DNA of 64,000 nucleotides from a virus, in IMG/VR virus record IMGVR_UViG_3300017728_002360; one strand, 5' to 3'. Within the stretch, counting starts at the first letter, position 1, and the number at the start of each line of letters is the position of its first letter. Position numbers and translations under genes: made by a program. The notes under the pieces are model-generated. The model was not told the DNA's origin and ran no database searches. It saw nothing but the letters and a program-made list of their open reading frames with translations. Below, piece after piece: positions 1 to 64,000 of this stretch.

Positions 1-3000
1 TAACAAAGTGTATTCTACCACTGTTGCTAACATCTAAGTTTCCTGGAGCACTTACATATAATCTATAAAAATCTGTTATTGTATTTGACTTACATAATTC
101 TATCTGAGTACCTAGATTACGGTTACTTGCTCTTTGAGGATTTGTGTAACCATGCTGGTAACTATAAAGTCCTGTACCCATTTTTTCATAAACAAAATAT
201 ACACCTTCGTTTGTAAATGAACTTGCTGAACCAGTACTGTCTGTTTTAAGTGCTGAAACTTGTTTCCAATCCTTGTTAAGTGGATTAGGATAGTTAGGTG
301 TTCTTGCTACACCATTTACGGTCCTATCGTTATAAACTTGTATTTCAACTTCATTTCTAAATGTAGGTGTTGTTACAGGTAATTGTGTTGAGTCTGTAAA
401 TCTTACAACTACTAACTTACCAGTTAACGAACTAGACATATCCATATTGTCTAATCTACCTGATAGTCTGTCAATGCCTGCACTTACTCCATCTTTAATT
501 GCAATGGTGCTTGTTGCGGAGTGTAAATTACCAAAGCTAAATGTACCGCTTCTATTTTTAACGTATACTCTACAATCCAATAATTGTTCTTGTACATAAA
601 CAACTTCACCAGTTGCGTTTGTATTTTGATCAATAATCGTTTGTCCTATCTGAGGAATAAAAGCATTACCTTGGTTATCAAAGTTTGTAAATGTAACATC
701 TACATAACCGTCCCATAGATCATAAACTTCGTGTCCTAGTGCTTGGTTAATGTAGTTTGTGTTTATTCCTAGTGTTGCAGGATCAAATACAGTATTCAAA
801 CTATTTCTAACCTTATTGACATACATCTTAAATGTATCGCCTGTGTTTAGTGTATCTGTCCAAGCCTTGTTTGCTCTAAAGAACCAGTATGGACTTAGGT
901 CTGGCATACCTTGTTTGTTGTAGAAACTTAAATGTCCTAACTTACCGCCCTTGGTTGGATCACTAACTTGATTCAACGCATACACATCGTCCATTGTGTT
1001 ATAGTATACTTCAGGTGATTTACTTTCTGATTGTGTAATAATATCCTGTACTACAAACTGTGGAGTTGTTACACTCTTAACTGAACTTGTAAAACTTGTT
1101 AAGCCAGTTACTTTCCACCAGCCGCCAAACGTTGCTCCAGAATTTAAAGGATTCAATGCAACATAAGTTCCCATGTTTTGCGTACCAAGTGTTGCACTAC
1201 CACTATCAGTGAACTCACCGTTCATATCTTTGATATAGATAGTTGCTTGGTTTACGTTTTCAACATGGATGTAATCAACTGTACCTATTGCAGTTGTTGT
1301 ACTAATAGTATCACCAACGTTAGGTGTTCTTAACATATTATCAAAGTATAGTATTGCATCTACTTTACTTGCAATAGTTTTACTTCCTTCGAATTGTGCT
1401 ACGCCCGGGCCGTTGCTACCAAAAGGTAAAATACCCGCTGGATAATTTTGTGAATATTGATCCCAGTTTAATACAATAGTGTCGCCAGCCGCTGTTGCTT
1501 CGTATTGAGACAACGGAGCTCTAATTAACATATGATCCGTTGGAACATTAAAGTGATAATTACCCCTTACAGCATAAACAACTTCTGGATAGTTTGACCC
1601 GTTCCATGAAGCTTCTGCTACTGTGGCAGTATCATAAAAACTGTTAAATGTTAATGTACCTTGTGCCTGTGCAATAGGAAATTGTGCTTCCCAGAAGTTT
1701 TCCTGATAGTTTACAATGTCGTTCTTAACATAAGACTGAGCACCTGTGAAGCTTCCTGCAAATTTTGTTTTAACGTTACTTGCCTGCGGTGCACCTACCA
1801 CTAACCATTTGCTATCTCTTGATAACGCAAGTCCTGTACCAAACTTACCGTCACCTGTGTAAATACCTGTTGGTGCGTCTAATGTTTGTGCGTGTATATA
1901 TTGTCCGCCATCGTTTGTTCTATTGTATATGTAAACCTTGTTGGATTCACTTGCACCTACAACTAGTGTTGAGTTTCTTTCATCACAAGCAATTACTTTA
2001 CCAAAGTTTGTGGTAATATCACTTGTTTCTACATTAGAAATAACTTGGTGTTGGCTATGTACAGGATTGTTTTTAATTACTACCCATTTGCTAGAACTAT
2101 CATCGTCAACCCAAATAGTTTCACCTACTTTTATTTCACTGTTTATAAGTTTTGTATTTGCCGCTTCTAGGTCTGCAACTCTAACAGAAGTAAAGTTAGT
2201 AACAAATCCTGTTGCAGGATCTACATCTGTTGTTTTTCCATTTTCAGTACAAAATACAGTATCTAATTCTGAACGTAATACTTTGTAAAATCTTTCATTG
2301 TCAGTAACATCAACTAAACCAATGATATCGTCTTTGACATATCTTGCTTGATTGTTTAGTTTTACTTCAACTTCATCAGTTGTACTATTTTTTGTTAGCT
2401 TAATTACTTTGTCTTCTGTACGTAGATATTTAAATACGTCCCAGTCGTTAGTTTTGTTTGTACCTGTCCAAATATAATCACCAACGTTAAGAGTTGTAAT
2501 TGCAATATTTAAAATTGCATCATAGTTTGCAACCTGTGTTTTAACATCTGAAGGATTAACGTATCCTGCTGTTTGAATGTAATCAACATCTTTATATTTT
2601 GTAGGGAATGGTTTATGATTATATCCATCTGGTTTTAAATAAGTTTCAAACGGTCTTTGTCTGTAAATTAAATCAGTTTCTGTTCCTGTGACACTATCTA
2701 CAAGTGCAACAGGTTGCGGAGATAATCTAAACTTCGCTTCGTCAAGTTTATATTCTACTTCGTCAAAGGATTGTGCCGCACCTATTTGTCCTAAACGTAA
2801 AGCCCATTCTTCATGAAACTCTACACTATCAGCATCTGTGTTTGATAAAGCATCAAACAGTTTAGTTAAACTATTCTTTGTACTTTTGTCTTGAATAAAT
2901 CCTTGATAGAATTTATACTGTGAAACATCATCATTAATAATGTTTTCCAAATACTTACGTTTCTGATAACCAATTAAATGCTGTGCAACTCTTTGTTGTG

Positions 3001-6000
3001 AAGTATCAAAGTTATCTGTATCTAAATCATAGAAATCTTCAAACTGTTTTGCTTTGTAATCAAAGTTTGCCATTAGTCCTGGCTCTGGTCGTTTATCTAA
3101 ACGTTCCCATTGTTTAGCATCAAAGTTTAATTGTCCTGGAATTTTTACTTTTGCAACATAATAAAATTCTTTGTGTTTTACTGTATCGCCAACTGCGTAA
3201 TCTGTCCACTCTGCCCATTCTGTAACCTTGGCATTGTCATATATAAATCCTGGAATGTTAAAGCCACCAGTCCATTTGTCTGTTCTGTAGCCCATAACTT
3301 TTATTCTTGACTGACGGTAGCCTGGTTCTAGATCGTAAATGTAATCTTTAAACACAGTTGTATTGTCTAATAATACAACGTGTTCAGTTTGTACTAATGG
3401 TAACTTAACACTAAAGATTCCGTCCGGTGTATTTTTAGTAGTGATCTCAATCCTGTTATCATTGTCTCTATAAACACTTGCATAAGCAGGAATTAATTTT
3501 TTACCATCTGCTTTGAATAAGTTATAACCGTAAAAGTTATCAAAGATATCATCAGCTACGTGATATTTTTTATAGTAGCAAATCTTGTTTGCACCAGCAC
3601 TTAAAGTAATAACACTTTTTTCTGCCCAGTTCTGTGTAGTCCAGAACATATATTCTTTTGCACTTAAACGCCAATCCTCAACTTCGTTTATATCTGTATT
3701 GTAATTCTCAAAAACAAATCCTTGAACTTTTAAATATCTTTCATAACCTAGCAAGAAGTCTACTACTTGTTGAATAGTTTGTAATTGTGTTCCGTAAGCA
3801 AGTTCTAATGGTTCGTCATTTATTCCTTCATTCCACTGTCTATGGAATACTGCTGTTCTGCCACCCTCTACAGGAAGTTCTGGCATAGCAACAAATTTTG
3901 TTTGATCAAAACTTTCAGCGGCAATGTGTTGGCTTTCTGTCATAAAGTAACGTCCACCAAACTCTACAATTAGTCCTGGGCTGTAACTTTGTCCTTCTGT
4001 CCAAGTTACAAAGTCTGCACTTACTCCGCCCACTCTCACTACAGGATCGTCTGCTAATGATATTGGTGAGTAATATTTAAAGTAAGGATTATTATAGTTG
4101 TAACCTCTAATAACAAATCCGCCTTGGACCTTTTCAATGATTACACCACTGTATGGAACAAGGTCAATTACACTTGACTTGTTTAAAAATATTTGATAGT
4201 TTTCTTCAGGAACAAACACGTTACCTTCGTTGAACGGTGTTCTTGAATCTAGTATAAGTTTAAATTTACTCTTGTCAGTAAATCCGCCAATCTTTAATCC
4301 TAATTGGTTAGTAACATTTTTAAGATCTGTTTGATAATTTTTGTAATACTTAACTGTTCTACTATTCATGTAATCATGAACATAGTTTACTAGTCCTGCT
4401 GTTTGTACTCTAATAGTATCTGAAGTTGTATTAGGAAAAACAACATCTTCAAGTCTTAATCTTTTATTTGTTTCACTGTAAATAACTTCTTTAGCAGGGT
4501 TACGTTTAATTCTTGATCTATCATAACCTAGTCCTAAGATTTTAGTTGGCTGATTTAACAACCAAGCAATCATTAGTGCAAATGGATACTCTGAACTTCT
4601 ACGCCAAGCTGTTTCTGTAGGTGCTTGATCTCCAAACACAAACGTCTGTTGTGTTCTATTACTAATATAATCTTTTGCATAGTTTGAATCCAATGGACTT
4701 AACAGTTCGCCGCCATCATCTACAGGAATATGTTTTGTTATATTTGCTCTAGCATACTTGCTGTTATAAGTTACAGGTTCATTAGGTATTCTATATGCAC
4801 CCTTCTCTATGTCTTGCCATAGTATTTTATTTTCACTTGTATAAGGTGCCGCACCATAAACAGTCTGCCACCAAGTTGGCTCTTCGCTGTATCCTAATAT
4901 TTCCCAAGGGTGTGTATGAGGACGATCAGTATCATATGCTTCTTTGTATATTGCTCTCCAATACCCTGCGTTTTGTTTTCCGCTTGGACTATTGGTGTTG
5001 CTGTAATTAAATGTAAAGCTGTTAGTTCTTGACCAAAAGCTGTTATCTGCATAGTCCGGAGAACCTACTGCATTATTCCATTCAATAAATTCTGGTAACA
5101 ATGACTTGTCTCTAGCTGATCTTGTAAATGTTGTATCCCTACTTTCACCGCCGATGAATTCAAATATGTTTATCATAGTAGCATCATATTCTACTTTGAT
5201 ATTATTATAAATTCTTTTTTCTAGTTCTAATAATAAATCATCTCTAAAGTCTTCGTACGCAACAAAAATACTTCCGTCGTGTCCTTGAATAACTTTAGTT
5301 GGAACTTGATATGTTGTATCAGTAAATATCTCTGGTTTAAACTTTGGATACAAACCTAGTTTAGTAGGAGTTGCAGGAATGTAACTTCCGTCAGTTGTAT
5401 TGTATTCGTAAATATCAATAACATCATTAATAACTTTTGTTTTAGTAATAGTTACAAAGCCACTAAAGTCTGATTCAAATTTGTAATCAGTGCCTTCTAT
5501 AAGTTGAACCCCATTTATATAAACGTTTACGGACTTATTAGAAAGTGTTGTAAGATCAAATGCTGTATTCAATGCGTAATATTGTGTGCTTGGATTCTCT
5601 ACAACGTGTGTTGACCTCTTAGCACTTGTATAGCCAAGCATATCACTGAAGTAGAACGGCATATCATTTGACTTATCTTTATTAAGTTTTTCCATCACTA
5701 AATCAAAGTGAATCTTATTCTGTCCGTCAAATCCTAGCTTGTCTGCTGTTTGTAAGAACAGCTTTCTAAACTTGCCGTATTCTCTTTTTGCAAATTGTAA
5801 CGATTTAATAATGTTAGCATCTTTGCTTGTGATATGATAGTTTGCTAAATTAAATGGTCCACTGTGTTGTACAAATCTGTTACCATATGCAGATAAATTT
5901 CCTAAATCTCTTAAATTACCTGTACCTGGAAAGTCTCCTACAAAATCATCACGCATCTCGCAGATGCTTAACACATGATCGTTAACTTCACCTAGTGTAA

Positions 6001-8317
6001 AAGAATCTATGTTATTGTTAAGTGGATTGTGTTCTAAGTTTGATGCTATTTCATAAACACCGTTAGCATTTTTCTTTGTAGCACTTTTTGTTTTAATAAC
6101 AAGTATGTCATCTACTTTAAGATCTGTAACAAATGTTACAAATGCAGTTCTATTAATTCTGTTGATGGTATAATCTATACCATTCATTTTTCTTTTGTTG
6201 TTTACGTATACTCTTACAAACAAGTCGTTTAGATCGCCACTGTTATCGTAAACATCAATTCCAAAGTCATTGTATTGTGTATCTACAATATATTGACGTT
6301 CTACTAACTGTTTGCTATCTTCATAGCCTTTAGTCCAACCTGATGTATATGTAAATGTAGTTCTATCTGAATATCTTCTTAAAAGACCTACATCTGTGTT
6401 AGCTGTTACGTTTGCATTGTCTTCGTCTTGGTATGTAAATGAATCTTGTAATAAGTTAAAGTCAAATACAATATCACCTGTGTTTTCTAATGCTCTATAA
6501 GTTAAAGGGAATCCTAATACAACATCATTAGTTCCTGTTCCTTTTTTATATGAAAATACTTTAGTTCCACTAAACGTTGAATTGTTATAAATTGTTGCAC
6601 TATTGAAACTGTTACCGCTTTGATCAAATAAGTCAAACGTAGGAGATTGGTTAATTGCAGTTTTATCCTGTCCAGCTAACCACTTGGTACCATTGAAGTA
6701 CCACATCTTACCTTTATAGTCTGTACCATCATTAATCAATACTGTTTCATTCTCTAATGGATCAGTATCTGTTTCTTCAATTAAACTAATTTGTCTAATA
6801 AAGTTATGTGTGATAAATTTTACTTTAAAAATTTTACCTGCAACTCTTGTATCAGGATCAGCAGTAAACAGAAGTCTCATTCCGTCCGCTACGTCTACTC
6901 CGTCAATGTTGTAACCTAATGCTCCTTCAATAGTTGAAAATACATCAGTTGTAAAAGTATCTAATAAGTCAACATTATCTTTTGCAGATGTACCAAAGTT
7001 CCAAAGTTTAAGATCGCTATCAAATTCAATAATAGGTCTTGCCGCTCTACCTGTTTGGTTAACATCACTAGGTTGCTTGTTAATTAATGCTATAGTTTCT
7101 AAAACATCTTTGTGAAACCATCTGTTATATCTTGACCATTGTGATTTACTTGGACTTGCTCTGTTTTGTATAATGTAATCTTTGTCTTTTGCCCAAGCAT
7201 TGGCATTACTGAAAGGTGCTCTATCAAAACTTTCGCTATCAAAAGGAATAGATTTGTTTGTGCTTACAGTACCTGGTACTTCTATTTCTTGTTCGTTGAT
7301 TAATCTAATCTCATCACCAACGCCTTCAACATACCAATTACCTTCTGCATACTTGGCAGGTGTTACTGTACCTTGGAAGTCTAGCTTCATACCATTTGAC
7401 AACTCGTAACCGTTTGTCATTTTGTAAGTTTTCTTACCAACAATCTCTTTTTCTACATCAATTTCAGTATTTTCTAAAATATCATAAACTTGTATTAATC
7501 CACTTGCATTAATATCATTGCCATTTACATAATATAATGTGTCTGGTGCAAGTAAGTCTACTTCAAACTCAATGATACCAACGTCTGTGCTGTGTGTACT
7601 ATCGCTAATACCTACACTATAATTGTATTGTGAATCTAATGTTCTAGCTGTCTTGATTGACAACGGCATACCAGGAGTATTAATATCAAACTTATATGTT
7701 TGTCCTCTGTATAATTTAAGTGTTGGATTAGATGTATTTCCGTCCGTGGAAAATATGTATGCTTTGTTATCCAAGTTGTCTTGGCTTGTAACCGTGTATG
7801 TGCTTACTAGTCCTCTTACTTGTCCAACAACAGGAATAGACAATGGTCCGTTCTCTAACCAATAGTAATCTCTAAAGTTTGTAAACTTATCCCAATCAAT
7901 GTTAGGATTCCAAGCATAATATTCTTGGCTAAACAATTTACTGTCGTTGTCTACAGTACCGTTAAATGCTTTGATTTGATTTTTTAAATCGTTATAGTCT
8001 TTGTAAAAAGTAACGTTGTTTAATTCGTCCTTGATTACTGTTGCAGGCTCTAACTGATAATTTTCTCTTTGAGTACTTACATCACCAACATAGTTGTCAG
8101 CCGCCTTACGTGCTTTAGAAATTCTTCTACCATAGTAAGCACTAATCTTTTCAGCAACACCTGGTTGTGTAAGTTGATCTAGTGTACCTTGTAAAAACTT
8201 TTTGTTGTGTGAAGTACGAAAGTATCTTGGCAGATGTTCTGCACTAGTTCTAGTACGTTTGTCTTCTTGTCCTGGAACTGGTAACGGATATTCGTTTTGG
8301 TTATCATCATATGACAT
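1..8317 (-). CDS. Giant baseplate/virion structural protein (>2,770 aa, runs off the left edge); gp7-like position, FG-GAP-like repeats near the window edge
   Basis: Not in the ORF track because it has no stop in the window. ATG at 8315-8317 overlaps the gp6-like stop (TAATG) and reads MSYDDNQNEYPLPVPGQEDKRTRTSAEHLPRYFRT. Spot checks at ~7130 (WSRYNRWFH), ~4600 (PTETAWRRSSEYPF), ~1790 (KWLVVGAPQA) and 2-67 (YRLYVSAPGNLDVSNSGRIHFV) are all in the same open frame. Function is inferred from position after gp6. Confidence 0.85.
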   Translation of the reverse strand, partial: MSYDDNQNEYPLPVPGQEDKRTRTSAEHLPRYFRTSHNKKFLQGTLDQLTQPGVAEKISAYYGRRISKARKAADNYVGDVSTQRENYQLEPATVIKDELNNVTFYKDYNDLKNQIKAFNGTVDNDSKLFSQEYYAWNPNIDWDKFTNFRDYYWLENGPLSIPVVGQVRGLVSTYTVTSQDNLDNKAYIFSTDGNTSNPTLKLYRGQTYKFDINTPGMPLSIKTARTLDSQYNYSVGISDSTHSTDVGIIEFEVDLLAPDTLYYVNGNDINASGLIQVYDILENTEIDVEKEIVGKKTYKMTNGYELSNGMKLDFQGTVTPAKYAEGNWYVEGVGDEIRLINEQEIEVPGTVSTNKSIPFDSESFDRAPFSNANAWAKDKDYIIQNRASPSKSQWSRYNRWFHKDVLETIALINKQPSDVNQTGRAARPIIEFDSDLKLWNFGTSAKDNVDLLDTFTTDVFSTIEGALGYNIDGVDVADGMRLLFTADPDTRVAGKIFKVKFITHNFIRQISLIEETDTDPLENETVLINDGTDYKGKMWYFNGTKWLAGQDKTAINQSPTFDLFDQSGNSFNSATIYNNSTFSGTKVFSYKKGTGTNDVVLGFPLTYRALENTGDIVFDFNLLQDSFTYQDEDNANVTANTDVGLLRRYSDRTTFTYTSGWTKGYEDSKQLVERQYIVDTQYNDFGIDVYDNSGDLNDLFVRVYVNNKRKMNGIDYTINRINRTAFVTFVTDLKVDDILVIKTKSATKKNANGVYEIASNLEHNPLNNNIDSFTLGEVNDHVLSICEMRDDFVGDFPGTGNLRDLGNLSAYGNRFVQHSGPFNLANYHITSKDANIIKSLQFAKREYGKFRKLFLQTADKLGFDGQNKIHFDLVMEKLNKDKSNDMPFYFSDMLGYTSAKRSTHVVENPSTQYYALNTAFDLTTLSNKSVNVYINGVQLIEGTDYKFESDFSGFVTITKTKVINDVIDIYEYNTTDGSYIPATPTKLGLYPKFKPEIFTDTTYQVPTKVIQGHDGSIFVAYEDFRDDLLLELEKRIYNNIKVEYDATMINIFEFIGGESRDTTFTRSARDKSLLPEFIEWNNAVGSPDYADNSFWSRTNSFTFNYSNTNSPSGKQNAGYWRAIYKEAYDTDRPHTHPWEILGYSEEPTWWQTVYGAAPYTSENKILWQDIEKGAYRIPNEPVTYNSKYARANITKHIPVDDGGELLSPLDSNYAKDYISNRTQQTFVFGDQAPTETAWRRSSEYPFALMIAWLLNQPTKILGLGYDRSRIKRNPAKEVIYSETNKRLRLEDVVFPNTTSDTIRVQTAGLVNYVHDYMNSRTVKYYKNYQTDLKNVTNQLGLKIGGFTDKSKFKLILDSRTPFNEGNVFVPEENYQIFLNKSSVIDLVPYSGVIIEKVQGGFVIRGYNYNNPYFKYYSPISLADDPVVRVGGVSADFVTWTEGQSYSPGLIVEFGGRYFMTESQHIAAESFDQTKFVAMPELPVEGGRTAVFHRQWNEGINDEPLELAYGTQLQTIQQVVDFLLGYERYLKVQGFVFENYNTDINEVEDWRLSAKEYMFWTTQNWAEKSVITLSAGANKICYYKKYHVADDIFDNFYGYNLFKADGKKLIPAYASVYRDNDNRIEITTKNTPDGIFSVKLPLVQTEHVVLLDNTTVFKDYIYDLEPGYRQSRIKVMGYRTDKWTGGFNIPGFIYDNAKVTEWAEWTDYAVGDTVKHKEFYYVAKVKIPGQLNFDAKQWERLDKRPEPGLMANFDYKAKQFEDFYDLDTDNFDTSQQRVAQHLIGYQKRKYLENIINDDVSQYKFYQGFIQDKSTKNSLTKLFDALSNTDADSVEFHEEWALRLGQIGAAQSFDEVEYKLDEAKFRLSPQPVALVDSVTGTETDLIYRQRPFETYLKPDGYNHKPFPTKYKDVDYIQTAGYVNPSDVKTQVANYDAILNIAITTLNVGDYIWTGTNKTNDWDVFKYLRTEDKVIKLTKNSTTDEVEVKLNNQARYVKDDIIGLVDVTDNERFYKVLRSELDTVFCTENGKTTDVDPATGFVTNFTSVRVADLEAANTKLINSEIKVGETIWVDDDSSSKWVVIKNNPVHSQHQVISNVETSDITTNFGKVIACDERNSTLVVGASESNKVYIYNRTNDGGQYIHAQTLDAPTGIYTGDGKFGTGLALSRDSKWLVVGAPQASNVKTKFAGSFTGAQSYVKNDIVNYQENFWEAQFPIAQAQGTLTFNSFYDTATVAEASWNGSNYPEVVYAVRGNYHFNVPTDHMLIRAPLSQYEATAAGDTIVLNWDQYSQNYPAGILPFGSNGPGVAQFEGSKTIASKVDAILYFDNMLRTPNVGDTISTTTAIGTVDYIHVENVNQATIYIKDMNGEFTDSGSATLGTQNMGTYVALNPLNSGATFGGWWKVTGLTSFTSSVKSVTTPQFVVQDIITQSESKSPEVYYNTMDDVYALNQVSDPTKGGKLGHLSFYNKQGMPDLSPYWFFRANKAWTDTLNTGDTFKMYVNKVRNSLNTVFDPATLGINTNYINQALGHEVYDLWDGYVDVTFTNFDNQGNAFIPQIGQTIIDQNTNATGEVVYVQEQLLDCRVYVKNRSGTFSFGNLHSATSTIAIKDGVSAGIDRLSGRLDNMDMSSSLTGKLVVVRFTDSTQLPVTTPTFRNEVEIQVYNDRTVNGVARTPNYPNPLNKDWKQVSALKTDSTGSASSFTNEGVYFVYEKMGTGLYSYQHGYTNPQRASNRNLGTQIELCKSNTITDFYRLYVSAPGNLDVSNSGRIHFV

Positions 8318-11300
8318 TAATATCCACTCCCAGACGATCCGCTACTGCTTGAACTAGAACTGCTTGAACTTGAACTGCTTGAACTAGAACTGCTTGAACT
8401 TGTTGTATTTCCTGAAGTATAACTTGATCCGCTTGTAACACCGCTTGTTGTAGCTGTTGTTCCTGTAATAACTGTACCTGATGCTTTTAACTTACTTGCC
8501 GTAATTGCATCGATAATTGTTACGTCATCAACTGTTGCTCCACTTATGAAAACTTCATCTGATTCAGACTTAATTTCATAAAGACTTCCAAATCCTTGTG
8601 AGTCTTGCTTAGGAACAATTACAATGTTAACTAGATCAGGTGCAACTTGATTCATTACATAAGTAGCCATCTCTGAGAAATGAAAACTGTCACCGAAGTC
8701 CCAGTTTTCTAAAGCAAAGTATTCATTTATTGCAGAAATCACTCTTGCTTTAATATCGTTATCATTAACAACTTGATCTGGGTTCTTTACAATTTTAATA
8801 TTAGCTTGAACCTGAGCGTCAGCTTTTGCTCCAAATAAAACTTTATATTTTACTGGATGGTAAATTACGTCATCACTGATAGATTTAATTTTATTAATTT
8901 CTCCACCATAGTTGTTAAACAGATTATCGCTACTTGGCGGTAATGGTTTAGCTGTAAGTGTGCCATCTAAGTATTGTCTAAAGTTTGTATCATAAGTTCT
9001 AGTTAACAAATAAGTGTCAATGATGTTACTTGAACTTGGATCGATTCTACTGTCATCGTCTGCAGAGTGAATATAATGGAATTTAATTCCATCTCTACCT
9101 ACGTATGCTTTGTAGTCTGTTGTTAATGCTAGTGTGCCTGCTGTTGAACTGTAAATTTTAAACACACCTTCAGTAACTAGATAAAACACTTGCCCGTCTG
9201 TGTAAGAGCTTAATGCACCTACTACACTTTCGCTTTGTTTTATTTGTACTGCATTAGAACTATTGTCCATATATTTGTAATCTTCAATACCATCTGACGT
9301 TGTATATTTCTTTTGGAAGATATATTTTGTCAATGGATTTGTAGCTTCATCAACAACTGTTACAAAAGTTTCTGGATCATCAACTACACCGTCACTGTCT
9401 GAATCAAAGAAAGAAATTTCTACCTTCTTACTATCAATATATCCGTCACCGTCTCTGTATTCCTTAGATACTTCCCAAGGATAATCAACAGTAAACGCAC
9501 TTGTACTGTCTGGTCGTGTGTTAATGCTTAATATGTTAATCTTGTCTTTAATAATTTGTCCTGTTCTATTATCAAATATCTTGCTTGTACTATCATAATA
9601 GAATCTAATCTCTTCATTACTTTCAAAAATGTATCTTTGTCCTCTAGAAGTAATTGTGTACTTTTCACCATCTGTTTCAAATAGCAATAACCAAGAACTG
9701 TCTAACTGTTGATCAGTAACATCTCCTGTTTTACCTGTACTAAAGTCACTTGTAATATCTAAATTGTTTTGCGTAATCATACGCCATTGTCTTAGGTTTA
9801 CATCATAACGTAATCCAAATGTTTTGAATGCAAATACTTGGTCAACTATCTGTGACTGTACATCTGATAATAATGTTTTACCAAACTTAGGTCTTAGTTC
9901 TGAAAGAATAGCACCTGTAGGAATAATATCATTTAGTATGATAGGTCCTGTACCGTCATCATTGTCAGTTCTACCATCTCCAGTAACACTTACAACTTTT
10001 ACCCATTTGTAAGTTATTGCATTAGGATGATCTGCATTGCCTTGCATAAGTGCATGGCTGTTGTTTGACATAAAGTGAAAACCTGTTGGAGCAACAAACT
10101 TTAATAGTGTTCCTGCTTCAATAAATTTTAACGCACTACTTGTAAACGTTCCTACTTGTAACGTAGAATCTGTTACATCAACAAATGATCCTGTTGCTTG
10201 ATTTGTTATAGCTGTTTTCTGTGACCATTTAGCACCTAAGTCAGCAACTAGTGTCTTAGGAAAGTTAGTCAAATAATAATTTAACATTTGCTTTTGACTT
10301 AGAATAGGTGTTATGGTATTTGCAATAACTCCTTGTACGTCTGTTTTAGTACTAAAAGTAAATGTTTTCTTTTCTGTAAACTTATCTTTGTATATGATTC
10401 CGTCAGCACCATATAAATTAGTTGAACTATATTTTCCTGTGCTATCTAACAAATCGTAGTATCTTGAAATACCTGAACTTGTTCTATTAACACTTTTAGT
10501 TTTAATAATTTCTTGGCTGATTCCTAATGGACTAACTTGATAGTCCTCACCAGTAACCATTCTATTCTGTGTATAATAAGTGCTTGGTGCATTTTCTCTA
10601 ATACTTGCATTGGTTTCAGAAACCGTAGCATTGTCTACAGTATATTTTAGTTCCAAACTTAATGTTATATTTTCTGGATTACCTGTTTTAGAAGTGTAAG
10701 GAATTGTAACACTAATTGCAACTAAATCTGAAGGTACAATATTATACTGATCATTAATACTTGTTCTGTAATAAACCCTAAACTGTCCTTTTGGTAAGTT
10801 ACCAAACGTACCATCACTAAAAATTAAATCTACTTTATCCTGTGTCTTACTTAAAGTTCCATAAATGTTTCTTATGCTTTTACGTAAACTGTTGTAAACA
10901 ATATTGTTACCTTCAATTGAATCAACTTTAGTCCATGATTCCGATTCAGCACCAATTGAATCTAATTTGTATAACCAGATATCTGTGTTATTGACGTTTG
11001 TTGCTTCAAGACTAATAGTTTGATTAGTGCTTGGTGAATCAACATTAAACGTACCTTGGTCTAATATACCTTGTCTAAAATGTGCAAAGTATCCTGTGTT
11101 AGAACTTCCTGGGCCACGTCCATCATCTCTGTATAAAAATGCTAGGTTGTTTCCTGGTAGTGGTGCTTCTTCTTCAATAACTCCACCAGTAACATTAGTT
11201 GATACAACTTGAAACTGCATATTCTTACCGTCAACGTTTTTACTAAAAGTATAAACAGGAACGTCTGAGTTGCTTGAATCAAATCTATATTGGTCTGTTG

Positions 11301-11847
11301 GTACACCTTCAACTGTATCTTTCTTGATAGGTTTTCCAACTGTGCTGTTTACCGGTAATGCCGCATTAAGAACTTTTTCAAATTGTTCTCTCCAATTGAT
11401 GTTTGACGGATCGTTCCATAGGATAGTTTGACTAGCTAGGTTAGTTCCGTTGCTGTCTACAATATCTTCTGTTGTAGCAATACTTTCAAACTTTAATAAG
11501 CCGTTAGCACATTGGTTACGTTTTGGACTGTATGATAAGAGTCTAGCTAAACGTAAAATTGATTCTCTACGTTCAGCTAACTCTAAAAAGTTTTCTCTTG
11601 CATTTAAATCTACGCGGAAAGCTAGGTTTTGACCTAGGAAAGCAATTAGGTCAATAAGTGCAAGATATTCACTTGATTCAATATAGTCGTTAAAATCTTC
11701 TGGATAGTTCTGTCTTAAATAGTTGATCATTGTTCTGCGTAAGTTATCAAAGTCATATGACTTGAACTCCGCATTTCTAAATGACTGATAGACCTTCTTC
11801 CAATCTTCAGCTAACAATAATCTATTTTGTCTATTTGTTGACGACAT
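8317..11847 (-). CDS. gp6: Baseplate wedge protein, gp6-like, with Ser-rich C-terminal tail
   Basis: N-terminal YDFDNLRRTMINYL...FNDYIESSEYLALIDLIAF...ENFLELAERRESILRLARLLSYSPKR, plus FSDGTFGNLPKG and APSTYYTQNRMVTGEDY, match T4 gp6/baseplate-J family motifs. Adjacent to a gp25-like gene. Confidence 0.85.
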   Translation of the reverse strand: MSSTNRQNRLLLAEDWKKVYQSFRNAEFKSYDFDNLRRTMINYLRQNYPEDFNDYIESSEYLALIDLIAFLGQNLAFRVDLNARENFLELAERRESILRLARLLSYSPKRNQCANGLLKFESIATTEDIVDSNGTNLASQTILWNDPSNINWREQFEKVLNAALPVNSTVGKPIKKDTVEGVPTDQYRFDSSNSDVPVYTFSKNVDGKNMQFQVVSTNVTGGVIEEEAPLPGNNLAFLYRDDGRGPGSSNTGYFAHFRQGILDQGTFNVDSPSTNQTISLEATNVNNTDIWLYKLDSIGAESESWTKVDSIEGNNIVYNSLRKSIRNIYGTLSKTQDKVDLIFSDGTFGNLPKGQFRVYYRTSINDQYNIVPSDLVAISVTIPYTSKTGNPENITLSLELKYTVDNATVSETNASIRENAPSTYYTQNRMVTGEDYQVSPLGISQEIIKTKSVNRTSSGISRYYDLLDSTGKYSSTNLYGADGIIYKDKFTEKKTFTFSTKTDVQGVIANTITPILSQKQMLNYYLTNFPKTLVADLGAKWSQKTAITNQATGSFVDVTDSTLQVGTFTSSALKFIEAGTLLKFVAPTGFHFMSNNSHALMQGNADHPNAITYKWVKVVSVTGDGRTDNDDGTGPIILNDIIPTGAILSELRPKFGKTLLSDVQSQIVDQVFAFKTFGLRYDVNLRQWRMITQNNLDITSDFSTGKTGDVTDQQLDSSWLLLFETDGEKYTITSRGQRYIFESNEEIRFYYDSTSKIFDNRTGQIIKDKINILSINTRPDSTSAFTVDYPWEVSKEYRDGDGYIDSKKVEISFFDSDSDGVVDDPETFVTVVDEATNPLTKYIFQKKYTTSDGIEDYKYMDNSSNAVQIKQSESVVGALSSYTDGQVFYLVTEGVFKIYSSTAGTLALTTDYKAYVGRDGIKFHYIHSADDDSRIDPSSSNIIDTYLLTRTYDTNFRQYLDGTLTAKPLPPSSDNLFNNYGGEINKIKSISDDVIYHPVKYKVLFGAKADAQVQANIKIVKNPDQVVNDNDIKARVISAINEYFALENWDFGDSFHFSEMATYVMNQVAPDLVNIVIVPKQDSQGFGSLYEIKSESDEVFISGATVDDVTIIDAITASKLKASGTVITGTTATTSGVTSGSSYTSGNTTSSSSSSSSSSSSSSSSSSSSGSSGSGY
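8344..8403. repeat. Tandem 15-nt repeat x4 (30-nt unit x2) encoding poly-Ser
   Basis: actgcttgaactaga / actgcttgaacttga / actgcttgaactaga / actgcttgaacttgt, read directly. Confidence 0.9.
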
Positions 11848-11869
11848 TTTGCTTTCCTTAATATAATAC

Positions 11870-11896
11870 TATTTATTTGACTTCATAATCTGCGTA
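11870..11896 (-). promoter_or_regulatory. T4-type late promoter TAAATA with upstream TACGCAG element (14-nt spacer)
   Basis: Minus strand reads TACGCAG-ATTATGAAGTCAAA-TAAATA upstream of the gp6-like start. Confidence 0.7.
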
Positions 11897-11897
11897 C

Positions 11898-12329
11898 TTA
11901 ATACGGTGCGTTATTTTCATCAAATTTTAGTCTTAAACTTTCTGAAATATTATATGGCAAATACATCAAGTCTACGTCTACTTGAAGTCCGCTTTCATAT
12001 GAATCTATGTTAATTTTACTTGCTACCACACGTGGGTCGCTGTTTACAATACTTGTAACGTTCTTTGCTATGGCTTCTTTCATTGGTTCTGTTAGCGGTT
12101 CGTGTATTGCGTCCCATATAACTGTTCCAAAAGTAGGATTCATCAGCTTTTCACCCTGTCTTATATGAAAATGATTCAGTATATCTTGTTTGATCAATGC
12201 TATGTCAAACAGGGATTTGCTGTTGTTATTTGGATTGACCGTGCTTAACCCTTTGTATGCACGATTAGTGACTACGGGTTTGCCTCTGTCTGCTGTTGGA
12301 ACTGTGATTTTTTTATATAAGTCTGCCAT
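11898..12329 (-). CDS. gp25: Baseplate wedge subunit, gp25/GPW-like
   Basis: LIKQDILNHFHIRQGEKLMNPTFGTVIWDAIHEP...DPRV is the gp25-family pattern. Size 143 aa. Confidence 0.9.
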   Translation of the reverse strand: MADLYKKITVPTADRGKPVVTNRAYKGLSTVNPNNNSKSLFDIALIKQDILNHFHIRQGEKLMNPTFGTVIWDAIHEPLTEPMKEAIAKNVTSIVNSDPRVVASKINIDSYESGLQVDVDLMYLPYNISESLRLKFDENNAPY

Positions 12330-12341
12330 AACAATATTTAC

Positions 12342-13901
12342 CTATCCTTTAAACTCCTTCTTGAACACATCTGGCGTAGTTGGGTTTGGTAGTGGATTAG
12401 TTACTGTAGTAATAGAATCCCTATCCGTAAGCACTATTTTAAATGCCAATGGGTTTAAGTTTTCATGGTGTGTCCATGGTTCTTCCTGTGGTGAACGTTG
12501 TGAAAGAATGCCTTCGATTGTGTGACCAGGTACGCGATGTACAGACAGAGCGGACGCGGTAGCGGCCGTAGCCGCCTGCGGTCCATTCATATGGATTTCG
12601 GAAGCGGTTTCTATATGGTTTCCTGAGCTGAGTATTTCTGTTGTTGAACCTGCTGTAAGTTTGTTACTAAAGCCACTATTAATATCAAGGTCCATTTCTG
12701 TTGTGATCTTTGTGCTACCACCTACAAGTATGTTTGTGTCCTTGTCTGATTCTACCTGTACCCTGCCTACAGAAAGTTTTTCACCCTTGTAATCACCTGA
12801 TGCTTTTAGGCTTAGATTAGCACCTGCTTCTATTGTGACGTTTCTGTCTGCTGTAAGGTTAAAGTCGTTTTTTGTGTGCATACTGATTGAGTCTTCAGCA
12901 AATATATCAATCTTACCATCTGAAGTTAATTCAAGCCAAGCTGTACCTCTGCTGTTACCTATGTAGATTAAATCTTCCGTGTTGTGTAATAATATTTGAT
13001 GTCCTGTACGTGTACGCAGTCTTACTAATTCGTTGTGTAATAGGTCTGACTTACCGTCGGTCTCTCCAAGGTTTACGTTTGCATATTCTGGTGCTCCGTC
13101 ACCTGCAGATTTTTTTCTTAGGTACTTGTCATTACCGTCGTCAAATACCAAACTGGTTCCGCCGAGTCTTGCCTTAAATACCGTTGTAAAGTCTTCCTTT
13201 GATCCTATCTTTGCTTTAGGCGATCCTATACTCTTGTCAATGGGTCCTGGTGTGCTTATTCCAAATACCGCACTAGGTACTTCACGTCTTGCACTTGAAC
13301 TTGTTATACCACGTGTTTCGTCGTCCAACAATCCTTGTGCCATAAGGCTATCAGTAAATTCTTTCTGATATGGCTTTTTAAATTTTGTAGGATCCTGGTG
13401 TACCGCTGTTTCAATTTTTTTATTGTATTCACCCGTTGGTAATTTCTTACCTTTTAAATAACTAGGCGTTCCGTCCGTTGTATATGTGGTTGCGGCGTTG
13501 CCAGGTACTGCAAAGTTTTGATACTGGTCATTTACACAACCTATCCAGTAACACATATTTGGATTACCTTCTGCAAATATAACAAGTACCTTTGTTCCTA
13601 CGTCTGGTGGAACAAACCACATACCGTAACTCTGTTGTGATTCCTTGTAGCTGTCATTCTTTGTGTTTGCAAACGCAGGTGTGTTACCTGCAAACGGTGA
13701 AAGATATTTTGCAGTATAAAGTTCGCCATCTGCAAACGCTTCGTTTGATGCTGTGTTTGTTTTTAATAAGTTTACAGTAAGGGCACCATGATATGTTGGA
13801 TCCAAGTTATTGATAACGATAGCCTCATACGGGCCTGGCTCCATGGTTACTATTTCATGCTTACTAGTTCTGTCTATGTTTTGATTTCTTTGTACTGCCA
13901 T
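12342..13901 (-). CDS. gp5: Baseplate hub central spike, gp5/VgrG-like (no lysozyme domain evident)
   Basis: OB-fold motif SYGMWFVPPDVGTKVLVIFAEGNPNMCYWIG, then RTRTGHQILLHN and a beta-helix-like C-terminal region. Next to gp25. Confidence 0.8.
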   Translation of the reverse strand: MAVQRNQNIDRTSKHEIVTMEPGPYEAIVINNLDPTYHGALTVNLLKTNTASNEAFADGELYTAKYLSPFAGNTPAFANTKNDSYKESQQSYGMWFVPPDVGTKVLVIFAEGNPNMCYWIGCVNDQYQNFAVPGNAATTYTTDGTPSYLKGKKLPTGEYNKKIETAVHQDPTKFKKPYQKEFTDSLMAQGLLDDETRGITSSSARREVPSAVFGISTPGPIDKSIGSPKAKIGSKEDFTTVFKARLGGTSLVFDDGNDKYLRKKSAGDGAPEYANVNLGETDGKSDLLHNELVRLRTRTGHQILLHNTEDLIYIGNSRGTAWLELTSDGKIDIFAEDSISMHTKNDFNLTADRNVTIEAGANLSLKASGDYKGEKLSVGRVQVESDKDTNILVGGSTKITTEMDLDINSGFSNKLTAGSTTEILSSGNHIETASEIHMNGPQAATAATASALSVHRVPGHTIEGILSQRSPQEEPWTHHENLNPLAFKIVLTDRDSITTVTNPLPNPTTPDVFKKEFKG

Positions 13902-13903
13902 GT

Positions 13904-16285
13904 CTATCCTGGTCCGTTAGGTTTTGCTTGTTCAACTTCTAAGTTTGCTGTTTTTGATTCTGGTGCATCTTCTGTTACACTTTGATTTGGCATACGTAAC
14001 ATCTCTAGCGTCTGACTGAATTGTCCTTGGCTAAATTCACTTGTTACTCTTGTTATTCTGTAAAGTCCACTAAACGTATCAACTTTTTCAACAAAGCCTT
14101 TTCCGTCCAACAAAGAATTATTATCCATCGATCCGTTTCTAACACGACGCTGGTCAAGTTCGTCTGGATAATCAAAAGGTGTTCTGAAGTTTAATAAAAT
14201 AAAAACCTGTTGTCTTATGTAATCCATCTGTGGTGGTTTTTGATCTGTGTCAAACATTATTGGTCCTGCATCAGCTTGATAGTTTCCTATACCGCTGTCG
14301 CTTAGGTACCAAGGATCCCCCATTATTTGTAAGTTACACTTGACCAAGTCAACGTTACTGTTGATCAGTGCATTATGGAATTCTCTTGCTATCTTATCTT
14401 TCTCGTCTCCACCAACTGCACTCATACCTGAAACAATTGGTTGTACATCTGACGCACCAACCTGTTTTACAGGAAACTTATGATCGGTGTAACTGGAACT
14501 TCCATTACCTTCAACAAGTTTCTTACCGTCTTCTGTTTTGTCTCTTGACGATTCTCCTGCAAAGTTGTGTTCTGCTACAGCACCTTTGTCTTTAGGTACT
14601 GGTGTAAAAAATCTATAGTCGTACTTGATATCAAAATTTATGATATCTTTGTTTTTACCTGTATAGATATAATTGTATTCTTTTCTTACTTCACGTATCA
14701 TTTCCTTTACACCTGGTGGATTATCACTAGGCTTCATCCATAAACTTGCATGAACCTTGTAAGGTATAATCTTGAAAAGATAAATCTTAGGCATACGTGC
14801 TTTTTTTTCTTGCACTTGTTTTACAGGAACACTAAACACCATGTGTTGTATCGTAAACCATTCTCTAAAACCCTTGTCATCTGGTTCTTTATCTAATAGT
14901 TCTTTACCAAAGGAACTTCCAACAACTAATTCCTCAATTATGTTATTAACCTTGGTTCCCTTTGTAAATTTAAATGCTCTTAGGTTAGGTGGTATTGAAA
15001 TATTACCTTGTTCATAAACATTTTTTTCTTTGTCATAACTTGCGTAATAGTTTGCTGGTCTTACTCCACCCTTGTCTAGCTTATCTTCAAGTAGCTTACC
15101 TTTTCCTATTTCGTTCATGGTTTCAATTTCTACACTTTGGGCCTTGAGTGCATCTGAGGTCTTAGATCTCTTAACACTAAATCCCGTAACATTCTTAAAC
15201 CATTCCTCATAGTTGACATCTTGCTTACCGCCTGTGTCACCGTATCTTGTTCTGTATTCCTCTTGAGGATCATACGTTGCAGATTCGCCACTATCGTTCT
15301 GTTCCGATTGTGAGTTACTACTTGCAAGATTTTCTGCCTTAGGAAATACAATAATGTATTCATCAGCAAACGCCTGTGTTTCAGTGGGTTCTCTTTCAAG
15401 TAATGTTGAATTCATTACCCTTGTTAAACTTTGGCTTCCGCTTTGTAATGCTTGTTCAACTGTGCCGCCGATAACTGTTATATCAGTTTGTAGTCTTTGT
15501 ACTGAATCTCTATTTGCCATTCCACTAGTTGCAATAGCTTCACACTCATACTTTGTTCCACCTGCATCAACTGTCATGTTAGCCCCTGACATTTGAATTG
15601 GAAAGAATCTTCTTGCTACTCTTTTTGTTTGTCCATCATCTGTGTGTCCTATAAAGTCACACATCAAACACATAGGAGCATCAATGTAACTGTTATATCC
15701 AGATGTTTGTGCCGCGATTTGTAATGCTTCTAAAAACATTCCCATACTGTAAGGTTCTGTTACTTCAAATCTAAATTGATGTACTGGGGGCATTCTACTT
15801 GGACCACCTTGACCTAGTACACTTTCTATTACTACATTGTCAATATAGTATTCAACCCTGGCTCCTAAATTCTCTTCTTGTGCAGTTGTTACTCTGCGAC
15901 CTTTTATATTTTGATTACCACCAGCACCGCTGATAATATTAATCACAGGTTCGCTTTTCATGTAGGTATCGTCTGGAAATTGCATTTCGTTTGGACTTAA
16001 ACAATACATACTCCAAACTTGGTTGTGTGTAATAAACTGATCTAAGATGTTTTCTTTTATATTAGAAGTTGTTGTGTATACAATTTTTGTAGGTTCTTTT
16101 TTGACAGGGACTTTAGCGGCATCCTGATAGCTCCCTCCGTCTATACCTTCTTCTCTATTAGTTGCTTTGCCGTCTAAAACTTCTTTTTCGTCTTTAGGGT
16201 CTACTTTATCTGGTCCTTTGGAAAAGTCTTCAGTGTAGTCTGCACCTGAATTTACAATTGATTGATCTTCTTTAGAAAGAGCCAT
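13904..16285 (-). CDS. Baseplate hub protein (gp27-like by position)
   Basis: Lies upstream of the gp5-like gene. C-terminal LQIMGDP...FSGLYRITRVTSEFSQGQFSQTLEMLR resembles hub/gpD-type proteins. Confidence 0.55.
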   Translation of the reverse strand: MALSKEDQSIVNSGADYTEDFSKGPDKVDPKDEKEVLDGKATNREEGIDGGSYQDAAKVPVKKEPTKIVYTTTSNIKENILDQFITHNQVWSMYCLSPNEMQFPDDTYMKSEPVINIISGAGGNQNIKGRRVTTAQEENLGARVEYYIDNVVIESVLGQGGPSRMPPVHQFRFEVTEPYSMGMFLEALQIAAQTSGYNSYIDAPMCLMCDFIGHTDDGQTKRVARRFFPIQMSGANMTVDAGGTKYECEAIATSGMANRDSVQRLQTDITVIGGTVEQALQSGSQSLTRVMNSTLLEREPTETQAFADEYIIVFPKAENLASSNSQSEQNDSGESATYDPQEEYRTRYGDTGGKQDVNYEEWFKNVTGFSVKRSKTSDALKAQSVEIETMNEIGKGKLLEDKLDKGGVRPANYYASYDKEKNVYEQGNISIPPNLRAFKFTKGTKVNNIIEELVVGSSFGKELLDKEPDDKGFREWFTIQHMVFSVPVKQVQEKKARMPKIYLFKIIPYKVHASLWMKPSDNPPGVKEMIREVRKEYNYIYTGKNKDIINFDIKYDYRFFTPVPKDKGAVAEHNFAGESSRDKTEDGKKLVEGNGSSSYTDHKFPVKQVGASDVQPIVSGMSAVGGDEKDKIAREFHNALINSNVDLVKCNLQIMGDPWYLSDSGIGNYQADAGPIMFDTDQKPPQMDYIRQQVFILLNFRTPFDYPDELDQRRVRNGSMDNNSLLDGKGFVEKVDTFSGLYRITRVTSEFSQGQFSQTLEMLRMPNQSVTEDAPESKTANLEVEQAKPNGPG

Positions 16286-16289
16286 ATTA

Positions 16290-16595
16290 TTATTCTCCTC
16301 CTAATGCACTTTTTAATGGTCCGCCCTTTGGAATTTTTATTGTTGTTCCGGATTTGAAATCATATATGGGATCCTCAATTATGTCCATATTTCTTTGTGC
16401 AAAAACCCACCATAGCCTTGCATTATCATAAATGTCGTGTGCTAACAGGTCTGGTCTTTGATTGTATTGTGGAGCAATGGTATATTCAACATCATCACTA
16501 CTTGCAGGTATGGCTCTAATTCTAAAGAAGTCCATATACTCTTTAGTAGCTTTGTTGAGAGGTGTATTCTTCCAAGGACTAGTTGTGTCTGACAT
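16290..16595 (-). CDS. gp53: Baseplate wedge protein, gp53-like (LysM-related)
   Basis: RPDLLAHDIYDNARLWWVFAQRN...DPIYDF...IKIP motif. Confidence 0.8.
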   Translation of the reverse strand: MSDTTSPWKNTPLNKATKEYMDFFRIRAIPASSDDVEYTIAPQYNQRPDLLAHDIYDNARLWWVFAQRNMDIIEDPIYDFKSGTTIKIPKGGPLKSALGGE

Positions 16596-17581
16596 TAAAT
16601 AAATCCTCCGTCGCCAACATATCCACCGTTAACATATTTCTTTAAACTAAATTTAGCAATATCACGTCTGCTGTAAACTGGTTGTACTGTAACTGTGATT
16701 AAACTTTGTGAAGGTGCCCAGCCTACGAAGTTACGTTTATCTTGTACCGTGCTATTACCTTGATTAGCAGGGTGTCCTGGACTGTTAGTTTGACCTGCTG
16801 TTGATGATCCTGGTAGTCCCATTGCGATATAATCAACGTCTTGTGGTAAGTCGATTGTAAACTGTGTAATAACTACAGGTACATCATTAAAAATATGTTC
16901 TCCATAACCATTTAGTTTTGCTATTGGAGGTGGTGCACCAAGTGTACTTGCTTCGCCACCAAAGAACATTTTTGTCATGCTTCTTAAATAATGTAAAGCA
17001 CCTGCCCAATAACGTGCTTCTGTACCATTCTGTACAAAAAAGTCACCTGTAATAACAAGCTGATCCACTTGTGAATTCTGATAAGCAAAATACGGATAAT
17101 TAGTATGTGTAGGCGCAATAGAATTGTAGTTGGCACTATGAGCAACAATAATTGTAGGCGTATACGGAAATACCAGTCCACCTGTTTTACGAAGTGGGGC
17201 AAGCATTGGGGCTGTATCATATGGAGACACATTGGGAATACTTAACTTAACACGCCAATCTCTTTCAACACTTTTACCAAATGTTGCATTTGCTGGACGG
17301 TTTGCATCACCAATTGATCCACCTGGATTAAGTTCTCCGTCTACTGGTACGTCACCTAAAGCTGTACGTATTTTTTTGCCAATGTCTGCACCAATATTAG
17401 AAAAGTCTAACTCCGGCATTGAGAAATTGCCTTTTGCGGCTCCTGAGTCTACAGGACTAGAACCCATGTCACCATGGTTGCTCATGTCGAATCCCATAGC
17501 ACGTTCGCGGTCGGTCATGCCGTCTGCACGAACTATATGCTCTTTGCCTATTTTACCGTCTCTAAATGTTGTTCCTGCCAT
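16595..17581 (-). CDS. Baseplate/tail-tube initiator-like protein (gp48/gp54-like)
   Basis: GLVFPYTPTI and GAPPPIAKLNGYGEHIFNDVPVVITQFTIDLPQDVDY motifs. First gene of the baseplate operon, upstream of the gp53-like gene. Confidence 0.55.
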   Translation of the reverse strand: MAGTTFRDGKIGKEHIVRADGMTDRERAMGFDMSNHGDMGSSPVDSGAAKGNFSMPELDFSNIGADIGKKIRTALGDVPVDGELNPGGSIGDANRPANATFGKSVERDWRVKLSIPNVSPYDTAPMLAPLRKTGGLVFPYTPTIIVAHSANYNSIAPTHTNYPYFAYQNSQVDQLVITGDFFVQNGTEARYWAGALHYLRSMTKMFFGGEASTLGAPPPIAKLNGYGEHIFNDVPVVITQFTIDLPQDVDYIAMGLPGSSTAGQTNSPGHPANQGNSTVQDKRNFVGWAPSQSLITVTVQPVYSRRDIAKFSLKKYVNGGYVGDGGFI

Positions 17582-17600
17582 TTTGGTTAACCTCTACAAG

Positions 17601-17627
17601 TATTTAGTTGACTTTTTTAACTACGTA
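17601..17627 (-). promoter_or_regulatory. Late promoter TAAATA with upstream TACGTAG (14-nt spacer) for the baseplate operon
   Basis: Minus strand reads TACGTAG-TTAAAAAAGTCAAC-TAAATA. Confidence 0.7.
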
Positions 17628-17636
17628 GTTTATAAT
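17608..17636 (+). promoter_or_regulatory. sigma70-type promoter for the gp55-like gene
   Basis: TTGACT (17608-13), 17-nt spacer, TATAAT (17631-36). Confidence 0.85.
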
Positions 17637-17668
17637 AATGTATTATTTAAGGTTTGGAGTAAACAAAT

Positions 17669-18502
17669 ATGAAAAGAGTGAACTATCTTAACAATAGAGA
17701 TATACTGAAAGAAATACACAGGTCCAAAAACACATTTTGCAGTTACACAGATGACGATTATGCACAATATGATATTATTTTACCTAGTGTTGACAAAATT
17801 AACATAAGAACTATAGCAGAAGCTAAAAGAAACCAGGCGAAACGGCTTGGTTTGAAGGAATATGAAGCAAGGAAGGAAGCCGGCGAGAAAGTTAAGCAGG
17901 CCGAATGTGCTGTAGACTACAAAAAGATTGCTAAAACCAACGTTATATTTAGAGTTATGACGTATGATCACGTTCCAGAAGAAAAAGGTAGGAAGAAAAA
18001 TCCTAAAACGATAGCAGATACCAAGACAAAACTTAATTTTCCACCATTTGTGCATTACAAGTTTGATGACAAGGATAACCTAGTATTGGTTGGTAAAAGC
18101 CATTGGGAAGGCGGAATGGAGAACGGATCATTTAACAAGGCACACGGACAAGCTACAAACAAGTTGGCTTTGATGTGGATGAAGCTTTGTGAACGTTATG
18201 CAACAAGAGGTAACGTTAGAGGTTACACTTATAATGACGAGATGAAAGGTCAAGCAATACTCCAACTAACACAGATTGGTTTGCAATTCGATGAATCAAA
18301 ATCTAATAACCCGTTTGCTTATTACACGGCGGCGGTTACTAATTCATTTGTAAGAATTATTAACATTGAAAAACGTAATCAAAATATTAGAGATGACATA
18401 CTTGAAATGAATCATATGAATCCTTCCTTTACTAGACAAAATCAGGGTCAGTGGGAAAAATCTGTTGAAGCACACAATAAAGAAAGTTCTGATAAGAAAT
18501 AG
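17669..18502 (+). CDS. gp55: Late-transcription sigma factor, gp55-like
   Basis: NYLNNRDIL at the N-terminus and RGYTYNDEM...FDESKSNNPFAYYTAAVTNSFVRIINIEKR. Directly upstream of gp47/gp46, as in T4-like phages. Confidence 0.85.
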   Translation: MKRVNYLNNRDILKEIHRSKNTFCSYTDDDYAQYDIILPSVDKINIRTIAEAKRNQAKRLGLKEYEARKEAGEKVKQAECAVDYKKIAKTNVIFRVMTYDHVPEEKGRKKNPKTIADTKTKLNFPPFVHYKFDDKDNLVLVGKSHWEGGMENGSFNKAHGQATNKLALMWMKLCERYATRGNVRGYTYNDEMKGQAILQLTQIGLQFDESKSNNPFAYYTAAVTNSFVRIINIEKRNQNIRDDILEMNHMNPSFTRQNQGQWEKSVEAHNKESSDKK

Positions 18503-18504
18503 TG

Positions 18505-18533
18505 TTGACTTATGCACGTTTTTCGTGTACAAT
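18505..18533 (+). promoter_or_regulatory. sigma70-type promoter for gp47/gp46
   Basis: TTGACT (18505-10), 17-nt spacer, TACAAT (18528-33). Confidence 0.8.
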
Positions 18534-18559
18534 AGTAATATTAACGGTGAGGATTAGGT

Positions 18560-19576
18560 TTGTTTAAGAAAGTAGCAGTATTTACAGATATCCATTTTGG
18601 ATTAAAGAGTAACTCTAAGATCCATAATGATGATTGTGAAGAATTCATTGATTGGTATATAGAGCAGGCGAAAGAAAACGGTTGTGAGACCGGAATCTTT
18701 TGTGGTGATTGGCATCATAATAGAAATAGTTTGAACATTACTACAATGGACGCAACTATTAGAAGCCTTGAGAAACTAGGAAAGGCTTTTGAAAAGTTTT
18801 ATTTCTTTCCTGGTAACCACGATCTATATTACAAAGACAAAAGAGATATTAATTCAATTGACTTCGGTAGACACATACCGGGTATTACAATGGTCAACGA
18901 AATGATGACCGAAGGTGATACTACACTTATACCTTGGTTGGTTGGTGATGAATGGAAAAAGATTCCTAAGATAAAAAGCAAATACATATTTGGTCACTTT
19001 GAACTTCCAAACTTTTATATGAATGCTATGGTACAGATGCCTGACACAGGTGAACTACAAGCAGATCATTTCAAGAACCAAGACTATGTATTCAGTGGTC
19101 ACTTCCATAAACGCCAAGTAAAAGGTCCAGTTCATTATATAGGTAATGCTCTTCCTCACAATTACGCAGATGCTTGGGATGATGAACGTGGTATGATGAT
19201 ACTTGAAGCTGGTGGTGAACCACAATATATCAACTGGTGGAACTGTCCGAAGTATAGAACAGTAAAACTTTCAAGATTATTAGATGAGAAAGACACACTT
19301 ATAAAAAGTAAAATGTATCTACGTGTTACATTGGACTTGCCTATTAGTTATGAAGAAGCAAACTTCATTAAAGAAACATTTATGAAGGATTATGACTGTA
19401 GAGAAATTAGTCTTATACCTAATACACAAGATGATGAAATAAATTCAGACATTGATATCACAAAGTTTGAAAGTGTGGACGAAATTGTCGCAAAAGAGAT
19501 TGAAGCAATAGACTCAGACAGCTTTGACAAAGCAAAACTACTGAGCATATATAGAGATTTGAACAAAGATGATTAA
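18560..19576 (+). CDS. gp47: Recombination endonuclease subunit (Mre11/SbcD-like)
   Basis: Metallophosphoesterase motifs DIHFG, GDWHH, GNHD, GHFE and SGHFH. TTG start. Confidence 0.92.
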   Translation: MFKKVAVFTDIHFGLKSNSKIHNDDCEEFIDWYIEQAKENGCETGIFCGDWHHNRNSLNITTMDATIRSLEKLGKAFEKFYFFPGNHDLYYKDKRDINSIDFGRHIPGITMVNEMMTEGDTTLIPWLVGDEWKKIPKIKSKYIFGHFELPNFYMNAMVQMPDTGELQADHFKNQDYVFSGHFHKRQVKGPVHYIGNALPHNYADAWDDERGMMILEAGGEPQYINWWNCPKYRTVKLSRLLDEKDTLIKSKMYLRVTLDLPISYEEANFIKETFMKDYDCREISLIPNTQDDEINSDIDITKFESVDEIVAKEIEAIDSDSFDKAKLLSIYRDLNKDD

Positions 19577-21341
19577 GATAAAAAGCATTACAGTAAAAAA
19601 CTTTATGAGTGTGGGTAATACTACACAGGCAGTCGACTTTAACAAACAACAACTAACGTTAGTGCTTGGTGAAAACTTAGATCAAGGAGGTGACGATTCT
19701 GGTTCACGTAACGGTACAGGTAAAACTACAATAATTAACGCATTGTCTTATGCTCTGTACGGCCAAGCACTAACGAACATTAGAAAAGATAACCTAGTTA
19801 ACAAAACTAATAATAAAGGAATGTTGGTTACACTAACATTTGACAAAGACGGCAAGGAATATAAAGTTGAAAGAGGCCGTAAGCCTAACACTATGAAGTT
19901 CTTTATTAATAATGAAGAACAAGAGCTTACAGATCAGTCACAAGGTGATAGTCGTAAAACACAACAAGACATAAATGAACTGCTAGGTATGAGTCATGAT
20001 ATGTTCAAGCATATTGTGGCACTTAATACTTACACAGAGCCCTTCTTAGCACTGAAAAACAATGACCAACGTGCTATTATAGAACAGTTACTTGGTATTA
20101 CAATACTTTCTGAGAAGGCAGACTTGTTACGAGAACAAACACGTATTACTAGAGATAAACTTACTGAAGAAAATGCTAGGATATCAGCAGTAACAAGCAG
20201 TAATGAAAAGATTAAAGAAAACATTGAACGTTTACACAGCAGACGCAAGGCTTGGATTGCACAAAACAAACAAGACTGTGATAAACTTGCAAAAGCAATT
20301 AAAGAACTAGAACAACTAGACATCGACAATGAACTAGAAGATCACGAAAAACTAAAAACGTGGGAAGAAAGCACAAAACATCTTAACAACCTTAAAAAAG
20401 AAAAGTCAACAGTTGAACGTGCATTGGAACAAGCTGATAACAATGTAAACAAACTTGGTAAGGACTTGGATGATCTAGAAAGTGCCAAGTGTTATGCTTG
20501 TGGTCAAGAACTACATGATGACAAACTTGAAGAAATGAAAGACAAGTTACAAAAGGATTATGGTGATGCCCATGTTTATCAAACTAGCATGGCAGACAAA
20601 CTACAAAAGGTAGAAAAGCTGATCGAAGAGGTTGGTGACCTTGACTCTAAACCTAATACATTCTATGAAACTGCCAAAGAAGCATACCAACACAGAGGTA
20701 ACGTTGATAGTTTAACAAAGAGCTTACAAGATAAGACAGATGAACTAGATCCATATCAAGAACAGATTGATGATTTAGAGAAAACTGCAATACAAGAAGT
20801 TAATTGGGATACCGTAAACGATCTTAATAGCACAAAAGACCACATGGACTTCTTATACAAACTGTTAACAAACAAAGACAGCTTTATACGTAAGAAGATC
20901 ATAGACCAGAATTTAGCATACCTAAACAACAGACTTACATACTACTTAGACAAGCTAGGACTTCCGCATACAGTGGTGTTTAAGAACGATCTAAGTGTTG
21001 AAATAACACAACTAGGACAGGATCTAGACTTTGATAACCTAAGTAGAGGTGAACGTAATAGACTTATACTTGGTATGAGTTGGGCATTCCGTGATGTATG
21101 GGAAAGTTTATATCAAAACATCAACTTATTGTTTATTGATGAGTTGGTTGATAGCGGTATGGATGCAAATGGTGTTGAAAACAGTATGAGTGTTCTTAAG
21201 AAGATGGGTAGAGAACGTCAGAAGAACATTTACCTTATATCGCACAAGGAAGAACTTGCTGGTCGTGTAACTAACGTACTAAAAGTTATTAAAGAAAACG
21301 GATTTACGTCATATGACAATGATGTTGAAATAATGCAATGA
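19569..21341 (+). CDS. gp46: Recombination ATPase subunit (Rad50/SbcC-like)
   Basis: Walker A NGTGKTT, coiled coil with CYAC zinc hook, signature LSRGE, Walker B LFIDE and ISH. Confidence 0.93.
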   Translation: MIKIKSITVKNFMSVGNTTQAVDFNKQQLTLVLGENLDQGGDDSGSRNGTGKTTIINALSYALYGQALTNIRKDNLVNKTNNKGMLVTLTFDKDGKEYKVERGRKPNTMKFFINNEEQELTDQSQGDSRKTQQDINELLGMSHDMFKHIVALNTYTEPFLALKNNDQRAIIEQLLGITILSEKADLLREQTRITRDKLTEENARISAVTSSNEKIKENIERLHSRRKAWIAQNKQDCDKLAKAIKELEQLDIDNELEDHEKLKTWEESTKHLNNLKKEKSTVERALEQADNNVNKLGKDLDDLESAKCYACGQELHDDKLEEMKDKLQKDYGDAHVYQTSMADKLQKVEKLIEEVGDLDSKPNTFYETAKEAYQHRGNVDSLTKSLQDKTDELDPYQEQIDDLEKTAIQEVNWDTVNDLNSTKDHMDFLYKLLTNKDSFIRKKIIDQNLAYLNNRLTYYLDKLGLPHTVVFKNDLSVEITQLGQDLDFDNLSRGERNRLILGMSWAFRDVWESLYQNINLLFIDELVDSGMDANGVENSMSVLKKMGRERQKNIYLISHKEELAGRVTNVLKVIKENGFTSYDNDVEIMQ

Positions 21342-21550
21342 TCAACGACGATACACACGATAAACTAACCAAAGCATATTTGGAATATTACAAGGCCAAC
21401 GAAGCATGGGAAATACGCAAGAGCGAACGTACCAAAAGATCGGCAAGAAAATGGTTAAGTGAGATACGTAGACTGTGTAGCGACCGTAGAGTTGAGATCA
21501 TAGAAGAGTACAAAGCCAAAAAAGAAACGTCTAGCAGTGATACTGAGTAA
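21338..21550 (+). CDS. Small hypothetical helical protein (70 aa)
   Basis: ATGA overlap with the gp46 stop; coherent charged helical sequence. Confidence 0.7.
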   Translation: MINDDTHDKLTKAYLEYYKANEAWEIRKSERTKRSARKWLSEIRRLCSDRRVEIIEEYKAKKETSSSDTE

Positions 21551-21558
21551 GTATCAAT

Positions 21559-21981
21559 ATGCAATGGACATATAAGGGCAAATCAATAGAAACATTACCA
21601 GAGGATTGTGAAGCATTCGTGTATCTAATCACGAACACAACCAACAATAGAAAATACATAGGTAAGAAACTAGCAAAGTTTAAAAAAACAAGACCACCTC
21701 TTAAAGGTAAGAAGAATAAACGTAGAAGTAAAGTTGAAAGTGACTGGAAGGACTATTGGGGTTCATCAGATCACCTACAACAGGACGTACAACAATTAGG
21801 CGAAGACAAGTTTACAAGAGAAATACTATATTACTGTGAATCAAGAGGCATAGCAAGTTACTTAGAGGCAAGAGAACAGTTTGAACGTAGGGTATTAGAA
21901 ACAGATGACTACTACAACGGCATTATAAACGTTAGGGTAGGTGGATCTAAGATACTGCGTGAAGGCCTAAAAGGCAAATAA
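21559..21981 (+). CDS. Stand-alone GIY-YIG endonuclease (140 aa, catalytic domain only)
   Basis: FVYLITNTTNNRKYIGKK, YWGSS, FTREIL, conserved E (LEAREQ) and YYN: Seg-like GIY-YIG motifs. Confidence 0.85.
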   Translation: MQWTYKGKSIETLPEDCEAFVYLITNTTNNRKYIGKKLAKFKKTRPPLKGKKNKRRSKVESDWKDYWGSSDHLQQDVQQLGEDKFTREILYYCESRGIASYLEAREQFERRVLETDDYYNGIINVRVGGSKILREGLKGK

Positions 21982-22052
21982 GCCACTTTTACAACAACAA
22001 AAATTACTGTACACTAATATACTGTGTAGGCAAATTAAATTTCATCTATATA

Positions 22053-22472
22053 GCAACATTGTTTGGTCGGGGTAGCTCGACTTACCTTGAGGTCACATCG
22101 ATCTGTGACTGGATACTGGTACGTTGCACGGCTTGATGCTAACGTAGGCATTAAAAGATCGTGGCTCTGAGAAAAAGCAACCACAACGTTAATATACTTT
22201 GCTTAACAGGGGTATATTAGTGTTCCGAGACTATTGCGAAGGCTGTAGTAGGGGGTTGGCGAGTTTCCGCCTCCGTACATATTATATGTAATCTACTTTG
22301 TTAAGATGGTACGCTTATCTCACATGATGGCTATTATCGACTTCGTCCGGAGACGGGCGAAGTATGGCTCAACTATCTACATGATGCAAAAGTGCTTCGC
22401 ACTTATATTAATCATACATAAGAAAAAAGTGTTTGAGCATAGCGAAAACACAGATGAGCTGTTTGCTCATCT
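22053..22472 (+). ncRNA. Candidate large structured RNA downstream of the GIY-YIG gene (boundaries approximate)
   Basis: About ten hairpins. They include a 15-bp stem with 4 G-U pairs (22185-99/22210-24) whose loop CTTAACA is complementary to TGTTAAG (22299-305), and a 10-bp stem with a GAGA tetraloop (22340-63). No credible ORF. Confidence 0.6.
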
Positions 22473-22480
22473 ACTAGACA

Positions 22481-22675
22481 CTAGTGTAATTCAGGATCAC
22501 GTCCATAACGGAACGCATCACTATCATACACTTCGACAGCTACAACTTCGTATTGCTTGTTAGGGTTTACATCCACTAACTGTGCAACAGTTGAATCTGC
22601 TTCATACTCATCACTGCACTGAGTCACAACCTCTTTGGTGTTACACTCAATAACATTATATCTTGTTTGAGGCAT
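22481..22675 (-). CDS. Small hypothetical protein (64 aa)
   Basis: ORF with natural composition, preceded by minus-strand TAAATA (22682-87). Confidence 0.65.
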   Translation of the reverse strand: MPQTRYNVIECNTKEVVTQCSDEYEADSTVAQLVDVNPNKQYEVVAVEVYDSDAFRYGRDPELH

Positions 22676-22710
22676 ATAAGATATTTAAGAGGTCTACGAG
22701 ATGAATTATG

Positions 22711-22718
22711 TATAAATA
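22711..22718 (+). promoter_or_regulatory. T4 late promoter TATAAATA
   Basis: Exact T4 late consensus upstream of the AGGAG RBS and ATG at 22741. Confidence 0.8.
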
Positions 22719-22740
22719 TAAAGTAACAGGAGAGCAAACC

Positions 22741-23295
22741 ATGAAAATAACGCAAATAACAAGCGAAAACACGTTTAATGAAGCTCCCGGTGGTAATGTC
22801 TTAGGGAACGTTGCACGTAAAGTAGGTGCAAAAGTGGCTGGCGCCGTAGGTGCCAAAGGCACCGCCGCAGGAATGACAGGTAAAAACGATGCGAACGCAA
22901 AAGCCAAGGAATTGTTTGTACAATACAGAGGATTTATGGGTCAAACAGGTGGTAACCCTAAACAACCAACAGTTGATCAAGTATCTAACTTTATGAAGAA
23001 ACAAGGATTACCATTAAACAGATTAAAAGGTCTACAAGGACAGCTAACACCTAAACAGGTTGATGACATCTTACAGAAAACTTCACAAGATAGTTTTAAT
23101 TCTGCAGATGGACAAGCGGCCGCAGGAACAGAACCAGGATCCCCTGGAGATCCTAACGCACCGAAACCGGGTGCCGGTGGTGCTGGCGCACCAGCAGGTG
23201 GACAAGCAGGTGCAGGTGGCATACCAGCTAACATTCAAAAAGCTATTGATAGCTTAGATGCTAATGGTAAAAAAGAACTAGCGGCACTATTGTAA
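22741..23295 (+). CDS. Putative head-internal protein (Gly/Ala-rich); true start probably 22741
   Basis: RBS AGGAG precedes 22741. N-terminus MKITQITSENTFNEA resembles protease-cleaved internal-protein leaders (inference). Confidence 0.6.
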   Translation: MKITQITSENTFNEAPGGNVLGNVARKVGAKVAGAVGAKGTAAGMTGKNDANAKAKELFVQYRGFMGQTGGNPKQPTVDQVSNFMKKQGLPLNRLKGLQGQLTPKQVDDILQKTSQDSFNSADGQAAAGTEPGSPGDPNAPKPGAGGAGAPAGGQAGAGGIPANIQKAIDSLDANGKKELAALL

Positions 23296-23305
23296 GGACA
23301 GCAAA

Positions 23306-25888
23306 ATGAAACTAGGCGAAGTTACACACTACAATTTAAAATCAGAACAGATACTAGCAGAGGGTTGGCAAGATCTTAACGAAGCACAACGCATATATGT
23401 TGGTAAGTGGGAAAGAGATGTTTGGCCTTTAGTAGAAGGACTTAATAAATTATTAGAAGCTGATCTTGATCCTAAACAGATTGATAAAATCTTTAGTGAT
23501 GCAGAACAAGTTGCAATAGATTCAGGCAACAACAAAACTGCATTAGGTAAGGCAGGACAAGTAGTAGGTGACCAAGCTAAAAAACTTACAGACCAAATTA
23601 ACAAACTAGCCGATGCGGCACAACAAAGTGGACCAATTAAAAACTTTGATGCACAGTTTGAAAAACTAAAAGCACAATTAAAAAAGAAACTACAAGGTAA
23701 TCCAGCAGGCCAGAAGATACTTACAATGGTCGATGGTTACGGAGAGTTTGCAAAAGGCAATCCGGCCAAGGCGGCATTTATCATTGGTGCAATGACTTCA
23801 GTACTTGCGTTTGCAAGTGGAGGTATTGTAAGTGGTGCGGCAATTGGTTTCTTTTTAAAACTAGCAAGTAACACACTTAAAGGTGATAAACTTTCAACAG
23901 CAGTTGGTAAAGGTGTTAAAGGCGCGGCACTTGGTGCGGTGGCTGGTGCTATTGGTGATCAAATTGGTGAATTATTACCGCCAGAGATTACAAACACATT
24001 TATTAATGATGCATCAGGCGAAATTGATATTACAAAACTAGACGGAATGAGTGCTACAAGCATGGAAGATCTAACTGCTGAATCGGCCAAAGAGATCATA
24101 CAGTCAAGAAGTGCCATGGAAGAATTATTAGCACGAGGTAACCTAGATGCTGATGCAGAAGAAGTTTTACAAGGACAGCTTGACCAGGTAAATGATAAGA
24201 TACGTGAAATAGGTGGTGCATCAGTAAATGATTCTGTTGATGCAATACAAGGCGAGTTTGATATCAAAGGTACAGATGTTAACATAGATAAGACTACAAC
24301 CACATCAAACCAAGACGCAGGTAGTACAGTATCAGATACAGAAGTTGTTGCCGAGCTTGATGCAGAACAACTTAATGACGCAGGAATAAATTCAGCAGAC
24401 TTTCCAGACAACGCATGGATTACTGAAAACACACAAAAATTATTAGATGCTGGTTTGTCAGAAGAAGACATTGAAGCATTACAAAATGCACAAGGATTTA
24501 ACAGAGCATTAGACCAAAAAGAATTCTTAAACACACGTATATCAGCGTCAACTTCTATAGAGGTTGGAGACAGCCTACAGGTTGATGGTGTACCAGACGA
24601 AATTAAAGTTGGAGAGGTATTTAAATCAACAGTTAGTAAAACACTACCAGACGGAACTGAATACACTGGAATAGTAGACGTATCAATTGAAGGTGTAGAC
24701 GCAGACGGAAATGCTGTTTACCAAATGAAAAATGTGTTTGTAAATCCTAATCCATTTACAGAAAATCTAGACAAGGCTCTTGAAGCTTTACCAGATGATG
24801 TAAGAGAAGAATTATATGATCAAATATTCAAAGGAACAGTTTCGGGTTCAATGGAAACAGCAGTTAACGATACAGCGGCCAACATTGTAAAAGCCGCGGC
24901 GGCAGTTGCACTAGGTGGTGCATTAGCAAAATCAGAATTTGTAGAGCCTGAGAAAAAAGAAGAGTCAATAGAACGACACAACGAAATGATTTACGAGTAC
25001 GTTGAGTACTTAGAAGAAACAATGAACGAAGGACCTGCACTAGACAAAATGAAGGCGGCGGCAATGGCTGGCGTTAAAAAAGCAGGTAGCCTTACACAAA
25101 AAGGAATGACCCAAGTTGGTAAAGGCATGGACAAAGCCGGAGCCGCTGTTGCAGGTGGCATAAGCAAAACTGCCGCAGGTATTAAGAATCAAGGTAAACA
25201 ACTTGGAAACAAAGTTACAAAAGAAAAATTAATGAAGGCGTGGAACAAAGCAGGCAAGCCAACAGACACAGGAAGTATTATTAATATTTTAAGTGATGCT
25301 GGTATGGACGATGAAGCCATTGGCACAGTTGGAACACAGTCAAACATTAAGTTAGCAAGACCTCAAGCTGATACGGGAGATGATGCCGGAGCAAGTGCTG
25401 GTACAGATCCCAAAGCTGGGGCAGAAGCAGAACCAGTTGATGCTAACAAAGACGGCAAAGACGACAAAACAGGCAAGCCAATTACTAAACCAGTTGATGC
25501 TAACAAAGACGGTAAAGATGACAAAACAGGCAAGCCAATAGAGCCTGAAAAAGATGCTACACTAGGTAAACCAGGTGCTGGCGGAGCCGCAGTAGGCGGA
25601 GCTCATGCAAATAAGAAACCTATAGTACCAGGTGGTGCTAAAGCAGGTGCAGGTGCTACTCCAGGTAAACCAGTTGATGTAAAATCATTAGCAGGCGATA
25701 TACAAAAGGCCGGTGTTGCTGACGCTGTTAAACAACAACTATCGCAACCAGCTAAAGCAGGTAGCGGTGGAGATCTTGCAAGTGGTATGAAAGTAGATTT
25801 ACCTACACTAGCTAAACAAATTAGTGATGCGGGTATACAAGATAAAGTAAAAGCAAGTCTAACACAAAAACAACCAGCTACTGCCTAA
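23306..25888 (+). CDS. Large putative head-internal/ejection protein (860 aa)
   Basis: N-terminus MKLGEV...ILAEGWQDLNEA with repeated L-x-E sites, a hydrophobic hairpin at ~aa 155-190, and a low-complexity C-terminus. Confidence 0.55.
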   Translation: MKLGEVTHYNLKSEQILAEGWQDLNEAQRIYVGKWERDVWPLVEGLNKLLEADLDPKQIDKIFSDAEQVAIDSGNNKTALGKAGQVVGDQAKKLTDQINKLADAAQQSGPIKNFDAQFEKLKAQLKKKLQGNPAGQKILTMVDGYGEFAKGNPAKAAFIIGAMTSVLAFASGGIVSGAAIGFFLKLASNTLKGDKLSTAVGKGVKGAALGAVAGAIGDQIGELLPPEITNTFINDASGEIDITKLDGMSATSMEDLTAESAKEIIQSRSAMEELLARGNLDADAEEVLQGQLDQVNDKIREIGGASVNDSVDAIQGEFDIKGTDVNIDKTTTTSNQDAGSTVSDTEVVAELDAEQLNDAGINSADFPDNAWITENTQKLLDAGLSEEDIEALQNAQGFNRALDQKEFLNTRISASTSIEVGDSLQVDGVPDEIKVGEVFKSTVSKTLPDGTEYTGIVDVSIEGVDADGNAVYQMKNVFVNPNPFTENLDKALEALPDDVREELYDQIFKGTVSGSMETAVNDTAANIVKAAAAVALGGALAKSEFVEPEKKEESIERHNEMIYEYVEYLEETMNEGPALDKMKAAAMAGVKKAGSLTQKGMTQVGKGMDKAGAAVAGGISKTAAGIKNQGKQLGNKVTKEKLMKAWNKAGKPTDTGSIINILSDAGMDDEAIGTVGTQSNIKLARPQADTGDDAGASAGTDPKAGAEAEPVDANKDGKDDKTGKPITKPVDANKDGKDDKTGKPIEPEKDATLGKPGAGGAAVGGAHANKKPIVPGGAKAGAGATPGKPVDVKSLAGDIQKAGVADAVKQQLSQPAKAGSGGDLASGMKVDLPTLAKQISDAGIQDKVKASLTQKQPATA
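25431..25539 (+). repeat. Direct repeat, 2 x 52 nt (57-nt period), encoding PVDANKDGKDDKTGKPI twice
   Basis: 25431-25482 and 25488-25539 differ only at two synonymous positions. Confidence 0.9.
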
Positions 25889-26061
25889 AAGAAAGGCATA
25901 CTTGTCTTTTTAGCTGTTTCTAAATTTTCTTTAATAAGTTTACTAAAAATTTCTCTATCCTCAGGACCTGAAGCATACATTTCGTCAAGGGTTACACCTC
26001 CACGCATATACCATACAAGTCTTGATAATTCAAGTTTGAAGTTCTTAGTCTCTTTTTCCAT
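25885..26061 (-). CDS. gp51-like baseplate hub assembly protein (58 aa from ATG; likely also or only the -1 frame extension of the gp26-like gene)
   Basis: Not in the ORF track. Reads MEKETKNFKLELSRLVWYMRGGVTLDEMYASGPEDREIFSKLIKENLETAKKTSMPFF. The frame stays open back to the slippery site at 26115-26121. Confidence 0.7.
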   Translation of the reverse strand: MEKETKNFKLELSRLVWYMRGGVTLDEMYASGPEDREIFSKLIKENLETAKKTSMPFF

Positions 26062-26078
26062 GTCATCGACTAATCTCA

Positions 26079-26121
26079 GGATCTCGGCGAGAGACTTACT
26101 TAAGATCCTTATGCGAAAAAA
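26079..26121 (-). other. Candidate programmed -1 ribosomal frameshift signal
   Basis: Slippery heptamer T-TTT-TTC in the correct phase, 6-nt spacer, then stem GGATCTT/GAGATCC. Confidence 0.65.
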
Positions 26122-26978
26122 TTTGACTGATCGAATGTAATTGGTACTTCAAACTCTTTAGGAGCACCTTTTTCTTGTTCTTCAGCAGTTGTTTGAACCA
26201 AGAATGGATCAACATCGTACTTTTTCTTCTGAGAAGTCATATGTTCTGTGATTCCTGTGAAGAATGATTTATCTGCATTTTTAATAAAGTCTTGAAGGTG
26301 TTGAGGATTAGTAACAATCTCGTCTCCTACTTGGATTGATACAATACCATCTACAACCATAGTAACTGTAAGTTGAGTCAACTTCTGGAATGAAGCACTA
26401 AACCTAGCTAACTTATCTCCTTCATCTAGTTCAGCATCTGCTATCACTTGAGCAATACGTTGCTCTTCGAAAGTTTTTGTTGCTGTTCTAGTATACTCTT
26501 GATATGTTTGCGGTCGTAGTGTGATTTTCATATCACCTACTGTTAGCTCATTTTCATATTTGACATTTTGATACTTGTCTAATAACTGTCTAAGGTCGAG
26601 ATCAAATTTACGATCTGTACCTGCATTAGGTACTCTAGTTTCAATCTCCATCTTTTCGCCATATGTTGCAATCCTAATAGCAATTAAAATACAGTCAACA
26701 TCGATACTAGGAATTTTCCAAGCATTTTTAATATTAGGCATACAACTTTGTATACAGCTAACAACCGACTGACCATTTAGTAGTGCGTCTGGCGTTTTCA
26801 TCATTAGTTCGTCCTGTGCCGTCATTGCATATACAGGAAGTTCGCCGGTTTCATTCATTTCCAAAGCGCCTTCCGGATACCAATGACCACCACTAGGTAG
26901 TGCTACGTATATCTTAGGTTGTCTAAAATATTTCTGTAACGGATTGGCTCCACCAATCCCTGGTTTCATTTCTGACAT
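26109..26978 (-). CDS. gp26: Baseplate hub assembly chaperone, gp26-like
   Basis: NPLQKYFRQPKIYVALPSGG, MTAQDELMMKTPDALLNG and DVDCILIAIRIATYGEKME motifs; ends in ...SNFFA. Confidence 0.7.
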   Translation of the reverse strand: MSEMKPGIGGANPLQKYFRQPKIYVALPSGGHWYPEGALEMNETGELPVYAMTAQDELMMKTPDALLNGQSVVSCIQSCMPNIKNAWKIPSIDVDCILIAIRIATYGEKMEIETRVPNAGTDRKFDLDLRQLLDKYQNVKYENELTVGDMKITLRPQTYQEYTRTATKTFEEQRIAQVIADAELDEGDKLARFSASFQKLTQLTVTMVVDGIVSIQVGDEIVTNPQHLQDFIKNADKSFFTGITEHMTSQKKKYDVDPFLVQTTAEEQEKGAPKEFEVPITFDQSNFFA

Positions 26979-27023
26979 TTTGTTCTCCGGCTTAATTTAA
27001 ATAATACTATCATATTATAACAA

Positions 27024-27050
27024 TATTTATGGCAAGGAGTTAACTGCGTA
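27024..27050 (-). promoter_or_regulatory. Late promoter TAAATA with upstream TACGCAG (14-nt spacer) for the gp26-like gene
   Basis: Minus strand reads TACGCAG-TTAACTCCTTGCCA-TAAATA. Confidence 0.7.
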
Positions 27051-27058
27051 TATAATTT

Positions 27059-27616
27059 ATGGCTGACTATAAAATAACCAATTATGTAGATTATGAAAAA
27101 TTAGAACAAGCTAGGCTTATGTTAAAGCAAGAGCTTGATGCTTTTATGCCAGATTACAGCAAAGTACAGCAAATTGGTATGGATTTTGATAGTTTTTACA
27201 ACACAGGCGTTAAGGATAATTGGCGTACTATTGCTGTAAAGCTAGGAGATAACCAAGACCCAGTAGAACACGCAGATAAATTTTCAAACACGTTAGAAAT
27301 ATTGAGTGAGTGCAAAGGTGTTGAAAATTTTGGAATGAACTTTGTAAAACCATATGGCCGCATTATGCCACATACTGATCCTGAAGTTATAGTTGATGGC
27401 AAGGAAGTTCCGTTTATTAATTGTTTGGCCGGAGTTGTTATTCCATCACCTAACGTACACAAATGTGGTATGAAGTTTGACAATAAGGAAGTAGCTGTAG
27501 CCGAAGGCGAATGGGTAACTTTCTTACCTAGTACAAAACATAGTGCTTGGAACTATACGGATCATTATAGATTGACTTGTATGTCAACTATTAATTTAGA
27601 ATATTTCTCTTCTTAA
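27059..27616 (+). CDS. Fe(II)/2-oxoglutarate dioxygenase, aspartyl/asparaginyl beta-hydroxylase-like
   Basis: IMPHTD (HxD) and distal HSAWNYTDHYR, typical of the Asp/Asn hydroxylase family. Confidence 0.75.
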   Translation: MADYKITNYVDYEKLEQARLMLKQELDAFMPDYSKVQQIGMDFDSFYNTGVKDNWRTIAVKLGDNQDPVEHADKFSNTLEILSECKGVENFGMNFVKPYGRIMPHTDPEVIVDGKEVPFINCLAGVVIPSPNVHKCGMKFDNKEVAVAEGEWVTFLPSTKHSAWNYTDHYRLTCMSTINLEYFSS

Positions 27617-28666
27617 ACCTTCTCTAGCAACATCAAGTGTTAGACAATGTATGCCACCTTCAAAAAATGTGCCGTGTCTTAAAGGAACATAATCACAATC
27701 TATCTTATATTTTTTTAGATACGCAAACAGCTCAGGAATCTCTCTGCTAAACAAAACACAGTTATGGTCTAGAACTAAGACATTAGTGTCAAAGGATATT
27801 TCTTGATCGTAGCCTCTCCACTTATCTAAATAAGTGTCTAACCATTGTTCGCTGTACATACCCTCTGTCTTGTTAAAATCTTCTTTGTGTTCAGCAAGTG
27901 GACCCATATGATCTTTTGTTAAATGTCCTATCTCAATAATCTGTTTGTCACGCAAGTAACTTGGTACCCACTCAATGTTATCACAAACAATAGTTTCATC
28001 ATTTACGAAAAAGAATCCATGATCAATATGTCCCCAACCGTTCATTACAGGACTGTCATTAGCAACTATCTCTACTTCGGTAATATTTTTCTTACACCAC
28101 TCTAGTCCTTTTTGTGTGCCTGGACCTTGTGTGTTTGTTATAAGTTTGTCACCTGCTTTGTACATTGTAGCAGTATGCCATAACACCTTGTCTTTTAATA
28201 GGTTATGATAAATTTCCTTACCACCATTCCACCATCTAGTTGCTGGATCTAAATCAGTAAGTTGCGGACTAGGCTGTGATATCCAGTTATAGCCAGTATC
28301 GTTAAAACAATTATAAAAGCTGTGCCCGTCAAAGTATCTATCAGTTAAACTAGTGTATGTTTGATATATTGTTTCGTTGATTACAATGTATTGATCTCTT
28401 GGTACTATAGGACTGTTAGGAAACTTAATATCAAACGTAGGTAATGTAATACGTTGTGGTTTGATTGTTTCAGGACGTCTTACATTACACCCATAACTTT
28501 TTAGCTTGTTAGTTAATGCAAGTAAATCTTCTTTTGTTTCTTCAAGTATTAGATTGAATTGTTTCCTAGGTCTCTTACTATGCAATAACTGATCAAAACT
28601 TCCAGGGCTGTGGCAGTCACCAACAATAACATCTGTAAGTTTATCCCACTCTGTCCATATCGCCAT
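27596..28666 (-). CDS. Amidinotransferase-family (pentein) protein
   Basis: WTEWDKLTDVIVG, PRDQ, GHIDH, NVLVLD and GGIHCLTLD with the catalytic Cys, as in glycine and inosamine-phosphate amidinotransferases. Confidence 0.85.
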   Translation of the reverse strand: MAIWTEWDKLTDVIVGDCHSPGSFDQLLHSKRPRKQFNLILEETKEDLLALTNKLKSYGCNVRRPETIKPQRITLPTFDIKFPNSPIVPRDQYIVINETIYQTYTSLTDRYFDGHSFYNCFNDTGYNWISQPSPQLTDLDPATRWWNGGKEIYHNLLKDKVLWHTATMYKAGDKLITNTQGPGTQKGLEWCKKNITEVEIVANDSPVMNGWGHIDHGFFFVNDETIVCDNIEWVPSYLRDKQIIEIGHLTKDHMGPLAEHKEDFNKTEGMYSEQWLDTYLDKWRGYDQEISFDTNVLVLDHNCVLFSREIPELFAYLKKYKIDCDYVPLRHGTFFEGGIHCLTLDVAREGLRREIF

Positions 28667-29102
28667 AATTAAATATCTCTTCTAGGTATTCTTTGTCCCA
28701 ATAAGAATAGTAGTCAGTCTTACTTAATCGTTCTCTAGCTGACAAAAGTTCTTTTTTGGTTTGTGCTATTATCAAAGGTACATACCCGTTTCCTGTTTTT
28801 ACTCCTTTGATAAATGTTTCCCTGTGTGGATGATCAGGTAAAAATATGTGAGTTGCATACTTGTTATTAAGAGCCTTGCATAGTTCGTCTATTTCAGTAA
28901 ATGTTGAATTTACTTCTGTTTCACAGTAGATCGTAACTTCTTCTGATAAGTTTTCAAACTGTTCCATATCTAGCTTATCAGCAGTGATTACAGGTGGCAT
29001 TTTCTTTACAAAAGGACAAATGCTGTAATTTCCTATTTCAGACTGAGGTTTTGTGATATGTTCCAGCCAGATTCCTAGTTTGCGTTCAATATTTTCTGGC
29101 AT
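28641..29102 (-). CDS. Hypothetical protein (CPF motif, DUF1415-like)
   Basis: ICPFVK, LPDHP and LSARERL..TDYYSYW. Overlaps the amidinotransferase start. Confidence 0.55.
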   Translation of the reverse strand: MPENIERKLGIWLEHITKPQSEIGNYSICPFVKKMPPVITADKLDMEQFENLSEEVTIYCETEVNSTFTEIDELCKALNNKYATHIFLPDHPHRETFIKGVKTGNGYVPLIIAQTKKELLSARERLSKTDYYSYWDKEYLEEIFNYGDMDRVG

Positions 29103-29174
29103 CTTTTTCCTGGCATAAATAATAAAGTATTCACATATAATATTTATGGGTGTGTTTTACAAGGTATATAACAT

Positions 29175-31835
29175 ATGGTTCAAGTCACATATCAAGGCGG
29201 GGGAATGGATGGCGTTACATCGAACGCCGCATCGGAAGCCACATTACAGCTACTCTTAAAGGCCTTAGGGTCTGGAGGCGGTGGTGGCGGAGGCGGAGCT
29301 CAGGATGCCTACAACAAAGCCCAAAAGGCTGGTGTACTAAACCAGAAACAAAATAACAAGGCCACAACGGCTGGTACTGCCGCAACACAGGACGGCACAA
29401 AAGCAACTAAAGCCGGTACTAAAGCATTAAAGACATTTGGTAGAGGACTAAAATCAATCGGCGGCAGTTTAGTAGCCGGACTTGGTAATATAGCCGGTGC
29501 TACGTCTGGATTAGCTCAAGAATTAGTAACAGGCGGTACAAGACTCAGCGACTTCGGTCAGCACATGACTGGATTGTTAAGTACGATACCTGTAGTTGGA
29601 GGAGCAATAGGTGGTATAGGACAGATGTTCCTAAATGTTATTGACTCACAGATAGATACATTTAGACAGTTATCTAGCACGGGTGTAGACTTTGGTGGTT
29701 CATTGTTTGATGTTCAAGCCAAAGCCGCACAAACAGGATTAAGTTTAGAAATATTTGCAGGAGCGATTGGCGAAGGTAGTGCTAACTTGGCACAGATGTT
29801 TGGTGGTGCAACTCAAGGTGCTAGAATGTTTACTGAACTACAAAGAAATTTAAAAGGCACAGTACCACAACTAATGAAGTTAGGGGTGTCAATGGAAGAG
29901 ATTGGTGAGTTCACTAATGACTATCTAGAGATTCAAAAGATTTCAGGAAGATATCAAGGCATGACTGCTAGACAGTTGGCACAAGGTACAACAGACTATA
30001 TTAAACAACTTGACGGACTTGCTAAAGTTACAGGTATGTCAAGAAAACAAGCCGCAGAGGCTTTAAGAGCTCAAGCTAACGATAAGAGATTACAAGCTCT
30101 ATATTCAAGCATTGATGAAGGAACTAGAAAATCAATTGACGGTGTATTAGCCGCGGTTGGTAATGCAAGTCCAGAACTTAAAGAAGGACTAACAGAATTA
30201 ATTGCAACAGGTGGTGTACCTATTAGTGATTATGCTAAAGGTTTAATGATGCAGATGCCTGAGGTTGCAGAAGCGGCCAAACAACTTAAAGAAGGTTCTA
30301 TATCACAGGACGACTTTATTAAAGTTATGCAAGGTGCTAGTGCCAGAATGCAAAACGAACTGGAAGCACAGGGCGGAAACATAGCTACTTACAAAGCATT
30401 AGGCGTTGGAATATTTGATGCCATGCTTGACGTTGCTAAGATAGGAGAGATTGCTGGTGATTCAAAACAAGCAATGGAAGATCAAAAGAAAGCAATAGAG
30501 TCGGGAGAAAAAGGACTAGCGGCCTTTGAATCAACTATTGTAAACTTAAGAAACTTGATACTTGGTACACTGATTGAAAGTGGTGTGTTTACAGAGATAG
30601 AAAAAGTTATGGCTGACTTCGGTGCTTACTTCTCAGGTAAGGGCGGAGGTGTAAAACAATTACAAGATGGAATTAAATCTCTTGGAGACTTCCTAAAGAG
30701 AATAGTAGACGATATAAAAACATTTGGATTGAAAGAAACTTTCATGAAGTATGTTATAGATCCTCTAAAGAGAATGTTCACAGGCGAAAGTGCTGGCGAC
30801 AAGAAAGAAAGACTTACCAAGGATTACGACAAAAGAATAGCAAGTGTAGATAAAAACTCCAAAGGTGGCGAAGAGAAAATTAAGGCACTAGAAGCTGAAA
30901 AAAATAAAGCATTAGGAGACGCATCTAAAGAAGGTGACAAGGGCGGGTTGTTTGCAAACTTGATGCCTGACATAGGATTTAAAGAATTAGCAATTGGTAT
31001 TGGTGTAGTTACAGCGGCAGTTGCCGCAATAGGTCTTGCAGGTACATTAGCAAGTCCGGGACTATTATTAGTTGCAACTGCGTTTGCAGGAATAGGTGTT
31101 GCAGGATTTGGTATTGCCGCTATGGTTGAAGCAATAGTAGGTGGTGTTGACAAACTTGCTGACGGTGTAAAGAAATTTGAAGAACTAGACTCGACCAAAC
31201 TTACAAATGTTGGTGAAGGATTAAAAGTACTCACAGGACCAATCATGGATCTTGCTAAAGGTGGTATTGTTGCAAACTTTATTGGAACAGGAGCATTTAC
31301 TAATCTAGCAAATGGTATTAAAGAGTTTGAAGGTATTAATCCAGCTAACTTACACGCGGTAGGACCTGCACTAACAAGTTTACACAAAGGTATGAGTGCA
31401 TTTACAGGAGATGGTGTACTTGACAGCATTGGTAAAGCATTAGGAAGTTTATTTGGTGGAAGCTCAGGAAGTATTAGTGATTTAGCAAAAGATGTTAAAG
31501 AATTTGCTGACGTTGATGCCGCAGGATTGAAAAATATTGGAGATGGCTTACAGGGTATTGCTAACTTTATTGAAGCAATGGATGGAGCCAATTTAAAATC
31601 TGTTTCCAAATCACTTTCAGAACTAACAAAACAGCTAATGAAATACCAAGAAGAATACAGTAAAATGGATTCAGAAACCAAAGCAAATCTTGTTAGTAAC
31701 TTTACAAGTTTTGGTGAAGGCCAGAAGGGTGCCGCAGACAAGTTAGATCAGTTAAATAGTAGTGTACAAATGATGCTCGTTGAACTGAGAAAACAAACAA
31801 GAAGCGGTCAAACAGTAGCAGATGCGTCGATATAA
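29175..31835 (+). CDS. Tape-measure-like protein (886 aa)
   Basis: Long Ala/Gly-rich helical protein with LDGLAKVTGMSRKQ, a hydrophobic segment at ~aa 605-655 and periodic F-repeats. Located next to the portal gene. Confidence 0.7.
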   Translation: MVQVTYQGGGMDGVTSNAASEATLQLLLKALGSGGGGGGGGAQDAYNKAQKAGVLNQKQNNKATTAGTAATQDGTKATKAGTKALKTFGRGLKSIGGSLVAGLGNIAGATSGLAQELVTGGTRLSDFGQHMTGLLSTIPVVGGAIGGIGQMFLNVIDSQIDTFRQLSSTGVDFGGSLFDVQAKAAQTGLSLEIFAGAIGEGSANLAQMFGGATQGARMFTELQRNLKGTVPQLMKLGVSMEEIGEFTNDYLEIQKISGRYQGMTARQLAQGTTDYIKQLDGLAKVTGMSRKQAAEALRAQANDKRLQALYSSIDEGTRKSIDGVLAAVGNASPELKEGLTELIATGGVPISDYAKGLMMQMPEVAEAAKQLKEGSISQDDFIKVMQGASARMQNELEAQGGNIATYKALGVGIFDAMLDVAKIGEIAGDSKQAMEDQKKAIESGEKGLAAFESTIVNLRNLILGTLIESGVFTEIEKVMADFGAYFSGKGGGVKQLQDGIKSLGDFLKRIVDDIKTFGLKETFMKYVIDPLKRMFTGESAGDKKERLTKDYDKRIASVDKNSKGGEEKIKALEAEKNKALGDASKEGDKGGLFANLMPDIGFKELAIGIGVVTAAVAAIGLAGTLASPGLLLVATAFAGIGVAGFGIAAMVEAIVGGVDKLADGVKKFEELDSTKLTNVGEGLKVLTGPIMDLAKGGIVANFIGTGAFTNLANGIKEFEGINPANLHAVGPALTSLHKGMSAFTGDGVLDSIGKALGSLFGGSSGSISDLAKDVKEFADVDAAGLKNIGDGLQGIANFIEAMDGANLKSVSKSLSELTKQLMKYQEEYSKMDSETKANLVSNFTSFGEGQKGAADKLDQLNSSVQMMLVELRKQTRSGQTVADASI

Positions 31836-31844
31836 GGATAATTT

Positions 31845-33602
31845 ATGAGTTGGAAAAGATATTTTAATACAGTAGATACCGACCAAGGCGGAACAGGAAA
31901 CTACTCACCGTTGGGCGGAAATGCTAACAGTGGTATGGGTCCGGCTCAAGCTAACTATTCTTCTTATCTACCAGATGTATATGTAGGTAGTCCAAATCGT
32001 GTTGAACGTTATGGACAATATAACACTATGGATTTAGATTCAGAAGTAAACGCCGCACTAGACATCTTAGCAGAATTTACAAGTCAAAAGAATAAATCAA
32101 ATCAATCACCATTTGTAATTGACTATAAACAAGACGCAACAAACTCAGAAGTACAAACACTTAAATTATACCTACAACAATGGTGTAAGATACAAAATTT
32201 TGAAACAAAAATGTTTCGTATACTACGTAACGTTTTTAAATATGGTGATGCTTTTTTCATTAGAGATCCTGAAACTAAACGTTGGTTCCACGTTGATCCA
32301 GCAAACGTTTCACGTATCATTGTAAATGAATCACAAGGTAAAACACCAGAACAATACATTGTTAAAAATGTAAACTTAAACTTCAAAGATGCAGTAGCAA
32401 CTACTCCACATCAAACAAACGGTAACGTTACAGGTGGCGGAGATGGATACTTGACAGGTTCAGTACGTGGACAAGTAGGTGCTCCTAACCAATCAATGAG
32501 TGGCGGACGTTTCCAAAAAGACACAATGGAAATTGCCGTTAGTGCAGAGAACATGGTACATCTAAGTTTAAGTGAAGGACTTGATAATAACTTTCCATTC
32601 GGTAACAGCTTATTAGAAAGTATATTTAAAGTATACAAACAAAAAGAATTACTTGAAGATGCAATTATAATTTATCGTGTACAAAGAGCACCAGAACGTA
32701 GAGTATTTTACGTTGACGTGGGTAATATGCCATCACACTTGGCAATGCAATTTGTAGAACGTGTTAAAACAGACATACACCAAAGACGTATACCTAGTGC
32801 AACAGGTGGAGGACAAAACGTTATTGATAGTGCATACAATCCATTATCTATTAACGAAGACTACTTCTTTCCACAAACAGCAGAAGGTAGAGGATCTAAG
32901 GTTGAAACATTACCAGGCGGAACTAATCTAGGAGAGATTGATGATCTTAAATACTTTACTAATAAGTTGGTACGTGGTTTGCGTATTCCTAGTTCTTATC
33001 TTCCTACAGGGCCTGACGATGGTGCTACTCAATTCCAAGATGGGCGAGTGGGTACTGCGTACATTCAGGAATTAAGATTCAACACATATTGTGAAAGACT
33101 ACAAAATTTAGTAGTAGAACAATTTAGTCAAGAGTTTAAACGTTACTTGTTAGAAAAAGGTATCAACATTGATACTGCTATGTTTGACTTAAGATTCCAA
33201 CCACCACAAAACTTTGCAAGTTACAGACAAAGTGAAATTGATAATGCAAGAGTACCAACGTATACACAAATGAGTGCTATACCTTATATCTCAAACAGAT
33301 TTGCATTGAAACGTTTCTTAGGTATGACGGAAGAAGAAATTGCAGACAACGAACGTATGTGGCGTGAAGAGAATGATGAGAATATTACTCCACCACCAAC
33401 TGATGCCGCAGGCGAATTAAGAGGTGCAGGTATTTCAAGTGCAGGTATGTCAGCAGACTTGGCAGGAGATGGAGCAGGTGAAGACATGGCACCAGCAGGT
33501 GAAGACGCACCAGCACCAGTAGACGGCGGAACAGCACCACCACCAGATACAGCAACAGGCGGAGGGGCACCAGGCGGTACAGGTCAGACGCCTCCAGCAT
33601 AA
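31845..33602 (+). CDS. gp20: Portal protein
   Basis: LLEDAIIIYRVQRAPERRVFYVDVGNMP, EDYFFPQTAEGRGSKVETLPGG and YFTNKLVRGLRIPSS are T4 gp20 hallmarks. Confidence 0.96.
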   Translation: MSWKRYFNTVDTDQGGTGNYSPLGGNANSGMGPAQANYSSYLPDVYVGSPNRVERYGQYNTMDLDSEVNAALDILAEFTSQKNKSNQSPFVIDYKQDATNSEVQTLKLYLQQWCKIQNFETKMFRILRNVFKYGDAFFIRDPETKRWFHVDPANVSRIIVNESQGKTPEQYIVKNVNLNFKDAVATTPHQTNGNVTGGGDGYLTGSVRGQVGAPNQSMSGGRFQKDTMEIAVSAENMVHLSLSEGLDNNFPFGNSLLESIFKVYKQKELLEDAIIIYRVQRAPERRVFYVDVGNMPSHLAMQFVERVKTDIHQRRIPSATGGGQNVIDSAYNPLSINEDYFFPQTAEGRGSKVETLPGGTNLGEIDDLKYFTNKLVRGLRIPSSYLPTGPDDGATQFQDGRVGTAYIQELRFNTYCERLQNLVVEQFSQEFKRYLLEKGINIDTAMFDLRFQPPQNFASYRQSEIDNARVPTYTQMSAIPYISNRFALKRFLGMTEEEIADNERMWREENDENITPPPTDAAGELRGAGISSAGMSADLAGDGAGEDMAPAGEDAPAPVDGGTAPPPDTATGGGAPGGTGQTPPA

Positions 33603-33610
33603 ATACTAAC

Positions 33611-33859
33611 ATGATACTACGTGAACTATTTTATTTTGACAAAGAAACATTGGAGCCTACAGAAGATAAAGGTTACGATCCAAGTTATGATGACTCTATT
33701 GTCACAAAAGACGATACACGTAAGACTAGACTAACACTACGTCAGATTAACAAAATTCGTAAAGCAAGTGAGCTACATAAAGAAGAGCAACAAAAAGAAT
33801 TGCACTTTGTTAGACAAATGTACGGCTTGGCCGCTAACGCAGAAGAAGGCGCAGTTTAA
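33611..33859 (+). CDS. Small head-morphogenesis-region protein (82 aa)
   Basis: MILRELF leader; own TAAATA at 33600-05; follows the portal gene. Confidence 0.7.
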   Translation: MILRELFYFDKETLEPTEDKGYDPSYDDSIVTKDDTRKTRLTLRQINKIRKASELHKEEQQKELHFVRQMYGLAANAEEGAV

Positions 33860-33875
33860 CTTTACGAGGAATTAA

Positions 33876-34514
33876 ATGTCCATAGCCTTTGTAATAGGTA
33901 ACGGAAAATCAAGAACCCCAATACCATTAGAAGCACTTAGACCATACGGCAAGATATATGCCTGTAACGCAGTTTACAGAGACTTCGAGCCCGATTACTT
34001 GGTTGCTGTTGATACTAAGATGGTCAGCGAACTAAACAAATGCAAGTGGCAATTGAACCACGAAGTGTGGACCAACCCTAACAAGATGTACGAAAGCTAC
34101 CATAAATTTAACTATTTTAAGGAGCCTTTAGGTTGGAGCAGTGGACCTACAGCATTGTGGTTAGCAACATATGGCGACGAAAACAATCCTAGATTACACG
34201 ATTATGATACAATATACATCTTAGGCTTTGATTTTCAAGGTACAGATGCACAAGAACACAATGGCGAGGGCGGACTTATTAATAACATATATGCAGATAC
34301 GCAAAATTATAAAAAATCCATAGACCCTGCTACATATCACGGTAACTGGGCCAGACAGACTGGTATAGTTTGTCAGAAAAATCCTCAAAAGAGATATATA
34401 AGAGTAGTACAGAACAAAGAGGATTATTGCCCCGACAACTTAACGCAGTTAACCAACTTTAAACACGTTACAGTGGCAGAATTCATGTATAACTTTAAGA
34501 TTTTACAATCTTAA
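33876..34514 (+). CDS. Hypothetical protein with MAF/DUF115/sialyltransferase-like motifs
   Basis: AFVIGNGKSR, IYACNAVYR..PDYLVAVD, SSGPTAL and IYILGFDF. Confidence 0.55.
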   Translation: MSIAFVIGNGKSRTPIPLEALRPYGKIYACNAVYRDFEPDYLVAVDTKMVSELNKCKWQLNHEVWTNPNKMYESYHKFNYFKEPLGWSSGPTALWLATYGDENNPRLHDYDTIYILGFDFQGTDAQEHNGEGGLINNIYADTQNYKKSIDPATYHGNWARQTGIVCQKNPQKRYIRVVQNKEDYCPDNLTQLTNFKHVTVAEFMYNFKILQS

Positions 34515-34614
34515 TGTAAAACCGGCGTAAAAACGCCTATATCTACGTACTTTTCTTCTAATACCATAAATACAAGTGACAGCCTTACCATATCTAAACA
34601 ATAGGAGAAAAGAA

Positions 34615-35655
34615 ATGGCAAACCAATCTAAATTTGAAGCGATGCTTGAAAAGTTAATCGCTGAAGACAAAGCGGGTGCTGAAGAACTGTTTCACGAAAT
34701 AGTTGTTGAGAAATCACGCGATATATACGAAAATCTATTAGCAGACGACACAGCTGAAGTTGAAGTAGACGAAACAGCTAAAGAAGATGCTAAAGAAGAA
34801 GACAAAGTTGACGAAAAAGCAGACGCTAAAGACGAAGACAAAGTTGAAGAAGCATCAAAAGACGATGCTGATGACAAAGTTGAAGAAAAAGCTGATGCTG
34901 ATAAAGACGAAGACGTTAAAGAAGCTACTGACGAAGACGAAAAAACTGATGAAGCTACTGAAGAAAAAGACGAAAACGTTGAAGAAAACTTTGCAGACCA
35001 AATTACACCAGAAGGTGATGATGACATGGGTGGCGATGCCGCTGATGACATGATTGCTGACATCGAAGACGGTGAAGGTGAAGAAGATAAAGGCGACGAC
35101 GAAGACTTAGAAGACAGAGTTGTTGACCTAGAAGATGCTCTTGATGATCTTAAAGCTGAATTTGACGGCATGATGTCCGACAAAGACGGTGACGAAGACA
35201 AAGGCGAAGATGACATGGAAATGGACATGGACGCTGGCGACGACGAAGGTGACGAAGAGAAGGAAGACGAAGCAGTTGATATGATTGCTCCGGAAGCCGA
35301 CCTTGAGCAACCAGTTGCGTTTGAAAATGCTGATAAACCAGTACAATCAAGCACAGAACTAATGAGAGAATATGTAACTAAAGTATCAGAGCCAAAAGGC
35401 GATTCAGGTACAGACGGAACTAAATCTCCAGTAGCTGGTAAAAACGACATGGGCGGAGACGCTAGTAACTTGGTCAAAGGTGGCGAAGAAACTGGTGGCA
35501 AAGCTGGTGCTCCTAAAGAAGATTCAGCTGGTAACGTAAACGTTCCAGGTGGAAAAGCAAGTAAGAGTATGTCGAAAGACTCAAAAGGCCATGGCGCTGA
35601 GAAAAAAGGCGCAGGCGAAACAGGAACTGATGGTAAATCAATCATTGGTTCTTAA
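34615..35655 (+). CDS. Highly acidic prohead core protein (gp67/68-like); start 34615 preferred
   Basis: AGGAG RBS at 34603-07; extremely Asp/Glu-rich; lies between portal and protease; TAAATA at 34567-72. Confidence 0.7.
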   Translation: MANQSKFEAMLEKLIAEDKAGAEELFHEIVVEKSRDIYENLLADDTAEVEVDETAKEDAKEEDKVDEKADAKDEDKVEEASKDDADDKVEEKADADKDEDVKEATDEDEKTDEATEEKDENVEENFADQITPEGDDDMGGDAADDMIADIEDGEGEEDKGDDEDLEDRVVDLEDALDDLKAEFDGMMSDKDGDEDKGEDDMEMDMDAGDDEGDEEKEDEAVDMIAPEADLEQPVAFENADKPVQSSTELMREYVTKVSEPKGDSGTDGTKSPVAGKNDMGGDASNLVKGGEETGGKAGAPKEDSAGNVNVPGGKASKSMSKDSKGHGAEKKGAGETGTDGKSIIGS

Positions 35656-35679
35656 TAGTTGTTGTTAAGGAGATATTAA

Positions 35680-36312
35680 GTGATAAACTTAAGAGAGAAT
35701 TTGACATTCGACCAAGCTAAATTGGTCCTTGAGACTACTGAAAACGACAAGGGTGGAAAAGACCTTTATATGAAGGGAATTTGTATCCAAGGCGGAGTAA
35801 AAAACGCTAATCAGCGAGTTTACCCTGTTACCGAGATAGGTAGAGCTGTCAACACTCTTAACGATCAAATTACGGGAGGATATTCAGTTCTCGGCGAAGT
35901 TGATCACCCAGAAGGACTTAACATAAACTTAGACCGTGTAAGCCATATGATCACAGAAATGTGGATGGATGGACCAAACGGTTACGGGAAACTTAAAGTA
36001 TTACCTACGCCAATGGGACAGCTAGTTAAAACAATGCTTGAAAGCGGAGTTAAACTAGGTGTTTCATCGCGTGGTAGCGGAAACGTTATGGAAGACGGTT
36101 CCGGACAAGTAAGCGATTATGAGATCATAACAGTCGATGTAGTTGCTCAACCCAGTGCTCCAGGTGCCTACCCGACACCAATATACGAGCATTTATTAAA
36201 TGCCCGTGGGGGGTACAAGGCAATGGAAATAGCACGAGAGTTACAAGGCGACACAAAGGCGCAAAAGTATTTGAAGGAATCTTTAATGAACATCATTAAA
36301 GGCCTCCAGTAA
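35680..36312 (+). CDS. gp21: Prohead protease
   Basis: KNANQRVYP, GEVDHP, LDRVSH, LGVSSRGSG and DVVAQPSAPGA. Confidence 0.95.
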   Translation: MINLRENLTFDQAKLVLETTENDKGGKDLYMKGICIQGGVKNANQRVYPVTEIGRAVNTLNDQITGGYSVLGEVDHPEGLNINLDRVSHMITEMWMDGPNGYGKLKVLPTPMGQLVKTMLESGVKLGVSSRGSGNVMEDGSGQVSDYEIITVDVVAQPSAPGAYPTPIYEHLLNARGGYKAMEIARELQGDTKAQKYLKESLMNIIKGLQ

Positions 36313-36326
36313 TAAGGAGAAATAAT

Positions 36327-37430
36327 ATGTTGGAAGCACTGAAATCACTTTTTGAAAACAACGCAATTTCGGAAGAAATCAGAGCAGACATCCAAGAAGC
36401 ATGGGACAAGCAAGTGAGTGAAAACAAACTTACTGTCACTGCTGAACTTCGTGAAGAGTTCGCATCTAAATACGAACATGATAAAGCTACTATGGTTGAA
36501 GCAATTGATACTATGGTTTCTGAAAAACTTAACGAAGAAATTTCCGAGTTCGCTGAAGATAGAAAACAATTAGCAGAAGCTAGAGCCAAATATGCTGTAG
36601 CGATGCGTGAAAACGCAGGACTGTTAAAAGGTTTTGTATTCGAACAGTTGAAGAAGGAAGTGGGTGAACTACATGAAGACCAAAAAGTTATGTCTGATAA
36701 ATTTGGAAAACTTGAGGAATTTGTTGTAGAAGCTCTAGCTAAAGAAATCGCAGAGTTCCACGAAGATAAAAAAGACTTGGCTGAAACTAAAGTAAGATTA
36801 GTACGTGAAGCCAAAGAACATTTAACAAAAGTACGTAAGTCTTTTGTTGAGAAAAGTGCGAAGATCGTATCCGAAGGAGTATCCAAGAAACTTAATAAAG
36901 AGATTGGACAACTTAAAGAAGATATTGATTCAGCACGTAAAAACGATTTTGGTCGCAAAATTTTCGAAACGTTCGCAGGCGAGTATGCTAACAGCTACTT
37001 GAATGAGAAGTCAGAAACAGCAAAACTTTTAAAAGTTGTGGAGTTGAAAGACAAAGCAGTTGCAGAAGCTAAAGCTGAAGCTGAAGAAGTTAAGAAAATT
37101 GTTGAGAGTAAAGACGCAGAAATTGTAAAAGTTTCTGATGCGGCTAAACGCAAAGAAGTAATGCACGAATTGACTGGACCTTTGAGCAAGGACCAGCGTG
37201 AGATTATGGTAGACTTACTGGAAAATATACAAACAAGCAAACTGCAAAGTGCGTTTGATAAGTATATTCCGGCGGTAATAGACGGTAAAACTCCAGCGAA
37301 GAAGAAGGCTACTCTTACAGAGTCCGAGGCAAAAGAAATCACAGGCAATAAAGAATCTAACGTTAGTAGAGTAAGTCAAGAAGAGAATAATAATATTATT
37401 CATATTCAAAAACTTGCTGGATTGAAATAA
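36327..37430 (+). CDS. gp22: Prohead scaffold protein
   Basis: Charged coiled-coil protein between protease and MCP, containing GRKIFETFAGEY. Confidence 0.85.
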   Translation: MLEALKSLFENNAISEEIRADIQEAWDKQVSENKLTVTAELREEFASKYEHDKATMVEAIDTMVSEKLNEEISEFAEDRKQLAEARAKYAVAMRENAGLLKGFVFEQLKKEVGELHEDQKVMSDKFGKLEEFVVEALAKEIAEFHEDKKDLAETKVRLVREAKEHLTKVRKSFVEKSAKIVSEGVSKKLNKEIGQLKEDIDSARKNDFGRKIFETFAGEYANSYLNEKSETAKLLKVVELKDKAVAEAKAEAEEVKKIVESKDAEIVKVSDAAKRKEVMHELTGPLSKDQREIMVDLLENIQTSKLQSAFDKYIPAVIDGKTPAKKKATLTESEAKEITGNKESNVSRVSQEENNNIIHIQKLAGLK

Positions 37431-37440
37431 GGAGAAAACA

Positions 37441-38607
37441 ATGTCACAACTACTAGAAAGTCGCTGGCAGGATACCAAAACTGCACTTTTAGAAGGCCTT
37501 AACGGCAATAAAAAGGCTGTAATGGCAAGTACTCTAGAAAACACACGCAAGTGGTTAAATGAGACTGCTACAGCTGGTTCTACAAGCGCCGGTAATGTTG
37601 CAACTCTAAATAGAGTTATTCTACCAGTAATCAGACGTGTCATGCCGACTGTAATAGCCAACGAATTAGTTGGTGTACAGCCGATGACAGGTCCAGTGGG
37701 TCAAATCCACACATTAAGAGTACGTTACGCTGATTCGTCAGATGGTAACGAAGTTGGTGAAGAAGCACTATCACCATTTAAGATCGCGGCGGCATACTCA
37801 GGTAACGCCACTGACGCAACACCAAAAGGATCTGCTACAGCGGCTCTTGAAGGTGCGGCTGGAAAGAGAATGTCTATCCAGATCTTAAAGCAAACAGTCG
37901 AAGCAAAAACCAGAAAGCTATCAGCAAGATGGACTTTTGAAGCGGCTCAGGATGCTCAAGCACAGCAAGGCATCGATATTGAAGCAGAAATTATGGCGGC
38001 ATTAGCCCAAGAAATTACTGCTGAGATCGATCAAGAAGTATTAGCTTCTTTGAGAGCTTTAGCTGGTACGCAAAACCAACAAGCATACGACCAGAACGCT
38101 GTAAGCGGTACTGCAACATTCGTAGGTGATGAACACGCGGCTTTGGCTGTGATGATCAACCGTGTTGCTAACAATATCGCACAGAGAACTAGACGTGGTG
38201 CTGGTAACTATGCTGTGGTTTCACCACACGCATTAACTATCCTACAATCTGCAACAACTTCAGCGTTCGCAAGAACAACTGAAGGTGCATTTGAGGCTCC
38301 AACTAATACTAAAATGGTTGGTACTTTGAATAGTGCTATGAAAGTATATGTTGATTCATATGCAAACGATAGTACAAGCATACTTGTAGGTTACAAAGGT
38401 TCAAGTGAATCAGACGCTCCAGCGTTCTACTGCCCATACATTCCTTTAATGTCAAGCGGTGTAGTACTGGATCCTGCAACTTTTGAACCAGTAGTTAGCT
38501 TTATGACAAGATACGGTTATGTTGAGTTAAACAACACAGCATCATCTCTTGGTAATGCGGCAGACTACTTAGGTACAGTTACTATTGCGAACGTAACATT
38601 TAGCTAA
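37441..38607 (+). CDS. gp23: Major capsid protein
   Basis: IRRVMPTVIANELVGVQPMTGPVGQI, EAKTRKLSARWTFEAAQD, FYCPYIPL and FMTRYG. Confidence 0.97.
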   Translation: MSQLLESRWQDTKTALLEGLNGNKKAVMASTLENTRKWLNETATAGSTSAGNVATLNRVILPVIRRVMPTVIANELVGVQPMTGPVGQIHTLRVRYADSSDGNEVGEEALSPFKIAAAYSGNATDATPKGSATAALEGAAGKRMSIQILKQTVEAKTRKLSARWTFEAAQDAQAQQGIDIEAEIMAALAQEITAEIDQEVLASLRALAGTQNQQAYDQNAVSGTATFVGDEHAALAVMINRVANNIAQRTRRGAGNYAVVSPHALTILQSATTSAFARTTEGAFEAPTNTKMVGTLNSAMKVYVDSYANDSTSILVGYKGSSESDAPAFYCPYIPLMSSGVVLDPATFEPVVSFMTRYGYVELNNTASSLGNAADYLGTVTIANVTFS

Positions 38608-38642
38608 TCCATAGGGTTAGTTACTTAATGTAACAAAGTATT

Positions 38643-38670
38643 AGAAAGGCCCTTCGGGGCCTTTCTTTTT
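38643..38670 (+). terminator. Rho-independent terminator after gp23
   Basis: AGAAAGGCCC-TTCG-GGGCCTTTCT followed by TTTT. Confidence 0.92.
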
Positions 38671-38688
38671 GACTAAATATTTGTACAA

Positions 38689-38735
38689 CGTTCAGCCGAT
38701 ATAGGCCGGAAGTAAGCATCTAAGCTGAAGGAACG
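38689..38735 (+). promoter_or_regulatory. Glutamine riboswitch aptamer (glnA-motif type)
   Basis: P1 CGTTC/GAACG, P2 GCC/GGC, junction GGAAGTAAG...CTGAAG (E-loop) and P3 AGC/GCT match my recollection of the glnA glutamine-riboswitch consensus. TAAATA at 38674-79 lies just upstream. Confidence 0.8.
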
Positions 38736-38761
38736 CACTTAACTGTAAAAAGGAGAGTGTA

Positions 38762-38953
38762 ATGAACAGATACGATTACCTACTTAAATCATACCGTGAG
38801 CAGAAAATGAGAGAACGCAAGGAGAAAATCCTTATGAAATCTCGTACTGAAGTTAACGTGAATGGAAATGGTACATCTGGATATACTGTTACAACTGGAC
38901 CAAGCAAAGGTAAAGTTTTAAAGCATATATCGATTAATCACGATAATAAGTAG
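38762..38953 (+). CDS. Small basic protein downstream of the glutamine riboswitch (63 aa)
   Basis: AGGAG RBS at 38751-55; Lys/Arg/Asn-rich. Confidence 0.75.
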   Translation: MNRYDYLLKSYREQKMRERKEKILMKSRTEVNVNGNGTSGYTVTTGPSKGKVLKHISINHDNK

Positions 38954-38972
38954 ATTTTGGTAAACTTTCTTA

Positions 38973-39001
38973 TTGACTTTTTTAGGAAAGTTTGCTATAT
39001 T
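38973..39001 (+). promoter_or_regulatory. sigma70-type promoter with no downstream ORF
   Basis: TTGACT (38973-78), 17-nt spacer, TG-extended TATATT (38996-39001). Same -35 as the gp55 and gp47 promoters. Confidence 0.75.
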
Positions 39002-39007
39002 AGTAAC

Positions 39008-39223
39008 ATAAGCATTAGTAGAGTAATTAACTACTAATTATAGTGCAAGGAAGAGGCCTTTACCAGAAGGGTCGAACTTGACTAACCAGGGGTGGTACCC
39101 AGGCTTTACCCGGAAAACGGAGGGAGTCACATCGAAGTCACTTTCGGGGTTAGGTTGTGCGTATTAGAATGGTATTCGGGTACGTGCTTGTAGGTGTAAC
39201 CAAGTCCTACCTATTTTGCTTAT
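39008..39223 (+). ncRNA. Candidate ~216-nt structured sRNA
   Basis: The predicted +1 (39008) is the first base of ATAAGCA, which pairs with TGCTTAT (39217-23). Internal stems include ATTAGTAG/CTACTAAT, GGCCTTT/AAGGGTC, CTAACC/GGTTAG and GTAGG/CCTAC. Confidence 0.65.
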
Positions 39224-39253
39224 ACTTTCCTTTACCCATTCCCTAAACTTTGA

Positions 39254-39342
39254 TAAATACTTGTGTCTATAAAGCGAGCCGCAAAATACGGCGGACTTAT
39301 GCGGACATAACCGCGTAGACCTAGAACGTCAAGGAGAAAAAA
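39254..39342 (+). promoter_or_regulatory. Late promoter plus structured 5' leader
   Basis: TAAATA at 39254-59; stems GTCTAT/GTAGAC, GCCG/CGGC and GCGG/CCGC ahead of the AAGGAG RBS. Confidence 0.55.
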
Positions 39343-39789
39343 ATGGGAAGACCAATTAATAAAAGATTTTTCGGAACACCAACAGCTGGTGGAAACGAAA
39401 TAAAAGTAGACTTTCATAATGGCACAGCCGTTAAAGAAGGTTATATCGTAAAACAAAAAGGTTCAAAGAAATTTGTTTGTGAAGAAATCGGAACAGCAGG
39501 TGAATTTACTTGTACACTAACAACAGGTAAACTTGCAAGTGCTTTAGCGGCAGGCGAAATGGCCATTACGGTAAAAGGTGACGATAACGAAACTTATCAA
39601 ATCTCTAAAATCGCAGGTAGAAAAGCTACAGTGATTGCACCAGATGGTACAGGATCAAATGCACTATCAGGAACATCATTAGCTTGGACATTTACAGCAT
39701 CTGGCTCAGATGGAGCGGCGCAGATCGAAGAAGCAGGTGATGATAACACATTATCAGGTACTGACGACGACGATTTCAGTAATGCGTAA
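39343..39789 (+). CDS. Virion structural protein, unknown function (148 aa)
   Basis: MGRPINKRFFG...GYIVKQKGSKKF; strong RBS; late promoter; followed by a hairpin. Confidence 0.7.
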   Translation: MGRPINKRFFGTPTAGGNEIKVDFHNGTAVKEGYIVKQKGSKKFVCEEIGTAGEFTCTLTTGKLASALAAGEMAITVKGDDNETYQISKIAGRKATVIAPDGTGSNALSGTSLAWTFTASGSDGAAQIEEAGDDNTLSGTDDDDFSNA

Positions 39790-39798
39790 TTAATTTGT

Positions 39799-39822
39799 TT
39801 GTGGGGGCTTTGGTCCCCACAA
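39799..39822 (+). terminator. GC-rich hairpin (weak terminator or mRNA stabiliser)
   Basis: TTGTGGGGGC-TTTG-GTCCCCACAA, with no clean U tract. Confidence 0.5.
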
Positions 39823-39840
39823 CAGTTTAAGGAAATTTAG

Positions 39841-40812
39841 ATGGCAAAGAATGTAGTAACAGACGGCGATTATAGAATCAAAACAGCAGATTCAGGTACA
39901 ATCTACTTGGACACAGGTAATCAGATTGGTCAAGTTTACTTGACAGGTAATCTTGTTGTTAAAGGAACTACAACGCAAGTTGATGCAACAGACCTTGCTT
40001 TAAAAGATAATATTATTGAAGTTAACTCAGGAGAACAGGGTGCAGGTGTTACACTTGGTACTGCTGGTATTCAAGTTGACAGAGGTAGTAAAGTAGATAC
40101 ACAATTTGTTTTTGATGAAAGTGTAAGTTGGAACGATCCAGTAACACAAACAATTAAACAAGGTGGATTTAAATTAAGAGATACCAATGGTGGTAACATT
40201 GGATTAGAAGTTAGAAGTATTTCAACAGGTGGTGGAGACTTATACTTAATTAATGCTGGTACAGGTGTTGTTAGTGTAAGTGGAACTAACCAATACGAAA
40301 ATCAAATTACAGACGACGATCATATTCCTAATAAAAAATATGTTGACGTTGCTATTGCGGCTCAGGTTGCCGCGGCTGACTTCCAAAAGATTAGAGATGG
40401 TGTTTCAAGTTATACACAGATGGTTGTTGCAGACTTTGAAACAACAGGACAAACTAGTGTAGCATCAATAACAGTTGAAGGTGTTACAACTGCTAATTTT
40501 TACGACAATAGAACAGAATTACACGATATAAGAATTGACGGTACAACAATTAGTACTACAAATTCTGGAAGTGATTTAAGATTATCAGCACCAGGAACAG
40601 GCTCAGTAGTAATTGATGACCAATTACAAATTTTAACTACACCTAGCCCAGATGACGGTTCAGTAGATCCAGCACAACCAACAGATGGTTTGAAGATTTA
40701 TACCAAGACTCAGGGAGTAGGTAAAACAGGCTTATATTATGTAAATAGTAATAATGTAAGAGACGAACTAATTAGTAAAAACAGATCATTGCTTTTAAGC
40801 ATGATTTTTTAA
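39841..40812 (+). CDS. Virion fibre/appendage-associated structural protein
   Basis: Beta-rich: GNLVVKGTTTQV...KDNIIEVNSGE...AGIQVDRG and IPNKKYVD motifs common in phage fibre proteins. Confidence 0.65.
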   Translation: MAKNVVTDGDYRIKTADSGTIYLDTGNQIGQVYLTGNLVVKGTTTQVDATDLALKDNIIEVNSGEQGAGVTLGTAGIQVDRGSKVDTQFVFDESVSWNDPVTQTIKQGGFKLRDTNGGNIGLEVRSISTGGGDLYLINAGTGVVSVSGTNQYENQITDDDHIPNKKYVDVAIAAQVAAADFQKIRDGVSSYTQMVVADFETTGQTSVASITVEGVTTANFYDNRTELHDIRIDGTTISTTNSGSDLRLSAPGTGSVVIDDQLQILTTPSPDDGSVDPAQPTDGLKIYTKTQGVGKTGLYYVNSNNVRDELISKNRSLLLSMIF

Positions 40813-40821
40813 GGATAGAAA

Positions 40822-41154
40822 ATGGCAATAGCACAAGCGGCAATAGGAAATACGGACACAGTGGTACTAACAGTACCAGCAAGTACGTCTTATGCGATTA
40901 CAACTGTTATGGTATGTAACCATGCAGGTTATAATAGCGGCGGAACTAACGATACGTCATTTGATTTACACTTTGTAAAGAGTGGACAAGCAAAGTCTAC
41001 AACTAACATGGTTGTAAAGGAAATGCCAGTACCAGGTGGAGAAACATTTACATTTGATACTGAAAAAGTTATCTTAGAAGCAGGCGATAAAGTAACTGTA
41101 TTAAGTCAAGCACCGTTGAACTTGAGTATAACTGTAAGTTATTTAGAGGTATAG
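40822..41154 (+). CDS. Small beta-sandwich virion protein (paralog of 44989 and 57409)
   Basis: TVPAST..AITTVMVCN...EKVILEAGD...VSYLEV. Confidence 0.7.
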   Translation: MAIAQAAIGNTDTVVLTVPASTSYAITTVMVCNHAGYNSGGTNDTSFDLHFVKSGQAKSTTNMVVKEMPVPGGETFTFDTEKVILEAGDKVTVLSQAPLNLSITVSYLEV

Positions 41155-41157
41155 TAA

Positions 41158-41661
41158 ATGAGATTCCTACGTAGACAATCAACAAATGCTCGTGGCCTTT
41201 ACGGACAAGATGATATCCGTAGAGATATTAACGGACAGATTGTACTTGACAGCAAAGACATGATGATGGTTCCTAAGGGAACAGCGGCTGACAAGATTAC
41301 TACACCAGCTAACGGCCATATGAGATATAACACAGATACAAATGTGTTTGAAAACTACCAAGGTGGTAGTTGGGCACCTATTAGAAGATTTGAACCAGCA
41401 ACTATTGTTATGCAAAGTTTAGGCAACGGTAATGACGTTGAAACTAAATTTGGTCCATTAAACAATGGCGACACTTATAACCCTGCTCCGGCGGCGGCAC
41501 AAAATTTAATCGTACTTGTTGAAAACGTATTTCAACTTCCAACAACAAACTATACTCTAGAACAAAACCCAGGCGGTTATGCGGCAGGATGGTATGTGGT
41601 ATTTGGTACAGCAGTACCTACAGGAAAACCAGTTACAGTTCTACACAACTTTGACAAATAA
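41158..41661 (+). CDS. Virion structural protein
   Basis: VPKGTAAD...NGHMRYNTDTNVFENY and VLVENVFQLPTTNYT motifs. Confidence 0.7.
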   Translation: MRFLRRQSTNARGLYGQDDIRRDINGQIVLDSKDMMMVPKGTAADKITTPANGHMRYNTDTNVFENYQGGSWAPIRRFEPATIVMQSLGNGNDVETKFGPLNNGDTYNPAPAAAQNLIVLVENVFQLPTTNYTLEQNPGGYAAGWYVVFGTAVPTGKPVTVLHNFDK

Positions 41662-41873
41662 TGTCCGACAACGGTATTTCACACTTAACATACAAAAGAC
41701 AAAGACAAGAAGCAAAGTTAAAACTTGCGGCTGATAAACGTGCGGCAACAGGCAAAAGATCTACACTTAAAAAAGGTAATATGCCTACACTATATACACC
41801 AAGCAATAACGACTCTGGTAAACTAAAAGAAATCACAACAGGAACTTTAAAAACTGGCCGTCCTTGGACATAA
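41661..41873 (+). CDS. Small basic hypothetical protein (70 aa)
   Basis: TAATG overlap with the previous gene; ends GRPWT. Confidence 0.6.
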   Translation: MSDNGISHLTYKRQRQEAKLKLAADKRAATGKRSTLKKGNMPTLYTPSNNDSGKLKEITTGTLKTGRPWT

Positions 41874-41905
41874 TTTTCCGATAAATATAATTATAGGAGG
41901 GTAAT

Positions 41906-43366
41906 ATGTCCCAAGTAGCACGTATATCAGGTCCGCTATTAGCGGCTAATCTAGTAAGAACACAGGCAAACCTTGCGTTTGAAACTGACCTTCTATACAT
42001 TGGACATCTAAATGATCGTATTGGTATTAAGACTTCTAGTCCTAGTGCTGAACTAAACATTAACGGTCAGATACACACCCCTAACATTTATAACGATCGC
42101 TTAACAGGTGGTAATCTAGAAGTTAACACCAACGGAGTTAGATCTATTGTAGGAGATATTATTTTAAATTCTCCTGGTATAGTTCATGCAGAAAAATTAA
42201 AAACAGAGAACTTACAGTTTGATACACGAATAATAAGTTCAATGGCAAACAATGATGATATTGTTTTTGATCCTAACCAAAGTGGTAAGGTACATTTCTT
42301 AAAAAATACAAAAGTAACAGGTAACGTTAATGCAACAGGTAACGTTGTTATTCCAGGTAACGTAACAGTAGGTGGTAACTTTGACATAGGTAATCAATCA
42401 ACTGATACAGTTGACTTTGACTTTGTTAGATTCCAACAAGACTTGGTTCCAAACAGAACAGAAGATTTATTAAATCTAGGAAGTACCACAAAACGTTGGA
42501 ATGATATTAATTCAGGTATGGCAGATATCGGTGATATAAACATTGATACTAACGTTATAACTACAAAATCTTTCAATGCTAATATGTACATTAGACCATC
42601 AGGCACTGGTGCTATTGTAGTTGAGGATTTACGTTTTAGTGCAAATGTTTTAAGTAGCACAGGATCAAATGATATAGTATTACAGCCAGGTGGAAATGAT
42701 ATAGGCATTACGGCAACAGGTGCTTTGAAAGTTCCAGCAGGTACAGAAGCACAAAGACCAAGTACTGCAAATGATGTGCGTTATAATACAACTACAAATT
42801 TCTTTGAATTATTTTCAACTGCATATACACCTTTGAGAGGTATATGGAGTGAAGATAGAAACACTTATGTACTAGCAAACAATGATAACAGCTTTAGCTT
42901 TGTTACTAATTCTGCAACAAATACTACACTTACAGACCAAGGATTAGTTACAAACAAACTAATTTCACAGAGTAACGTTACTATTGATAATGCAAATATT
43001 TCAAGTTCGGCGGCTAACCAGAACATTGTGTTTACAGCCAATGGAACAGGAACAGTTAATATAGGTGATTTAAAAATCAACGGAAACACTATTACAAACA
43101 CAGGATCAGGAGATATGGTATTCAGTACCCTTGGCACTGATTTAGGAGTTGTACAATTCGGCGGAACTGGTGGATTTCAAATACCAGCAGGTGGTGTTAC
43201 TGACAGACCTATTGGACAACTAGGTATGACCAGATACAATACTGTACTAAGATACTTAGAAACATGGGACGGAACTCAGTGGGCTAACGTGTCAGGTGCA
43301 GGTGATTCTGTAACCACAGAATATATGGAAGAATTAACTAATATCTATACCTTAGCACTAGGATAA
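41906..43366 (+). CDS. Fibre-like structural protein (paralog of 43509)
   Basis: RISGPLL.ANL.R N-terminus, repeated I.S...N.DI...P.G.G.V units and PAGT..QRP...RYNT. Confidence 0.75.
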   Translation: MSQVARISGPLLAANLVRTQANLAFETDLLYIGHLNDRIGIKTSSPSAELNINGQIHTPNIYNDRLTGGNLEVNTNGVRSIVGDIILNSPGIVHAEKLKTENLQFDTRIISSMANNDDIVFDPNQSGKVHFLKNTKVTGNVNATGNVVIPGNVTVGGNFDIGNQSTDTVDFDFVRFQQDLVPNRTEDLLNLGSTTKRWNDINSGMADIGDINIDTNVITTKSFNANMYIRPSGTGAIVVEDLRFSANVLSSTGSNDIVLQPGGNDIGITATGALKVPAGTEAQRPSTANDVRYNTTTNFFELFSTAYTPLRGIWSEDRNTYVLANNDNSFSFVTNSATNTTLTDQGLVTNKLISQSNVTIDNANISSSAANQNIVFTANGTGTVNIGDLKINGNTITNTGSGDMVFSTLGTDLGVVQFGGTGGFQIPAGGVTDRPIGQLGMTRYNTVLRYLETWDGTQWANVSGAGDSVTTEYMEELTNIYTLALG

Positions 43367-43508
43367 TTCCAAAAACGATAAATACTATTAACATAGAACA
43401 AGACCATCTGAAGGAGAGATACCCGAAGACGTTTTATGGGACAATACTGCGGTTAACCGGCAATGCAATCAGGTTAGAGGGACAGGATCCCCGTATTAGG
43501 AGAAACAA

Positions 43509-44984
43509 GTGGCTGTAGGTCGTATATCAGGTCCGCTTTTGAAGTCCAACCTTCTGCGTAATGGCGTGGATTTGGCATTTCAAACGGATTTACTTTATTT
43601 GGATGTTAGTAACAGTAGAATCGGTGTTAAGACTGCGACTCCTCAATACGACTTAGATATAAACGGCACCACAAGATCAACAGATTTAATTACAACAGGA
43701 ACAGCATACGTAGGTAATGTTAGAATAAGTGGTAACACTATTGATTCAGTATCAGGTGATTTAAACTTAACAACTGTTGGCTCAGACAAAGTAACTTCAT
43801 TAAAAACATTAGAAGTAGACGATTTAAGATTTGACACAAACGTTATTTCATCAACTGTATCAAATGCAGACATTGATATTATTCCAAACGGATCAGGTAA
43901 GGTTGATATACAAAGCGATTTAGCAGTTACAGGTAACATAGATATCACAGGAAATTTAGTTGCTGACGGTGACATTACAATTTCAGGTAACGTACAGATA
44001 GGTGATGATGATACTGATACTATTAGCATTACAGCAGGTATTACTTCAGACCTAAAACCAGACGCAAGTGCAGTATATAATTTAGGTACTCCAACTAAAA
44101 AGTGGAATAGCATACACGCATCAGCGGCCTACATTGATGATTTACAAATAGATACAAACGTAATACAAAACACGGTATCAAACGCAGACTTAGAATTAAG
44201 AACAAACGGATCAGGATATATTATTGTTGACGACTTCTTAATGAAGGCAAACAGATTAGAAACTGCATCTTCGGACATGGTGTTTAATCCAGGTAGCGGT
44301 GTTGTTAACGTTAATGCTACGGGCTCAGTAAGAATACCAGCAGGTACAACAGCTCAAAGACCAAGTGTACCAGCAATTGGTATGATACGTTACAACACAA
44401 CTACTGCAAAGTTTGAAGGTTATGATGGTAACTGGATTGTGTTAACAGGTGTGTATGATTTAGATGCTGACACATATATTACAGCAGAATTAACACCTGG
44501 TGCAAATGATAATACTATTAGATTTTACTCAAACGGTAATCAAATTGCTAGTATTACAGAAACAGAATTTAATGTATCTAAATTAAACGTAGATAGCATA
44601 CAAATTGACGGAAATACTATTAGTACAACTACTGCGGATACGGATTTAAACCTAATTCCGAACGGTACAGGCGGTGTACAAATAGACAATTTCAATATCA
44701 GCGGAAGTACTATAAATAACACTAGTAGCGGTGCTACAAGTGTGTTAGACCCAGGTACTGGATTCTTTAAAATTGAAGGTACAGATGCATTTATAGTTCC
44801 AGCTGGTACAGGTTCTCAACGTCACCCAAGTCCTGTTTTAGGAATGACACGTTGGAACACAACAGATGGAAGACTAGAAATATATGATGGGACAGTATGG
44901 GACACAGTTGCAGGTAGTTCTGGAGCAGTTTCTCAAACAGATGCACAAAACATCGCGTTAGAATTAGTATTGAGTTTAGGATAA
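43509..44984 (+). CDS. Fibre-like structural protein (paralog of 41906)
   Basis: Colinear with 41906 over its whole length. GTG start with AGGAG RBS. Confidence 0.75.
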   Translation: MAVGRISGPLLKSNLLRNGVDLAFQTDLLYLDVSNSRIGVKTATPQYDLDINGTTRSTDLITTGTAYVGNVRISGNTIDSVSGDLNLTTVGSDKVTSLKTLEVDDLRFDTNVISSTVSNADIDIIPNGSGKVDIQSDLAVTGNIDITGNLVADGDITISGNVQIGDDDTDTISITAGITSDLKPDASAVYNLGTPTKKWNSIHASAAYIDDLQIDTNVIQNTVSNADLELRTNGSGYIIVDDFLMKANRLETASSDMVFNPGSGVVNVNATGSVRIPAGTTAQRPSVPAIGMIRYNTTTAKFEGYDGNWIVLTGVYDLDADTYITAELTPGANDNTIRFYSNGNQIASITETEFNVSKLNVDSIQIDGNTISTTTADTDLNLIPNGTGGVQIDNFNISGSTINNTSSGATSVLDPGTGFFKIEGTDAFIVPAGTGSQRHPSPVLGMTRWNTTDGRLEIYDGTVWDTVAGSSGAVSQTDAQNIALELVLSLG

Positions 44985-44988
44985 TAGA

Positions 44989-45318
44989 ATGGCAACGTTT
45001 TTTAGAAATAAGATAGTAAAGAGTGTAGGACTAGTACCGGTAGAGATTATCGAAGTACCTGCAGGTTCTAAAGTTACTGCTATTGGTTTATCTGTGGCAA
45101 ACTTATTAGATGGTAATACAAGAGTTAGTATTACTATTAAAGATGATACATCAGTTACTGGATTTTATGTTAAAGATGTTATGATTGCTCCGAATGCCAG
45201 TTTACGTGCAATCAACGGTGGTGAAAAATTAGTTTTACCGGCGGCAAATATAGTTTATGTTACAGCAGATCAAAATGATGCTGTTGATGTAATCTTAAGT
45301 TATGTGGAGATTGTATAA
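44989..45318 (+). CDS. Small beta-sandwich virion protein (paralog of 40822 and 57409)
   Basis: VPAGSKVTAIGLSVAN...GEKLVL...LSYVEI. Confidence 0.7.
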   Translation: MATFFRNKIVKSVGLVPVEIIEVPAGSKVTAIGLSVANLLDGNTRVSITIKDDTSVTGFYVKDVMIAPNASLRAINGGEKLVLPAANIVYVTADQNDAVDVILSYVEIV

Positions 45319-45719
45319 TGAGTTTTAATTACGTAGGACAAGCACCATTAAGCGGTGATTCAGGCGAACGTTATTTCTACGCATTACGTAGAGACGATGA
45401 TGGACAAATGTTTATTCAAAAGGTAGACATGGCATCTCCAACAGACGAAGCACAGATTAACAGACCAGGTGGTACTGACGGTAACTATACAGAATTTCAA
45501 TCAGGTGAAGACTTCTTTGAAGGTAGAAATCCAAACCACGTATTAGTTTTTGATAACTTACTTTACGAACAAATGCGTTGGGACGACAAGAACATTTACT
45601 ATTACGTAAATGCAGAGGGCGAACTAGTTTTAAGAGTTAACACAAAATACGAATATGACAATGGTGTTTCAGGAGACCATTTAGTATTTGGAGCACCAGC
45701 AACAGGGTATAACGGATAA
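45318..45719 (+). CDS. Hypothetical virion protein
   Basis: RYFYALRRDDDG...YEQMRWDDKNIYYYVNAEGELVLRVN; translationally coupled on both sides. Confidence 0.7.
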   Translation: MSFNYVGQAPLSGDSGERYFYALRRDDDGQMFIQKVDMASPTDEAQINRPGGTDGNYTEFQSGEDFFEGRNPNHVLVFDNLLYEQMRWDDKNIYYYVNAEGELVLRVNTKYEYDNGVSGDHLVFGAPATGYNG

Positions 45720-48700
45720 TGGCACAATTTAATCTAGCACGAATAAGATATAACTGGAAAAACGTTTGGTTGCCAGGAGCAACGTATATCAAAGATGATA
45801 TTGTACGTGAAGGTGGTAACGTTTATATTTGTATGGTTGGACACATTTCCGATCAAACAAGTTTTTCAACAGATTTAAATGCAGTTCCAGGTAAGTGGTT
45901 AAAAAATGCAGAAGGTTATGCTTGGAGAGGCAACTGGGACGTAAACACAAGATTCAAAGTTGGTGACCTATTTAAATACAACGGTGTTGTATATAGAGTT
46001 TTAGAAGAACACGTTTCAGATCAATTAGCGTCAAACGGTATTAGCGAAGACTTAGGTAAATTAATTGGTTATGCAAAAACTCCTAACTGGAGAATTGATT
46101 GGACCAACTCAACACTTTACAAAGTTGATGACGTTGTTAAGTACGGTGGATTTTTATACCAATGTTTAGCAGAGCATACTTCTTCAACAACAGTTGCAGG
46201 ACTAGAACAAGACAGTGATAAATGGGATATAGTTTCAAGAAGTGATGACTGGAAATTAGACTGGACAGTATCTAGTAGATATAAGAAAGATGATATTGTA
46301 CGTTACGGTGGACTTATGTACAGATGTAACACAGGACACACATCTGCCTCGACAACTATATTAGGATTAGAACAAGATTTGGCCAAGTGGGATGTCATTT
46401 GGGAAGGTATTGTTTACAAGGGTGAATGGCAAAGTAACTTAGACTCGTCAGGTATTAGATATAGAATAGGTGACATTGTTAAGTATGGTCCAACACTATG
46501 GAAATGTAAAACATATCACAGTTCATTAACAGATTTCGACGAAGCAAAATTTGATATATGGATGCCTGGATTAGGTTATGAAGCTGTTTGGAATAATGCG
46601 GCAGTTTACCAACCAGGAGACATTGTAATATACGGAGGATACACTTATGTATCTATGACTAACAACACAGGAAGTCCTCCAAGTGTTACTGGTGTGTTCT
46701 ATGAAGGCGAAAGTTTACAAGGTTTATATGACTGGGAGTTAATGATTACCGGTTACCAAATGCAAGGTGAATGGGATTCAGGAGCAAATTATAAAACAGG
46801 TGATGTTGTTAGAAACAAAGGTTTTGTTTATATTGCTGTACAAGATAGTACTAACCAACAACCAGATGCATTAGATCCAGAGTTTAGAGGATATTACGAT
46901 CCAGGTTCAACTAGATCCACAGAAGGTGGAATTAGTATGTACTGGCAACTTCTAATTACAGGAACATATTACAGAGGAGAATGGTTTGCGGCACAGGCAT
47001 ACGTGCTTGGAGATATTGTTGTACACAAATCAACTTCTTACAAATGTATACAAGCACACGCAGGTGATGATTCAACTCTTGTTACTCCAGATCAAGATAC
47101 AACAAACAGTTACTGGATAACACTAGCACAAGGTAATCCAAACAACGTAACACAATACAGAGGTGATTTAAGAACACACGATGGTACCAACCATGATAAA
47201 TTATCTATTGGAAGTCCAGGACAAGCATTAAAAGTTGTTAGTGGAGTACCAGCTTGGGAACGACTAGGTGAAGTTAACAAGGTTTACTATGTTGCAACAA
47301 ACGGTAAAGATGATACAGGATTTGGTTTAACAATTTCGGCTCCATTTGCTTCAGTAAAATATGCTACACAATATATTTTACAAGATGAGGCCAACAGAGC
47401 TCCAGCTACAATTTTTGTAGCAACAGGACTTTATGAGGAAATTACTCCTATACAAGTTCCGGCAGGTGTTGCTATTGTTGGAGATGAATTAAGAAGTACA
47501 ACTATACAACCTCAAGTAGGTTACGAAACTAACGATATGTTTAGAGTTAGAAATGGTTGTGGAATAAGAAACATGACACTACAAGGTATGAGTGGTGTAC
47601 TAGGAAGTGTAGACAACTATGGTGCACAGGTTCCTAACACAGGTGCTTACGTGGCACTTGATCCAGGATCAGGACCAGCAGACACTAGTGTATGGATTAC
47701 AAACAAATCAACTTATGTACAAAACGTTACAACAATAGGTACAGCCTGTATAGGAATGAAAGTTGATGGTGCGTTACACAACGGTGGTAATAAATCAATC
47801 GTAGCCAACGACTTTACACAGGTAATAAGTGACGGTATTGGTATGTGGTGTAATGCAGATGGTAAATCAGAGCTTGTATCTGTGTTTACATATTTTGCAC
47901 ACATAGGTTATTATTGTACAGCAGGTGGTAAGATACGTGCTACTAACGGTAACAACTCATATGGAAAATACGGATCATTTGCAGAAGGTGAATTTTCAGG
48001 AGAAACACCTATTACTGCTACACTTAATAACAAATACTATGATGCAGAAGCACCAGTTGTTTATAACAACGCAAACCAAATCTTTGGATTAGGATTTACA
48101 CACGCAGGTGAGCACTATGATGATGCTACATTTACAATTACTGGTTCAGGATCAGGTGTAGATGTTGATAACGATTTTATTGAACAACGTAACGCAAGTA
48201 TTTCTCAAATAAGAATGATGGATCCAGGTGATTCAAGTTTACCAGGTGGTAGAGGACACGTAACAGGTGTAAGAAACTCTGGACAAGGCGGATCAAACTT
48301 AGATATTACTATTGCAAACTCAGACGCAGAAACAAGTGCGGCAAAATATGTAGGTAGAGCTATACTTACAGTAAACAATGTTTCAGGAGCAGATGCAACT
48401 AGAGTAGGTAACCCTTTAGATGCACCTTACACTTATACAAACGTTCCGGGTACATCAAACAATCCATTTGCAAATGTTTCATTAATGAGATTTACTATTG
48501 TTGTTGATTCTGGCGGTACTTGTACAGTTACAGCAACCAACGGTGGAGACAGTTTTAGAGTTGGTGACATAATTACAGTTGCTGACCTAGACATTGGTAA
48601 CTTTGGTGGAGTACCATTAACATTTGATGTTGCTACTATTAGTAAGTCAATGCAGATCTTTATTGAAGAAGGTAAAGGTGTTGGCCAGTATGGAATTATA

Positions 48701-51040
48701 GATGAATATTTCCCTGGTACTAAAAGATTAAATGTTATTAGAGCGTCAGATGGAAAACGTGGTTGGGACCATGTTGTTCCGGGTTGGCCAATTGAAACAA
48801 GTTTAGACGGTTCAACAACTTATAGAATTGAACCAAGAATTATAGCTGAAGATCCAACTTATCTTGCACAGGCAAATAACACAAACAACACAAATGTTTG
48901 GCAACCAGTTGCAGGTGGTACAGGAAGTACAATGGTAGCATTTCCAGGTAGTGGAACAGACCTTGCACTATACAGTGACGCAGGTGGATCAAGTTGGTCA
49001 GCGGCGGCAGTTGATGCAGGATTTGTAAGACCGACTTGTATGGTAAAATGTAAAGGTAAATTAAAATACTTTATTGCACTAGGTAATGGAGACAGAGCTA
49101 ACTTGTCAACAGCAGGTACAGCCTGGGGATCACAACCATATCCAATTACACAACGTAACTGGGTAGACATAGCTGAAGGACCATTTAGTGACACATCACA
49201 TACAGTAATTGCAATAGCAGATGACTCAGATGAATTAGCTGTATCAACAACAGACGGAACTACTTGGACTTATGTAACTTCAGGTATGGGAACAGGATTA
49301 AAACATATTAAATATGGTAATGGTAAGTGGATGGCTGTTAAGGCAGATGGTTCAACTTATGAAAGTATTGACAACGGATTAAACTGGCAATCAACAACAA
49401 GAGTTTGTCCAACAACTTATAATGTAACAGACTTTGCATATGGTAATGGAGTATTTGTAGCGGCAGTACAACCAAACGGAACAGCGGCATTTCCATTTAA
49501 CCCTGCAATTCCATCAACAATGATTAGTGATGGAAGTTCGGCAACAACAGCAACGTTTGGTCAACCATCAACGTTCTTTGTTAGCTTTACAAATTATTCA
49601 GAAGGTACTAATAATGCAACTTGGAGAGGTGTAGAAAGTTCTGGTATCATAAACGAACTAGCATGGGGCTTAGACTACAGCGATGGATTGTTTATGGCCG
49701 TAGACACCGCAGGTAACATTAGAAGTTCAGACGGTGGCGATGTTTGGGTAACACACTCACAGATTACTCCACCAGCAGGAACATTCAGAGCTAAAGTAAA
49801 TCCAATGACAGGTGGTGATGGACCTAGATTCTTAGTAATTGACACAGGTTCAACGGCAACTGTTAATTCAATCAAGTATGGTAGAAGAGCTCAAATGAGA
49901 GTAACTACTGACACAGGTAGAATTACACAATTTGTTATGCACGAAACAGGAAGTGGATATGACAATGCTAGTCCACCTACAATAGAAATTGTTGATACAC
50001 AAAAAACTCAAGAAGCTACTATACAAGTTAGAATTAAAGATAAAGTATTAGGACAACCGGCATTTAAAAACAGAGGTGCGGCTTACACTAAATTTAACGC
50101 AGTAACAATTACTGGTAATGGTTATATTGACAAGTATCAAACAGGTGGTGAAATAATTGTTGACGACTTAACATTGTTACCAAGCCCAGGTGATAACTTA
50201 AGATTCCCAAGTATTACAGATATCATTTACAAGATTGGTACAGCAACAACTATATCAGGAACTGCTCCAAACATAAGAGCAAAATTAAGTATTGCTCCAA
50301 CAATGGGTATTCAAGAATCGCCAGAACATAACGAAGCGATTACTATTAGACAAAATTATAGTCAGGTTAGATTAACAGGACATGACTTCCTAGACATTGG
50401 TACAGGTAGTACCTTAACTACTAACTATCCACAGCTTTACACACAAGGATATGGATCAGTTAACCCACCAGAACAACCTTGGGAAACACAAGAATACAAT
50501 GGTGGTAGAGTTTTCTATGCAAGTACAGACCAAGATGGTAACTTTAGAGTTGGTGAACTATTTAAAGTTGAGCAGTCAACAGGTATTGTTACAATTAATG
50601 CTTCACAGTTTGATCTAGCAGGACTAGATGAATTAAGATTGGGTGCATTTATACTTGGTGGTACAAACGCAGTTATTAAAGAGTTCTCAAAAGAGCAAAC
50701 ATTTGTTGCTAATAGTAACAGTATTGTTCCAACACAGAAAGCTGTGGCGGCATACATACAATCAAGAATAAGCGGTGGTGGAGCAAACGTTTCAGCAAAC
50801 GCATTAACGGCTGGAACTTGTAAGTTTAGTCAAATTAACCACTTATCAAATACTGGTGGATTACCAATTAATATTCCGGTGCCCGTAAATAGCTCACATA
50901 TTCCAGGTGGAACTATGGTTGCAACTGCATTCAATAACATGAACGCGGATAATGCCATGTTGATGGAATTTGCAGATGACTTTGAGGGGTCAGATGGATA
51001 CTATAACGACGGTGGAAACGGATACGGTGGTACTCAATAA
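45719..51040 (+). CDS. Giant fibre/appendage protein 1 (1773 aa): carbohydrate-binding-like repeats, beta-helix and propeller-like region
   Basis: About 9 W..Y..GD.V.YGG..Y.C...H.S repeats, YYVATNG.D...VAIVGDELRST pectin-lyase-like region, S.DG..W BNR-like repeats, and a C-terminus shared with 51074. Confidence 0.75.
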   Translation: MAQFNLARIRYNWKNVWLPGATYIKDDIVREGGNVYICMVGHISDQTSFSTDLNAVPGKWLKNAEGYAWRGNWDVNTRFKVGDLFKYNGVVYRVLEEHVSDQLASNGISEDLGKLIGYAKTPNWRIDWTNSTLYKVDDVVKYGGFLYQCLAEHTSSTTVAGLEQDSDKWDIVSRSDDWKLDWTVSSRYKKDDIVRYGGLMYRCNTGHTSASTTILGLEQDLAKWDVIWEGIVYKGEWQSNLDSSGIRYRIGDIVKYGPTLWKCKTYHSSLTDFDEAKFDIWMPGLGYEAVWNNAAVYQPGDIVIYGGYTYVSMTNNTGSPPSVTGVFYEGESLQGLYDWELMITGYQMQGEWDSGANYKTGDVVRNKGFVYIAVQDSTNQQPDALDPEFRGYYDPGSTRSTEGGISMYWQLLITGTYYRGEWFAAQAYVLGDIVVHKSTSYKCIQAHAGDDSTLVTPDQDTTNSYWITLAQGNPNNVTQYRGDLRTHDGTNHDKLSIGSPGQALKVVSGVPAWERLGEVNKVYYVATNGKDDTGFGLTISAPFASVKYATQYILQDEANRAPATIFVATGLYEEITPIQVPAGVAIVGDELRSTTIQPQVGYETNDMFRVRNGCGIRNMTLQGMSGVLGSVDNYGAQVPNTGAYVALDPGSGPADTSVWITNKSTYVQNVTTIGTACIGMKVDGALHNGGNKSIVANDFTQVISDGIGMWCNADGKSELVSVFTYFAHIGYYCTAGGKIRATNGNNSYGKYGSFAEGEFSGETPITATLNNKYYDAEAPVVYNNANQIFGLGFTHAGEHYDDATFTITGSGSGVDVDNDFIEQRNASISQIRMMDPGDSSLPGGRGHVTGVRNSGQGGSNLDITIANSDAETSAAKYVGRAILTVNNVSGADATRVGNPLDAPYTYTNVPGTSNNPFANVSLMRFTIVVDSGGTCTVTATNGGDSFRVGDIITVADLDIGNFGGVPLTFDVATISKSMQIFIEEGKGVGQYGIIDEYFPGTKRLNVIRASDGKRGWDHVVPGWPIETSLDGSTTYRIEPRIIAEDPTYLAQANNTNNTNVWQPVAGGTGSTMVAFPGSGTDLALYSDAGGSSWSAAAVDAGFVRPTCMVKCKGKLKYFIALGNGDRANLSTAGTAWGSQPYPITQRNWVDIAEGPFSDTSHTVIAIADDSDELAVSTTDGTTWTYVTSGMGTGLKHIKYGNGKWMAVKADGSTYESIDNGLNWQSTTRVCPTTYNVTDFAYGNGVFVAAVQPNGTAAFPFNPAIPSTMISDGSSATTATFGQPSTFFVSFTNYSEGTNNATWRGVESSGIINELAWGLDYSDGLFMAVDTAGNIRSSDGGDVWVTHSQITPPAGTFRAKVNPMTGGDGPRFLVIDTGSTATVNSIKYGRRAQMRVTTDTGRITQFVMHETGSGYDNASPPTIEIVDTQKTQEATIQVRIKDKVLGQPAFKNRGAAYTKFNAVTITGNGYIDKYQTGGEIIVDDLTLLPSPGDNLRFPSITDIIYKIGTATTISGTAPNIRAKLSIAPTMGIQESPEHNEAITIRQNYSQVRLTGHDFLDIGTGSTLTTNYPQLYTQGYGSVNPPEQPWETQEYNGGRVFYASTDQDGNFRVGELFKVEQSTGIVTINASQFDLAGLDELRLGAFILGGTNAVIKEFSKEQTFVANSNSIVPTQKAVAAYIQSRISGGGANVSANALTAGTCKFSQINHLSNTGGLPINIPVPVNSSHIPGGTMVATAFNNMNADNAMLMEFADDFEGSDGYYNDGGNGYGGTQ

Positions 51041-51073
51041 TGATAAATAACAGTAATAAGGATTTAAAACACA

Positions 51074-54000
51074 ATGGCTGAGTTTAAACTAGGTAGAATT
51101 AGGTTTGTATGGAAGGGTGCATGGGCATCAGGTACCACATATTACAAAGACGATATCGTAAGACACGGCGGTAGAACTTACTACTGTGCCGTTGGTCATA
51201 CTTCAACTACATTATTCACAACAGACGAAGCTACAAAATGGAACTTATTCAGTGATGGTCAATCATGGCAAGGTGACTGGGTAGCAGGAACTTACTACAA
51301 ACAGAACGACATTGTTAAGTATGGTGGTTATCTATATGTTGCCAACACGGCTCACACAGCAGAAGTTGATGGTGGAACGGCTGGTAAACTAGAAACTGAT
51401 CAGGCTAAATGGGATTTATTTGCAGAAGGCTTTGATTGGAAAAACGTTTGGACAGTTGCAACAACTTATAAAATAAATGACCTAGTAAAATATGGTGGAA
51501 CAGTTTACCTTTGTACAACTCCACACACTTCATCAGGTACATTTGCCACAGACATAGATGGATTAGAAGCAGATCAAGCCAAGTGGGACACATTTTCAAA
51601 AGGTATTGACTGGAAAACAGACTGGATAGTATCTACAAAATACAGAATCAACGACACAGTACGTTACGGTGGACAACTTTACATTTGTAACGAAGGTCAC
51701 TTATCAGCGGCAACAACCGCAGAAGGACTTGAAGTTGATCAATACAAATGGGATTACGCACACAAAGGTATTGAATACAAATCAGTACACGCAACAGCAA
51801 CAAGATATAAAGTTAATGACGTTGTTAAGTATGGTGGCGGACTTTGGATTGCAACAAGACATCACACTTCCGGTGGAACAGATTTAGCAAGTGACAATGC
51901 AGTAACTGGCGTTGTTGCAACAGTAGGATCAATTAGTGCCGCTGATGCAACTAGAACAGCAGGAACATATAAAGACATACAAGGTTCAAGCAGTGGATCA
52001 GGTACAGGACAAAGATTTAATATTACCATTGATGGTACAGGTGCGGCAACTGTTACAGTAACATTTGGCGGATCAGGACACTCAGCTTCAGATACAATTA
52101 CAGTAACAAACGGGTTCATTGGAGGCACAGGTGCTTCTTTAACTTTTAATGTTGCAACAATTACACAAACAACTAACTGGTCACAATTTGTTCCAGGATT
52201 AGAGTTTGAAGATTCTTGGGCAAGTTCAACAACTTACCAAGCAGGTGACTTTGTAACATACGGTGGTTACTCTTATATTGCAAAAACAAATCACAGTAAC
52301 GTTGTTCCATATGGTAACGCATCAACTTGGGATTTATTTACAACAGGATTTAGTTTAAAAGGTGACTACGCAACTGCAACAGCGGCAGTTAACGGTACAA
52401 CTTCAAGTTCAACTGCATTAGTAGTTGACGGTAACGTTGGTACTATTGCACAAGGCATGGTAGTAACTGGAACAGGTATTTCAGGTGTAGTTACAGTAAC
52501 AACAGTTACAGATCAAAATAATTTAGTATTAAGTTCAGCACAGAGTTTAACTAACGATGTTGCTTTATCTTTCAACACATCATACAGAACAGGTGATGTT
52601 GTTAGAGTTGGTGGTTACACATATCTTGCAATAGCAGATACAACAGGTAACAGACCACCAAACGCAAGTTACTGGGAAAAACTTAACGAAGGTATTAACT
52701 GGAGAGACAGTTGGACTAACGCAACTTACTATGACGTAGGTGATGCTGTTAGAGGTATTAACAACGTTAACTCTTATATTTGTGTAACTGCACATACATC
52801 AGATCAAACTTCTGCACAGAACAGACCAGATCAAGATGTTGACGGTAGTGAATGGAAATTAATTTCAGGTGGTGCTGAGTCAGGCAACTTAACAACTGCT
52901 GGTGACTTATTGTACTACGGTGGATCAGGACCAGCTAGATTACCAGTAGGTATTGCAGGACAGGTATTAAAAGTAAATGACGCCGGGAATGCTCCGGAAT
53001 GGTCATATTTTGGACAAGTAGATCAAGTTTATTATGTAAGTCCAGCAGGTAAAGATGAAGCGGCACCAGGATATGGTGTTACTATTGACAAACCTTGGAA
53101 AACATTAAGACATAGTTTACGTGAAATTAAACGTGGACCAAGAAATCCAATTCTAGCAGATATTTTAACAAGAAACAAACACTTTATCCAAGTTGAAGCA
53201 GGTAAAGAATATCCAGCTTACCAAATTGCAAATGCAGGTGGTAGTGGTATTTGGAACGGCTTTACTTTTGACAATGCAAAATGTCAAAGAGATATGGGAT
53301 TAATCACTGACGCAATCATACATGATTTAAGACATGGTGGTAATGAGCGTTCAAGAGAGATGGCACAGGCATACTTTAGCACAGGTGGTGCTTCATATGT
53401 TGCAGGACAAGAAGCAAATACAGTAGAAGTTATTAATTACGCAAATACAATGATGCAAAGAATTGCACAGAACTTAACTGTTACAACAAATTACCAAGCA
53501 TTAAACGGTATTGCCGTAAACGCAAGAGTATTACAATATACTTCAGCTCTATCACCAGAGACTGGAAATACAACAATAATTGCGGCCTTACTTGCTACTA
53601 TTACAGAAGTTATTACAGCAGGAAACTTAACAGGATTAAATCCTAAAGTAAAACCAAACACAACATTATTTGTTAAAACAGGAAAATTTACAGAAGTACT
53701 TCCGTTGATTGTACCGGCAGATACAGCAGTTGTTGGTGACGAACTACGTTCAACAGAGATTGGTGTATACCCAACAGGTATAACAGGAACAAATGATGCT
53801 ACACTTTCAATGGCGGCTTTAACTAGAATCAAAGCTGTTATGAGTGATTTAATTTTAGGTAACGCAATTACAAAAACACCAGCAGGTGCAATGGTTAAAG
53901 TTGATACTTTTAGTGCCGCTGACGCAAGTAGAACACAAGGTAGCTACACAGGTGTTGCAGGAGCAAGTGCAGGATCAGGAACAGTTGGTACGTTTGACGT

Positions 54001-57000
54001 AACTGTTGATGCAAATGGTGCCGTAACAGCAGTAACAGTTGTTACTGGTGGATCAGGACACGTACTTAACGATACAATTACAATTAACGACTCAGTACTA
54101 GGTGGCGGAGGCGGAGCAAACTTTACTTGTGACGTTTCAGAGATTGCCGCAGGTAATACACAAACACAAAATGATGCTTTACCAGATGGTGATGCAACAG
54201 CAGTAACTACTATGACTGGTTTAATTGATGATATCACTAACAAAATTAACTTTGGTGTAAACGGTGTAGGTTCAGACATTGTTGTAACAGGACAAACTAC
54301 AACGAATGCTAGAGCAGGCGATGTTTATGCTAGAGGTACTTTGTATGCTAACTTAGACTTTATCATTGAAGAAGGTCAAGAATATATTAAAGCAAACAAT
54401 ACAAAAATGTACATGGAGAAAGAAGCAACATATGGTTCTACTCACGGTGCAAAATGTAAAGACGATTTAAAACGTTACATAGAAGCTATATTAGATGATG
54501 TAAGAGATTACGGAAACTACAATTCAGTATTAGCGGCAAGATATCTAGTAAATGCGATCCAAGGATCTAATTTAGAAGATATGTTCTACATGGAAAACGG
54601 TACTGGTTTAAGAAACTGTACTGTTAAAGGATTATCAGGAACATTAGGTAGTGCAAACGCATATGGATCTAAACGTCCAACAGCAGGTGCTTTTGTTTCA
54701 CTTAACCCAAGTTGGGGACCAGCAGATACAAGAGCTTGGATATCAACACGTTCACCATACGTACAAAACGTAACAACTTTTGGTACAAAATGTGTTGGAA
54801 TGAAAGTTGATGGAGATATACACGCAGGTGGTAACGATTCGATCGTTGCTAACGACTTTACACAGATCTTAGATCAAGGTATTGGTGCTTGGGTAACTAA
54901 CTTAGGTAGAGCAGAGCTTGTTTCCGTGTTCTCATACTACGGACACATTGGATACCTAGCAGAAAACGGCGGAAAAATTAGAGGAACCAACGGTAACAGT
55001 TCATATGGTGACTTTGGTTGTGTTGCAGAAGGTGTTGATTTAACAGAATCACCAATTGAAGCATTTGTTGATAACAGATCATTTGATGCACTTGTAGGTG
55101 CAACTATAACTGATAACAATAATATCATTGCAATAGAATATCAAAATGCAGGAAGAGATTACACACCATCCACAACAACAATTAGTTTCAGTGGTGACGG
55201 TTATGGTATAACAGGATTAACTCCTGTTGTAGTAACAGGTGGTTTAATGGAAGTTAGAATGACAGGTGACGCTACAACATTTGGTGGCGCTGATTACAAA
55301 ACTGCAACTAACACTCCACAGGCAGGTACCGCAACAGAAATTACTTTATCCAACACTGACGTGGCGTTAAGTGCGGCGTATGTTGGAATGGCAGTATTCA
55401 TTACAGGTGGTAAAGGTGCTGGACAGTATGGTTATGTTAACACATACAACGCAGGTACTAAAGTTGCTACAATTAAAAAATATTCAGACAACAGTGATGG
55501 TTGGGAACAAATTGTAAGTGGTAGAGCTATTGAAGCCGCGTTAGACAACACAACAGTTTATAGTGTTGAGCCAAGAGTTGTTGTACAGGCTCCAGGAAAT
55601 GATGGATCAACAGCAACATCAACTGCATTATGTAGAGCCAAAGTTGCAGATGGAAAAATTAGTGAAGTAAGAATTATCCACCCAGGAAGTTCTTATACAA
55701 CTGCACCAACAGTAACATTTACAGATCCTAACAATACAGCAGATGCTCCATTAGAAACATTTGTTGGTGATGGTGTATTAGCACAACCGGCATTTACTTC
55801 AAGAGGTACAGGTTGGACAACTTTAAGTGCAACTATTGAAGATGTAGGTCAAGAAAAAGATATCACAGGTGTTACCTTTACTGCTAATCCTTATGCAGAA
55901 ATATTATTAACTGCAAACAAAGAATATATTGCAGATGAAACAGTGGCTTGGATTAACAATAAGATTGCTACAGAACCAAACTCAACTACTTGGGGTGGAT
56001 TTATTTACGATTCAGTTAAGTGTGAAAGAGATACTAAACTAATCATTGACGCTATGTTACATGATATTAAGTTTGGTGGAACTAGAGAAACACTTAAGGC
56101 GGCTAAGGCTTACTGGATTGGTACACAATCACAAGTAACTGGACAACAAACACAAACAGTATTATCATTGTTACAAGCAAAAGTAATTATTAATGATTAC
56201 GTAATGGATAATGCGGCTTACACTTCTTTACAGTCAGTAACTTCACAAACTACAAACAGTAACAATGGTGAAGCGGCGGCACAAACTAAAGTTGCAGAAT
56301 TGTTTGCACTTATAACTGAAGTAATTAATAACGGTTTAGGTGCGGCAGATAGTTTCCCAGCAGGACCTGGTGTGGTTAACTTAACAGTTGCAACACATAA
56401 CTTGTTAGACAGAACAAAAATTTCAATTAAAGAAGTTGGTGGTACAACACAGATTAATGCAAACAACTATTATGTAAAAGTTATTGATGCAAATACTTTA
56501 CAACTTTATATTGATAAAGATTTATTATTCCCAGCAGTACTTACAACTGGAACAGCTTATAGTTCAGGTGGTAAGATTACATTTGGTGCTGGTTACAGAG
56601 ATGCAAAACAATCTGGAAAATATGTACAGGTTGAAGGTATGTTAGCCATACCACAAGCGGGTGCTAACGTAGTACTTGCTGATCAGCCAAACATATTCTT
56701 TAAACTTGTTAGTGTTACGAACTTGACAGGGTCAGGACCATACGCGGCACTATTACAAATTTCACCAGATCAAGAAATTGACAATGCACCAGCACATGGT
56801 GTAAAAGTTGAGATGAGAATTAGATATTCACAGGTACGTTTGACAGGACATGACTTCCTAGATATTGGTACAGGTGGATTTACTACAACAAATTATCCTG
56901 GAACACCAACTATACCATCAGATCCATTAGATGAAGCAGTTACTGGTGGAGGCGGAAGAGTATTCTTTACGTCAACTGACCAAGATGGTAACTTTAGAGT

Positions 57001-57394
57001 TGGTGGATTGTTCAACGTTGAACAGGCAACTGGTATTGCTACCCTAAATGCTGATGCATTTAGTATTTCAGGATTACAAGAACTACAGCTTGGTAGTGTT
57101 GCATTAGGTGGAACAGGTGCTACAATTAACGAGTTTAGTACAGATGGAACATTTACAGCAAATAGTGATAGCATTGTGCCAACACAGAAGGCAATTAAGA
57201 CATATATTACCTCCCAAATTGGTGGCGGTGCTTCAGAATTGAACGTAAATACAGTTACAGCTGGTGTAGTACATATTAGCGGAAACACGATTACAACAAC
57301 GACGGCGGTTCCGATAAATATAACTGCAACAATGAACTTTACTGGTGGTATTAGTGGATCACCGGTAGCGATGCAACAATTTATATTGAGTTAA
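51074..57394 (+). CDS. Giant fibre/appendage protein 2 (2106 aa), paralog of 45719
   Basis: Same N-terminus (MAEFKLGRIRFVWKG), repeats, beta-helix and SQVRLTGHDFLDIGTG...STDQDGNFRVG C-terminus, plus three helical C-x-R/D-D insertions. Confidence 0.75.
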   Translation: MAEFKLGRIRFVWKGAWASGTTYYKDDIVRHGGRTYYCAVGHTSTTLFTTDEATKWNLFSDGQSWQGDWVAGTYYKQNDIVKYGGYLYVANTAHTAEVDGGTAGKLETDQAKWDLFAEGFDWKNVWTVATTYKINDLVKYGGTVYLCTTPHTSSGTFATDIDGLEADQAKWDTFSKGIDWKTDWIVSTKYRINDTVRYGGQLYICNEGHLSAATTAEGLEVDQYKWDYAHKGIEYKSVHATATRYKVNDVVKYGGGLWIATRHHTSGGTDLASDNAVTGVVATVGSISAADATRTAGTYKDIQGSSSGSGTGQRFNITIDGTGAATVTVTFGGSGHSASDTITVTNGFIGGTGASLTFNVATITQTTNWSQFVPGLEFEDSWASSTTYQAGDFVTYGGYSYIAKTNHSNVVPYGNASTWDLFTTGFSLKGDYATATAAVNGTTSSSTALVVDGNVGTIAQGMVVTGTGISGVVTVTTVTDQNNLVLSSAQSLTNDVALSFNTSYRTGDVVRVGGYTYLAIADTTGNRPPNASYWEKLNEGINWRDSWTNATYYDVGDAVRGINNVNSYICVTAHTSDQTSAQNRPDQDVDGSEWKLISGGAESGNLTTAGDLLYYGGSGPARLPVGIAGQVLKVNDAGNAPEWSYFGQVDQVYYVSPAGKDEAAPGYGVTIDKPWKTLRHSLREIKRGPRNPILADILTRNKHFIQVEAGKEYPAYQIANAGGSGIWNGFTFDNAKCQRDMGLITDAIIHDLRHGGNERSREMAQAYFSTGGASYVAGQEANTVEVINYANTMMQRIAQNLTVTTNYQALNGIAVNARVLQYTSALSPETGNTTIIAALLATITEVITAGNLTGLNPKVKPNTTLFVKTGKFTEVLPLIVPADTAVVGDELRSTEIGVYPTGITGTNDATLSMAALTRIKAVMSDLILGNAITKTPAGAMVKVDTFSAADASRTQGSYTGVAGASAGSGTVGTFDVTVDANGAVTAVTVVTGGSGHVLNDTITINDSVLGGGGGANFTCDVSEIAAGNTQTQNDALPDGDATAVTTMTGLIDDITNKINFGVNGVGSDIVVTGQTTTNARAGDVYARGTLYANLDFIIEEGQEYIKANNTKMYMEKEATYGSTHGAKCKDDLKRYIEAILDDVRDYGNYNSVLAARYLVNAIQGSNLEDMFYMENGTGLRNCTVKGLSGTLGSANAYGSKRPTAGAFVSLNPSWGPADTRAWISTRSPYVQNVTTFGTKCVGMKVDGDIHAGGNDSIVANDFTQILDQGIGAWVTNLGRAELVSVFSYYGHIGYLAENGGKIRGTNGNSSYGDFGCVAEGVDLTESPIEAFVDNRSFDALVGATITDNNNIIAIEYQNAGRDYTPSTTTISFSGDGYGITGLTPVVVTGGLMEVRMTGDATTFGGADYKTATNTPQAGTATEITLSNTDVALSAAYVGMAVFITGGKGAGQYGYVNTYNAGTKVATIKKYSDNSDGWEQIVSGRAIEAALDNTTVYSVEPRVVVQAPGNDGSTATSTALCRAKVADGKISEVRIIHPGSSYTTAPTVTFTDPNNTADAPLETFVGDGVLAQPAFTSRGTGWTTLSATIEDVGQEKDITGVTFTANPYAEILLTANKEYIADETVAWINNKIATEPNSTTWGGFIYDSVKCERDTKLIIDAMLHDIKFGGTRETLKAAKAYWIGTQSQVTGQQTQTVLSLLQAKVIINDYVMDNAAYTSLQSVTSQTTNSNNGEAAAQTKVAELFALITEVINNGLGAADSFPAGPGVVNLTVATHNLLDRTKISIKEVGGTTQINANNYYVKVIDANTLQLYIDKDLLFPAVLTTGTAYSSGGKITFGAGYRDAKQSGKYVQVEGMLAIPQAGANVVLADQPNIFFKLVSVTNLTGSGPYAALLQISPDQEIDNAPAHGVKVEMRIRYSQVRLTGHDFLDIGTGGFTTTNYPGTPTIPSDPLDEAVTGGGGRVFFTSTDQDGNFRVGGLFNVEQATGIATLNADAFSISGLQELQLGSVALGGTGATINEFSTDGTFTANSDSIVPTQKAIKTYITSQIGGGASELNVNTVTAGVVHISGNTITTTTAVPINITATMNFTGGISGSPVAMQQFILS

Positions 57395-57408
57395 AAGGAG
57401 ACTAAATT

Positions 57409-57729
57409 ATGGCCACAGGAAGATTAGGACACGCAGATTTGGCGGCGGCTACAGATACTTCTCTTTACACTTGTCCAACTAACACTTTTTCAATTGTTAC
57501 TTGTTCAATATGTAACAGAGGGAATGCGGCTGTGTCAGTTAGAATTGCGGTTGCTAGTGCGGGAACACCCGTAAACAGCGAATACATTGAGTATGATGTA
57601 GAGTTGTTACCCAAAGGGGTATTAGAAAGATCAGGTATTGCATTGGCGGCAGGGCAAATACTTGTAGTATACTCGAGTGCCGTTAACGTAAGTGCTGTAG
57701 CGATGGGCATTGAAACATCAACAGCATAG
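57409..57729 (+). CDS. Small beta-sandwich virion protein (paralog of 40822 and 44989)
   Basis: LYTCPTNTFSIVTCSICN...GVLERSGIALAAGQ. Confidence 0.7.
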   Translation: MATGRLGHADLAAATDTSLYTCPTNTFSIVTCSICNRGNAAVSVRIAVASAGTPVNSEYIEYDVELLPKGVLERSGIALAAGQILVVYSSAVNVSAVAMGIETSTA

Positions 57730-57753
57730 ATAAATACATAAAAGGAAGATAAA

Positions 57754-58086
57754 ATGGGAAGATATATATCAACAACTGGAACTGCAAGTAGTGTTATCCG
57801 TAACGTAAGTACTACTTTCACTGCCACGGTTAATGATCGTATTCTTGCTAACTCATCAGGTGGAGCATTTACAGTGACTCTACCATTAAACAGTTCTTTA
57901 CTGGTTAATGATGTAGTTCAAATCGTCGACGTAACGGGTTCGTTTAACACAAACAACGTAACATTAAGTCGTAACGGTAGTAAGATTCAGAATTTAAGCG
58001 AGGACTTGGTGCTAGACATTAACAATATTGCGGTTACAATGATTTATACTGGATCAACCTACGGTTGGATTATTTCAGGAACGTAA
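57754..58086 (+). CDS. Fibre-associated protein
   Basis: NSSGGAFTVTLP...VQIVDVTGSFNTNNVTLSRNGSKI...DLVLD...YGW, a motif recurrent in T4-like fibre proteins. Confidence 0.7.
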   Translation: MGRYISTTGTASSVIRNVSTTFTATVNDRILANSSGGAFTVTLPLNSSLLVNDVVQIVDVTGSFNTNNVTLSRNGSKIQNLSEDLVLDINNIAVTMIYTGSTYGWIISGT

Positions 58087-58101
58087 GAGAGGAAACAAAT
58101 T

Positions 58102-58842
58102 ATGGCAAACCTCAGAGTATTAATGGGAGACCAAATAGAAGGTGCTTCAGTACCAACGAAGTTTTACTACGTCTATAATAATAATAGAGGTATTAACAAC
58201 GGTGGCTGTTGCTGTCTATGGACTGTACCAGCGTCAATTAAGAATGTGACGTTTGAATTATGGGGCGCAGGAGCGGCGGGAGCCGGTGCTTGTTGCTGTA
58301 TGTGGAGTTCACAAAACGCAGGCGGTGGATCTTATTCAATAAGATCAGTGAACACTACACCAGGATGCCAATATACAATTTGTGCGGCAGGTAACGGAAA
58401 CTGTTGCGAAAGAGATTGCTTGGGATATGATGGATCAACTTCATTTGTAAGTGGTTCAGGTATTTCAACAACGTGTGCTAGAGGTGGATGTACAGGAAGA
58501 ACAAACTGTCATGCTCACTATGCCTACAACTGTTGCTTTGGTTGTTCTTGTATTTCAGGAGGAACACAAGGTGACTTTAGATTAGGACACTCTAGAAACG
58601 CACCACTACATACACATTATTGTCACAACCAAATGTGGGATTATGTAAGTGGACCACCAAAAGGTGGAATGACTAGACACGGCAAAGATTACTGCGGTAA
58701 GCCGATGACGTGTTCGGGTTGTGGATGGGGATGTGCTCAACCATATCCAGGAGACGGAGGCTTTAACGGAACATCATGCGGTGGTGGTTGCTGTTGGGGT
58801 CACTGGGGTTCTGGAGGAATGGTAAAAGTATCATACAGTTAA
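58102..58842 (+). CDS. Cys/Gly-rich protein A (26 Cys in 246 aa)
   Basis: GCCCLWTVP...FELWGAGAAG...CCC...PGDGG...GSGGMVKVSY. Confidence 0.8.
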   Translation: MANLRVLMGDQIEGASVPTKFYYVYNNNRGINNGGCCCLWTVPASIKNVTFELWGAGAAGAGACCCMWSSQNAGGGSYSIRSVNTTPGCQYTICAAGNGNCCERDCLGYDGSTSFVSGSGISTTCARGGCTGRTNCHAHYAYNCCFGCSCISGGTQGDFRLGHSRNAPLHTHYCHNQMWDYVSGPPKGGMTRHGKDYCGKPMTCSGCGWGCAQPYPGDGGFNGTSCGGGCCWGHWGSGGMVKVSYS

Positions 58843-58874
58843 ACATATGACTAAATACAAAGGAAGAAGATAAA

Positions 58875-59570
58875 ATGGCTACAGAAATTACAAAAACATT
58901 TACATATGATATCCCCGACGAGTATTTGGCTCAAACAAACTCGAACGGAGATACCGCTACAGCATCATATACAGGACCAGACAAATTGTATGTGTTCGTA
59001 GATGAAGCAACAAACAAGAATACAGACGCTCAACAACCACCTGATGAAGATTTTCATTACAATCCAAGTACAGATACAGCACCAGACGGTGAACGTATTG
59101 TAGAACTTGATTGTGCAGGTGCAGATACTTTAATGTGTGCTATATTTTTACCACACGCAGTAACTATTGCACAAGAGCAAGTAACAGTTGCACTACCAAC
59201 AGGTTATGGAAACTATCAGAATCCGTGGCCACCATATCCAGATCACGCATATGAGAGAACACTTTCTACTCATGATATAGGAACTGGTGATTGGACATTG
59301 ACATGGAAACAACCATGGCAAACTTGGGCAACATTGATTACGTTAAGAAACGATCGTCTAGATGCAACTGATTCAAAAGTTGCTAGTGATTCACCGGATG
59401 CTATTAAGCAACCGTGGATCGACTTTAGACAAAAATTAAGAGATATTCCGGTTACATGGAAAAAAGGTGAATCAGATGAGTATCCAGCACACATGGTTAA
59501 GTTTCCAGAAGAACCAGTTGTGGGCGGATTTGCTGAACCACCCGCTGACGATGGCGTAGGAATAGGATAA
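58875..59570 (+). CDS. Tail-fibre-assembly (Tfa-like) chaperone domain protein 1
   Basis: C-terminal RNDRLDATD...PWIDFRQKLRDIP. Confidence 0.7.
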   Translation: MATEITKTFTYDIPDEYLAQTNSNGDTATASYTGPDKLYVFVDEATNKNTDAQQPPDEDFHYNPSTDTAPDGERIVELDCAGADTLMCAIFLPHAVTIAQEQVTVALPTGYGNYQNPWPPYPDHAYERTLSTHDIGTGDWTLTWKQPWQTWATLITLRNDRLDATDSKVASDSPDAIKQPWIDFRQKLRDIPVTWKKGESDEYPAHMVKFPEEPVVGGFAEPPADDGVGIG

Positions 59571-59585
59571 TAGGAGAGTAAACTA

Positions 59586-60356
59586 ATGTCTGCATTAAGA
59601 TCTTTACTTCAACTAGGGGGCAACGAAACGGCATTGTCGTTACGTACTGTGTATGTCTATCATACTAGTATGGATACAACACGTAATAGTAACCCAGGTT
59701 GCTGTTGTTTATGGACAGCATCATCAGATGTGAAGTGGGCGGCTTTTGAGACATGGGGAGCAGGCGGAGACGGCGGCGGAGGCTGTTGTTGTATGGCTGG
59801 ATTCCCTGGAGGTTCAGGATCCTACGGAAGAAAAATTGCAGAAATTACACCAGGTGCAGGATTTACCTTATGTGCAGGATCGGCGGGTTGCTGTCGTCCA
59901 GTAATGGGTTGTACAGGTTGTGGTAGTTATGCTTGTTCAGGTACTGGTTGCTGTGACGGAAGTTACTTCTGTTTATGCTCATCAGGAGGTGGATATGGTT
60001 GTGCTACTTGCGGATTTGGAACTGCATGGGGCGGACATTGTGGATGTCCTAACTACGTATGTGGTTGTGTAAAAGGAGCAGATTTTAGTATTTGTGGATT
60101 CAACGGTGGTGGAGCAGGAACATCTATGTGTTCTAGTTCATCATGGGAGAACATGACATCAGCACCATACGGCGGACAAAGTGCTAGAATGTCAAGAGAT
60201 AATTGTTATAAAACACACGGTCGTGATAGTGACGGACCAGCTGACTTCCCAGGAGGAGGCGGTGGTACACTACACACTCATAACGGTACTTGTTACTGTG
60301 GTGGACCGGGAGCAGGCGGATTAGTAGTAGTTTACTATCAATCCGACATAGGATAA
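59586..60356 (+). CDS. Cys/Gly-rich protein B (27 Cys in 256 aa)
   Basis: GCCCLWT...FETWGAGGDGGGGCCC...FPGGGG...GAGGLVVVYY. Confidence 0.8.
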   Translation: MSALRSLLQLGGNETALSLRTVYVYHTSMDTTRNSNPGCCCLWTASSDVKWAAFETWGAGGDGGGGCCCMAGFPGGSGSYGRKIAEITPGAGFTLCAGSAGCCRPVMGCTGCGSYACSGTGCCDGSYFCLCSSGGGYGCATCGFGTAWGGHCGCPNYVCGCVKGADFSICGFNGGGAGTSMCSSSSWENMTSAPYGGQSARMSRDNCYKTHGRDSDGPADFPGGGGGTLHTHNGTCYCGGPGAGGLVVVYYQSDIG

Positions 60357-60369
60357 GGGGAGTATATAA

Positions 60370-61170
60370 ATGGCAAGTTTAAGATCTTTTGTACCAGGCT
60401 ATGATACAGGCGTTAAGGCTCCTCAAGCATTTACAGTAAGTTATGCTTGGAATTATGACCATAACGAAGCATGGCCAAGACAAGCTAGAGGCGTACCACC
60501 AAGTTCAAGATTTTGTTGTAATAACAACGGTGGAAAATGTTGCTTATTTACAATTCCTTCAGGAAGTAGTTTTGCAGTATTTGAAATGTGGGGCGGTGGA
60601 GCATCAGGCGTAGGCGGATGTTGCTGTATGCAAGGTATGCCAGCTGACTCAGGTGGATATGCTATTAAATCAACAAACGTAACAGCAGGTGATCAATTCA
60701 CAATTTGTGCAGGTAGATCAGGATGTTGTTTATATGCAGGTAATAACTATGCAGGACATAACAGCTTTGTTATGGGAACACCAACAGGTGCTTCATGTTT
60801 CTGTGCAGTAGCTTGTGGTGGATACTGTAGTAACTGTACTCACTGTCATGGTTACTTTAGTTGTTATGGTTGCTGTATGAACTGTTACAACTGTCAAATT
60901 CAACCTAATAACGTTGACTTTGGTATTGCAAGTTACACAGGTTCTTCACAAAGATCACAGCATTGTGGAGACAGAGGACTACAATTTACACCGGTTGCGC
61001 CAATGGCACAATCAGGACCAAGAATAGGACCAAACGGTTGTTGTACACGTGGAGGTGACCAATTTGGATCATGGCCAGGTGGAGGTGGAGTACACGGATC
61101 ACCATACGGTGGTGGATGTTGTTGTGGATCACCAGGTGCCGAAGGTGCTGTTTATGTGGTATACTACTAG
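60370..61170 (+). CDS. Cys/Gly-rich protein C (27 Cys in 266 aa)
   Basis: GKCCLFTIP...FEMWGGGASG...CCC...WPGGGG...GAEGAVYVVY. Confidence 0.8.
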   Translation: MASLRSFVPGYDTGVKAPQAFTVSYAWNYDHNEAWPRQARGVPPSSRFCCNNNGGKCCLFTIPSGSSFAVFEMWGGGASGVGGCCCMQGMPADSGGYAIKSTNVTAGDQFTICAGRSGCCLYAGNNYAGHNSFVMGTPTGASCFCAVACGGYCSNCTHCHGYFSCYGCCMNCYNCQIQPNNVDFGIASYTGSSQRSQHCGDRGLQFTPVAPMAQSGPRIGPNGCCTRGGDQFGSWPGGGGVHGSPYGGGCCCGSPGAEGAVYVVYY

Positions 61171-61179
61171 GATATAATT

Positions 61180-62640
61180 ATGGGACACGGATTAGACGCA
61201 GTAAATAGAAGAAACGAAATTGAAGTTCAGTTTTCATATGATATGCCCGATGCATATTTGTATACAACTTCTAAAGAAGGTAAAGTAGGTCAATGGACTT
61301 ATAAAGGCCCAGAAAAAATGTGGGTGTTTATGAGAAAAGTAGACAACAAACGTTCAGGAGAAGTTAGATACTCATACGAAGTTGAAGAAGGTTTTGTACC
61401 ATCAGCACATGAGTACATGGTTCTAGTTGACTGTAAAGAAAATCCATTACTATGTGAGCTTATGGAAGTACACCAAGACACATTATTCTTGGAAGGTAGA
61501 GAACACGTAACAGAAACATTACCACAAAAAGATATTAATGGTAATTACTTTAAGCATATTGAGCCTAAAGTTCCTACACCAGATCACACATACGATAGAG
61601 ATGAAATTGTTTATGATCCGGTTGCAAAAGCATGGCCTACAAAATTTCCTTTTATTAAGCCACACACAGGTTGGGCTGAAATTAAAAAAGTACGTTGGTC
61701 ACAACTATCATGGTCAGACTCACACTTATCAGATGATATGCCAGAGAGTTTAGCAAATAACTGGAAACAGTTTAGACAAGAATTAAGAGATTTACCAGAA
61801 ATTTATGGTGCTTGTTGGACACCTACTATCACAGCAGGTGGAACAGGTTACTCAGTAGGCGATCACTTATTAGTTGATGCTACTGTATTAGGTTATTCAA
61901 ATGATCAAATAGGAACATTAGATGACTTATCAACACCAATGGGACAAAGACCAGGTTTTGATTTTGAAGCAGATCCAAATGATGGAGAAGCATGGAAACC
62001 AGATGCAACAGTTGATACTGCTAGTGGTTCATTAGACGTAAACATTATTGTTACAAGCATTGGACAAGACGGTGCTATTACTGGTGTTAGAACACGTAAC
62101 GCCTTTAATGCTCGACACATGAAAGAAGCAAAAGTTATTAACAATGTAGCATATACTATTGTTAAAACAGGTGACAGTTCTACTACAGGAACAGGTGCTA
62201 CATTTAAATTAGAAAAGAAAGTACGTATTGATCCTTGGAAAGTTAGAATTCCACAATCACCAAAAGCTAAACAACCAGGTATTTGGGGCGAAAGCGATCA
62301 GTTCCCAGGACAAACTGGACGTTATGGTGCGGTTGTAAACGGTATGGACGCATCAACTACATTAGGTGATAACGTTCCAGATGGTACAGATGCTAATAAC
62401 AGAGACAATCCAGCAGATGGTTGGCTAATGGAACACACATATCACCCTTCAACAGGACATATGATTCCACCAGAAATGGATGGACACTACTTTGGTACAG
62501 ACCTAGCTAGATTAGGATTAAGCACAGACGGTACTCCATTCGACGATGGTGTAGCTGACGGCTTACCTGCGGCGCCTACAGACGCTAAAGGCAAGACTAG
62601 AATAGCTGGAACTATCACAGCCAGAAAACAAACTTCCTAA
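61180..62640 (+). CDS. Tfa-like chaperone domain protein 2 with C-terminal extension
   Basis: N-terminal ~210 aa are paralogous to 58875 (FSYDMPDAYL, YKGPEK, PTPDHTY, WKQFRQELRDLP). Confidence 0.7.
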   Translation: MGHGLDAVNRRNEIEVQFSYDMPDAYLYTTSKEGKVGQWTYKGPEKMWVFMRKVDNKRSGEVRYSYEVEEGFVPSAHEYMVLVDCKENPLLCELMEVHQDTLFLEGREHVTETLPQKDINGNYFKHIEPKVPTPDHTYDRDEIVYDPVAKAWPTKFPFIKPHTGWAEIKKVRWSQLSWSDSHLSDDMPESLANNWKQFRQELRDLPEIYGACWTPTITAGGTGYSVGDHLLVDATVLGYSNDQIGTLDDLSTPMGQRPGFDFEADPNDGEAWKPDATVDTASGSLDVNIIVTSIGQDGAITGVRTRNAFNARHMKEAKVINNVAYTIVKTGDSSTTGTGATFKLEKKVRIDPWKVRIPQSPKAKQPGIWGESDQFPGQTGRYGAVVNGMDASTTLGDNVPDGTDANNRDNPADGWLMEHTYHPSTGHMIPPEMDGHYFGTDLARLGLSTDGTPFDDGVADGLPAAPTDAKGKTRIAGTITARKQTS

Positions 62641-62713
62641 TATAATTCCTTTTAAATAACTGTATAATGCTTGTTATATAAGCATGAATTACGCACAGTT
62701 AAAAGGATGATAA

Positions 62714-63691
62714 ATGACAACAGATAAAAGAAGTTCAGCTATTTTTATTAATGGCGGTGCCGGTCGTGTGATAGCATCTATCCCTGCTCTAGAAAAGTTT
62801 CAAGAAGAAAACCCAGATGATAACTTTGTTGTTGTTTGTGAAGGAGGTACTGATTTCTTTAAAGGTCATCCTACTTTATATGCTAGAGTATATGATCATT
62901 GGCACAAAGGTTTATTTACAGATAAGTTAAAAGAACGTGAATTGATTACACCAGAGCCTTACAGGGTTTGGGAGTATTATAATCAGTTATGTAGTATTGC
63001 TCAAGCATATGATATTGCAATCAATAAAAAAGGTTTACGTGAACTACACAAACCTAAAATTAAGTTAAACAAAGAAGAAATGATCTTTGGTAAAAAACTT
63101 GTTGATGAAGTTAGAGAAAAAACTAAAAAAGACAAGGTAGTAGTATTCCAACCATTTGGTAGAACAACACAACACGAAAACGGTATGATTTCAGACTACA
63201 GTGGTAGAAGTTTTGAAGCTGAAAATTCAGTTAATATTGTTAAAAAACTTTCTAAAAAATATGGCGTAATTCATATGGCAGAGTTTGGCATTGACTTTTC
63301 TAAACACAAAGTAAAAGAAGCAGTAGCAAGTCCTATGGGTGCAGACCTTAGACATTGGGCTGGCATTATTGCAAATGCAGATTACTTCTTAGGTTGTGAT
63401 AGTTCAGGACAACACATGGTCCATGCACTAGATAAAAAATGTACAGTAGTAATTGGATCAACTTTTCCTGTTAACGTTTCTTATCCAGGTGATGAAAACT
63501 TTGATATTTTAGATATGGGTGCAGGTGCAAGAACTTACAGTCCAATTAGAGTTACACATGATGAGTTTTCAGATAGAACCAATGATGGTGTTATGGCAAT
63601 GAACGATAAAGTTGAAGATATTATTGTTGAGTCAGTTACTAACGGACTTAAAGGCGGACCTAAACTAGGACCTAAATACCAAGAAGAATAA
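62714..63691 (+). CDS. Glycosyltransferase, GT9/heptosyltransferase-like
   Basis: GGAGRVIASIPAL, VVFQPFG and LRHWAGIIANADYFLGCDSSGQHM. Confidence 0.75.
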   Translation: MTTDKRSSAIFINGGAGRVIASIPALEKFQEENPDDNFVVVCEGGTDFFKGHPTLYARVYDHWHKGLFTDKLKERELITPEPYRVWEYYNQLCSIAQAYDIAINKKGLRELHKPKIKLNKEEMIFGKKLVDEVREKTKKDKVVVFQPFGRTTQHENGMISDYSGRSFEAENSVNIVKKLSKKYGVIHMAEFGIDFSKHKVKEAVASPMGADLRHWAGIIANADYFLGCDSSGQHMVHALDKKCTVVIGSTFPVNVSYPGDENFDILDMGAGARTYSPIRVTHDEFSDRTNDGVMAMNDKVEDIIVESVTNGLKGGPKLGPKYQEE

Positions 63692-63692
63692 G

Positions 63693-64000
63693 ATGGATAG
63701 GCTGTATACATTCGGCTGTTCATATACATCTTGGAACTGGCCTACATGGGCAGACATCATGAGCCTCGAAGCAAACTATTACGAGAATTGGGGTCATGCT
63801 GGTTTAGGTAATCGTGCTATTGCTGAACGTGTAGCAGAATGTAACATAAAAAATAAATTCAATCACAAAGATCAAGTTGTAGTACAATGGACTAGTCATC
63901 TAAGACACGACTGGTTAAACTTTAAACACAAAGAACCTTGGCAAACAAAAGGAAGTATGTTCAGTTATCAGAACGAAGAACTATATGATAAAAAATGGAT
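63693..64000 (+). CDS. Partial ORF, SGNH-hydrolase-like (runs off the right edge)
   Basis: Not in the ORF track. Reads MDRLYTFGCSYTSWNWPTWAD...NWGHAGLGNRAI...VVVQWTSHLRHD. Confidence 0.7.
   Translation, partial: MDRLYTFGCSYTSWNWPTWADIMSLEANYYENWGHAGLGNRAIAERVAECNIKNKFNHKDQVVVQWTSHLRHDWLNFKHKEPWQTKGSMFSYQNEELYDKKW

Follow-up and report, generated by a model that had tools for sequence, protein, structure and literature searches.

Does a compact phage nuclease that is followed directly by a large structured RNA work together with that RNA, or do the two genes serve separate functions side by side? The question arises at one locus of the 64,000-nt window analysed here (IMG/VR record IMGVR_UViG_3300017728_002360), for which an earlier note, made from the sequence alone, proposed a nuclease–RNA system that might be RNA-guided. 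Comparison with related phages leads us to a different reading, to which, taken as a whole, we give a probability of about 0.5: the nuclease and the RNA sit side by side where a gp55-gp47-gp46 recombination operon ends, and each has a job of its own.

The operon and its GIY-YIG nuclease

Pfam and PHROG searches identify gp55, gp47, gp46 and baseplate genes in the window, which is part of an uncultured marine PA5oct-like jumbo myophage. CheckV completeness of related contigs gives a genome size of ~350 kb; one relative (G006, 382 kb) has ~42 tRNA calls, among them one with a CUA anticodon, a possible amber suppressor. The presumed operon, on the + strand, is opened by the late sigma factor gp55 (17669–18502; phrog_12791, E 1.5e-77) and continues with the recombination nuclease subunit gp47/SbcD (18560–19576; Metallophos) and the recombination ATPase gp46/SbcC (19569–21341; Pfam and comparison with cultured phages), in a gene order identical to that of MIJ3. 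The nearest cultured relatives of gp46 are those of PA5oct, MIJ3 and Paride (49%), with Phosso and Atu_ph07 also among them. Between gp46 and the nuclease lies a conserved orphan ORF of 70 aa (21338–21550, +), which matches no family in Pfam or PHROG and precedes GIY-YIG genes at 221 and Hjc-like genes at 12 of 233 loci. The nuclease gene occupies 21559–21981 (+) and the ~420-nt RNA 22050–22474 (+), its ends being placed by conservation; a conserved convergent 64-aa gene (22481–22675, − strand; 49 matches, none with stops) bounds the RNA. Further along, a minus-strand cluster (27059–29102) appears, by eye, to encode an aspartyl beta-hydroxylase-type oxygenase and an amidinotransferase-like enzyme, suggestive of auxiliary metabolism.

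The nuclease matches Pfam SegE_GIY-YIG (PF19835, E 2.8e-35) and phrog_447. As the earlier note had recognised, it is a minimal GIY-YIG protein of 140 aa with a basic insert and no C-terminal extension; the insert, a predicted hairpin, spans residues 42–58. Residues Y22, Y33, G35, E103 and N120 are invariant among its homologues, and a dN/dS of 0.05–0.10 indicates that the gene is under strong purifying selection. The closest structure to the predicted model is the I-TevI catalytic domain (Z 7.0, rmsd 2.6, 77 residues aligned); a Foldseek search with the model returned nothing at E ≤ 0.001, and sequence searches gave no relative of solved structure. The protein is predicted to form a homodimer through residues 121–129, with a model score of 0.73 against 0.00 for the best control, agreement between runs in at least 96% of contacts and pLDDT of at least 90; among proteins of known state, 20 of the 30 homodimers and one of the 23 monomers score as high. 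Homologues in other phages come after RecA or an exonuclease, and the family is widespread and single-copy in cyanomyophages. In one relative (L099) the nuclease ORF spans 405 aa, by insertion or fusion.

The catalytic family PF19835 is shared with T4 SegE and free-standing GIY-YIG homing endonucleases. Unlike the Seg type, the window nuclease is single-copy, widespread and under purifying selection; its 140 aa without C-terminal DNA-binding domains, its low dN/dS and the lack of a sporadic, decaying distribution led us to reject an assignment as a Seg-type homing endonuclease. The PHROG and RefSeq label of phrog_447 on hundreds of phage records, 'NAD synthetase', is evidently a misannotation.

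A doubly pseudoknotted RNA gene

The gap behind the nuclease holds no credible gene, as had been noticed before: an 85-aa ORF inside it was discarded, being broken by stops in 45 of 65 homologous matches. The gap folds more stably than 100 of 100 shuffled sequences (z −4.4). Homologues of the RNA were fetched at 80 loci via the protein and at ~240 further loci via two RNA motifs, and covariation was tested on an 80-sequence alignment (61% mean identity) by an APC-corrected G-test against a tree-based null of shuffled substitutions. Pairs covarying above every null include 22161–63:22182–84 (the top pairs), 22277–78:22288–89, 22188–89:22221–22, 22196:22213, 22245:22296 and 22095:22106. A second count, on 42 sequences, found 86.9% of cells paired, against 43–54% in slid controls, and two-sided changes in 37 of 50 pairs. 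One G-U pair never varies (42/42) and U-G dominates at two further pairs, which fixes the RNA on the + strand. The 420-nt element is an RNA gene selected for a compact, doubly pseudoknotted fold.

Specifically, a 5′ multi-helix domain (22053–22128; 22095:22106 significant, 22086:22118 suggestive, outer helix drawn by eye) is followed by a hairpin (22161–22184) with the top covarying pairs and a highly conserved CUCUG...AAAAAG...CAAC internal motif. The next element is a long stem (22185–22224) of 15 bp (22185–99/22210–24), four of them G-U, whose loop forms pseudoknot 1 (22202–08 with 22299–305); three pairs of this pseudoknot (22205–07:22300–02) exceed all nulls, two are borderline, and all seven show two-sided changes. 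Pseudoknot 2 (22227–32 with 22262–67), missed in the earlier note, has three pairs above all nulls (22228:22266, 22230:22264 and 22231:22263) and 98.6% of cells paired. The core multi-helix domain (22245–22296) contains the invariant G-U pair, 22253:22272. In the 3′ domain, a GNRA-capped stem (22340–22363) separates two copies of a short box, and perfect terminal hairpins (22393–22474) close the element.

Every helix that the earlier note had named, from the 15-bp stem and pseudoknot 1 to the GNRA stem and the terminal hairpins, lies where it was placed, and the + strand that the note favoured is borne out by the invariant and dominant wobble pairs. The covariation check that it proposed downstream of homologues likewise found conserved structure in 80 relatives. 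The individual helices differ: pseudoknot 1 and several helices covary, but the GNRA stem is conserved with no significant covariation, and the 3′ hairpins (22393–22474) show no significant covariation in the 80-sequence alignment. These hairpins include a terminator-like site on the minus strand (22474–22450) and probably also terminate the convergent gene; in MIJ3 such hairpins are equally stable on both strands. In the window and its relatives, triloops of the form C(GNA)G are frequent in them, on one strand or the other; as DNA, a mini-hairpin of this kind is very stable. The hairpins may function in the DNA itself or terminate transcription in both directions.

In four studies, marine RNA libraries yielded contigs that span the RNA at ~99% identity and 2–4x depth, and the adjacent genes as well; they weakly support its transcription and reveal neither strand, ends nor level. 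No late-promoter word stands directly ahead of the RNA. An Rfam scan gave no match for the window RNA at E ≤ 1, nor for ten close relatives at E ≤ 5, and BLASTN gave none in cultured phages. A pattern scan of 185,579 prokaryote genomes returned chance matches apart from one phage contig in a Legionellales bin, which has the GIY-YIG gene upstream.

The RNA is nevertheless related to Polynucleobacter-1 (RF01718), an RNA family of unknown function, from which it diverges and which it exceeds in length. We class it as a relative rather than a formal member because the RF01718 gathering score of 37 bits is not reached (21.3 bits in the best relative tested) and the 5′ domain is different. Most Polynucleobacter-1 members lie downstream of a family resembling P-SSM2 PSSM2_218/GOS11034 (PMC2864571); PSSM2_218 is a member of the window's GIY-YIG family, and the two RNAs share this location. 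By eye, the motif hairpin and the 7-bp loop pseudoknot recur in the 'tail' of the published alignment, and the flanks of the authors' sequences show the twin boxes (PMC2864571). The Rfam model, in contrast, has no core, pseudoknot 2 or twin-box domain. In one relative (G012), a weak RF01718 match (E 0.002) lies ~40 nt 5′ of the match to our core model. Among sequenced phages, Weinberg et al. (2010) found no Polynucleobacter-1 RNA, and the nuclease went unrecognised in their study (PMC2864571).

Could the RNA instead be a ribozyme or a derelict group I-type intron, beside which three kinds of nuclease alternate as homing endonucleases? Catalytic RNAs typically have double pseudoknots and G-U pairs that never vary, the word GAGACUA is reminiscent of the group I R element, and in some relatives (L158 and L176) an additional GIY-YIG gene of homing type, 233 aa long, has entered between the nuclease and the RNA. 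The GAGAC word varies freely, however, and the helices do not follow the order P7-P3-P8-P7. Rfam gave no intron or ribozyme match at the E values given above, the RNA is flanked by two complete convergent genes with no gene interrupted, and the nuclease beside it is the conserved, single-copy protein without a DNA-binding extension described above. We regard this explanation as quite improbable, and with it the intron remnant that had been listed as an alternative falls away.

Different nucleases beside the same RNA

The adjacency on which a nuclease–RNA system had been proposed is the rule: the RNA lies behind the nuclease in 69 of 69 loci collected nuclease-first, and a GIY-YIG gene lies beside the RNA in 88 of 102 and 76 of 83 loci collected RNA-first. 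In PA5oct-like jumbo phages, the slot beside the RNA is held by one of a GIY-YIG protein, a D14/Hjc-like resolvase or endonuclease VII. Some of the exceptions carry a PD-(D/E)XK protein (PF24608; phrog_244, 'RusA-like Holliday junction resolvase'); the RNA is detectable behind this gene in 42 of 75 such loci and a GIY-YIG gene occurs in none of the 75, and those loci without detected RNA that we inspected carry divergent RNA versions. Endonuclease VII in the slot defines a third group, with clear RNA matches in four cases.

Resolvases of the T4 endonuclease VII (gp49) and T5 D14/Hjc-like types occupy the same slot by gp46/gp47 as the GIY-YIG protein and are mutually exclusive with it. Two nuclease types occur together in none of 333 loci with gp46 and a nuclease (a redundant set), and the exclusivity also holds across whole records. 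In four genomes, each at least 92% complete, the Hjc type occurs and SegE GIY-YIG does not; neither the Hjc type nor endonuclease VII is present in nine partial genomes with GIY-YIG, in P-SSM2 or in Melnitz, an absence that in fragmentary genomes falls short of proof. Neither D14 nor endonuclease VII scores above the cut-off in cultured phages bearing GIY-YIG, phiN3 having a weak, sub-threshold endonuclease VII match. Among the resolvase families surveyed, the distribution of the GIY-YIG protein is thus complementary to that of D14/Hjc-like and endonuclease VII resolvases.

On a quick gp46 tree, 14 nuclease changes are required, at least five of which the GIY-YIG label forces; where sister clades differ in their nuclease, their RNAs are 72–78% identical, of the same type and with the same box. 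By these sequence comparisons, the nuclease is exchanged repeatedly under an RNA of constant type and box, and the RNA is inherited with gp46 and not with the nuclease. In some loci the nuclease is inverted and the RNA remains on the gp46 strand. The RNA is also found relocated next to a nucleosidase gene, with a perfect sigma-70 promoter and no nuclease nearby, an independence that the earlier note had itself named as counting against its proposal.

We propose that the nuclease is probably a homodimeric branched-DNA (Holliday-junction) resolvase, because of its fold, its invariant residues, the purifying selection, the dimer prediction, its alternation with resolvases and its RecA or exonuclease neighbours. 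It would do, guide-free, the job of D14/Hjc-like proteins or endonuclease VII in sister phages; like the GIY-YIG protein, these are small and dimeric by prediction, but their folds are unrelated to it. The swaps could also be selfish, since GIY-YIG, PD-(D/E)XK and endonuclease VII folds all occur as homing endonucleases too. A GIY-YIG domain can resolve Holliday junctions in SLX1 and HIGLE (PMC9071465), although these are eukaryotic and have extra domains or partners. In T4 relatives, other nucleases have been proposed to replace gp49 (PMC2993671). A weak match in Aeromonas phage 65 was set aside, being 65p046 and not the proposed gp49 substitute 65ORF061w.

A ribonucleoprotein of GIY-YIG protein and RNA would, in its strongest form, have the dimer use the two identical boxes for a symmetric DNA site. 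The constant adjacency in the nuclease-first loci, the predicted dimer with its basic hairpins and the company of RNA and nuclease in small phages too (see below) fit such a particle. The same RNA type and box, however, stand behind unrelated nucleases or none, many cultured phages have the nuclease without the RNA, and the basic hairpin is kept in homologues with no detectable RNA, in Melnitz (73% identical protein), P-SSM2 and phiN3. In addition, no nuclease residue tracks the box variants, and no variable guide next to a constant scaffold was found: variation between close strains falls in loops, stems and a variable-length linker, not at the ends. A dedicated ribonucleoprotein is therefore the least probable of the explanations considered here.

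Known guided systems offer partial likenesses. OMEGA systems (IscB/HEARO, TnpB) also join a compact nuclease to a structured RNA, but their effectors have a RuvC/HNH fold, whereas the protein here is an exchangeable GIY-YIG nuclease; the RNA has no Rfam HEARO match, and RNA and effector are not obligately co-inherited. TIGR-Tas systems resemble the locus in their paired short boxes and differ in their Nop protein, which we did not find in five related genomes; nor do these show the reverse transcriptase that a DRT2-type template RNA would call for. An RNA-guided nuclease system is not supported on present evidence.

Unrelated small phages (26–31 kb contigs) carry the RNA upstream of the same GIY-YIG family, in the opposite order and near terminase genes, and this recurrence argues for some functional link to the nuclease. 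Because the position is shared in two phage types, it suggests that the RNA acts at the resolvase's stage (recombination, replication or packaging) without an obligate complex. Four loci (L314, L228, L200 and L210) show a type B RNA upstream of GIY-YIG near terminase genes, one of them on a contig of 25.8 kb that is 89% complete. Another RNA variant occurs in a different phage context (L098, L151 and L185), behind an opposite-strand 179-aa ORF of no known family.

None of ten cultured phage genomes, among them that of MIJ3, gave a significant match to our model of the RNA (R1). MIJ3 has, beside D14, a syntenic 1.5-kb gap that is 99% identical in PA5oct, Paride and eight others. On the gp46 strand this gap has a perfect sigma-70 promoter; the family motif hairpin occurs once in the MIJ3 genome (288 kb), within the gap; the 3′ part of the gap folds strongly (z −7.4, against −2.0 on the opposite strand); and a possible twin word lies around a similar hairpin. 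Synteny, strand, motif, promoter and folded 3′ end tentatively identify a distant homologue of the RNA in PA5oct, MIJ3 and Paride, ~1.1 kb long and on the gp46 strand (4480–5990 of the MIJ3 locus L400; PA5oct NC_071039 75668–77177). The region is currently unannotated or annotated as four to six tiny hypothetical proteins, and the four annotated PA5oct ncRNAs are at other locations. In Sinorhizobium phage Phosso, a strongly folded 1-kb gap at the corresponding place (11410–12425 of locus L402, z −5.6) has a resolvase gene on one side and an RNase HI gene on the other.

Two boxes that change together

A duplicated module, made of RUGR, a linker, NN(C) and a box, forms the 3′ domain; the earlier note had not picked out its two boxes. 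Box 1 (22319–22328, +) reads CU, an extra C, then ACAUGAU, with AUGG ahead at 22306; box 2 (22377–22385, +) reads CU then ACAUGAU, with AUGG ahead at 22364. The relatives have at least 14 box variants, and the two copies agree at seven of nine positions in 80 of 80 sequences. The box finder took the best match, which biases these identity counts upward; the alignment-based covariation test concurs, with 22322/22379 and 22323/22380 covarying significantly by identity in the 80 sequences. Parsimony requires 22 changes for box 1, 23 for box 2 and 23 for both jointly. The extra C of box 1 is kept in 73 of 80 sequences; within the box, position 6 is always A, and AUG, GUG or AUA mostly fills positions 3–5. 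The two boxes thus co-change by identity and not by complementarity, a pattern that is unexplained.

An outside partner could read both boxes, either a dimeric phage or host protein or an RNA in trans such as an anticodon loop, with the RNA as its sponge or scaffold. Two homologous modules, each with RUGR and box, would suit such a reader, as would the invariant A and the restricted positions 3–5, to which the specifier codons of T-boxes are a parallel. Each box variant would then, however, need three coordinated changes, some 22 times over. Moreover, in the window and two large contigs, words matching the RNA's own box show neither enrichment nor depletion, and the module has no other convincing copy there; neither a reverse transcriptase nor a Nop-domain protein was found in five relatives, four of which have genomes at least 92% complete. 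We consider an outside reader unlikely.

Because none of these signs was found, nor a complement of the box inside the RNA, nor a nuclease residue that tracks it, we prefer explanations in which two coordinated changes suffice. One takes the element for a replication origin whose transcript, in the manner of ColE1 RNA II, folds and remains hybridised to its template as an R-loop or primer; by annealing of box 1 to the DNA strand complementary to box 2, the element's own DNA would be the reader. Recombination-replication genes adjoin the RNA, the corresponding structured gap in Phosso has an RNase HI gene behind it, a G-run lies at 22251–55, and the cumulative GC skew has its minimum ~4–8 kb upstream. 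But the G-run is paired within the RNA fold, the skew turn coincides with a switch of gene strand, the RNA is relocated in some relatives, and the conserved extra C of box 1 would be unexpected in a plain hybrid. This explanation, too, appears rather unlikely.

The other, which we favour tentatively though at well below even odds, is that the boxes need no outside reader: they may pair with each other in parallel, like with like (A-A, C-C, G-G, U-U), clamping the 3′ domain. Parallel homo-pairing would need only two coordinated changes per box variant. To our knowledge, no natural RNA has a run of parallel like-with-like pairs as a tertiary motif. In crystal and in solution, a DNA 11-mer whose sequence almost equals box-1 variants adopts a parallel duplex in which all four kinds of homo pair occur (PMC4330391); this precedent, being DNA and no natural RNA, speaks to feasibility only. 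The folded RNA might serve, as its neighbours faintly hint, as a structural scaffold or decoy at their stage, in recombination-dependent replication or packaging. That the homo-paired RNA works with any resident Holliday-junction resolvase, for example as a junction mimic that restrains the enzyme or delivers it to the packaging machine, is a doubtful extension.

The RNA is very widespread within an abundant clade of giant aquatic phages (jumbo phages), and large, ornate bacterial and phage RNAs have repeatedly been found doing fundamental biochemistry. For the nuclease, the slot swap offers a testable answer to how junctions are resolved in T4-like phages without gp49, which is absent here from P-SSM2 and Melnitz; hundreds of phage genes now called 'NAD synthetase' call for a corrected label, and, if the reading is true, the cyanomyophage gene of that name would represent a new phage resolvase family. 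The probable homologue in the culturable Pseudomonas phages PA5oct, MIJ3 and Paride would make the function of the RNA directly testable.

What the first reader, a model, noticed from the sequence alone, without database searches (positions are those of the whole stretch)
38973..39223. Orphan ~216-nt sRNA with its own sigma70 promoter inside the late structural cluster
Seen: TTGACT-17-TATATT shares its -35 and spacing with the gp55 and gp47 promoters, yet no ORF follows. The expected start (39008) coincides with a 7-bp 5'/3' closing helix ATAAGCA/TGCTTAT. Inside are several stems, a purine-rich internal loop (GAAGA/GAA), and a possible pseudoknot between GGTTGTGC and GTGTAACC. I cannot assign it to tRNA, tmRNA, 6S, SRP or RNase P. 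Inference: an early or middle trans-acting phage RNA, such as a protein decoy, anti-defence RNA or ribozyme.
Basis: partly seen in the sequence, partly recalled or inferred. Interest (0 to 1): 0.75.

Follow-up and report, generated by a model that had tools for sequence, protein, structure and literature searches.

The report
Self-pairing manA RNA in marine phage
The flagged stretch is a real folded RNA of about 216 bases in an uncultured marine T4-like phage, but it is a divergent form of the already catalogued manA RNA; its evolution suggests it is made from its own promoter and that copies pair with one another, as in the RNA cages recently seen in the test tube.

Summary
Real, but not an orphan. 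39016-39220 matches Rfam manA (RF01745) end to end (50.9 bits, E 6e-12; cut-off 55.2). Two relatives pass the cut-off, and a model built from 78 homologues finds a canonical cyanophage manA. The fold is strongly supported by covariation. The conserved loop pairings are L5-L7, L8-L9 and a self-complementary L1, the three contacts reported between subunits of a 60-mer manA cage (2026 preprint). Two neighbouring bases of L1 covary as a pair in 70 of 70 sequences; they can pair only between molecules. A sigma70 promoter precedes 69 of 78 homologues. Most are followed by a terminator or the next gene's late-type promoter, downstream genes vary, and the RNA is gained or lost 7-8 times among close phages. 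That favours a free-standing accessory RNA over Rfam's 'cis-regulatory' label. This copy lacks a terminator, and no discrete transcript was shown. Biological role unknown; best guess is a self-assembling scaffold or decoy. The scan has reported free-standing manA genes in several other phage genomes.

The parts
38973..39001 (+). sigma70-type promoter with extended -10; predicted start about 39008
   Evidence: a promoter of at least 10/12 precedes 69 of 78 homologues, mostly 37-40 nt before the same core motif, vs 24 of 3000 random windows; inferred, not mapped
39008..39223 (+). manA-family RNA, divergent variant (Rfam-matched body 39016-39220 plus terminal helix P0)
39008..39014 (+). P0 5' strand, pairs with 39217-39223; outside the Rfam model
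   Evidence: helix 1: 82.9% paired, A-U/U-A swap in 38/33 sequences
39015..39037 (+). P1 hairpin; loop L1 holds a self-complementary hexamer at 39024-39029 (predicted L1-L1' contact between molecules)
   Evidence: 87% paired; perfect 6-nt palindrome in 61/78; neighbouring bases 39026/39027 Watson-Crick complementary in 70/70: AU 55, GC 15
39040..39043 (+). P2 5' strand, pairs with 39211-39214
   Evidence: invariant; the 5' side was part of my search pattern
39046..39080 (+). P3a/P3b with the purine-rich internal loop 39050-39054/39074-39076 (position of module M1 of the cryo-EM paper) and loop L3 (39062-39066)
39082..39153 (+). four-way junction P4-P5-P6-P7; L5 39092-39097, L6 39113-39117 (GAAAA), L7 about 39136-39143; L5-L7 kissing pairing
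   Evidence: P4 96.5% paired, all 6 pairs compensatory; L5-L7 z -4.2
39157..39187 (+). P8 with loop L8 (39170-39174)
   Evidence: L8-L9 z -5.3; 7 held-out sequences p 0.0095
39190..39210 (+). P9 with 11-nt loop L9 (pairing bases 39199-39202)
   Evidence: (100% paired, 3 of 5 pairs compensatory)
39224..39252 (+). pyrimidine-rich tract without a terminator hairpin, where most relatives carry an intrinsic terminator
39254..39259 (+). TAAATA late-type promoter core of the next unit (freshwater-2 leader plus 148-aa gene)
   Evidence: recurs before many structural genes of the window; kept 90-111 nt before the 148-aa gene in 35 of 38 related slots, with or without manA; inferred

Best explanation
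A divergent manA-family RNA made from its own host-polymerase (sigma70) promoter, so probably early in infection, and possibly again late by read-through from the riboswitch unit upstream. It folds into the manA scaffold (P1-P9, four-way junction) clamped by an extra helix joining its two ends (fold shown by covariation; promoter use inferred). Copies then pair loop to loop: L5-L7' and L8-L9' would close a pentamer ring and the self-complementary L1 would join rings two-fold, giving a closed decamer-to-cage particle as reported for other manA RNAs (loop pairings shown by covariation; L1 pairing is necessarily between molecules; stoichiometry inferred from the preprint). The product is the RNA itself, an optional phage factor. 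Most likely it is a stable multivalent scaffold or decoy that binds or sequesters host factors during takeover, rather than a switch for the neighbouring gene. That last step is inference only; no partner is known. Odds: manA family about 0.95; product is the RNA rather than a cis switch about 0.75; self-assembles about 0.7; scaffold/decoy role about 0.35.
For: Rfam manA over the full model; relatives L043 and L094 above the cut-off; reciprocal full-length hit to S-CREM1 manA. Nested fold: 88.4% paired vs 73.2% shuffled, 45 of 67 pairs with two-sided changes, covariation 0.427 vs 0.159 shuffled and 0.08-0.13 slid. Of 21 loop pairs only L8-L9 (z -5.3), L5-L7 (z -4.2) and weakly L3-L8 (z -2.9) beat permutation; these are the interfaces named in bioRxiv 10.64898/2026.07.01.735769, which also lists L1-L1' for the 60-mer. 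L1 is palindromic, and no other loop is. Promoter in 69/78; terminator directly behind 35 of 52 non-gp32 copies (2.4% of random windows); late-type promoter directly behind all 26 copies before gp32; 15 different downstream gene clusters. Present in 24 of 38 related capsid-to-148-aa slots, 7-8 gains or losses, while the downstream gene keeps its own promoter. Canonical S-CREM1 manA lies between two tRNA genes.
Against: This copy scores below Rfam's cut-off. It has no intrinsic terminator, so it may be read through into the freshwater-2 leader and the 148-aa gene. In four relatives (L081, L132, L105, L173) a gene starts 13-23 nt behind the RNA with no terminator, as in a 5' leader. The L5-L7 pairing is weak in this copy (3-5 bp with G-U). 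L5-L7 and L8-L9 could be intramolecular; sequence cannot tell. The cages were seen only in vitro, at about 3 mg/ml RNA and 10 mM Mg2+, and five of ten manA RNAs screened gave no structure. Homologues look mosaic, so tree counts may include recombination.
Confidence: 0.6

Rival explanations
1. Cis-regulatory leader or orphan riboswitch, as Rfam and Weinberg 2010 classify manA: a ligand binds the conserved core and controls the downstream gene (here via read-through to the freshwater-2 leader and 148-aa gene).
For: Rfam type 'Cis-reg'; PMC2864571; no terminator in this copy; in Pelagibacter phage Mosig the RNA ends 13 nt before a rubrerythrin gene, and a peroxiredoxin-like gene follows in two others; a conserved non-canonical core.
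Against: Terminator straight after the RNA in 35/52 copies; unrelated downstream genes; the downstream gene has its own promoter and leader with or without manA; P0 clamps both ends; no expression platform seen; L1 needs a second molecule.
Confidence: 0.17
2. Trans-acting but mainly monomeric or dimeric RNA (protein decoy, or translation-related RNA working with phage tRNAs): L5-L7 and L8-L9 are internal pseudoknots and only L1 dimerises.
For: Same free-standing evidence; tRNA genes occupy the same slot in L020, L022, L063, and S-CREM1 manA is in a tRNA array; covariation cannot separate intra- from intermolecular pairing.
Against: All five solved manA structures are oligomers (octamer to 60-mer), and L5-L7' is an intermolecular contact in four of them.
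Confidence: 0.18
3. Ribozyme, or antisense RNA against a specific host or defence mRNA.
For: Only its structural complexity.
Against: No ribozyme family hit at E<=10; the exposed loops covary with each other rather than staying fixed to an outside target; manA RNAs were purified intact for cryo-EM.
Confidence: 0.05

Closest known systems
manA RNA motif, Rfam RF01745 (Weinberg et al. 2010, PMC2864571; Rfam update PMC7779021)
   Same: Same helix order P1-P9, four-way junction, L5 and 11-nt L9 loops, marine T4-like phage host range; full-length model match; L5-L7 pairing probably corresponds to the motif's weakly supported 'pseudoknot?'.
   Different: Below the gathering score; extra end-to-end helix P0; different sequence in the P3 internal loop; hexamer palindrome in L1 where the consensus has a GACG loop; own promoter and (in most relatives) own terminator, against the 'cis-regulatory' label.
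manA_A0F1 (60-mer cage) and manA_67AA (decamer), bioRxiv 10.64898/2026.07.01.735769
   Same: Carries candidates for all three A0F1 interfaces: L5-L7', L8-L9', L1-L1'.
   Different: P6 is long, as in the other group; L1 is a 6-nt palindrome; L5-L7 is weaker in this copy; assembly untested.
Photobacterium manA (pho_A28C, pho34_A767; decamers), same preprint
   Same: Long P6 with a purine-rich cap, the same P9 stem sequence and a similar L9 (by eye); L3 is complementary to L8 in this copy.
   Different: L3-L8 covariation is weak here (p 0.0045, not significant after 21 tests) and is lost in one clade; L8-L9 is the supported pairing.
GOLLD and ROOL RNAs (bioRxiv 10.1101/2024.12.08.627333, abstract seen; assemblies described)
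   Same: Structured RNAs of unknown role that form RNA-only multimers; their link to phages is from my own knowledge.
   Different: Several hundred bases, different folds, dihedral assemblies; no Rfam match here.

Membership tests
manA RNA (RF01745) | Score at or above the Rfam gathering threshold (55.2 bits) | tested here: not met
   50.9 bits, E 5.7e-12, model 1-192/192; close relatives reach 58.6 and 61.9. Filed as a divergent variant for this reason.
manA RNA (RF01745) | Helix architecture P1-P9 with four-way junction P4-P5-P6-P7 | tested here: met
manA RNA (RF01745) | Reciprocal homology to a canonical member | tested here: met
   model R1 finds S-CREM1 manA full length, 34.2 bits, E 4e-10, next best hit 9.7 bits; Rfam scores that RNA 96.6
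manA RNA (RF01745) | L5-L7 loop pairing (interface I1) | tested here: met
   family z -4.2, 0/2000 permutations; weak in this copy
manA RNA (RF01745) | L8 pairs with L9 or L3 (interface I2) | tested here: met
   L8-L9 z -5.3; held-out p 0.0095; L3-L8 inconclusive
manA RNA (RF01745) | Non-canonical modules M1 (P3a/P3b) and M2 (base of P4) | tested here: inconclusive
   conserved purine-rich loop at the M1 position; geometry not testable, and one strand was in my search pattern
manA RNA (RF01745) | Position in a 5' leader regulating the downstream gene | tested here: not met
   terminator or separate promoter follows 69 of 78 homologues; this copy has no terminator but a separate promoter and leader follow; 4 copies are leader-like
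cage-forming manA (A0F1 type) | Self-complementary L1 for L1-L1' | tested here: met
   interface named
cage-forming manA (A0F1 type) | Pentamer, decamer or 60-mer formation | not testable with these tools
   needs SEC, mass photometry or cryo-EM
tRNA, tmRNA, 6S, SRP, RNase P, known ribozymes | ARAGORN or Rfam match | tested here: not met

The most novel reading that the evidence does not exclude
Marine jumbo-type and pelagiphage T4-like phages express manA as a free-standing gene whose product assembles inside the infected cell into a protein-free RNA ring or cage. The covariation of L1, whose neighbouring bases can pair only between molecules, would be evolutionary evidence that these assemblies are selected in nature and are not a test-tube artefact.
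Probability: 0.35. Interest if true: 0.8.

Novelty: new variant of a known kind. Interest (0 to 1): 0.42.

Why it matters
manA has been listed as an orphan riboswitch candidate since 2010. A 2026 preprint shows manA cages in vitro but gives no biological evidence. This subfamily offers two testable points: the RNA is usually its own gene, and its intermolecular contacts (above all L1-L1') are kept by compensatory change. A cultured host-phage pair carries a member (Pelagibacter phage Mosig), so the question can be tested in vivo. The family itself is known, and the scan has met it several times.

Tried and rejected
Rfam at the gathering threshold missed it; the E-value mode found it. L3-L8 was left open. 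Metatranscriptomes: 11 RNA runs hold part of the region, but all are kept as contigs; in four runs laid, the RNA body had little or no cover (0-12, partly from relatives), while the conserved capsid gene was well covered. Contigs give no ends, strand or level, so this counts neither way. The window's own assembly is not held, and the nearest record is a 17-kb fragment without the locus. blastn hits to Bacillus and Listeria phages: those listed cover only the AT-rich promoter end, so they were ignored. Short ORFs over the RNA (29-33 aa, no ATG) were rejected as coding because homologues carry indels there. A possible pairing of the downstream pyrimidine tract with the RNA core or the next start codon is not conserved even in near relatives. 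A tRNA-CCA-binding role for L8 was rejected because L8 changes with L9. One search crashed part-way and was redone. No paper on freshwater-2 or on manA transcripts in infected cells was found.

Full report
Setting. The window is part of an uncultured T4-like phage: late sigma factor, SbcCD-like nuclease, portal, protease and major capsid genes. The capsid protein is 68-71% identical to those of 350-470 kb jumbo phages, and the region is found in seawater sequencing runs. After the capsid gene (37441-38607) come a terminator (38643-38666), a glutamine riboswitch (38687-38739), a 63-aa ORF, the flagged promoter and RNA, a late-type promoter core, a freshwater-2 RNA (39277-39345) and a 148-aa gene.

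Observation. Promoter, lack of an ORF, closing helix and purine-rich loop are as described. Folding energy is not exceptional (z -1.5). The proposed pseudoknot is a chance match: it is not conserved (59.6% paired vs 61.2% in shuffles), and helices of that length occur in every shuffle.

Identity. At Rfam's curated thresholds the RNA is missed. In E-value mode it matches manA (RF01745) over all 192 model positions, 50.9 bits against a cut-off of 55.2, E 5.7e-12. Relatives score 58.6 and 61.9. A model built from 78 distinct homologues finds the canonical manA of cyanophage S-CREM1 over its full length. It is therefore a divergent manA, not an orphan.

Fold. On the 78-sequence alignment the nested structure P0-P9 pairs in 88.4% of cells (shuffled 73.2%, slid 37-52%); 45 of 67 pairs change on both sides. 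Caveats: homologues were gathered with a 16-nt core pattern, so invariance there is by construction; P6 and the tip of P8 are imperfectly aligned; the shuffle control ignores relatedness. P0, which joins the predicted first base to the last, lies outside the Rfam model.

Loop pairings. I scored every pair of loops without alignment, cognate against permuted partners. Of 21 pairs only L8-L9 (z -5.3), L5-L7 (z -4.2) and, weakly, L3-L8 (z -2.9) stand out. Seven more distant sequences not used in the model keep L8-L9 with different letters (p 0.0095). These are the intermolecular interfaces reported for manA pentamers in bioRxiv 10.64898/2026.07.01.735769, whose helix numbering fits mine; I could read its text and legends but not its figures. 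The supplement adds L1-L1' for the 60-subunit cage. Here L1 holds a perfect six-base palindrome in 61 of 78 sequences, in several versions; mean palindrome length is 5.0 against 3.3 in shuffles (0/5000), and no other loop shows this. The two central, adjacent bases are complementary in 70 of 70 sequences (AU 55, GC 15; the GC form needs 2-4 origins on the tree, though recombination may contribute). The remaining eight have the GACG loop of canonical manA. Adjacent bases cannot pair within one strand, so the simplest reading is pairing between two copies. A palindromic DNA-binding site is a weaker alternative.

Cis or trans. A sigma70-like promoter of at least 10/12 precedes 69 of 78 homologues (0.8% of random windows). 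An intrinsic terminator follows 35 of the 52 copies outside the gp32 group (2.4% random); a late-type promoter follows all 26 copies that precede gp32; downstream genes fall into 15 clusters. Among 38 distinct related capsid-to-148-aa slots, 24 carry the RNA, needing 7-8 gains or losses, while the 148-aa gene keeps its own promoter core in 35. tRNA genes fill the slot in some relatives, and S-CREM1 manA sits between two tRNAs. This favours an optional free-standing RNA gene over the cis-regulatory label of PMC2864571. Against it: this copy and its nearest kin have no terminator, four relatives look like leaders, and RNA-seq contigs could not show a discrete transcript.

Mechanism. Shown: family, fold, conserved loop complementarities, recurring promoter and terminator context, patchy presence. 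Inferred: early transcription by host polymerase, a stable end-clamped RNA (3' end in this copy by processing or factor-dependent termination), assembly into rings or cages through L5-L7', L8-L9' and L1-L1', and a scaffold or decoy role. The variant combines the long P6 of the decamer-forming Photobacterium RNAs with the contacts of the 60-mer type, so its stoichiometry cannot be predicted. No partner or phenotype is known.

Verdict. New variant of a known RNA family. The scan has filed free-standing manA genes before. The added value is the comparative evidence that pairing between copies is under selection. Interest 0.42.

Noticed in passing
window 38674-38953: Glutamine riboswitch (RF01739, 54.9 bits, above cut-off) behind a late-type promoter core, leading a 63-aa basic ORF (phrog_32989, no Pfam). 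No terminator was found between it and the manA RNA. Glutamine riboswitches are already reported in marine phages (PMC9004378).
   Followed up: partly
window 39254-39345: freshwater-2 RNA (RF02980; 45.4 bits, cut-off 49.9; most relatives scanned pass it) is the constant leader of the 148-aa gene of no known family, so three Rfam motifs lie within 670 bases.
   Followed up: partly
L085, L086, L120 and 23 more: Second context: in 26 homologues the RNA ends directly at a TATAAATA late promoter 60-100 nt before gp32 (single-stranded DNA-binding protein). L085 and L121 also carry an alphaproteobacterial-type tmRNA nearby.
   Followed up: partly
L081:3967-4634 (Pelagibacter phage Mosig), L132, L105, L173: Unannotated manA-variant RNA directly before rubrerythrin or peroxiredoxin-like genes without a terminator: the best candidates for a cis role, and a cultured system for tests.
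   Followed up: partly
L020:2656-2884, L022, L063:2790-2863: tRNA genes (Trp, Gln, Cys; Gly) occupy the slot where other relatives have manA.
   Followed up: no
alignment A1: Homologues look mosaic: the same P1, P6, P7 and P8 types recur in different combinations (e.g. the window's P6 in L122/L199), suggesting exchange of whole helices between phages.
   Followed up: no
window 39062-39066: Loop L3 keeps ACCA in most homologues; pairing with L8 explains this only partly.
   Followed up: partly
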